From a virus (Duplodnaviria > Caudoviricetes), in the IMG/VR virus record IMGVR_UViG_3300033076_001295, positions 1 through 38,540 of that record: DNA of 38,540 bases; one strand, written 5' to 3'. The number at the start of each line of letters is the position of its first letter. The stretch's first letter is position 1. The position numbers and the translations under genes were made by a program. The notes beneath the pieces were generated by a model that worked only from the letters and a program-made list of their open reading frames with translations, did no database searches and was not told the origin of the DNA. This document shows, piece after piece, positions 1 through 38,540 of the stretch.

Positions 1-2
1 TT

Positions 3-31
3 AATCCCATCTATTTTAGGTGGGATTTTTT
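3..31 (+). terminator. Rho-independent terminator of an upstream gene outside the window
   Basis: Stem AATCCCATCTA / TAGGTGGGATT (one G-U pair) with a 3-nt loop, followed by a T tract. Confidence 0.75.
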
Positions 32-74
32 ATTTACATAAGATAAAGTAAAGTTATTTTTAAAGAAAAAAATT

Positions 75-833
75 ATGGACCAAAGTACACAATATGGACA
101 AATGGATTTTAATCTTCCGCATGATATAGTATCACTACCAACTAAAGGGGTATTCTACAAACCTAAAAAAGAAAGTTTGAAAGTTGGTTACCTTACAGCT
201 ACTGATGAGAATTATTTATCATCACCAAACATTATTAATGATGGTATCATACATACCCTACTTAAAAATAAAATATATGAACCTGGATTTGACATTAACC
301 AAATGTTGGATGTGGATGTACAGGCTGTTTTAATTTTTTTACGTAACACTTCTTTTGGGAGCGAATACGAATTCAAAATTAAAGACCCTAGAACAGACAT
401 ATTTTTTGAAACCTCTATAGTTTTAGACTCAATAAAAATTAAAGAGCCCGATGTGAAACCAAATTCTGAAGGATTATTTGATTTTACACTACCTAAAAGT
501 CAACGAAAAGTACAATTACGATTACTTAATTTGGGTGATGAAAGAGAAATTGATAAAATGAGGGATTCATATCCTGACAAAATGGTAGCACCAATAATTA
601 CAAAAAGACTTGAAAAATCTATTGTTTCTGTAGATGGGGACACAAATAGAGAAAATATTGTTAAATTCATTAGTCAACTACCAATAATTGATTCTAAGGA
701 ACTTAGAAAATTTCTTAAAAGGTGTGAACCACAATTAGATTTACAAAAAACAGTAATAGCCCCGTCAGGAGAAAAAGTTACAATCGATGTGACTTTTGGG
801 GTTGAATTTTTTCGTCCTTTCTTCGGAATATAA
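75..833 (+). CDS. Baseplate hub / tail assembly chaperone, T4 gp26-like
   Basis: 252-aa ORF with N-terminal 'VSLPTKG..Y', 'LTATDENYL', 'DVQAVLIFLR..SFG..Y' and a C-terminal 'FGVEFFRP' pattern recognised from T4-like gp26-family proteins. It lies upstream of the tape measure gene. Confidence 0.7.
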   Translation: MDQSTQYGQMDFNLPHDIVSLPTKGVFYKPKKESLKVGYLTATDENYLSSPNIINDGIIHTLLKNKIYEPGFDINQMLDVDVQAVLIFLRNTSFGSEYEFKIKDPRTDIFFETSIVLDSIKIKEPDVKPNSEGLFDFTLPKSQRKVQLRLLNLGDEREIDKMRDSYPDKMVAPIITKRLEKSIVSVDGDTNRENIVKFISQLPIIDSKELRKFLKRCEPQLDLQKTVIAPSGEKVTIDVTFGVEFFRPFFGI

Positions 834-966
834 AAAAAATATTTTAGACGAATATTTTTTATTAGCAAAAGAAATTAATTTGTCTTATCATGACCTCTTA
901 CGTATGCCTGTTTTCGAAAGAAAATACCTTGTAGGTAAAATTGTTGAAATGTATAAAAAACAATAG
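811..966 (+). CDS. gp51-like chaperone C-terminal extension in the +1 frame; probably reached by frameshift from the 75..833 ORF (not in the ORF track)
   Basis: The +1 frame is open from 793 to TAG at 964-966 and reads FVLSSEYKKNILDEYFLLAKEINLSYHDLLRMPVFERKYLVGKIVEMYKKQ. 'YHDLLRMPVFERKYL' resembles the 'MPxxERxxY' motif of gp51-like proteins. The only ATG (904) is inside that motif. Confidence 0.65.
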   Translation, partial: FVLSSEYKKNILDEYFLLAKEINLSYHDLLRMPVFERKYLVGKIVEMYKKQ

Positions 967-973
967 ATATTCC

Positions 974-980
974 TATTTAT
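974..980 (+). promoter_or_regulatory. Putative phage late promoter motif TATTTAT
   Basis: TATTTAT 12 nt before the ATG at 993; the same motif recurs before other structural genes. Confidence 0.6.
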
Positions 981-992
981 TAAATAAAAACT

Positions 993-2810
993 ATGTTATT
1001 TTTCCAAAGTGAAGTTGAGGGTTCGGGTGCCAGTAAGTTTAAGAATATTTCTGGTGAAAAGGGTCAATTAGATGCATTAAAGCAGTCTTTTACGGATTAT
1101 GTTGCAACTGTAAGTCTAGATTTAGACAAATTACATGATGTTGTTAGAAAACAACAATCACAAATGGTTGGTATTGACACCGCAGCTAGAAATGTACTAA
1201 GAAGTATGGGTGGTGTTGCCGACTTCACAGGAAAAGGAGCCGCTCGTGCAGATGAGTTTAGAAGAACCTTAAGTAGAGCATTAGACAACGTAATTTCAAT
1301 TGGAGGTTCATTAAAAGATGTGTCAGAAGCTGCTGCGGGGTTAGCAGAATCTATGGGAAGAATGGTCAATCCATCTGCTGAAGTTTTAGCAAACATAGTA
1401 GCGACAAGTAAAGCATTCGGACTAACAACGAAAGAAACTAGTAAAATGGTTACCGACATTGTTAGATTTGGAGGAACCCAAGAGGAGGCGTTAGAAACCA
1501 TGAAAGGAATCGCTAACGAAGCAAGAAAATCTGGTATTAACACTGCCGCATATATGAAAGCAGTGCAGGGTGGATTAAAAATGGCGAGTGGGTTTGGATT
1601 CAAAAACGGTATTGATGGTTTGAAAAATATGGCCAAACAAGCGGCAATGTTAAGAACAACAATAGAAGGAATTGGAGCTAAAGGACTCCAAGCAAAGGTT
1701 TTAGACCCTGAAGGCGCAATTGAAGCTGCAGCAGGATTTCAAATGTTAGGTGGAGCTATAGGAAAACTCGGAGACCCTTTCCAACTACTACGTATGGCTC
1801 AAAGCGATATGGAAGGATTACAAGATGAGTTAGCAAAATCAACCGCATCTGCTTTTAGTTTTAATAAAGAAACAGGAGAATTCAAAGCATCAACTCAAGA
1901 TTTATATAGACTGAGAGCACAGGCTGAATTGACAGGCGCTAATTTTGACGAAATGTTGGAATCGGGTCGTGAAATGGCTAAGTTGGATTTTATTAAAAAT
2001 TCAGTAGATTTAGATGGTCTTACTGACGACCAAAAAGGCGTTTTATCAAGTTTAGCACAAATAGATAAAAAAGGGAAAGTACAAGTTGATATACCTGGTT
2101 TTGAAGAAGGTACAAGAGATTTAACTGAATTAATGAAAGATGATAAATTTAAAGAGGCATTAGACCAATATCAAGTTGACTCTACAAAATCGGCAAAAGA
2201 TATTGCATTAGAACAAATGAATATCGAAGATAAACAATTAGCAGCATTACAAGGAATCGAAAAGGCTGTGGTGTTAGGTATGACTGCGAAACAACAAGAT
2301 GATTTAATTAATGCGGTCGAATCTCAAAATAAAGATGCTGCTGATGCATACAGACAATTGACCGGTAAAGTAGAAAAGACAATGGCTAACGTTGCCGTAG
2401 GAGTAACCAAAGGTGAAGCAAGTGCGGTTACGGTAGCAAAAACATCGACTACTAATATGGCAACTGAGGTTGAGGCGGCAATAACAAACGCAGGATTTAC
2501 CACAATGCCTGATGGATTTATACCTTCAAATAGTAGTGCACCAACAATTTTATCAAAAGGTGCAATTTATAAAGGAATCGTTGGTGATGATGTTGCTGTT
2601 GGTGTAGGTTTAGGTGATGCTTTATCAAAAGCAAGTTCCGGAAATTTAACAGGAGCTATAGATATTAATATAAATCTAAACGGTTCAATTAATGGAGACC
2701 CTGGACAGGTTGCGAAAATGTTTAATTCGCCAGAAATTCAAAAACAAATTATGGACACAGTTCTTTATAAATTGAATGATTATAAAAGACAACAAGGCGT
2801 ACTTGCCTAA
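993..2810 (+). CDS. Tail tape measure protein
   Basis: 605 aa, Ala/Gly/Lys-rich and apparently helical, directly downstream of the tail chaperone genes and upstream of baseplate genes. Confidence 0.75.
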   Translation: MLFFQSEVEGSGASKFKNISGEKGQLDALKQSFTDYVATVSLDLDKLHDVVRKQQSQMVGIDTAARNVLRSMGGVADFTGKGAARADEFRRTLSRALDNVISIGGSLKDVSEAAAGLAESMGRMVNPSAEVLANIVATSKAFGLTTKETSKMVTDIVRFGGTQEEALETMKGIANEARKSGINTAAYMKAVQGGLKMASGFGFKNGIDGLKNMAKQAAMLRTTIEGIGAKGLQAKVLDPEGAIEAAAGFQMLGGAIGKLGDPFQLLRMAQSDMEGLQDELAKSTASAFSFNKETGEFKASTQDLYRLRAQAELTGANFDEMLESGREMAKLDFIKNSVDLDGLTDDQKGVLSSLAQIDKKGKVQVDIPGFEEGTRDLTELMKDDKFKEALDQYQVDSTKSAKDIALEQMNIEDKQLAALQGIEKAVVLGMTAKQQDDLINAVESQNKDAADAYRQLTGKVEKTMANVAVGVTKGEASAVTVAKTSTTNMATEVEAAITNAGFTTMPDGFIPSNSSAPTILSKGAIYKGIVGDDVAVGVGLGDALSKASSGNLTGAIDININLNGSINGDPGQVAKMFNSPEIQKQIMDTVLYKLNDYKRQQGVLA

Positions 2811-2827
2811 AAAAATCTAAAACAATC

Positions 2828-2834
2828 TATTTAT
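2828..2834 (+). promoter_or_regulatory. Putative phage late promoter motif TATTTAT
   Basis: TATTTAT 14 nt before the ATG at 2849. Confidence 0.6.
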
Positions 2835-2848
2835 CATAAAAAGACTGA

Positions 2849-5800
2849 ATGGAGAGTCCACTATCATTTAATTCAAGTGAAAATTTTAGAAAAAAACTGT
2901 TGGTAAGAAATTTACCACCATACAAAGTAGATAATGCTTTTTCTAATGATAGTAAACCTGGAACCTCGGAATATGTAAATAATGATTTAACACCAATCGA
3001 TTCACCAAGTGTTGAACAAATTGGAAACAAACAAGAACAACTATTATTCCCAATTAATCAATATGGACCACAAAATAACTCAAAAGAGTATGGTAACACT
3101 GTTTCAATAAATGACAACTTAAATTACAAAACAAACGAGGGTGAATATGGGTATCCCGACTCAATCGGTAGTGATTTAGAAATTATTGGTAACGAAACTG
3201 AAAAACAAATCATTATTAAAAATGTTTATAGACCTGAAAATGGTGTATCTGATTTTGGTTCTACTGCGTGGTATATAAATAATGATAAAGTAATAAGTAC
3301 AATAGGTGAAGGGGAATACACTGTTCAAGATACTGTAGGTAGTAGTTTAGAAGTAACAGGTCAAATTGATAGACCAACTTTAATCACTAATAATCAGTAC
3401 GGACCTGAAAACTTACCAACTACCGAAGTTTCAATTAATAATAATTTACAAACAAATGCAAATGAAGGTGAGTATGGGTTTCCTGATACGGTAAATAGTC
3501 CTTTAGAGAACGAAGGTATTAACGACAGGCCAGGACTGATTGCTATCAACCAATATGGTCCTGAAAATTTACCAAACTCAGAAGTTGCAATTAATAACAA
3601 CTTACAAACAAATGCAAATGAAGGTGAGTATGGTTTCCCTGATACGGTAAACAGTGAACTTCAGATAGTAGGTGAAGAAGTAAGAAAACCTAATTTTCTA
3701 CAAAACCAATGGGGACCTGAACAAGGTCAAAGTGATGTTGAAGTTGAACCATATAGAAAATTAAAAAGTTTAACCATACCACAAGGTAATTATGACGTCA
3801 CAGATTCCAACGGGAGTGTTTTAGAATTAGTTGGTGGTGTTAAAGAAACCGAGGCATACCTATCTAATAGATACGCAACTGGTGACGGTGAGTATGACCC
3901 GTCAGATTTCAAAACACTTCAACTGAAGGCACTACAATTACCATATGCTAATTCTGATAGTACATTTATATTTTTACCATCAACATATACCCCTTACAGT
4001 ATTTTATTAAGTGATAACCCTTCCGGTTCGGAGGGTACGCTATCTGAAGACTCAAGTCTTGCAAACATTGGTGCAAAATCCTTGAATAAGGAATTCAAAC
4101 ATAGAGTTGCATATGAATTATACCAACAAACATTAGGTCAAGTAAACATATTCAACTCAAACGTAAATCCCGACACTGGTGAAATATCAGTAAAACCTAA
4201 TACTGACCCATTTAATGCTATAGGGTTATTAACAGGTAATATTCCTATAGTCTCAAGAGTTTATAATATTACAACACCCGATTTTCTATTTGGTCAAGGC
4301 ATTAACTTCGCAGCAAAACTTGCAGGGTTATATTCACCGTATTCTTACATACCTGGTGAATATTTTGATTACCCCGACCCAATCGGTAATGGACCATACG
4401 AAAATCCACTTTCAATATTAGGTGGCGCCATAGGTTCATTATTTAGTGTTTTACAACCTGCAAATCAAAATTCTTCTGAATTGTTGATTGAATACACTTC
4501 GGTACCTACCCGTAAATTATTGTATGACCAACTTAAATACAATCCTTATCGACCAAATTATAAGATTGGAAACAACTTAACAGCACCAAAAGGTGTGTTT
4601 TATGTTGGAGATAGAAAAAGTCATTTAACTGAATTAATTTCACCTTCAGATGAATTACCTTTATCGAAAGATGGGACAAAATCGGCGGTAGGTCCTGTAC
4701 AATCGTATGGTAATGTTGGTAAATTATATGAGGGTTCACAATTAGATGATACTAAATTTGGTCTAAATAGTAGAAACTTTTATAGTGCTGGTAGTACTAA
4801 AGATGGGTGTAAATGGATTGGAAGTACGGTGTTTGGAAGTTTTACATGGACAGGTCAATTAAAAACCGGAGGTAAAAACAACCCACTTCCAGGTAAATTA
4901 CAAGGTAGAGGTGGAGAACAATTCTCAGATAATAGTGAATTTACTTTTGGTAATTTAACTGATTTCGAAAAAAGTGATTCTGTAAAATACAGTTTCACAC
5001 CGGGCTCAATTTTAGATGTTACTCAAAAATTAGTCAATGCGGGACAAAGAAGTAAAAATCCTAAGGAACACGTCGGTAACGCAATAAATCAAATTACTAA
5101 AGTGTTTAATGATGGATACCAAGAAATAACTAAAGGTTCCAAAGTTTTAAGATACACTACTAAAAATTCTGTAGGAGGAGGTAATGTAGAAGGTCTCGAA
5201 TATTGTAGAGTCTTTACCAAAGATAGACCATATTTTACATATGATGAGTTACAAAAAAATGAAGGTAATATTAGGAAATATACTAATTCAGTATTAGATA
5301 ACACATATAATACCAACATAGCGCCTGTTGATGGTAGTAGTTTAAGAGATGGTAAAGTAAAAAAATACATGTTCTCTTTAGAAAATTTGGCATGGAGAAC
5401 TTCAAATAGAAAAGGATTTACTTATGATGATTTACCTGCATGTGAAAAAGGACCAAATGGAGGTAGAATCATGTGGTTCCCACCATATGATTTAAGCTTT
5501 GATGAAAGTATCAGTACTTCATGGCAAGACAACAACTTTTTAGGTAGAACTGAACCTATTTACACTTATACTAATACGTCAAGAAAAGGTAACATATCAT
5601 TCAAGATTATTGTCGACCATCCGTCAATTATGAACTTATTAGTTAGTGAGGAACTAAAAGACATTGGGGATAATAATGAAATTACACAAATAATTGATTC
5701 GTTTTTTGCGGGATGTACAAAATATGATTTATGGGATTTAGTAACTAAGTTTCCTAACTTTACACCTAATGAAATTTTTGAAGCACAAGTTCTTACCACA

Positions 5801-8800
5801 CAAGGAGTTGTTACCGTTGTTGGTGAAAACAATTATACAAACATCCAACAAACAGTTGATATTGGAGGTCAAACTATAATACCACCAACACCTTCACCAT
5901 GTATTGTTTATGAATATCAAGTTGGTGTAGCAACTAACCTAACATATACTGCGTGTTCAGATACTTTGATTGTAGATGCGTTAACACCAGGGGATAAAGG
6001 TCAGATTTGTGTTAGAAGAGATTCAACACCTCAGTTTTCTGTGCCCGACCCAACAAATACAGTAACACCAACAGGGCAAGAATGTAAATCAGGGAGCACT
6101 ACACCGGTTCAAACAACAACGATTACACCAGTACCACTTAACATTTCATTTCCTGATGTTGGATTTTATTTTGATAATAACTTCCCTATTGGTACTGATA
6201 CGTATGATGAAACCGTAACACAAGACTTTGAGTATTGGTATAATCTTTATATTGCAAATGAAAATTGTTATCTAAACGGTGGTTGTAGTAATCAAGATTT
6301 TAATGCGGCAATAGATAAAATTATTCCATATAGCTCAACAACAAGAACAACTGATTTTACAAATATAGTATTGAACTTACCGCCAAATGAAGGGAATGTT
6401 TACTTGGGTAAGTATATAGATGCTAGAAAATCTGAAGTACAGAAGTTTTATTCATTTATTAAATCTGAATTTGCTGAGGCTCAAAAATTTGTAAAAACCA
6501 TAGGGGATATGATGTTATCAGGTAAAATTGTTGAATTTTCACTTGTTGCGAGTGCTTCGGCTACTAGTAAACCTTCATATAATTTAGCACTTTCAAAAAG
6601 AAGGGCGGATTCAGTATTAAAGTGGATATACAAACAAAAATCTTCTGATGGTACAACTTTCCAAAAATATAAAGAACAAGGTAAGTTGAAAATAACTGTA
6701 GACGCTAAAGGTGATACTGCAGAAATTCAGGAAAACACATATAATTCTATAAAGTGTAACGAAAGGTTTAAGATGTCAGATGCTCAACAATACGAAGGTA
6801 CTGTATCTGTTAATGCTATGGCTTGTCGTAGAACAAGAATTGTATTCAAAAATTACAATGAAAATAACTCAGTAACTGAAAACCAAACACCTGAACCTAA
6901 CAATTCACAGTTAAATCAAGAACAGGCGGGTCAAGATTTTATTATTGTTGGTCAATCACAACAATCAACACCTACATCTACCCCACAACAACCAAACACA
7001 TCGACCAATCCTTTTGTTAATCAAGGACCTACTACAACTCCAAACAATAACACACCGCCAAATGTTAGAGAGCAAGAGGTTCAAACACAACAAAGACAAG
7101 TATTCAAAGACTTAACAAAAAAATTAGCAAGAAAGTTGTTGACGGAATGTAACTATTTTGAGTACATCAAAAAAACTGAACCAATGATTTATGACGGGAT
7201 TAAATCTAAAATAAAATATTTCCAACCGGCATTCCACTCAATTACACCTGAAGGGTTGAATTCGCGTTTAGTTTTCTTACAACAATGTATGAGACCTGGA
7301 GATACTATCCCAACAATATCGACAACAAATAATGGTCAACAAGAACTTTTATATAACGACGTTTCAAACAGTGCGTTTGGTGCACCACCAATCTGTGTAC
7401 TAAGAATTGGTGATTTCTTTAATACAAAAATAGCAATTGACCAAATATCTTTGAAATATGAAGACGGAAGATTTGATTTGAACCCTGAAGGTATTGGTGT
7501 ACAACCTATGATTGCTGATGTTAGTATATCATTTAGTTTCATTGGGGCTCATGGTTTAGCTGAACCGGTTGCAAAATTACAAAATGCGTTATCATTTAAT
7601 TATTACGCAAACACAGAAATGTATGATGAAAGAGCTGATGTTACAGAACAATTACCACAATTAGCAGAATACGATAGACAAGTCATCGACCAAGTTGAAG
7701 CTCAATTGGGTGTTGTAAACACTGCAGCACCAAGACCTGAAGTAAATAATGGGGGGGTTACTATAGGTACTACTCTTACCAATGTTTTAGATTTTAATAG
7801 TTCAGCAACCACAGGTACAATCAAATACCAAGAAGTGATGAGTCAATTATCTGACTCAACAAAAGGATATGTTGAGAAAGTTACAAACACGTTAGAAAAA
7901 ATAAATCAAGATTTATTAATTGGAGGACTTCAAATTTTTACAAAAGATAGAAAATACGTTGAAGGATACTTTAATTATCTTGGAGGTAATATATCTGATA
8001 CCGTTAATATTTTTGGTTACTCGGACAAATATCAAGAAAAAATTGAAGAGCTGGCTAATAAAGCAAAACAAGATGTTGATAATGGAATTTGCCCAATTTT
8101 ATCTAATGTGACAAATGAAAACTTAACAGACGTTCAAATTAGAAAATTCAAAAGACAAGTTAAGTTAGACATCGATAAGAGAAAAGATGAAATGTTACAA
8201 ACTTTAACAGTAGATTCAAATGAAATAACTTCAACTGAAATACCTTACATTAACTTGATAGATAAAATTAATTACGTTTCAAATAGTAATGACGGTTTTG
8301 TAAAGAAAAATAATTCAACAATTATATATAATCTTTCTGGTACGACTGAGGTAACACAACCTACACTACCTAATGTGAATAATACATTACAAGAATTAGT
8401 TCAAGACTCACTTATAATCAAAAATGATTTGAATACTTTCTATCAGAAATTACAAGATTTCAAACTTATACCAACAGGTGATTTTGATTACAGTTCAAAT
8501 TTCACACAAGACATGTATTTTAGTACACCACAAACACCTAATGTAGTTGCTTATTTTATGTTGTTTGGTAAGCAAATTTTGGACGACCCTAATAAATTCA
8601 AAGATAATTTGATACAATCCGCAATACCTAATGCAAATAGCGAAGATACTCAAAAATGGAATGAGTTTTTGGATGTAAAAATAAATCACCCACAAAACGG
8701 TCTGTACGTTATTTATAATTCTTCTAAAACTCAAATGGATAAAAATATTGCAGATTTCAAATCAACATACTACAACCCTACATTTAATACTTATAATCCC

Positions 8801-8941
8801 TATAATAAAAGTAAGGTTAGAAAAATGTGGTACCAATCCCAAGTAGTGTCACAAGAACCTCAAAATAGTAACTTGAAAATTATTTATTCAAGTAAAAGTG
8901 CAAGTTGGGATAAATTTAACTTACAAAAGTCATTTAAGTAA
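2849..8941 (+). CDS. Giant tail/baseplate protein: N-terminal ~52-aa repeats, split tail-tube-initiator-like domain, OmpA-like peptidoglycan-binding motif
   Basis: 2030 aa. Tube-like segments 'WFPPYDLSFDESISTSW...LGRTEPIYTYTNTSR' and 'PPICVLRIGDFFNTKIAIDQISLKYE...PMIADVSISF'; OmpA signature 'YNLALSKRRADSV' and 'CRRTRI'. It follows the tape measure gene. Confidence 0.6.
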   Translation: MESPLSFNSSENFRKKLLVRNLPPYKVDNAFSNDSKPGTSEYVNNDLTPIDSPSVEQIGNKQEQLLFPINQYGPQNNSKEYGNTVSINDNLNYKTNEGEYGYPDSIGSDLEIIGNETEKQIIIKNVYRPENGVSDFGSTAWYINNDKVISTIGEGEYTVQDTVGSSLEVTGQIDRPTLITNNQYGPENLPTTEVSINNNLQTNANEGEYGFPDTVNSPLENEGINDRPGLIAINQYGPENLPNSEVAINNNLQTNANEGEYGFPDTVNSELQIVGEEVRKPNFLQNQWGPEQGQSDVEVEPYRKLKSLTIPQGNYDVTDSNGSVLELVGGVKETEAYLSNRYATGDGEYDPSDFKTLQLKALQLPYANSDSTFIFLPSTYTPYSILLSDNPSGSEGTLSEDSSLANIGAKSLNKEFKHRVAYELYQQTLGQVNIFNSNVNPDTGEISVKPNTDPFNAIGLLTGNIPIVSRVYNITTPDFLFGQGINFAAKLAGLYSPYSYIPGEYFDYPDPIGNGPYENPLSILGGAIGSLFSVLQPANQNSSELLIEYTSVPTRKLLYDQLKYNPYRPNYKIGNNLTAPKGVFYVGDRKSHLTELISPSDELPLSKDGTKSAVGPVQSYGNVGKLYEGSQLDDTKFGLNSRNFYSAGSTKDGCKWIGSTVFGSFTWTGQLKTGGKNNPLPGKLQGRGGEQFSDNSEFTFGNLTDFEKSDSVKYSFTPGSILDVTQKLVNAGQRSKNPKEHVGNAINQITKVFNDGYQEITKGSKVLRYTTKNSVGGGNVEGLEYCRVFTKDRPYFTYDELQKNEGNIRKYTNSVLDNTYNTNIAPVDGSSLRDGKVKKYMFSLENLAWRTSNRKGFTYDDLPACEKGPNGGRIMWFPPYDLSFDESISTSWQDNNFLGRTEPIYTYTNTSRKGNISFKIIVDHPSIMNLLVSEELKDIGDNNEITQIIDSFFAGCTKYDLWDLVTKFPNFTPNEIFEAQVLTTQGVVTVVGENNYTNIQQTVDIGGQTIIPPTPSPCIVYEYQVGVATNLTYTACSDTLIVDALTPGDKGQICVRRDSTPQFSVPDPTNTVTPTGQECKSGSTTPVQTTTITPVPLNISFPDVGFYFDNNFPIGTDTYDETVTQDFEYWYNLYIANENCYLNGGCSNQDFNAAIDKIIPYSSTTRTTDFTNIVLNLPPNEGNVYLGKYIDARKSEVQKFYSFIKSEFAEAQKFVKTIGDMMLSGKIVEFSLVASASATSKPSYNLALSKRRADSVLKWIYKQKSSDGTTFQKYKEQGKLKITVDAKGDTAEIQENTYNSIKCNERFKMSDAQQYEGTVSVNAMACRRTRIVFKNYNENNSVTENQTPEPNNSQLNQEQAGQDFIIVGQSQQSTPTSTPQQPNTSTNPFVNQGPTTTPNNNTPPNVREQEVQTQQRQVFKDLTKKLARKLLTECNYFEYIKKTEPMIYDGIKSKIKYFQPAFHSITPEGLNSRLVFLQQCMRPGDTIPTISTTNNGQQELLYNDVSNSAFGAPPICVLRIGDFFNTKIAIDQISLKYEDGRFDLNPEGIGVQPMIADVSISFSFIGAHGLAEPVAKLQNALSFNYYANTEMYDERADVTEQLPQLAEYDRQVIDQVEAQLGVVNTAAPRPEVNNGGVTIGTTLTNVLDFNSSATTGTIKYQEVMSQLSDSTKGYVEKVTNTLEKINQDLLIGGLQIFTKDRKYVEGYFNYLGGNISDTVNIFGYSDKYQEKIEELANKAKQDVDNGICPILSNVTNENLTDVQIRKFKRQVKLDIDKRKDEMLQTLTVDSNEITSTEIPYINLIDKINYVSNSNDGFVKKNNSTIIYNLSGTTEVTQPTLPNVNNTLQELVQDSLIIKNDLNTFYQKLQDFKLIPTGDFDYSSNFTQDMYFSTPQTPNVVAYFMLFGKQILDDPNKFKDNLIQSAIPNANSEDTQKWNEFLDVKINHPQNGLYVIYNSSKTQMDKNIADFKSTYYNPTFNTYNPYNKSKVRKMWYQSQVVSQEPQNSNLKIIYSSKSASWDKFNLQKSFK
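3056..3900 (+). repeat. Intragenic tandem repeat of about 52-57 aa (NQYGPEN...EGEYG.PD...S.LE), about 5 copies
   Basis: The two best copies start at 3392 and 3548 (156-nt period) and share TTACAAACAAATGCAAATGAAGGTGAGTATGG exactly at 3446-3477 and 3602-3633; flanking copies are more degenerate. Confidence 0.85.
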
Positions 8942-9258
8942 TGGACTACTATAATAGATATAAGGACTTCTTAATAAATGGTCAACAAACCGTTGTACCA
9001 TTTTTGTCTATACCGTCTAGAGTGACTGACCAACAGTATTTATATAGGGCTGGTCAGAGTAGGTTAGATAAAATAAGTTTTGAAAGATATGGTACACCGT
9101 ATTTTGGTTGGTTGATTTTGGCTGCGAACGCATCTTTTGGTGGTTTAGAACAAAATATACCTGATGGTACTGTTTTAATTATACCATATCCGTTGACAGC
9201 AGCATTACAAGACTACAAATCTGCATTAGATACATATATATTCTATTATGGCCGCTAG
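8941..9258 (+). CDS. Small baseplate wedge / LysM-like (gp53 / tail X-like) protein
   Basis: 105 aa with 'RLDKISFERYGTPYFGWLILAAN...IPDGTVLIIP', the LysM/gp53-type pattern; TAATG overlap with the upstream gene. Confidence 0.7.
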   Translation: MDYYNRYKDFLINGQQTVVPFLSIPSRVTDQQYLYRAGQSRLDKISFERYGTPYFGWLILAANASFGGLEQNIPDGTVLIIPYPLTAALQDYKSALDTYIFYYGR

Positions 9259-12200
9259 ACAAGTACAAAACAAAAGAATATACATTGAAACAGAATATGA
9301 TAATATTTTAGTTGTTAACCCAAACGAAATTTACAATTCGGATGGAGTTAGACAAGAACGCCTTGTTGACCATGAAGACTTGGTATACTACGCTAACTTA
9401 GAAACTTTTTTAATACCAAGGACAAAACTTGCAATAGGGGAAGCTTTCCCAACAATAGAAAATACTACGATTGCGACACTTTTTCAAGGGGATGAAGACT
9501 TAAAAGTAAACTTTTTACAACCAAAAGGGAAACAATATTTTGATACTAGTTGGTCAAATCAATTAACAGGTGAAGGTAGTAGAGGTGGTAATGCTCTAAA
9601 CCAAACAGTTGAAACACCAATATCTATAGACGGTAGAAGGGTTTTTCAAAAATCAGTTAAAAACTACGAAGATACCCAACTTCTTGGAATTAAATCAATT
9701 AGAGTAAATATAAAGGGTACTGGAGTTCCTGAGGTAAATATTGAAATGGTAGACATACAAGGAAGGTCTTTGTTTGAACAAGGTGACAACTCACTTTATT
9801 CAGCTTTCTTTAATTACCCTTACCCATTATTTTATTTAACACTTAAAGGGTATTATGGTAAAGCTATAAGATATAGATTATCCCTTTTATCTTTCAATGC
9901 TACTTTTGATGCGGACACAGGAAATTATAACATTTCATTGAAGTTAGTTGGAAAGTTCACCGCTCTACTTTTTGATACTCCTTTAGCATATGCTGTGAAT
10001 GCACCAAAAATGTATAATACACAAATTACGGTAACCGAACCAAACGGAAATAAAAGTTTTTTCAACACGTATAAAGGTAGACAAAAACTTAATGAGGTTT
10101 ACGATATATACGAAAGAAAAGGATTGATTCCCGCGGGTTTCCCAAGGTATTCATTAGAAGAATTTGTCTACAGGGCACAAAAATTTACGACCGATATCCA
10201 ATCAGAATTAACAGATAAAAAAGACTTCACTAAATTAAATGACTTAGAAGACTTCTCAAGAAGTTTAGAAAAGTTAAATAAAGAAATTTATGAATATGCA
10301 ATTAATAATGTTGTAGACAGAAATAGTTTTTATGTGGTTGGTGAAGAAATATATTACCCATTCAAAAAAGAGTTAACATACCAATCAAGAGAAGATTTCA
10401 AAACAAAAATCACAGAAAGAATACAAGCTTACACAGATGATTTGAAAAGAAATACGACTTTCGGTGAAAATTCAACTCAAACAAATAACCAACAAACATA
10501 TCAAATTAATGTAACCATCAAGGGACTGAATGACATCTTAAAAAAATTAGACTTCAACACTTGGAGTTCAAACAAACAAGATGTTGTAAACACCTATCAA
10601 GCAAGATATCCTGGTAGATTTATAGATAGTAGTTCAGCATCCACAGAATATCAAAATTTTTTGAAAAATGAACAAATCGTTGCATTACTTGAAACTAAAG
10701 TCAAAGATGAAAATGGTGATTGGGTTGAAGATACCCCTGATTATTTGGTTTTCGGTAACAAGTTTGTGGCTGATGGCACATATGTAAAAAATTCTTATTT
10801 AGATAAGTTAGATATTATGTCCACTTCATTAAAGGCAAAACAAAAAATTATTGAAGACGACCTAACAAAATATTATTCTGAAAAACAACTCAAAAACCCA
10901 TCCCAAGGAGGCCTTGGATTCAAACCAACAATAAGAAACGTATTTGCTATTATTTTTGCAGGTGCGGACGCGTTTTACAGATTGATGGATGAAAACCATA
11001 GGGAGGCTTGGAATGTAAAATCAAATAAAAATAGATTATTATCTGTAATAGGTGATAAAAATTTTTCCGTAGATGCTTTGAATACTATTTCCAAATCAAG
11101 TACGGAACTTAATGACAACAACGTTGTTTATCCTTGGCCACTTTACTTTACTTTGGAAAAACAAAACAATGGTAGTGATTTGTATACTATTCAATACCCT
11201 GGTGATGCAAGATATATAACACAAACAAAGGCTTATGATTATACAATATGGCCTGAGGTTGGGTTTGTTGAGGCCTATATTAAAGCAACATTAGAAAAAG
11301 AAAAAGAAGAAAAAAAATATACTTACGATAATCCAAAAGACGTAACCACTTACGTTTCTTGTAATGCTATTGAATTTCCATTCAAGACTGCACCTTACCA
11401 AGATTTGAATATTATAAAAACCTTTTATGAAATTTTTGAAAGGTCTTATCTATGTTCATATTACGGGAATCTACCAACAGAACTTACACAAAAAAAACAA
11501 ATTGATAAGTTTTATGGTGACATAGAAAGTCTGAATATTAGTTTAGTTGCACCATCTAACATTGAAATCAATCAGATTCTTAAAACTTCAAAATTTGACC
11601 TTAAAACATTAATTGAGTACATGAAAAAAATCTCTAATGATGGTAAGGGTCAAAGTTGGCAAATGTTTATAAGAGACTATTTCAATACTGAGTACATCAA
11701 AACATTATTACAAAATGTAAATGAAATCTATTCTATTGATACTATAGATGGTAGTTCAATAAAGGTATCTGCGGATTTACCTTTAGCGAATAATATGAAG
11801 GAATTTTTGGAAGATAGTGGGACGTCAAAGAAACAGACTACAGATGTATATCCATTTACTGACGTTAATTGGTTAAAACAATATATGTCAAATGGTGAAA
11901 ATTTATCTAGTTTTGAAGAATATAACAACACAACAAGAAGTTATATTTACTTGGATGACAAAAAAACAATTGCAAGAGTAAATGCAACTGAAAAATATCA
12001 AAATCTTAAGTTATTCACATCCAATTCTGTTTTTGGTAATAATACACAACCACTATTATCAAACTCACAAACCGGACAACCAATAGATTCTGCGTTGTCA
12101 TTAAAAAATTATTATACAACAAGAACATATGAACAACTATATTTAACTGAATCTTTCTTAGACTATGGTGCAAGTTATAGTGGTAATTTAGGAACATTTA

Positions 12201-15200
12201 TACAAACAACATCATTATTAAACACTCCATATTTTGTAAATGCACTTATGGATGGTGTACACAAACAAAAAATTGGTGATGTAAATCCATTTGCTGCTTT
12301 AGGATATATGTATTTGAACTCACTTCCTTTAATAACAACTAAAGAAAAAATCAAAGATATATCTAATAATGTCACAACTGACTTAGATTACTTAGCCGCA
12401 ACTTTCAACAAGTTTTCATCAATTCATCAAGTTCCTTACGCTTGGGTATTGAAGTACGGTTCAATTTGGCACAGATATAAAACATATGTTGAAAAAAATA
12501 TAGACATACTTGAAGAAACATGGAAAGACTTTGACTACGTGTTTTCATACGACCCTACAAGTGGAAACAGTGCTACGAATTATACTATCCTAAATTACAG
12601 TGGACAACCCACAAATATCACACTACAAAATGTTACGCTGTACACAACATCATTCAACAATTTTGTCAGAAAAGATTATTTTGATACAGGATTTTATCCT
12701 AAGGTAATTAATTCAGTAGAATATTATTTGAATGGTGCGGACTTGATTACAGGTTACAGTGCTAGTAATTTTAGTTCTTTATACACTAATGACGGGTTAA
12801 GAATCGGATTTAATCCAAGTAATGAGGTTTATTCATATCCACAAGGTTTTGACCCAAATAACCCAATACGAGAACTCATAAAAAGAAATTTATTTTCTTA
12901 TAGAACTTTCAGAAGTCCTGACGTTGACGGACAACCAAAAAAAATTATAATGTACCCTTCTATGGGTGGTATTCCATTTGACCAATCAATTTATGAATGT
13001 TTTACTGACCAGAAAAAAATGACAGAAGATTTATATGAAAATAAATCAATGTTTAATGGTACGGTGCGTTCAGTTTGGGGTATGTCACAATTTGGTTATT
13101 TTAATAATTCGTTAGTTAAAATGCCATTACCTACTGAATATTTGAAAATCATTAAAACTGACACAGATAAACAAAATGATTTTGATATATCAAACACTCA
13201 ATCACAATACTCTATGATTGATGAAATATTTAGTATTTTTGACGTCAATCTATTGGATAAAATGGAAGAAAAGTTTTTGAACTTCTGTAAGTTTAACCCA
13301 ACTGCGGATGACCTTAAACTTAACGATGAAAATATTACCCCAAGTTATATTCAAACAAATGGTTTAACTAACGCTAATCTCAAATCACTCAAACCACAGA
13401 TTGAAAACATTTTTTCCTACCAAGATACATTTTTTCAACAAGTAAATGAAAGTGTTGATACGCAGACTTTGATGAATCAACAAATAAACAACATGTACGA
13501 ATCAATCAAAAGTTTTGTTAATTTTGATTGTGTATTAAAAATTGCAAACCCAATTAATTTTGATAAAAAACTATTCAATAGTTTTAGTACGTTGGCTAGT
13601 GTACAATCGGTAGATAAATACAAATTTGACCCATATGTTAAAGGGTCTTTACCTGGTGATGGTTCGGCAACGACACTATTACAAAGTGTTACATCATTAC
13701 CTCAATCTTGGTCAACCCTTAGAAAATATTTAGGATTCAGTTTAGTTCCAAATATTGATTACTCTGAACAAGTAAATAATGTTTACCCTTCAGTACCTTC
13801 TGTAAGTACACAAACTTCAGCAACTACGGCAACAACTTCTGCAACTACTGTGGTTGTGTCTACACCACTACAGTTAGAATATAGAGGAGATTCATCAACT
13901 ATTTTTGCATCCAATAATCAGTCAAGATATATAAATGTAAAAAAATCAGATGGCAATTACCAAGTATTCAAATTTTTAGGAGAAACAAACGTCAACCTAA
14001 TTGACTCAAGAATTGAATTATTTCAAATATTTGAACCAAACTCAAACATTCAGGATTTGAATAATTTGGTACAAAGTTCATCAACTTTTGGTTCAAATAC
14101 AAATAACTCATATGTAGTAGAAGTTCAGGACGTACCGGGATTATATCAATTAGTTATTACATATTCACCTAATACCCCATCTTCATTTGAGACGACAAAA
14201 ATAGTTACTAATATATCTACCATCGCCGGATTACAAACAACTATTCCGCAAACGGCAAACGCAACATCGATTAGCCAACCATTATCAGGTACACAATCTT
14301 GTGTGGTTTCGGATTTCTTTATTGAAAATAATATAAGATTTTCACCCCAAAACATTTCTTTACTTTATCCAATAATTAGAATATATGCAGAACAAAAAAG
14401 AACAGACCCTGGATTTAATAAAAACAAATTAAATACACTAATAAATAATTTTTTACAAGATAGAGAGACACTCCAAAACGCAATGGTTAATGAAACATTC
14501 AGTAACCTAAACAAAATATTATCAGATATCAAAGTTGACGTAAATCTACCTCAAACACCATTAAATGGGGATACTACAAAACTATCACTTTATAATACGC
14601 TTAAAACGTTTAATGATAAATGGATTGCAGGTTCCGACTTTACAACGAACACAATATTTGAAGATTTCTTATTTATGGATAGGTCAAATACTGATTTGGG
14701 TGATTCTTTTACGGTTGATTTAGAAAAAGTGGTAAATAGGCTTAATATTGACAGTAAACAAGAACAAAGTTTAATGAGTGTTGTAAGTAGTATTTTGGAA
14801 GATAACTACTTTATTTTTATGGCGATGCCTGCTTATGTTAATTTCTATGGTATACAACAAGCAATGAAAAACGGACAACCATTACAAGATAGTTTAGTTG
14901 GTAATTCCTTATTTGGGACTTATTTAGATGTGGACTATAGCCAATCAAGTCCTAAATTTTTGTGTTTATATGTTGGTAACCCTTCTGAATATCCTAAACC
15001 AAAAGAAAATTCATTTAATAGATTTGGGGACGACAGTTTTGATTTAAGAGTTCCTGATAACCCACTTAGAGTTTCAGACCCAAATAGAAACTATTCTTTG
15101 AACAATAGAGTCGTAGGGTTTGCTGTTGATTTTGGTATAAGAAATCAAAACATGTTCAAAAGTTTAGGGTTGGACATGTCTGAAATGAAAAATACGGCTG

Positions 15201-16258
15201 AAACTTTTAAGGTTTATGCGGATATGGGTAATTCGGTTTCAGGTGATAAAGTCGCTCAACAATCACAATCACTCTATAGTATATATAAGTCAAGGTCATA
15301 TAATTGTACGGTTCAGAGTATGGGTAATGCCATGATTCAACCAACTATGTATTTTATTTTGAGACATGTACCTATGTTTTATGGACCATATTGGATAACG
15401 GAAGTAAATCATAATATTACTGAGAGAGGTTTTGATACCGAGTTTAAAGGGTCAAGAATACCAAAATACGCTTTACCAAAAGTTGATAATCTTTTAGCAT
15501 CGGTTAATAAACAAGTTATCGCAACCTTGAAACAATTAGCAGGTAAAGATAAAAGTGCTGAAGTATTGATACCGACGACAGAAGAAAAAAATGCGAGCAA
15601 AAACCCAACATTACAAACATTAAATGGTGATGATTCAAAATGTCAACAAAATATACCTACTGAGTTTGCACAAGTACCTTTTGAAACTTTAATCCAAACA
15701 CCATTCACTAAAACTGAAATTATACCTTTGATTGAACAAACCACAACAAATAAAGGTATGAGAGCATTATTATTAGGGTTAGCCCAAATATTACCATCGG
15801 TTACTGAAAACAATGGTATGTTTAATAGTGTAAACTTTAACCCATACGATATATTAACCGTTAGAAATTTTGGTGGTAATTTGAATTCATTTATAAAAAA
15901 ACAATCATGTGTCGTTGTTAATAATAATTCTTATAGATTTGTTAAGTTTGATTCATTTTCAGAGTCCATGCAATTTGTTAATGCTTACATGGCGGCACCA
16001 TTAAATAACTTAAATGCGTTAGTAGCCCTGAACCCTAACTCAAATCAAGATAAAAGTTACGGAGAAGCATTATTCCAAATTGCTTATACGAGTTGGATTA
16101 CAGATTTGGCATCAGGAAATCCAACAGCGGTTCCACCGGTACCTGCCTTGACAACTACAGAAATTAAAACTAAAACTCAAGACAAATACCCACCTAGTCA
16201 GGTCACTTACCAAGATTATGTTCAAAAGTTTACAGACGCTTGGAAGCAATTTAAGTAA
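9248..16258 (+). CDS. Giant baseplate hub-like protein (gp27/gpD-like termini) with a possible degenerate glycoside-hydrolase C-terminal domain
   Basis: 2336 aa. N-terminal 'GIKSIRVNI...PEVNIEMVDIQG...FYLTLKGYYG' and late 'CTVQSMGNAMIQPTMYFIL...YGPYWITEVNHNITERGFDTEFKGSR' resemble hub (gpD/gp27) segments. It sits after the LysM-like gene, as in contractile-tail operons. Confidence 0.55.
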   Translation: MAARQVQNKRIYIETEYDNILVVNPNEIYNSDGVRQERLVDHEDLVYYANLETFLIPRTKLAIGEAFPTIENTTIATLFQGDEDLKVNFLQPKGKQYFDTSWSNQLTGEGSRGGNALNQTVETPISIDGRRVFQKSVKNYEDTQLLGIKSIRVNIKGTGVPEVNIEMVDIQGRSLFEQGDNSLYSAFFNYPYPLFYLTLKGYYGKAIRYRLSLLSFNATFDADTGNYNISLKLVGKFTALLFDTPLAYAVNAPKMYNTQITVTEPNGNKSFFNTYKGRQKLNEVYDIYERKGLIPAGFPRYSLEEFVYRAQKFTTDIQSELTDKKDFTKLNDLEDFSRSLEKLNKEIYEYAINNVVDRNSFYVVGEEIYYPFKKELTYQSREDFKTKITERIQAYTDDLKRNTTFGENSTQTNNQQTYQINVTIKGLNDILKKLDFNTWSSNKQDVVNTYQARYPGRFIDSSSASTEYQNFLKNEQIVALLETKVKDENGDWVEDTPDYLVFGNKFVADGTYVKNSYLDKLDIMSTSLKAKQKIIEDDLTKYYSEKQLKNPSQGGLGFKPTIRNVFAIIFAGADAFYRLMDENHREAWNVKSNKNRLLSVIGDKNFSVDALNTISKSSTELNDNNVVYPWPLYFTLEKQNNGSDLYTIQYPGDARYITQTKAYDYTIWPEVGFVEAYIKATLEKEKEEKKYTYDNPKDVTTYVSCNAIEFPFKTAPYQDLNIIKTFYEIFERSYLCSYYGNLPTELTQKKQIDKFYGDIESLNISLVAPSNIEINQILKTSKFDLKTLIEYMKKISNDGKGQSWQMFIRDYFNTEYIKTLLQNVNEIYSIDTIDGSSIKVSADLPLANNMKEFLEDSGTSKKQTTDVYPFTDVNWLKQYMSNGENLSSFEEYNNTTRSYIYLDDKKTIARVNATEKYQNLKLFTSNSVFGNNTQPLLSNSQTGQPIDSALSLKNYYTTRTYEQLYLTESFLDYGASYSGNLGTFIQTTSLLNTPYFVNALMDGVHKQKIGDVNPFAALGYMYLNSLPLITTKEKIKDISNNVTTDLDYLAATFNKFSSIHQVPYAWVLKYGSIWHRYKTYVEKNIDILEETWKDFDYVFSYDPTSGNSATNYTILNYSGQPTNITLQNVTLYTTSFNNFVRKDYFDTGFYPKVINSVEYYLNGADLITGYSASNFSSLYTNDGLRIGFNPSNEVYSYPQGFDPNNPIRELIKRNLFSYRTFRSPDVDGQPKKIIMYPSMGGIPFDQSIYECFTDQKKMTEDLYENKSMFNGTVRSVWGMSQFGYFNNSLVKMPLPTEYLKIIKTDTDKQNDFDISNTQSQYSMIDEIFSIFDVNLLDKMEEKFLNFCKFNPTADDLKLNDENITPSYIQTNGLTNANLKSLKPQIENIFSYQDTFFQQVNESVDTQTLMNQQINNMYESIKSFVNFDCVLKIANPINFDKKLFNSFSTLASVQSVDKYKFDPYVKGSLPGDGSATTLLQSVTSLPQSWSTLRKYLGFSLVPNIDYSEQVNNVYPSVPSVSTQTSATTATTSATTVVVSTPLQLEYRGDSSTIFASNNQSRYINVKKSDGNYQVFKFLGETNVNLIDSRIELFQIFEPNSNIQDLNNLVQSSSTFGSNTNNSYVVEVQDVPGLYQLVITYSPNTPSSFETTKIVTNISTIAGLQTTIPQTANATSISQPLSGTQSCVVSDFFIENNIRFSPQNISLLYPIIRIYAEQKRTDPGFNKNKLNTLINNFLQDRETLQNAMVNETFSNLNKILSDIKVDVNLPQTPLNGDTTKLSLYNTLKTFNDKWIAGSDFTTNTIFEDFLFMDRSNTDLGDSFTVDLEKVVNRLNIDSKQEQSLMSVVSSILEDNYFIFMAMPAYVNFYGIQQAMKNGQPLQDSLVGNSLFGTYLDVDYSQSSPKFLCLYVGNPSEYPKPKENSFNRFGDDSFDLRVPDNPLRVSDPNRNYSLNNRVVGFAVDFGIRNQNMFKSLGLDMSEMKNTAETFKVYADMGNSVSGDKVAQQSQSLYSIYKSRSYNCTVQSMGNAMIQPTMYFILRHVPMFYGPYWITEVNHNITERGFDTEFKGSRIPKYALPKVDNLLASVNKQVIATLKQLAGKDKSAEVLIPTTEEKNASKNPTLQTLNGDDSKCQQNIPTEFAQVPFETLIQTPFTKTEIIPLIEQTTTNKGMRALLLGLAQILPSVTENNGMFNSVNFNPYDILTVRNFGGNLNSFIKKQSCVVVNNNSYRFVKFDSFSESMQFVNAYMAAPLNNLNALVALNPNSNQDKSYGEALFQIAYTSWITDLASGNPTAVPPVPALTTTEIKTKTQDKYPPSQVTYQDYVQKFTDAWKQFK

Positions 16259-16274
16259 AAACAAAATTAACAGA

Positions 16275-16282
16275 TATTTATA
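16275..16282 (+). promoter_or_regulatory. Putative phage late promoter motif TATTTATA
   Basis: TATTTAT 13 nt before the ATG at 16295. Confidence 0.6.
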
Positions 16283-16294
16283 TTATAAAATGTT

Positions 16295-16519
16295 ATGAAC
16301 ATGAAAGCATTATTAGACGAATACTTAAAAAAAGATACAAGAGTTACACAGAGAGACGCTGGTAACGGATATCAAGAAGTGTGTGATTTAGACACAGGAG
16401 ATTGCTATACAATCAGAATGAAAGATGGTTTGATTGAAAGAGTGGACAACACTATGAAAACAAATAGAACTTTGAAAGTAGAAACCCCTCAGGGCGTAAA
16501 AACATTATTAAACGGTTAA
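16295..16519 (+). CDS. Small hypothetical protein (CDLDTGDC motif), likely late-expressed
   Basis: 74-aa ORF filling the gap between genes, with an A-rich leader and an upstream TATTTAT motif. Confidence 0.7.
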   Translation: MNMKALLDEYLKKDTRVTQRDAGNGYQEVCDLDTGDCYTIRMKDGLIERVDNTMKTNRTLKVETPQGVKTLLNG

Positions 16520-16529
16520 AAATTAAATA

Positions 16530-17204
16530 ATGAGTATTGAAAAACAAATTTTAGAAGAATTAAAACGTTTTAATCAAATTAATACATATATTCTTAATGA
16601 ACAACCTGAAGCGGCACCTGTAGAAGATTTACCCGCAACAGACCCTGCGGCTACTACTGATTTAGGAGCACCTACAGACCCTGCAGCGGCACCAACAGAT
16701 GCAACAACACCTGAAACTCCGGCTCCTGATGCTACAGCCACTGAAGTACCTGAACCTGTTGATGTTGAAAATGACCCTGATGTTGAAGAAGTTGATGCTG
16801 AAAACGAAACCGAAGAAGGAGATACTGAAGAGATAGATATTACAGACCTCGTTACTTCACAACAAGAAATCCAATCAAAACAAGATGAGTTTATGGATAC
16901 AATGTTTTCAAAATTAGATGATTTAGCAAGTAAGTTAGAAAATATGGACCAAATTATGAGTAAGATTAATGATTTGGAATCAAAATTTGAAAAGTATAGA
17001 ACAAAAACACCTGAGGAAAAATTAGAACTTAGGAGTTTAGACTCATACCCATACAATCAAAAGTTAACAGATTTTTTTGACGACAAAGAACAAGAGATGC
17101 AACAAACAGGAAAAAATGAATATGTTTTAACATCAGACGAAGTTGAAAACTTTTCACCTAATGAAGTTAAAAAAACATTTAATTTATACGACAAAGAAGA
17201 CTAA
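16530..17204 (+). CDS. Acidic, Pro/Ala/Thr-rich protein with a coiled coil; possible head-internal or scaffold-type protein
   Basis: 224 aa with N-terminal 'ILEE...ILNE', a low-complexity acidic linker and a heptad-like 'FSKLDDLASKLENMDQIMSKINDLESKFEK' segment. The function is inferred. Confidence 0.5.
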   Translation: MSIEKQILEELKRFNQINTYILNEQPEAAPVEDLPATDPAATTDLGAPTDPAAAPTDATTPETPAPDATATEVPEPVDVENDPDVEEVDAENETEEGDTEEIDITDLVTSQQEIQSKQDEFMDTMFSKLDDLASKLENMDQIMSKINDLESKFEKYRTKTPEEKLELRSLDSYPYNQKLTDFFDDKEQEMQQTGKNEYVLTSDEVENFSPNEVKKTFNLYDKED

Positions 17205-17242
17205 GATTATTTAATCTATCACTAGTATTTATACTAAAAATG

Positions 17243-17264
17243 AGGGGAGGTATCCCCTTTTTTT
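17243..17264 (+). terminator. Rho-independent terminator ending the late transcript
   Basis: AGGGGA-GGTA-TCCCCT hairpin followed by a T tract. Confidence 0.8.
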
Positions 17265-17265
17265 A

Positions 17266-17296
17266 TTTGACAAACTTGAATATTCACTTATATTTG
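17266..17296 (+). promoter_or_regulatory. Host-type (Bacteroidetes primary sigma) promoter driving the replication island
   Basis: TTTG (17266-17269), a 19-nt spacer and TATATTTG (17289-17296) match the Bacteroidetes -33 TTTG / -7 TAnnTTTG consensus. The -33 box also overlaps TTGACA. Confidence 0.75.
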
Positions 17297-17331
17297 TTAT
17301 AGATAAAAGAGTAATAATTAAAAATTTATTT

Positions 17332-18186
17332 ATGGCAAATTCAGTATTAGATTCAGTACTTGCACAGTACGAAAAAAACGCGACCACCTCAAGTTCGCAA
17401 AGACAAAACATCTCACAAGAAGACAGATTGAAAAAGTATTTTTCAGCAATTCTTCAAAAGAATGAAAAATCCGCATCACGTAGAGTTCGTATCTTACCAA
17501 CCAAAGATGGTTCATCACCATTTGTTGAAGTATGGTATCATGAAATCCAAGTAAACGGACAATGGGTTAAGTTGTATGACCCTGACAAAAACGACAACGA
17601 ACGTTCACCTTTGACTGAAGTTTATAATGAGCTTATAGCTACAGGAAAAAAAGAAGATAAAGATTTAGCTTCTCAATATCGTTCACGTTTATTTTATATT
17701 GTAAAAGTAATTGACCGTGACAATGAACAAGATGGTGTTAAATTTTGGAGATTCAAACACAATTACAAACAAGAAGGTGTATTAGATAAAATCTTACCTA
17801 TTTGGAAAGCTAAAGGTGATGTTACAGATGCTGAAAAAGGTCGTGATTTAATCATCGAACTTACAAAGGCAAAAACACCACAAGGAAAAGAGTATACGGT
17901 TATTCAAACAATTATGTACGATGACCCACAACCACTTCACGAAGACAAAGAAATCATGGAAGGATGGTTACAAGATGAACTTACATGGAATGATGTTTAT
18001 TCTAAAAAACCTGTAGAATATTTAGAAGCAGTTGCAATTGGAGAAACACCAATTTGGTCATCTGAACTTAAAAAGTATATCTACGGAGAAAACGCTGAAA
18101 TTTCACTTGGAGGGGCAAAACAAGAAACACCTGAACCTGCAGACCCACAAGCTAATGAAGAACCTGCAGAAGACTTACCATTCTAA
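17332..18186 (+). CDS. Single-stranded DNA-binding protein, T4 gp32-like
   Basis: 284 aa with 'RVRILP...SPFVEVWYH', 'VKVIDRDNEQDGVKFWRF', 'GRDLII' and an acidic tail ending EDLPF; first gene of the replication cluster. Confidence 0.8.
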   Translation: MANSVLDSVLAQYEKNATTSSSQRQNISQEDRLKKYFSAILQKNEKSASRRVRILPTKDGSSPFVEVWYHEIQVNGQWVKLYDPDKNDNERSPLTEVYNELIATGKKEDKDLASQYRSRLFYIVKVIDRDNEQDGVKFWRFKHNYKQEGVLDKILPIWKAKGDVTDAEKGRDLIIELTKAKTPQGKEYTVIQTIMYDDPQPLHEDKEIMEGWLQDELTWNDVYSKKPVEYLEAVAIGETPIWSSELKKYIYGENAEISLGGAKQETPEPADPQANEEPAEDLPF

Positions 18187-18193
18187 ATTAACT

Positions 18194-18235
18194 AAGCTTG
18201 GACACTTACGTAGACATTGTGTCCAAGCTTTTTTT
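18194..18235 (+). terminator. Rho-independent terminator / attenuator after the SSB gene
   Basis: Perfect 12-bp stem AAGCTTGGACAC / GTGTCCAAGCTT with a 13-nt loop, followed by a T tract. Confidence 0.8.
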
Positions 18236-18258
18236 ATTAACTAATTAAAACAAAAAAA

Positions 18259-18480
18259 ATGAAACCAATTATAGCAGAAAAACTAAAAGATGCTTTAATC
18301 AAAAAGTATGAGGCAGAAATTGCAGACGCTGAAGCCCGTTTATATGTTTATTTTACAAATCCTGTTGGAATTGGAGAACATCCACAACACACAGAAGAGA
18401 TGGATAATTTGGTTGGACAACTTACCGATGCAAAAGATAAGTTAGAGACCATTACAGAATTCAAAATATACGAATTATAA
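18259..18480 (+). CDS. Small helical-hairpin hypothetical phage protein (NPVGIGEHP motif)
   Basis: 73 aa, two amphipathic helices around 'NPVGIGEHP', a motif I recall from aquatic phage hypotheticals; A-rich leader. Confidence 0.7.
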   Translation: MKPIIAEKLKDALIKKYEAEIADAEARLYVYFTNPVGIGEHPQHTEEMDNLVGQLTDAKDKLETITEFKIYEL

Positions 18481-18481
18481 T

Positions 18482-19483
18482 ATGGCTATTAAGAAAAACG
18501 ATTTCGGTTCATTAAAGAAAAAATTCTCCACATCAGCGAAGTACAAACCACAAAGATTTTTTGATTTGGGTTCTGACTTTTTAGATGCGGTTGGTTTACC
18601 AGGTCCTGCTATTGGACACCTTAATATGTTGTTAGGTCACTCTGACACAGGAAAAACTACAGCATTAGTTAAAACTGCGGTTGATGCTCAGAAGAAAGGA
18701 ATTCTACCTGTATTCATCATTACGGAACAGAAGTGGTCTTTTGAACACGCAAAACTAATGGGATTTGAATGTGAAGAAGTGGTTGACGAAGAAACAGGTG
18801 AACTTGATTGGGACGGGTTTTTTATCTTCAACAATAACTTTGATTATATTGAACAAATTACAGATTATATTAATGATTTGTTAGATGCTCAAGAAAAAGG
18901 AGAGTTAGATTATTCATTATGTTTCTTGTGGGATTCAGTTGGTTCTGTTCCTTGTAAGATGACATATGAAGGTAAAGGTGGTAAACAACACAACGCTTCA
19001 ACACTGGCAGATAAAATCGGTATGGGTATCAACCAAAGAGTTTCAGGTTCACGTAAATCTGATTCTAAATATGAAAATACCCTTATTATTGTAAACCAAC
19101 CTTGGGTTGAATTACCTGATAACCCGTTTGGACAACCTAAAATCAAAGCTAAAGGTGGTGAAGCAATTTGGTTAAACTCATCATTGGTGTTCTTGTTCGG
19201 AAATCAAAAAGGTGCTGGTACAACTAAGATTACCGCAACTAAAGACAAACGAACAGTAAAGTTTGCCACAAGAACAAAAGTATCCGTTATGAAAAACCAC
19301 ATCAACGGACTTGGGTTTGAAGATGGTAGAATTATTGTAACACCACATGGGTTCTTACCGGGTAAAGACACAGCCGAGGAGAAGGCTTCCATAGAAAAGT
19401 ATAAAAAAGAATATGCTGAGTATTGGAAAGAAATAATCGGAGTTGATGGTGACTTTGATTTGAAAGAAGGAAAAGAAGATTAG
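18482..19483 (+). CDS. uvsX: RecA/UvsX-like recombinase
   Basis: Walker A GHSDTGKTT, 'FIITEQ', Walker B 'LWDSVGS', 'IIVNQ' and 'KGGEA' motifs of the RecA family. Confidence 0.85.
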   Translation: MAIKKNDFGSLKKKFSTSAKYKPQRFFDLGSDFLDAVGLPGPAIGHLNMLLGHSDTGKTTALVKTAVDAQKKGILPVFIITEQKWSFEHAKLMGFECEEVVDEETGELDWDGFFIFNNNFDYIEQITDYINDLLDAQEKGELDYSLCFLWDSVGSVPCKMTYEGKGGKQHNASTLADKIGMGINQRVSGSRKSDSKYENTLIIVNQPWVELPDNPFGQPKIKAKGGEAIWLNSSLVFLFGNQKGAGTTKITATKDKRTVKFATRTKVSVMKNHINGLGFEDGRIIVTPHGFLPGKDTAEEKASIEKYKKEYAEYWKEIIGVDGDFDLKEGKED

Positions 19484-19504
19484 TAACAATTAAAAAACAA
19501 AAAA

Positions 19505-20512
19505 GTGACAAAAACCTTATTGGTTGATGGAAACAATTTAATTAAAATTGGTTTTCATGGGGTGAAAGACTACTTTCACAACGGACAACATATCGGTGCT
19601 ATTTGGCACTTTTTGAATACTTTAAGAAAGTTCTTAGAAGAAAACAACTATAACAAAGTTGTAGTATTTTGGGATAGTGACACGAACTCATCACAGAGAA
19701 GGTTACTATACCCTAAATACAAATTGAATCGTAAGGACCTTTCAAACGAGTACAAACAAGAATCATACGATGGGCAAAAACAACGTGTCAAACAATATCT
19801 TGAGGAGATGTTTGTAAGACAAGTTGAAGTAGACCATTCTGAGGCTGACGATTTAATTGCTTACTATTGTAAAATTTCTGAAGACGAGAATAAAACTATA
19901 TTCTCAAGTGATAGAGACCTTACACAGCTTATATCTGAAAAGGTTTCTATCTATTCACCATCCGCAAAAAGATATTATAAGAATGGGGATACAATCAAAA
20001 TGAGTGATTTTGAAGTTCCCCATTATAATGTCAAAACAATCAAAATTCTTACCGGTGATAGTTCGGACAATATCGATGGTATTTTCTATTTAGGTGAAAA
20101 AACATTATTTAAGTTTTTTCCTGAGATACTTGAAAAACCTGTCGATTATACCGATATTCTATCTAAGGGAGAAGAACTTCTTAAAGAATATAAAGACAAC
20201 AAATCACTACAAAATCTTTTGTCAGGAAAAACAAAAGAAGGGATTTTTGGTGATGAATATTACGAAATCAATAAAAAACTTATTGATTTGAGTAATCCCT
20301 TAATCACACAAGAAGGAATGGACTTAGTTGAGTCATACTACTCAGAATCATTAGACCCTGATGGGAGAGGATATAAAAACCTTATTCGAATGATGATGGA
20401 AGACGGACTATTTAAGTACTTACCCAAAGTAGATGATGGTTGGATATATTTTTTGAAACCATTTTTAAAGTTAACAAGAAAAGAAAAGTCAAAATTCAAA
20501 AACAAAAAGTAA
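19505..20512 (+). CDS. 5'-3' exonuclease / flap endonuclease (T4 RNase H or PolI N-terminal-like)
   Basis: 'LLVDGNNL', 'YPKYKLNR', 'EADDLIA', 'SSDRDLTQL' and 'LTGDSSDNIDGI..LGEKT' motifs; GTG start. Confidence 0.9.
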   Translation: MTKTLLVDGNNLIKIGFHGVKDYFHNGQHIGAIWHFLNTLRKFLEENNYNKVVVFWDSDTNSSQRRLLYPKYKLNRKDLSNEYKQESYDGQKQRVKQYLEEMFVRQVEVDHSEADDLIAYYCKISEDENKTIFSSDRDLTQLISEKVSIYSPSAKRYYKNGDTIKMSDFEVPHYNVKTIKILTGDSSDNIDGIFYLGEKTLFKFFPEILEKPVDYTDILSKGEELLKEYKDNKSLQNLLSGKTKEGIFGDEYYEINKKLIDLSNPLITQEGMDLVESYYSESLDPDGRGYKNLIRMMMEDGLFKYLPKVDDGWIYFLKPFLKLTRKEKSKFKNKK

Positions 20513-20516
20513 AATT

Positions 20517-20969
20517 ATGAAAGAACAAAACGACGTAACTAAAGTTGAATTTCTTATCACACTAAATGACAACTTTGTAGTACAAAGATTCTTCAACGTA
20601 AAAGGATTTAACCAACGTGCTAAATCAAGTGTTGAACTTATGTCATACATGTTTCAACTACGTGAAGAATTAAAAACCAAACTTAGAAACAAATGTGTGG
20701 TTTATATGTTGGAAAATAGATTCCAAATTGAAGAAGATTCAACTGTGTTGGAAACATCAAATACGGACGGACCCGAAGTGTTTAATATCATTTTAAGATT
20801 AGGAAATGAGACAATTTGTCATCATACTATAGATGCTAAATTGTACCCACCAAAGGTAAGATATACGCTGGATGTACGACCAACCATAAAAAATGTATTA
20901 AGAGAGCTAACTGACATTTTTTCAGCTAAAAATTTATCTTACGATTACTTGAACTATTCGTTAGCTTAA
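20517..20969 (+). CDS. Hypothetical protein in the replication cluster
   Basis: 150-aa ORF packed between the exonuclease and helicase genes; no recognisable motif. Confidence 0.75.
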   Translation: MKEQNDVTKVEFLITLNDNFVVQRFFNVKGFNQRAKSSVELMSYMFQLREELKTKLRNKCVVYMLENRFQIEEDSTVLETSNTDGPEVFNIILRLGNETICHHTIDAKLYPPKVRYTLDVRPTIKNVLRELTDIFSAKNLSYDYLNYSLA

Positions 20970-20972
20970 CCA

Positions 20973-20979
20973 TATTTAT
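20973..20979 (+). promoter_or_regulatory. TATTTAT motif upstream of the helicase gene
   Basis: Intergenic TATTTAT 29 nt before the ATG at 21009. Confidence 0.4.
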
Positions 20980-21008
20980 CATATACAAAAAGAAAAAAAT
21001 CATAGAAT

Positions 21009-22388
21009 ATGTCAGACAAAAGAAGCTTTGGATACTTAGGAAATACCTTTCAAATTCAGTTATTAAACAATATCATTTTATATAAGGATTTCTCTAATTC
21101 CATTCTTGAAGTTATTGACCCACATTACTTTGATAATCAATATTTTCGTATCATTTGTCAGATGATAAAGGAGTATTATTCAAAATATGAACATACCCCA
21201 ACATTTGACACATTAGAACAACTCACGAAATCGGAAATTACCTCTCCAATGGCTCAGAAGAGTGTTTTGGATACTTTGACCCAAGTTAAAGACGTATCTG
21301 ATGATGGTTCATCCTTCGTACAAGAAAAGTCATTAAAGTTCTGTAAACAACAAGAATTACAGAAGGTAATGACTAAAGCTCAATCAATCATCGATAAAGG
21401 TGATTTTGAAAGTTATGACCACTTAGAAGAAATGGTCAGAGGGGCTTTACAGGTGGGTGAAGTAGACAAAGGAACAACCGATGTTTTCTTCAACCTTGAT
21501 GAGGTTTTGGATGATGATTATAGACACCCAATTCCAATTGGAGTACCAGGTATCGATAATCTATTAAAGGGTGGTTTGGCAAAAGGAGAAATTGGCGTTA
21601 TCTTAGCACCTACAGGTGTTGGAAAATCAACATTCACTACAAAAATTGCAAACCACGCATTCAATTTAGGGTATAATGTTTTACAGATATTTTTTGAGGA
21701 CAACCCAAAAATTATCCAAAGAAAACACATTACACTTTGGACTGGTATCCACCCTGATGATTTAACCGAAAACAAAGAGGATGTAGTCAATAGAGTTAAA
21801 CACATCCAATCAACAAGAAAAAATAAATTGATATTGAAAAAACTTCCATCAGATACGGTCACTATGAACCAGATTAAAAATCAGGTTAGAAAGATGATTG
21901 CTGAGGGGACAAAAGTAGATATGATTATCTTGGATTATATTGATTGTGTTGTACCTGATAAAATGTTAGGTGACGAATGGAAGAGTGAGGGTTCAGTAAT
22001 GAGAGCATTTGAAGCAATGTGTCATGAATTGGATATTGCAGGATGGACGGCAACACAAGGTAATCGTAACTCAATATCATCAGATGTGGTTACTACTGAC
22101 CAAATGGGTGGGTCAATTAAAAAGGCTCAAGTTGGTCACGTTATTATTACGGTTGCTAAAAGTTTACAACAAAAAGAAATGAACTTGGCAACAATAGCGA
22201 TTACAAAATCAAGAATCGGAAAAGACGGTATTGTGTTTGAAAACTGTAAGTTTGATAATGGAATGCTTGAAATCGATACAGAACAAAGTGTTACTTTCTT
22301 AGGTTTAGAAGAACAAAAAGAAGAAAGAAATAGAAGTAGAATCAAAGAGCTTTTAGAAAAGAAAAAGCAAAAAGAACAACAATCTTAA
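21009..22388 (+). CDS. Replicative DNA helicase, DnaB / T4 gp41-like
   Basis: Walker A APTGVGKST, 'MIILDYID', 'WTATQGNR' and 'KSRIG' motifs of SF4 helicases. Confidence 0.9.
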   Translation: MSDKRSFGYLGNTFQIQLLNNIILYKDFSNSILEVIDPHYFDNQYFRIICQMIKEYYSKYEHTPTFDTLEQLTKSEITSPMAQKSVLDTLTQVKDVSDDGSSFVQEKSLKFCKQQELQKVMTKAQSIIDKGDFESYDHLEEMVRGALQVGEVDKGTTDVFFNLDEVLDDDYRHPIPIGVPGIDNLLKGGLAKGEIGVILAPTGVGKSTFTTKIANHAFNLGYNVLQIFFEDNPKIIQRKHITLWTGIHPDDLTENKEDVVNRVKHIQSTRKNKLILKKLPSDTVTMNQIKNQVRKMIAEGTKVDMIILDYIDCVVPDKMLGDEWKSEGSVMRAFEAMCHELDIAGWTATQGNRNSISSDVVTTDQMGGSIKKAQVGHVIITVAKSLQQKEMNLATIAITKSRIGKDGIVFENCKFDNGMLEIDTEQSVTFLGLEEQKEERNRSRIKELLEKKKQKEQQS

Positions 22389-22402
22389 ATTAATTAAAAA
22401 TT

Positions 22403-23350
22403 ATGGAAAAAATACTAACAGAAAACCCTGGTCGCTTCGTCATCTTCCCTATCGAACACAATGATATATGGGAATATTACAAGCAACACCAAGCGGCATT
22501 TTGGACCGCCGAAGAAGTGGACTTAACCAACGACATTCGTGATTGGGAAAATTTAACAGAGAATGAAAAATATTTCGTAAAAAATGTTCTATCTTTCTTT
22601 GCTGCGTCGGATGGTATTGTAAATGAAAATTTAGCAGAAAACTTCTATAGAGAAGTACAATACCCTGAGGCTAAATTTTTCTACGGGATTCAATTGGCTA
22701 TGGAGAATATTCACTCACTTATGTATTCACTTCTGATTGATACATATATTGGTGACCCTAAAGAAAAGGACGAATGTTTCAACGCGATTGATAGATTACC
22801 TGCTGTTCAAAAGAAAGCAAAATGGGCTTTAGATTGGATTGAAAATGCATCTTTTGCGGAACGATTAGTTGCATTTGCGGCCGTTGAAGGTATTTTCTTT
22901 TCTGGTTCGTTTTGTTCTATCTTCTGGTTAAAATCAAGAGGTATAATGCAAGGATTATGTAACGCTAACTCACTAATCTTTAAAGATGAGAACTTACACT
23001 GTGACTTTGCAATTCACTTATTAAATAACCACTTAGAAGAAAGACCATCAGAAGCAAGAATCAAAGAGATTGTGTTATCTGCTTTGGAAATTGAAAAAGA
23101 ATTTATTACAGAATCTTTACCTGTGTCTTTAATTGGTATGAACTCTAACTTGATGAAACAATACTTGGAGTTTGTCGTTGACGGATTACTTGTAAAAATG
23201 GGTTGTAGTAAAGAGTTCAATGTAGAGCAACCTTTCAAGTTCATGGAACAAATCGCAGTTGAAACAAAAGGTAATTTCTTTGAATCAAGAACGGTTGAGT
23301 ACCAAAAAGCAAAGTTAAACGAAACTATAACATTTACAGACGATTTCTAA
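22403..23350 (+). CDS. nrdB: Ribonucleotide reductase class Ia beta subunit
   Basis: 'FWTAEEVDL', '[13 protein letters not shown]', 'ENIHSLMY', '[10 protein letters not shown]', 'DENLH', '[12 protein letters not shown]' and a C-terminal 'FTDDF'. Confidence 0.97.
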
Positions 23351-23359
23351 ATTTATAAT

Positions 23360-25786
23360 ATGTCATTAAAAATAATTAAAAGAGCAGGAGACAATGTGGC
23401 ATTTAACCCACAGAAAATTTACAACCGTGTAAAACGTTCGGCGAAAGGTTTGAATGTTAATTCAGACGAAATATTCATTAAAGTAATAACTTCAGTACCA
23501 ACTGAAGGTGAGGTTACCACAAAGGAGTTGGATAAACTTATATATGAAATTGCTGCATCGTATACCGGTAGTCACCACGATTATTCGCGTTTGGCTTCTT
23601 CAGTTGCTATTTCATCTTACCATAAAGAAACTGAAAGTAGTTTTTCAAAAACTATGAAAGAACTTTATGAAGATGGGGTGACACACGAGGAGTTAATTAA
23701 AAAAATTGATGAGTATGGTGAAGAAAATATTGATAAAGTAATTAATCACGATAATGATTACAACTTTGACTACTTCGCTTGGAGGTCATTACAAGAAATG
23801 TACTTATTGAAAAAACCAAACGGTAAAGTAATTGAAAGACCACAACATATGTACATGAGAGTTGCGTTATGGGTTACCGATACTTTTGAAAATGCGGTTG
23901 AATACTACAAATCATTATCTAATCAGTTGATTTCTAAAGCAACACCAATCATGATTAACTCAGGAACAAAAGTTCCGCAGTTAGCATCATGTGTATTACA
24001 TTACAACGATTCAGATTCAAGAGAAGGTTTATTAGGTACTTTAAGAGACATTTCAACATTCTCATCAGACGCTGCGGGAATTGGATTATCTATGTCTAAT
24101 ATTCGTAGTAAAGAAAGTAGAATCTCAACCTCAGGAGGTTATGCTGGTGGACTTTTGAAATACTTAAAAATTGTTAATGAATCACTGAGATTCTTCAATC
24201 AACAAGGACGTAGACCAGGTTCTGCAGCAATTTACTTAGAACCATGGCACAAAGATATTATTGACTTACTTGATATCAAAAAAAATACAGGAGCAGAAGA
24301 ATTAAGAGCACGTGATTTATTTACCGCACTATGGATTCCTGACAACTTTATGAGAGCAGTGAAAAACAATACTGACTGGTATTTGTTCTGTCCTAACGAC
24401 ATTAAGAAAGCGGGATTAAAACCACTACAGGAATGTTATGGTGAAGAGTATGAAGATGTTTACAATACTGCAGTTAGAATGGGGTTAGGTAAAAAAGTTT
24501 CAGCTCAAACTATTTGGACTAAAGTAATTGAATCACAAGTTGAAACTGGAGTTCCTTATCTTTGTTCTAAAGATAATGCGAATAAAAAGACAAACCACCA
24601 AAATATTGGGGTCATCAAACAATCAAATCTTTGTAATGAGATTTATCAATACACCGATGAAAAAACTACAGCGATATGTACACTTTCATCTATGGTGTTG
24701 AAAAATTTTGTAAACGGAAATAAGTTTGATTTTGAAAGACTTTTTGACGAAGTTAGAAAAGTTGTAAGAGCACTTAACAAAGTCGTAGACATCAATAACT
24801 ACTCAACAGAAAAAGGTAAGAAAGGTGGATTAGAGCAAAGAGCAATTGCAATCGGAACACAAGGTTTGGCTGACGTATTCTACCTTATGGATTATATTTT
24901 TACATCAGACGAAGCTAAAAAGTTAAATAAAGATATTTTTGAAACAATTTACTTCGCCGCTGTTTATGAAAGTAACCAACTTTGTAAAGAAGGGAAATAC
25001 CAACCATATTCATTATTTGATGGGTCACCGATGTCCAAAGGTATATTTCAGTACGATATGTGGGGACTAAATGAAGACAATTTATCAGGAATGTGGGATT
25101 GGAAAGAATTAAAAGAAAATGTACAAAGATATGGTATCTGTAATTCATTATTTACCGCACAAATGCCTGTGGCATCTTCAGCTAAGATTACAGGTTCATT
25201 TGAAATGACTGAACCGGCACACTCGGCTTTATTTAATAGACGTGTTGTTGGAGGTGAGATTATGATTGTAAACAAATACCTAATCAATGATTTTGAAAAG
25301 ATTGGTATTTGGTGTGAAGATTTGAAAAATGAAATCATAATTAATGAAGGGTCAATTCAAAATATTAACTTCAATAATTACTTAGACCCTGAGGATAAAA
25401 ATTACAATAAGAAAGTTAAACGAATTGAACATTTAATACCTAAGTACAAAACAATTTGGGAGATTTCACAAAAACAACTTATTGATATGGCGGCGGAAAG
25501 AGCACCATTTATTGACCAATCACAATCAATGAATATCTATATGTCTAACCCAACCTTATCAAAAATAACATCATCACATTTCCATTCATGGGAAAGTGGA
25601 CTTAAAACACTATGTTATTATGTGAGAACTAAGGCTATCTCAACAGGAGCAAAACACTTAGCGTTGGATATGACCAAAAAACAAAAACCTGTTAATGTTG
25701 AAGTACCAAAAGTAGAATACTCAAATATGAATTTACCACCAAAACCCGATAATTCAGAGTTTGATTGTTTTGGTTGTTCCTCATAA
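23360..25786 (+). CDS. nrdA: Ribonucleotide reductase class Ia alpha subunit with an N-terminal ATP cone
   Basis: ATP cone 'IIKRAG....FNPQKI', 'ERPQHMYMRVA', 'QLASC', 'SNLCNEI', 'MPVASSA', 'KTLCYYVRT' and a C-terminal CxxC (CFGC). Confidence 0.97.
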   Translation: MSLKIIKRAGDNVAFNPQKIYNRVKRSAKGLNVNSDEIFIKVITSVPTEGEVTTKELDKLIYEIAASYTGSHHDYSRLASSVAISSYHKETESSFSKTMKELYEDGVTHEELIKKIDEYGEENIDKVINHDNDYNFDYFAWRSLQEMYLLKKPNGKVIERPQHMYMRVALWVTDTFENAVEYYKSLSNQLISKATPIMINSGTKVPQLASCVLHYNDSDSREGLLGTLRDISTFSSDAAGIGLSMSNIRSKESRISTSGGYAGGLLKYLKIVNESLRFFNQQGRRPGSAAIYLEPWHKDIIDLLDIKKNTGAEELRARDLFTALWIPDNFMRAVKNNTDWYLFCPNDIKKAGLKPLQECYGEEYEDVYNTAVRMGLGKKVSAQTIWTKVIESQVETGVPYLCSKDNANKKTNHQNIGVIKQSNLCNEIYQYTDEKTTAICTLSSMVLKNFVNGNKFDFERLFDEVRKVVRALNKVVDINNYSTEKGKKGGLEQRAIAIGTQGLADVFYLMDYIFTSDEAKKLNKDIFETIYFAAVYESNQLCKEGKYQPYSLFDGSPMSKGIFQYDMWGLNEDNLSGMWDWKELKENVQRYGICNSLFTAQMPVASSAKITGSFEMTEPAHSALFNRRVVGGEIMIVNKYLINDFEKIGIWCEDLKNEIIINEGSIQNINFNNYLDPEDKNYNKKVKRIEHLIPKYKTIWEISQKQLIDMAAERAPFIDQSQSMNIYMSNPTLSKITSSHFHSWESGLKTLCYYVRTKAISTGAKHLALDMTKKQKPVNVEVPKVEYSNMNLPPKPDNSEFDCFGCSS

Positions 25787-25796
25787 TCACGACACT

Positions 25797-25823
25797 AATC
25801 CCGACACAATGTCGGGATTTTTT
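25797..25823 (+). terminator. Rho-independent terminator ending the replication island
   Basis: Perfect 10-bp stem AATCCCGACA / TGTCGGGATT with loop CAA, followed by a T tract. Confidence 0.85.
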
Positions 25824-25833
25824 ATTTTATAAC

Positions 25834-25867
25834 TATTTATTGAAAATATCGCGACACTATATTTATA
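25834..25867 (+). promoter_or_regulatory. Two TATTTAT late-promoter-like motifs upstream of the gp25-like gene
   Basis: TATTTAT at 25834-25840 and 25860-25866; ATG at 25872. Confidence 0.55.
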
Positions 25868-25871
25868 TCAT

Positions 25872-26336
25872 ATGGCAAATGGTATTACATATGGTATAAA
25901 TTTTCCCTTTCTACAAAGTCCAAAAGGAAATTACCTTAGATTAACTGAAACAACTGATGAAGAAATAAGAACTGATTTAGTTCATTTGCTTCTTACAAGA
26001 CGTGGTAGTAGATATTTTTTACCTGATTTTGGTACAAGACTGTATGAGTATATTTTTGAACCGTTAGATGGTGCAACATTTGAAGATATTAGAAGTGAAA
26101 TTGAAGAGCAAATAAGTAAGTATATTCCTAACTTAACAATCAATAGTATCACAATTGAACCATATACTGACACCGATGAAGTACAGGGACAACTAGATTA
26201 TGAATTATTAGGGCAGGCTAGTATTTATCGTATACCAGGGGCAAATACTGTAGAGTATAGTGCAAAAATAAAGATTGACTATACAAATGAAAATAAGGCA
26301 TTTGGAAGTAGACAATTCGTAATTATTAATATATAA
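25872..26336 (+). CDS. Baseplate wedge subunit, T4 gp25-like
   Basis: 'IRTDLVHLLLTRRGSRYFLPDFGTRLYEYIFEP' is the gp25/GPW signature. Confidence 0.9.
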   Translation: MANGITYGINFPFLQSPKGNYLRLTETTDEEIRTDLVHLLLTRRGSRYFLPDFGTRLYEYIFEPLDGATFEDIRSEIEEQISKYIPNLTINSITIEPYTDTDEVQGQLDYELLGQASIYRIPGANTVEYSAKIKIDYTNENKAFGSRQFVIINI

Positions 26337-26337
26337 G

Positions 26338-28176
26338 ATGGCAAATAATAAAATTAATTATACTGACAGAGACTTTGAATCGTTAAGGGACGGACTAATA
26401 AATTATACAAAACAATATTACCCTGAACTAATACAAAACTTTAACGACGCGTCTGTATTTTCAGTATTGATGGATTTGAACGCAGCCGTTGCCGACAATT
26501 TACATTATCACATTGATAGGAGTATACAAGAAACCGTCCTACAATATGCACAACAAAAATCATCAATTTTTAATATAGCGAGAACTTATGGTTTGAAAAT
26601 ACCAGGATATAGACCCTCTGTTGCTGTGGTTGATATATCAATTACGGTACCACCTCTTGGTGATGCTGAGGATTATAGATATTTAGGTATATTAAGAGCG
26701 GGGTCCCAATTTAACGGAGGAGGGACTAGTTTTGAAACTGTTTATGATATAGATTTTGCAACTCAATACAACCAAGAAGGGTATGTAAACAGAACCAAAA
26801 TCCCAACTTTTGATAATAATAACAAAATTATAAACTACGTGATTACCAAAAGAGAAGTTGTTGTGAATGGTACAACAAAAGTTTTCAAACGAGTAATCAA
26901 TCCTTCTGATGTTGTTCCTTTCTTTAATTTCTTTCTACCTGAAAGAAATGTATTAGGTGTTAACGCTATTATACAAAAAGATGGAACAAATTATCCAAAC
27001 GTACCCAACTATACTGAATTTGCAACTTCAACAAATAGATGGTATGAAGTTGATGCTTTGGCTGAAGATACGGTTTTTATAGAAGACCCAACAAAACCTA
27101 CAGACCAAGCGGGAAATAAAGTGGGTAAATATATTAAAACAGATAACAGGTTTATTACTGAATATACACCTGAAGGTTTTATGAAAGTTCAGTTCGGTGC
27201 TGGTACAACAACACCAAACGTACAATTGGCGAACTTTGCAAAAAATGGAATCAGATTAGATTTAGCTAACTACCAAAACAATATTGGTTTAGGTTTAACG
27301 GTTCAACCAAATACCACACTATTTGTACAATATAGAACAGGAGGTGGATTGGCGTCTAATGTTGGCGTTGGTGTAATTAATCAAGTCGGTACGATAGATT
27401 TTGCAGTTACAGGACCATCGGATACAATCAACTCTAACGTCGTAAACTCATTGGTAATCAATAATGTTACTGCTGCGATTGGAGGGGCAAATCCACCGTC
27501 TACCGAGGAAGTTAGAAATATGGTGGCATTTAATTTTGCGGCACAGAAAAGAGCGGTGACAGTAAACGACTACAAATCATTAATTGATACGATGCCAGGT
27601 AAGTTTGGGGCACCTGCAAAAGTTGCAATTACCGAAAACAACAACAAAATTTCCATTCAAATTTTATCATATGACCAAAATGGTAAATTAACACAAACCG
27701 TTTCAAATGTGTTAAAAAGTAATTTAGCAACTTATCTTTCAAAATACCGTATGATTAATGACTATATATCGATTGATGTTGCTAAAGTTATTGATTTATC
27801 TTTTGAAATTTATGTAGTGTTAGAATCAAATGTTAATAGAGGTCAAGTAATTACAGAAGTCATCAATCAAATTGCTAATTACATGGCACCTGAAAATCGT
27901 GATTTAGGTCAAAATGTAAATGTTTCTGACGTAAGAAGACTAATACAAAACACGGCAGGAGTTTTGACTTTAAGTGATTTGAAAGTATTCAATCTAGTTG
28001 GAGGACAATATTCAACATCAGAAACATCACAAAGGTACATAGATAAAACAACAAGACAGATTCAACTAATTGATGATACTATATATGCTGAACCCACACA
28101 AGTATATCAAGTAAGGTTCGATAACAAAGATATTAAGGTATTTGTTAAAAATTTATCTACGGTAGATTTCTCCTAA
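26338..28176 (+). CDS. Baseplate wedge subunit, T4 gp6-like (baseplate J family)
   Basis: 'YTDRDFESLRDGLINY', 'AQQKSSIFNIARTYG', 'VQFGAG', 'YRTGGG..SN' and 'QKRAVTVNDY'; follows gp25. Confidence 0.88.
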   Translation: MANNKINYTDRDFESLRDGLINYTKQYYPELIQNFNDASVFSVLMDLNAAVADNLHYHIDRSIQETVLQYAQQKSSIFNIARTYGLKIPGYRPSVAVVDISITVPPLGDAEDYRYLGILRAGSQFNGGGTSFETVYDIDFATQYNQEGYVNRTKIPTFDNNNKIINYVITKREVVVNGTTKVFKRVINPSDVVPFFNFFLPERNVLGVNAIIQKDGTNYPNVPNYTEFATSTNRWYEVDALAEDTVFIEDPTKPTDQAGNKVGKYIKTDNRFITEYTPEGFMKVQFGAGTTTPNVQLANFAKNGIRLDLANYQNNIGLGLTVQPNTTLFVQYRTGGGLASNVGVGVINQVGTIDFAVTGPSDTINSNVVNSLVINNVTAAIGGANPPSTEEVRNMVAFNFAAQKRAVTVNDYKSLIDTMPGKFGAPAKVAITENNNKISIQILSYDQNGKLTQTVSNVLKSNLATYLSKYRMINDYISIDVAKVIDLSFEIYVVLESNVNRGQVITEVINQIANYMAPENRDLGQNVNVSDVRRLIQNTAGVLTLSDLKVFNLVGGQYSTSETSQRYIDKTTRQIQLIDDTIYAEPTQVYQVRFDNKDIKVFVKNLSTVDFS

Positions 28177-28179
28177 GAT

Positions 28180-28237
28180 TATTTATTTCCACAAGGTCTA
28201 ACCTATTTTACTTAAAATGGGCAAAATAACTATTTAT
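28180..28237 (+). promoter_or_regulatory. Two TATTTAT late-promoter-like motifs
   Basis: TATTTAT at 28180-28186 and 28231-28237, the latter 13 nt before the ATG at 28251. Confidence 0.55.
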
Positions 28238-28250
28238 TTCTAAAAGACTA

Positions 28251-31200
28251 ATGACCAAAAGTTATAGGATACGAACAGCACTAGGTACTGACAAAAATAT
28301 AAGAATCAACATCAACCAAGATTTCGATTTTTTAGAGATTTTATCTTTGAAATTGAGACAGGAAGACGTATATACTCGTTTTTGTGCTGACTATGGTGTT
28401 GTGACAGGAAGAGTCATTGTTAACGGTGGATACGGAGTCCCAAATGCTAATGTCTCATTATTTGTTCCATTAGATAGTGTGGACGAAAATGACCCTGTAA
28501 TATCTACATTATACCCATATAAGACGGCGGATGAAAAAAACGAGGATGGTTATAGATATAATTTATTACCATACAAACAAGAATACGCAGGACATACACC
28601 AACAGGAACTTTTCCCGACAGAGAAGATGTTCTTACAAGAACTGAAGTATTAGAGGTTTATGAAAAATATTATAAATACACCGTAAAAACTAATGAAAGT
28701 GGTGACTTTATGATTGTTGGAGCACCATTAGGTATTCAAACTTTAGTATTAGATTTAGACCTTTCTAATATTGGTTCTTTTTCTTTAAGACCTGCAGACT
28801 TAATCAGGGCTGGTTTAGCAACACCCGAACAATTTAATGGAGACCAATTTAAGTCGTCAACGGATTTAAGTTCATTACCACAACTTGTTAATATTAAAAA
28901 AGATGTTGAGGTAACACCTTTTTGGGGTGAAAATGATATTTGTAATATTGGAATTACAAGAACTGACTTTGATTTAAGAGATTTTGGTATTGATATCAAA
29001 CCTCATGCAATCTTTATGGGGTCAATATTTTCATCTTCAGATGAAGATTTTTTAGATACAAAATGTAAACCAAAAAAAGAAACAGGTAATCTATGTGATT
29101 TAGTTACGTCACCTGGTAGTATTTTAGCCGTTAGACAAACAATTGGTTATGATGTTGATGGAAGACCTATTTTGGAGCAACATATTCTACCTGATGGTGG
29201 TAAAGTAATTGATGATGATGGTACATGGTTAGTTGAAGTACCTATGAATTTAGACTACGTGACCACAAATGAATTTGGAGAAGAAGTACTTTCAAACGAC
29301 CCAACAGTAGGTATCCCAACAAAAGGAAAATATCGATTTAGAATCCAATACCAAAATGAGACAGGTATGGAAAATAGTATAATGAGAGGTGATTATTTAG
29401 TACCTAACATTAAAGAGTGGGGATGGTCATCTTCAAACACAAACGAACCCGCTGATTTAGATGCCCAACTTTACTCATACGCATTCAGTTTGGATTGGAA
29501 TGAATATGGTGATACCGGAACTACTACAGGTGTCCAAATGATACAAGAAGCTATAAATTGTGAAGATAGGTTCTATGAATTTAATTACAATAAAGTATAT
29601 ACAATATCAGGACATTTAGATAGATGGAAGTGGGGTTCAAACAGATTAAGACACTTAGGCATTAAAGATATTACCGATAGAACTTGTACTAATAATGTAA
29701 ACAGATTTCCTGTGAATGATGGTGTAAGGAACTTTGATTTCCTTGTTTTTATAATGAATTTAATACTCACTATTTTAACACCGGCTTTTGTTGCTTTAAT
29801 TATTATACTACACGTTCTAGCATTAATATACCCAATAATCCAATTTATAATAGATTTAATAGTTTGGATTGTTAACAAATTGATTTATACTATATGTCTT
29901 GTCGTAGCATTTTTATCACCAAAGTTAAAAAAAGAAGATTGTAAACAAACAACAATTACTCCTTTAGGTAGTGATAACCCATTCAAGAGAATATCACTAC
30001 CAATGATGTCTTATCCCGATTGTGAAGCTTGTCCTTGTGAAGATGAAGCATTACCTACCGAAACATCACCAACAGCTCAAAGTATTACAAATACAATTTC
30101 TTCAGTAAATAATAGTTTATTGGCGGATTTAACCTCAATCAACTCATACGAGGCATATGAAGGTGCGGTACTTGACCCAAGTTGGTCAGGAGCAACACCT
30201 TATCAAAATGGAGTAAGACAAATTTTTGCAGGATACCAATATCATTCAGGTTCATATTCAGGTCTTAATAAACTCTACAAAGTTCCTATTGCTCAGTGGC
30301 CTTTCACTGCTACAGGAGGGAAGATTGGGTTTGATATTAATTTGGCTCAAAGCCTAAATATTGGAAACACAAGAGGAAGATACTTTGCGGGTGATAATCA
30401 CATTAGAACTACAGTAAGAAATATAAATCCACAAACAAATACAGTTAGCCCGTCAACAACATTTGATGATAATATAATGGTTCTACTTGTTGACCCAGGT
30501 ACGTTATCAGTATTACAACCAGGACAGTTATTGTCTTTCACTGACCTAACAACTATCAGTGACCCTAACATCACAGGTTTAACGACGCCAAACCAATTTA
30601 ATACTAATAATATTACCGGTTCAACACCATATAACGGAGGCTCTTTAGTAACAAGACCTGTTACATGGATTAACCCTTTAGGTAATATACAAAACGGACA
30701 ACTAAAATTAAAAATAACAGAACAAGGTAAACCATATAACTTCAAAGCGGGTGTAGAATATTTCCAAGTCATTACAGGTGGTACAACAGATGCGTTCACA
30801 GCTTCAACACACCCAACTTTAGGATTTTTGAATAGGTATCTTTACACAAAAACACAAAAATTAGAATTTGGGTTCCCATTAATTACACAAGGTGTTTATC
30901 CACTTGATTATTTGGATTTACACGAAAATATGGCGATAATAATACTTAATAGAGGTGTTGACCCATATACCGAAAAACAAAATATTAGATACGACTTATC
31001 AAAAATATTTGGATATTCTTTTGGTGTAGGACCTATAGTTGAAGGGGCATATTATTTGAATATACCTGTACAACCAAATACAGGACCATCAACAAGCACC
31101 CTATCTAACAATTGGTTTACTGATTATAAAACACCTGAAACACATCGTGTTACTGGAAACACTAACGTATCACTTTACCACGAACCATTTGGATTTACTG

Positions 31201-33113
31201 TGGACAGCAGTCAATTTACTGCGTTTACAAACAATTCAATTCATTACTATAACTCAACGGATAAAAGTCAACTGAATTTTAAGGCATTTAATACTGATGG
31301 TTATGCTTTATCGTATTTTACAAACAATACAGGTGCTTTGGACGATTTCCCAAATGGAAATAATAAAATGTCATTCCAATTTTATTTAGACCTACAATCA
31401 AGTACACCACAAGGTAACATTGAGGGAGGTACCTTTGTAACTTCAACCATTTCTGGTGGTACTTATTATGATTACACAACACATGAAGCGAGAGTAATGT
31501 CACCGGCATATCACCTACAATCACCACCAAATGTCACAATTTCAAATAACAACAGACTTGTATTACGTACAGACAGATTACCGACTTCCACTTCTTTAGA
31601 ACTAAGTGGTAATTCTTCATATTCACTTCACTTAAATAATAACTTTGCAATCTTTGCTATAAATGAACAAGGAAATGGTACTGTAGTTCCTTTCGTATCG
31701 TCACAAGCCACAGATAATACAAACAACATACAAGACTTGACAGGAGACACGTCAAATGGTATTACAGATGCAGTTATAGGTTCACTACAATGTAGTAATT
31801 TAACTTTGTTAGAATGTTACAATGGGAGTGGGACTAATTTCACTGTTGATGACCCATGTGATGCAAATCCAAACGGTAAAAGAGTTAAAGGTGGTTGTTA
31901 TTATTTTGTAGATAAACCACTAGTTGCATCAATACCTAAAGACATAAAGTATTTTATCGAATGGAAATCAAGGTTTAGAATGATGTTTGCCGCATGTCGA
32001 GGGGTTTTCTCACAGGTATTCCAAAACAACTGGGTAAACGGTTCATTATATATGTTCTCATTCAAGAAACAAACGATATTTAATGTTTCTGGACAACCAA
32101 AAAAATACCTATTCTGTGGAAGTTACGATAGTGTTTTTAGAACGGGACAAGGTCCATTATTCTATGCTGAAGGTAAAACAAATGCGATTTATTATAGGTC
32201 AACACCATATACAGGTAATGACTTTGTTGGGCAAATACCAAAAAGAAGATTAGCACCACTCACACCTTTAATTACTGCTGGTTATGGAGGTATGAACACA
32301 AGAAATATTTTCTTCCCTACCACAATTATGGATTTAGGACCAAGAGACCAATTCACAAAAGAAATCTCTACAAATCCACAATTCCAAGGATATTTAATGG
32401 ATACAATTAAGTCTACATCATTTAATAATACCTCTGATTTACTCCAATTATTTATAATTTCAAGATTAATTAATTCTAATTTCTTGGGTCAGATGTTAGG
32501 ACTTGGGGATGCATCCATTAATAGAATGTTCTCACGTAGTGAAGATAGAATTGATGGTGATATTGCACAACTTTTCAGTATAAACTCTGAATATGGTGTA
32601 GAAGGATTTAGTGATGACACTTATGACGATACGACATTATACGTTGCAAATAACGGAGATGCTTTAGTTGGTGTATTCTTTACTGCAAACACAGAGAACA
32701 GAATTAAACTGACACCAGGTATTACAACGTTCACCCCAACACTAACTAATCTTTATGGGTACCCTAAAACACAAGAAGTACCATTTTATCTTTGGGGATT
32801 AAACAACACAGATACTATTTTTGGTACAGATAAAAATGATTGGGTTACAGGATTACAAGGAAACGGTTTTTACAAATACAAATACCAAACACAAAGTTTT
32901 TACCAAGCACCTTATTCGAATTATTTTAATAATTCAAACTATGGTAAGAAAGGTTATATCTATAACTCAAATAATAATGGATATAGTACAGTTTTCCCAT
33001 CAGGTCAATCAAATAAGTTTTTGGTAGGGGCACCATTCCATTTCTACTTTGGTTTGTCTAAGGGTAAAAGTGCAATGAACAAATACATAACAAAATACAT
33101 TTTCAATAAGTAA
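28251..33113 (+). CDS. Large structural protein with an N-terminal carboxypeptidase-regulatory-like beta-sandwich and an internal hydrophobic segment
   Basis: 1620 aa with 'GVVTGRVIVNGGYGVPNANVSL' and 'KTNESGDFMIVGAPLG', plus a ~60-aa hydrophobic stretch; located in the baseplate operon. Confidence 0.55.
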   Translation: MTKSYRIRTALGTDKNIRININQDFDFLEILSLKLRQEDVYTRFCADYGVVTGRVIVNGGYGVPNANVSLFVPLDSVDENDPVISTLYPYKTADEKNEDGYRYNLLPYKQEYAGHTPTGTFPDREDVLTRTEVLEVYEKYYKYTVKTNESGDFMIVGAPLGIQTLVLDLDLSNIGSFSLRPADLIRAGLATPEQFNGDQFKSSTDLSSLPQLVNIKKDVEVTPFWGENDICNIGITRTDFDLRDFGIDIKPHAIFMGSIFSSSDEDFLDTKCKPKKETGNLCDLVTSPGSILAVRQTIGYDVDGRPILEQHILPDGGKVIDDDGTWLVEVPMNLDYVTTNEFGEEVLSNDPTVGIPTKGKYRFRIQYQNETGMENSIMRGDYLVPNIKEWGWSSSNTNEPADLDAQLYSYAFSLDWNEYGDTGTTTGVQMIQEAINCEDRFYEFNYNKVYTISGHLDRWKWGSNRLRHLGIKDITDRTCTNNVNRFPVNDGVRNFDFLVFIMNLILTILTPAFVALIIILHVLALIYPIIQFIIDLIVWIVNKLIYTICLVVAFLSPKLKKEDCKQTTITPLGSDNPFKRISLPMMSYPDCEACPCEDEALPTETSPTAQSITNTISSVNNSLLADLTSINSYEAYEGAVLDPSWSGATPYQNGVRQIFAGYQYHSGSYSGLNKLYKVPIAQWPFTATGGKIGFDINLAQSLNIGNTRGRYFAGDNHIRTTVRNINPQTNTVSPSTTFDDNIMVLLVDPGTLSVLQPGQLLSFTDLTTISDPNITGLTTPNQFNTNNITGSTPYNGGSLVTRPVTWINPLGNIQNGQLKLKITEQGKPYNFKAGVEYFQVITGGTTDAFTASTHPTLGFLNRYLYTKTQKLEFGFPLITQGVYPLDYLDLHENMAIIILNRGVDPYTEKQNIRYDLSKIFGYSFGVGPIVEGAYYLNIPVQPNTGPSTSTLSNNWFTDYKTPETHRVTGNTNVSLYHEPFGFTVDSSQFTAFTNNSIHYYNSTDKSQLNFKAFNTDGYALSYFTNNTGALDDFPNGNNKMSFQFYLDLQSSTPQGNIEGGTFVTSTISGGTYYDYTTHEARVMSPAYHLQSPPNVTISNNNRLVLRTDRLPTSTSLELSGNSSYSLHLNNNFAIFAINEQGNGTVVPFVSSQATDNTNNIQDLTGDTSNGITDAVIGSLQCSNLTLLECYNGSGTNFTVDDPCDANPNGKRVKGGCYYFVDKPLVASIPKDIKYFIEWKSRFRMMFAACRGVFSQVFQNNWVNGSLYMFSFKKQTIFNVSGQPKKYLFCGSYDSVFRTGQGPLFYAEGKTNAIYYRSTPYTGNDFVGQIPKRRLAPLTPLITAGYGGMNTRNIFFPTTIMDLGPRDQFTKEISTNPQFQGYLMDTIKSTSFNNTSDLLQLFIISRLINSNFLGQMLGLGDASINRMFSRSEDRIDGDIAQLFSINSEYGVEGFSDDTYDDTTLYVANNGDALVGVFFTANTENRIKLTPGITTFTPTLTNLYGYPKTQEVPFYLWGLNNTDTIFGTDKNDWVTGLQGNGFYKYKYQTQSFYQAPYSNYFNNSNYGKKGYIYNSNNNGYSTVFPSGQSNKFLVGAPFHFYFGLSKGKSAMNKYITKYIFNK

Positions 33114-34864
33114 TGTCTAATCAAAACGAAATACAGATAGTTTTAGGTTCAAAACAATTTGCTGGTAACACAGACAAAGACATTTGGATTCAACCACCAC
33201 TCATTGGTGATAGAAGAACTATGGTTGAAGGTGATAGGTCATTAACAATAAATTTAGCAACTCAGTTTGATACCGAAAGACAAGAAAGTAGTGACTTTAG
33301 AATATCAGGTAAAATAACCAACATATTTCAAAATAGTGTTTCAGGTAAAACAACATATACCCCATTTAGAAATATATTGTATTATACTAATCCAATTAAT
33401 AATGCCACATTAAACAACCCACCAAATCCAAATGTACCATGGGAGGGTTACCCACAATTTGAAGAGTTTATTTTTTTAAGAAACTCAGCAATTCCAGGTC
33501 ATAGAGATTTTATACCAAAAAGTGCAACATCATATAATTGGTCTATGTATTTAACATATCCGTTTAGTAGCTCAACTACTCAACCTATGTCATATACAGA
33601 TGATACGTTCAATACCACCATGAACTTTGTCGCGGCCGACGGAATACCGTTTGTAATCAATACAGGTCAAACAAATGGAAAAAATGTGGTTTACTTCAAC
33701 TGTGGTACAAGACATAACTTAAAAGAGGGTGAATGGGTTGAACTTAATATTCCTTCAGTACCAAATGGTATTAGTGGTAAAAAAGTTTATCAGGTTTATT
33801 CAATAGGTGATGAAAATTATAGGTCAGAAGAAAAGGTATTTTCTATTTTCAATATGAAATTCACACCATCCCAAATAATACCAGGAACTCCTGGTACATT
33901 CAAAAGAATTACTTCTTTAGTTAATAGTGCTGAAACTAAATCTTCATATTATATTAGACTCCATAAAGTTTTAGCCAATCATGATGAGTTTGTTATTTCT
34001 CAGGCTGGTTTTGAAAATAATGCGTTTAGCACTAAAACTAAATTAGAATATTCTGCACTTACACCAAATGGTGTCCAAAGAGTTTCTACAAAAGAAGGTT
34101 CTAAATCATTTACATATAGTTTGAATAAAGACGTATCAATTGCGGGATTGAAAGATAATAACGGAAAACCAATCACTCAATTATTTGTTTCTATTATACA
34201 TAAAGGTTATATGGGTTGGTTTAACCCACCGATTCAAAATACTGATGGAACAAACACTGGAATTGATATTGGATGGAATTTTAATTTCTTAAAAGATTCT
34301 ACAAGTAATTGGTGGAACCACACATCTTTAGCTAATAAAGATTTTTTACCATTAGGTTCATATGAACAACCATTAGGTAGTGGTCAATTATTTTATTATA
34401 CAGAACAACTACCTAATGGTTCTGTAATAAAAGGTGATTTCTGTGAATATAATAATGTAGAACAATCTGAATATGTTATTTCACCATTGTATCACAAATA
34501 TTCTTTGAACAGTAATTACTTTTTTGACAACTCAACTTTATTTTTACCTAGTGGTTATGTGTATGAACCACACCACCCAATACAAGTAAGGGTATTTAGT
34601 AATTATTTGGAATTCGGTAACCCAAAAGATAGTGACCTTGTACCTACATATGCTTATTTCTCTGAGTATGAGCAAAGTTTCATATGGAGAGACATATACA
34701 CTTACGGATTTATTGATAGTGAAGGAATTGGTGTTGATTACCCATTCACTAATGGGGCACACTACCCATTCAAAGATATTACATTCTTACAAAAACCAAC
34801 CCAAAGAAATACTGATTTTGTCACAACAATCATAAACGGACCAATAAATGACGATTGTGAATAA
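33113..34864 (+). CDS. Hypothetical virion structural protein
   Basis: 583 aa, TAATG-coupled to the upstream gene, aromatic- and Asn-rich; structural role inferred from context. Confidence 0.6.
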   Translation: MSNQNEIQIVLGSKQFAGNTDKDIWIQPPLIGDRRTMVEGDRSLTINLATQFDTERQESSDFRISGKITNIFQNSVSGKTTYTPFRNILYYTNPINNATLNNPPNPNVPWEGYPQFEEFIFLRNSAIPGHRDFIPKSATSYNWSMYLTYPFSSSTTQPMSYTDDTFNTTMNFVAADGIPFVINTGQTNGKNVVYFNCGTRHNLKEGEWVELNIPSVPNGISGKKVYQVYSIGDENYRSEEKVFSIFNMKFTPSQIIPGTPGTFKRITSLVNSAETKSSYYIRLHKVLANHDEFVISQAGFENNAFSTKTKLEYSALTPNGVQRVSTKEGSKSFTYSLNKDVSIAGLKDNNGKPITQLFVSIIHKGYMGWFNPPIQNTDGTNTGIDIGWNFNFLKDSTSNWWNHTSLANKDFLPLGSYEQPLGSGQLFYYTEQLPNGSVIKGDFCEYNNVEQSEYVISPLYHKYSLNSNYFFDNSTLFLPSGYVYEPHHPIQVRVFSNYLEFGNPKDSDLVPTYAYFSEYEQSFIWRDIYTYGFIDSEGIGVDYPFTNGAHYPFKDITFLQKPTQRNTDFVTTIINGPINDDCE

Positions 34865-35702
34865 TAATTACTATAGATTTAGATTAAATCCAAATGATTT
34901 GGAATTGAATATACCTATCGAACTAACTTTTGATACTGAGGGTAGAGAACAAGCGGTGGAGCAATTTGAAAAAAATGCGGTACAACAAATAATAAACGGT
35001 ATTGAAGATTTTGAGGTTGCAAGATTTGCACACGCACCTTGGGATAGTAATCCAAACAAGACTGAAATTTCGTATATATTTAATTTCTTTGATTATACAC
35101 AACCAACAAGTTTTGTAACAAATCCACCATCAATAAATGATTGGTTAGATGATTATCAAAATGCGTCATTTACTGATTCGGAGATATACTATTTTTCAAA
35201 TTCATTCAAAGCGTCCTTTTTCAAATTAGATTTTTACGATACTAAAAACGACGAGACTCAAAAAATATTGTTTTCCGTGATTCTACCAACACAACAAGGA
35301 CTTAAAGAACCGGGTACTATTGGACCCGCATTGAACCCAACATCAGTGTTGGTTAAAAAACCGAAGTATGTCTTGGATTACACAGGACAAGATAAAGAAG
35401 GGTTTTTCTTTTATTGGTTAAGAAATGAATCTTATATACAACAAACTGAGTTTTACATGTCCTGTAAATTCTTCAATGCTAAAAAAGGGCAATTTGTAAG
35501 AATGGTAAATGAACCACAATCTTCTTTTTCAGGACCAACAAAATTTAATTTTAACAAACAAGAATTCTTCTACTATAAAGTTGTATTAGACTACAGTAGT
35601 TATGAATATAAGATATATAAAGAAACCCCAAATCAAGTTAGAGTCGGTCAAGGACAAACAACAAATGAAGCAATAAACTGGTATGAATATGTTAATCCAT
35701 AA
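34848..35702 (+). CDS. Hypothetical virion structural protein
   Basis: 284 aa overlapping the upstream stop; the true start could be the GTG at 34857. Confidence 0.6.
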   Translation: MTIVNNNYYRFRLNPNDLELNIPIELTFDTEGREQAVEQFEKNAVQQIINGIEDFEVARFAHAPWDSNPNKTEISYIFNFFDYTQPTSFVTNPPSINDWLDDYQNASFTDSEIYYFSNSFKASFFKLDFYDTKNDETQKILFSVILPTQQGLKEPGTIGPALNPTSVLVKKPKYVLDYTGQDKEGFFFYWLRNESYIQQTEFYMSCKFFNAKKGQFVRMVNEPQSSFSGPTKFNFNKQEFFYYKVVLDYSSYEYKIYKETPNQVRVGQGQTTNEAINWYEYVNP

Positions 35703-36844
35703 TGGAAAGCGAAAAATTAACTTTTAAGATTTCACCTGAAGTTTTATCCACAGATATATTTGGATTGGTATATACTGCACAAACATTTTATGATTTACCA
35801 GCAAACGGAGTACCAACACCTTCAACACCTTTTACGTCAGTCACTCAGAACTTTTCTTTGTATTCTGGTATGACTCAAATTTTAACTGGAGGGACGAATG
35901 GTGACTCACTATTAACGGGGTTAACTATACCTTTATTGTTTACACAAACTTATAATGATATTGGTTACTATTCTGAGTTTGACGGATTAATTTGTCAAAA
36001 AGATATTATAACTAACTTCTTATTTTCAGGTGATAACCCATCTAATTTATTTTCAGTTAAACTTTATAATACTTCGGGTGATTTCACAACAAGTTATTTA
36101 GATTTTACAACTTTCATTGTTGATTGGGGAGACGGTTCTGCCCACCAACAGTTATCAACAACGAGTCTCGGACATATCTATCAAACACCCGGTAATTACA
36201 CAATTACAATGTCAGGTTCTAATCCTTGGGGATTAACCACAATATCAAAACCAATTACAATCCCGTTGGTTGGGGTGACAACACCTAACCCAAATGGTAC
36301 AATTTATTTTACACCACAGGGAGGTAGTTGGGCAAACACACAATTATCTTTGAATTATATCTTACCATTAGACTCCAATCAAAGTGCTCAATATCAAGCC
36401 TCATCAAATTGGACAACAACACCATTTATTGTTTCAGGTTTTACAAAATCAAAAGTTAATGATTTAAGAAGATATGGAACAGAAGCGTTCACTGTAGGTT
36501 ATTTGTTTACAAAAAACAATCAATTCTATGGTAAAATTGATTCTATAGATGATGGAATTACGGGGTACACAATAGAAAATATATCCTATTATGATTTACC
36601 TGACGGAAGAACTTTCTATGTTACGAATAGTTACGGACTTCAACCAAATGATTTAGATACGTCAATTATTACCAAAAATGAACAATTACTAGACTTTGTA
36701 ATGGCACCGCAAATCCAAACGGATATCTATGTTGAACGAGGTAAATATAGTGCAAATGAGTCATTAACGCGTTTGGGTGAAGTTGATAATATTGGAGACT
36801 TAGAAAGATATGGTTACGGATTCTTCAAAATTAACGTAACATAA
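35702..36844 (+). CDS. PKD-domain structural protein
   Basis: 'VDWGDGS...LGHIYQTPGNYTITMSGSNPWG' matches the PKD (Ig-like) signature; TAATG coupling. Confidence 0.7.
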   Translation: MESEKLTFKISPEVLSTDIFGLVYTAQTFYDLPANGVPTPSTPFTSVTQNFSLYSGMTQILTGGTNGDSLLTGLTIPLLFTQTYNDIGYYSEFDGLICQKDIITNFLFSGDNPSNLFSVKLYNTSGDFTTSYLDFTTFIVDWGDGSAHQQLSTTSLGHIYQTPGNYTITMSGSNPWGLTTISKPITIPLVGVTTPNPNGTIYFTPQGGSWANTQLSLNYILPLDSNQSAQYQASSNWTTTPFIVSGFTKSKVNDLRRYGTEAFTVGYLFTKNNQFYGKIDSIDDGITGYTIENISYYDLPDGRTFYVTNSYGLQPNDLDTSIITKNEQLLDFVMAPQIQTDIYVERGKYSANESLTRLGEVDNIGDLERYGYGFFKINVT

Positions 36845-36859
36845 AAAACCTGTATAAAC

Positions 36860-36867
36860 TATTTATA
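36860..36867 (+). promoter_or_regulatory. Putative phage late promoter motif TATTTATA
   Basis: TATTTAT 11 nt before the ATG at 36878. Confidence 0.6.
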
Positions 36868-36877
36868 AAATAAAAAA

Positions 36878-37786
36878 ATGGCATTAGGAACATACGGTAT
36901 TGTAAGACCCTCAGATGTATCACCACTAGATGTTGATATTATCTTACACTATACGCCAAGTAGAGACGTAACAGATAATTTTCTGTTAAAAAAATTAAAT
37001 GCACAAAGTATTCTTACACCATACTATCACAATGCTGACACAGGTGGAAATGCAAATGTTGAAATTTTAGGTGGACTTTATAATCTAAAATTACCGGCAA
37101 GTGAGTTTAATAAAAAAGGAATATACACATTATATATAAAACCTGCCGAAATAAGAACTACAATTACCGATTGTGGTGTTTTATCAGCACTACCTAACGT
37201 AAAAGGTATCATTATCAATTTGAATGATGTGCCGTCACAATTTAGAAATAAGTTTACAAACCAAGGATTGGTAGGATTTAGAGTAGAATACTTAAATCAA
37301 GACGGGACAAAAATTCCAAACTTTTATCGTATTGTAACATCTTCATTTTTTTGTGAGCCGGTTGTTACAGAACAAGTTAATTCATCACAAAAAACAATTA
37401 GATATAGGTATGTGGATGGAGGAAGTGATTTGGTATTTTGTACCCTTTCACCATCATCGTCACCAACAAACAAACCAACTGCAACACCATTTATTGGTCA
37501 ACCAAATCAAAATATTATAGTAACAAATACTTTCTTTAATCCAATAACCATAGACATTCAAATGGCGGATTATGATATTGATACTTTAGCAATTGCCCTT
37601 TACGGTAATCAGACTAAGAGTATGGAAGATGGTATTTATACTCTTTATGATAGTAATAACAACATCTATAAACAGTACAACTTGTTTGAAGTACGTGATA
37701 ACTTTAATGAATTATTATATGAAGTTAGACAAGATAGAGGTGCTAATATAGACTTTAGTAAAAACTTCACAAATATTATTACTTAA
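36878..37786 (+). CDS. Hypothetical virion structural protein
   Basis: 302-aa ORF preceded by the late-type motif, within the structural operon. Confidence 0.6.
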   Translation: MALGTYGIVRPSDVSPLDVDIILHYTPSRDVTDNFLLKKLNAQSILTPYYHNADTGGNANVEILGGLYNLKLPASEFNKKGIYTLYIKPAEIRTTITDCGVLSALPNVKGIIINLNDVPSQFRNKFTNQGLVGFRVEYLNQDGTKIPNFYRIVTSSFFCEPVVTEQVNSSQKTIRYRYVDGGSDLVFCTLSPSSSPTNKPTATPFIGQPNQNIIVTNTFFNPITIDIQMADYDIDTLAIALYGNQTKSMEDGIYTLYDSNNNIYKQYNLFEVRDNFNELLYEVRQDRGANIDFSKNFTNIIT

Positions 37787-38540
37787 TGGCAAATAAAATT
37801 TTCTTTCCCCCAATTGGTACGAATACTTTTGCAGATAATCTTGTAGGTGTTCAGATTACTGATGCGGGAGGGTTGACACAAGGGAATTTTCAATTTACAA
37901 CTGCGATATACGAAAAAAACAATCGTCAGTTCGATACTGGAGTGTTTTCAACACCATATACTTTAGAGAACCTAAAGATTGATAACATTGAGCAGGCCAA
38001 AAGAATAATTGAACAAAACTTTAAAGTTTACCCAAATTATGACTTGTCAGAAATTACAAGTTTTTCTTTATATGGTTCTTTATCAAAAAGGTTATCAGCG
38101 TCGGCGATTAAAATAATCAATAATTTCCCGGCTGCGATTGAAATATTTCCAAATCAACAGGCTGGGTTGTTCACAGGTTACACCGCATTCAACATTCAAT
38201 ATGATGTGGTGAATGATGAGACAACTTTTGACATGAATACAAGGTTGTTTAGAAACCCATTTGAAATTGATTTTTCGGTTAATGCATTAAGAAATATTGA
38301 AGTCAAACCTTTCCCTATCCACCCAATCAGGGCGTTGACTAGTGAATTTGAAAACTACGCAATCTACTTCCAAGACTTTTCACAGGAATATCCATTAACG
38401 GATTTTGAACCAACGGTTTCACTAAGTGGGGGTAATGTGACTTTAATTGTAAAAGGAGACCCATTCAGTGGTCAAACTGCAGTTACAAGTAATTTGATAT
38501 TAAAACCAAACAACACAAAAACTCAACAAATTTTTACAGA
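37786..38540 (+). CDS. Partial (3'-truncated) structural protein, absent from the ORF track
   Basis: ATG at 37786 overlaps the upstream TAA (TAATG). The frame reads MANKIFFPPIGTNTFADNLVGVQITDAGG...YGSLSKRLSASAIKIINNFPAA... and stays open to the window end. Confidence 0.8.
   Translation, partial: MANKIFFPPIGTNTFADNLVGVQITDAGGLTQGNFQFTTAIYEKNNRQFDTGVFSTPYTLENLKIDNIEQAKRIIEQNFKVYPNYDLSEITSFSLYGSLSKRLSASAIKIINNFPAAIEIFPNQQAGLFTGYTAFNIQYDVVNDETTFDMNTRLFRNPFEIDFSVNALRNIEVKPFPIHPIRALTSEFENYAIYFQDFSQEYPLTDFEPTVSLSGGNVTLIVKGDPFSGQTAVTSNLILKPNNTKTQQIFT

Follow-up and report, generated by a model that had tools for sequence, protein, structure and literature searches.

The first gene of the stretch of viral DNA analysed here (the window, 38,540 bases long, taken from the AT-rich record of a large freshwater phage, ~13% complete) ends inside a second open frame, which raises the question of whether the two frames are separate genes or are joined into one protein, and by what means. 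The initial annotation had proposed a lambda G/GT-like pair with a fusion of ~296 aa. Comparative tests on related loci uphold this proposal: the two frames are very probably joined by recoding at a TTT TTT CGT site. A programmed +1 ribosomal shift, promoted by a hairpin upstream of the site, is the probable means by which the 252-aa chaperone would be accompanied by a minor 296-aa form, judging from the sequences.

Two overlapping frames at the chaperone locus

ORF1 (75..833, plus strand) encodes a gp26-like tail assembly chaperone of 252 aa, the short form (TAC-N). It matches PF12322 (E 1.8e-8, 34.8 bits against a cut-off of 24.5) and phrog_150 (E 4.8e-13), and its structure model (pLDDT 85) matches phage baseplate-hub and gp26 models. 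Comparisons of the model with solved structures showed weak similarities to 3klu (Z 5.8), to the HK97 tail assembly chaperone 2ob9 (Z 5.6, rmsd 3.9, 90 aligned) and to 3fgx (Z 5.4), all under the level that excludes a merely common arrangement, and a Foldseek search of the PDB returned nothing at E 0.001 (best E 0.74). We take 3klu and 3fgx to be chaperone-type structures.

The 3' end of ORF1 reads GAA (804), TTT (807), TTT (810) and CGT (813), followed by CCT, TTC, TTC, GGA, ATA and TAA. The +1 frame is open from 793, immediately after a TGA at 790-792, to a TAG at 964-966. A shift from TTT at 810 to TTC at 811 would append a C-terminal extension (TAC-C, gp51-tail-like; 811..966, plus strand) of 50 residues to the first 246, giving the 296-aa fusion.

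The window starts at the chaperone gene, and the order of the upstream genes was read from relatives. One of them (G001) has the sheath gene first, then a 299-aa ORF, tube, chaperone, +1 frame and tape-measure slot; the annotations of the phages LIS04, SP-15 and HSE3 give tube, hub and tape measure. The slot after the +1 frame is occupied in the window by a gene of 605 aa (993..2810, plus strand), which has no match in Pfam or PHROG. Feature comparisons gave weak matches (0.91) to the TMP_3 and PhageMin_Tail clusters, at ranks 24 and 28, and the same slot is annotated as tape measure in LIS04, SP-15 and HSE3. The gene product is likely the tape measure protein. No tRNA genes were found in the window or in two 20-kb stretches of relatives.

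Conservation of the predicted shift site and the probable direction of the shift

Related loci were pooled from a protein query (80), from a pattern that fixed the amino acids and left the codons free (120) and from the window, 201 in all, and 128 representatives were kept at <90% nucleotide identity; one locus without the motif (L090) and loci with <300 nt upstream were left out. The residues E-F-F-R are present in 200/201 loci, and an estimated ~1,800 matching stretches occur in IMG/VR. Comparison of the representatives showed that the predicted +1 shift site TTT TTT CGT (807..815, plus strand), at which tRNA-Phe would re-pair from UUU to UUU or UUC, is conserved at the nucleotide level among diverged relatives, a check proposed in the initial annotation. 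Codon 810 is TTT and codon 813 is CGN in all 128 loci (CGG 57, CGT 36, CGC 34, CGA 1), and codon 807 is TTT in 126. The background Arg codons of the same genes are 87% AGR; CGG and CGC account for <1% of Arg codons elsewhere in the genes, yet they occupy codon 813 in 91/128 loci. The CGN codon is followed by CCT in 126/128 loci (background 31%) and then by two TTC codons in 127/128 and 119/128 (background 17%). The near-invariance of CCT TTC TTC is explained by dual coding, since the same bases encode L-S-S in the +1 frame.

Coding conservation switches to the +1 frame at the site. The +1 frame is open for 48-67 codons in 122/122 complete loci, with the residues F, L, S, S, D, E, P and R conserved from the first codon past the site. 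The -1 frame is mostly closed, running for a median of 12 codons and reaching 40 codons in 5/128 loci; no canonical -1 X XXY YYZ site was found, and the open frame is the +1 frame. The two overlapping frames do not stem from an indel either: the contigs assembled from 4 runs of as many studies, one of which may be near the source, agree at the site, and in 3 of the 4 runs a contig bridges it with at least 31 bases on each side. In three of those runs, contigs of other organisms cover only ~785-840, and this was the first sign of an island of conservation at the nucleotide level.

Gene callers list ORFs such as the +1 frame as small genes of their own, and the frame could be translated from TTG at 796, from TTG at 802 or from a codon further on, or by ribosomes that re-initiate once ORF1 has ended. 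TTG is present at 796 in 110/128 loci, and a start at 802 in 45/128. However, no start is common to the 128 loci, whether TTG at 796 or 802 or ATG at 904, and the first ATG is spread over 15 positions or missing. In the window the +1 frame holds two ATGs, at 904 and 949, rather than the single one at 904 initially annotated; this miscount is immaterial because both lie far downstream of the conserved +1 residues. The TTG at 796, which lies inside the stem described below, is best seen as a by-product, since codon 795 is TTT in 112/128 loci against a background of 83%, the +1 frame carries a TAG after 796 in 3/128 and 4/128 have no NTG before codon +10. A separate gene would moreover leave the invariant TTT CG unexplained, and we regard it as highly improbable. 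In the three loci with a +1 TAG, recoding of TAG was considered and no sign of it was seen.

The direction of the shift had initially been given as +1 or -2; the comparisons favour +1 and disfavour -2. Ribosomes that moved back two bases on the U6 run, as they do in phage Mu and arteriviruses, would insert one extra Phe. The retention of TTT at 807, in 126/128 loci and in 50/50 of a sister clade, is what -2 re-pairing requires. However, 2/128 loci, which acquired the variant independently on the tree, read TTC TTT CGN, as do HSE3 and GXN1 among the cultured phages; of the two, only +1 re-pairing is possible there. Fused homologues also bear on the register. In the proteins P0174, P0186, P0204 and P0240, a gp26-like domain and the tail are encoded in a single ORF, and the fused-protein junction P-x4-hydrophobic-F/Y-G follows the +1 register, with two residues before the Gly and not the three that a -2 shift would leave. 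These fused proteins form clusters of one or two sequences, so their register is supporting rather than decisive, and P0121, P0163 and P0240 could be indel variants. A search for longer proteins returned one fusion, P0121, from a single contig, which may be a homopolymer deletion; for the genomic context of P0204, no relative was found in the viral contigs searched. Upstream duplexes are, in addition, described as opposing backward shifts (PMC6321510). Taken with the structure described below, a -2 shift is very unlikely. For the +1 shift, the slip was originally placed at 810 to 811; a slip from 807 to 808 is also possible and would give an identical product.

A stem-loop upstream of the predicted shift site

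Folding of the 60 nt ahead of the site predicts a 5' stem-loop (757..804, plus strand), a putative +1 stimulator identified by fold and covariation. It is absent from the initial annotation and lies just beyond the coordinates covered there. The lower stem pairs 757-764 with 797-804 and the upper stem pairs 774-782 with 788-796, leaving a 9-nt bulge at 765-773. The stem-loop of the window has an energy of -16.7 kcal/mol and, taken alone, a z of -2.25. Across the clade the signal is much clearer: folding beats synonymous resampling at the stem-loop in 128/128 loci (-16.5 vs -9.9 kcal/mol), and elsewhere in ORF1 it does so in 62-83 of 128. The distance from the end of the stem to the U run and the E-site codon is 2-4 nt in all members.

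The alignment of the hairpin comprised 125 distinct rows, with 1/128 loci out of register and left out. The paired positions are complementary in 85.5% of cells, and 9/17 pairs show two-sided changes; this level of pairing was matched by 0/500 shuffles, and controls slid along the alignment reached 36-57%. In a control that keeps relatedness, 41,328 column pairs from the last 291 bases were ranked by corrected mutual information. The stem pairs 776:794, 777:793, 779:791, 758:803, 761:800 and 781:789 ranked 3, 4, 15, 46, 50 and 74. Four of these six pairs join two third-codon positions, among them 776:794, 779:791 and 761:800, and the three changes at 761:800 coincide on the tree; the pair 777:793 alters amino acids. 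The other 9/15 ranked stem pairs do not covary strongly, being near-invariant or variable through G-U. The covariation at 757-804 thus shows a structure, not its role.

Codon usage within the stem is equally skewed. At 798, Gly is encoded by GGG in 124/128 loci (background 11.5%), which the shift site leaves unexplained; Ala 759 is GCC in 107/110 and Pro 762 is CCG in 100/127, and these codons pair with TGGGGT. The G run could itself be the site of a +1 slip, by tRNA-Gly at GGG_G (798-801), a reading with which the excess of GGG and the depletion of GTA, a +1 stop, at codon 801 agree. However, the stem pairs GGGG with CCCC and 4 loci show compensating changes there, 8/128 loci have no GGG_G or carry a TAG after it, and distant relatives lack GGG_G. 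A slip at this position is exceedingly improbable.

The bulge TCAGGAGAA (765..773, plus strand) is conserved beyond amino-acid need, with Gly GGA in 125/127 loci (background 40%) and Glu GAA in 109/111. It is 97.6% complementary to TTCTTC at 819-824, with no two-sided change and 10 uncompensated breaks. The bulge consensus TC(A/T)GGAGAA is SD-like. A small hairpin that would place the U run in a loop, by pairing 804-806 with 811-813, was rejected, as its variable pairs showed no covariation. No consensus fold was obtained for a 3' stimulator in the 66 nt downstream. The stem-loop had no match in Rfam at E 1, and a covariance model built on it (R1) gave strong matches to the window and one clade member only, with distant loci weak or absent.

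On the basis of its position, and by analogy with engineered constructs, the hairpin is predicted to promote the shift. While peptidyl-tRNA-Phe occupies the U run, the ribosome would pause at a slow A-site CGN codon, the slowness being suggested by the rarity of CGG and CGC among Arg codons elsewhere in the genes. Once the ribosome has unwound it in passing, the stem would form again 2-4 nt behind the E site, where it would play the part that a short-spaced SD duplex plays in prfB, favouring a +1 shift and blocking -1. The peptidyl-tRNA-Phe would then re-pair one base forward, from 807 to 808 or from 810 to 811, to yield E-F-F-V-L-S-S. If the roles follow those of lambda G and GT, coating of the tape measure protein would fall to the short form, and the long form would join the tape measure to the tail tube protein.

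Engineered upstream hairpins are reported to promote +1 shifts on E. coli 70S ribosomes at ~60% of the SD effect, mimicking an internal SD, an effect described there only for a stalled A site without RF2 (PMC6321510), and to stimulate +1 shifts in yeast (PMC3639245). As presented in these two papers, the constructs resemble the phage site in having a stable stem by the E site, a slip-prone P-site codon and a slow A-site codon, on 70S ribosomes; they consist of designed hairpins at CUU UGA or Ty1 sites, whereas the phage stem-loop is natural, covarying, bulged and predicted, at UUU CGN (PMC3639245; PMC6321510).

The +1 shift might also occur at the same site with the hairpin in another part, only blocking -1, tuning pausing or mRNA stability, or binding a protein through its bulge. 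The conservation of the bulge would suit such a part, as would influenza PA-X, which is described as shifting at UUU_CGU without an evident stimulator (PMC5009743), and covariation by itself is silent on role. The fixed distance of 2-4 nt between stem and E-site codon in all members, however, and a folding excess limited to one spot of ORF1 and absent in a related clade that shifts -1, argue for stimulation, and a hairpin that does not stimulate is unlikely.

Transcriptional slippage would give a product identical to that of the +1 shift. The nascent hairpin would make the polymerase drop one U of the U6 run, and the U5 mRNA would encode the long form. The hairpin followed by AA-U6 resembles a polymerase slippage or terminator signal, and the Roseiflexus IS630 element, as outlined in PMC5009743, has the same anatomy, a stem-loop 5' of a homopolymer (U5C5) with a net loss of one base. 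However, variants reading TTC TTT CG, which leaves three U's, persist with the +1 frame kept (2/128, HSE3, GXN1 and the locus L296), the U run is always in phase as conserved Phe codons, and a U6 run is short. Slippage is quite improbable next to the hairpin-promoted ribosomal shift.

Relatives, host and known systems

A sister +1 clade, 50 representatives related to Microcystis phage Mel-JY01, was analysed after 7/80 loci were dropped (3 without a stop, 4 with a single Phe), along with 4/6 HSE3-like loci. Its first Phe codon is TTT throughout, the second is TTT in 49/50, and TGG follows in 46/50; the +1 frame is open in 49/49 and keeps G-L, with other codons. Upstream folding exceeds expectation in 43/50 and 45/50 members, with other sequences, and no single consensus structure emerged for this clade (the alifold result was empty). 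In a cyanophage clade of 35 representatives (1/80 loci dropped), the site reads T TTT TTC G in 35/35 and the -1 frame is open in 32/32. These cyanophages carry the same 8-mer TTTTTTCG as the window, one base out of phase, and read it -1; 15/35 beat the folding control, which is no excess. This folding contrast between +1 and -1 is drawn from three clades, which are unlike in host and in GC content. In each of seven distant single loci a stem is predicted that ends 0-6 nt short of the site; the fold is significant in 3.

The likeness of UUU_CGN to the shift motif of influenza PA-X and amalgaviruses, pointed out in the initial annotation, holds for the in-frame motif in 128/128 loci. However, the sister clade reads TTT TTT TGG, and the codon after TTT TTT is CAC in the cultured phage SP-15 and AGT in LIS04. 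On these sequences the likeness appears to be a local, clade-specific convergence. PA-X and amalgaviruses share a P-site UUU, an A-site CGN and a +1 shift with the phage (PMC5052127; PMC5009743); the phage differs in using a bacterial ribosome and in having CGN in some clades only, and PA-X is described without an evident stimulator (PMC5009743).

The assignment of the extension as gp51-like stands through a chain of profiles. Profiles of the tails of the window clade link to those of the sister clade (98.9%, E 1e-17), the sister tails link to the cyanophage tails (65%, E 6e-5), and the cyanophage profile links to residues 207-245 of T4 gp51 (E 7.8e-7). Direct profile comparison with T4 gp26, T4 gp51 and S-RIM50 gp51 was not significant. 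The family phrog_634 was matched weakly by 4/49 tails, and a Pfam search of the tails gave only weak matches to BrxL_N (8/49) and DUF6760 (7/49). Homology of the +1 extension to the C terminus of gp51 is thus supported by the profile chain only. The fused proteins P0174, P0186, P0204 and P0240 appear as gp51-like full-length forms in distant phages.

T4 genes 26 and 51 were reportedly identified as tail chaperone genes by Vladimirov, Gautam and Davidson in 2022. The T4 pair shares the PF12322 family and the profile link of the tail to gp51, but T4 has two genes. A +1 state would now stand in the gp26/gp51 system beside the -1, split-gene and fused states. Poly-T -1 signals are described in TAC-N genes of T4-like phages (PMC12846349, PMC10885494), and chaperone shifts of -1, -2 and +1 are described across phages, with -2 in Mu and very likely +1 in halovirus HSTV-2 (PMC5009743). 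The locus resembles lambda gpG/gpGT, as summarised in PMC5009743, in that a single gene lying between the tube and the tape measure would give rise to both a short and a long chaperone, with an overlap without its own start and a conserved site. Lambda shifts -1, whereas the predicted shift here is +1, the gene is of the gp26 type and from a myovirus, and a covarying stem-loop lies 5' of the site.

Several cultured phages, Mel-JY01, GXN1, LIS04, SP-15 and HSE3 (L081, L083-L086), have an open +1 tail after TTT-containing sites. In the records of these five phages the tail is a separate or truncated hypothetical gene, or is missing. The shared +1 arrangement, left unjoined or absent in the records, calls for correction of these annotations. 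In a 595-kb phage (LR756511), a tail-like -1 frame lies near position 2269 of the locus L087, with no canonical heptamer in view. Three loci came from prokaryote genomes, and one of them, L211, has no visible tail. In another, L210, a MAG contig, a +1 tail follows GTT TTC C near position 2107, with an upstream hairpin of z -4.1. An in-frame ATG lies just upstream of this tail, and L210 could be a case of a -2 shift or of separate initiation.

The host is likely a member of the Bacteroidota, judging from gene arrangement and start regions: a bS21 gene on the opposite strand adjoins the head protease in 1/5 relative genomes tested (L380:1444-1680, G004), and an SD was seen by eye upstream of 0/21 window genes. 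Freshwater phages with Bacteroidetes as their predicted hosts are described as having the bS21 arrangement (PMC9723584). Sequestration of the anti-SD is described for Bacteroidia, along with prfB shifting that is low and independent of the SD (PMC10798248), so that a stimulator made of mRNA alone would be favoured. We tentatively suggest, as a possibility somewhat short of probable, that the upstream hairpin replaces the SD:anti-SD duplex in these phages of likely Bacteroidota, and that its gain fixes the direction in which TTTTTTCG is read.

The putative mechanism can be compared with that of prfB, which shares a +1 slip in the P site and a duplex immediately upstream of the E site. In the phage, however, the A site holds CGN and not a stop, the ORF1 stop lies 6-9 codons after the first Phe, and the G run pairs within the mRNA and not with 16S rRNA. 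Pairing of bases 795-806 with the anti-SD scores -7.1 against -5.8 for synonymous controls; the G run involved is also accounted for by the covarying stem. Known bacterial +1 sites mostly combine a stop or rare codon with an internal SD. A frameshift is expected for this class of gene; the upstream stem-loop is the part that would be new to specialists. In the literature found, upstream hairpins act as +1 stimulators in designed constructs only, and the phage would provide a natural, covarying example. A search that left most subscription journals outside its coverage found no publication on the hairpin or the site in phages. The large phage clade offers natural compensatory pairs for studying how structure behind the ribosome sets the frame.

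Further features were noted around the locus. A TATTTAT motif (974..980, plus strand) precedes the next gene, and TATTTAY occurs near the +1 stop in 120/121 relatives and ≤60 nt upstream of 8/21 window genes. On the sense strand, TATTTA(T/C) lies ~18-21 nt before several structural gene starts (974-980, 2828, 28231 and 36860 in the window, and in relatives). The motif is likely a late-promoter element of the phage. A terminator-like hairpin with a U tract occupies positions 3-27 of the window, right before the chaperone gene, and is followed by TATTTAC. Two very large ORFs follow the tape-measure slot. The one at 9248-16258 (2336 aa) has no family match, and the one at 2849-8941 (2030 aa) carries repeats near its N terminus and, at 1210-1296, a stretch weakly resembling OmpA.
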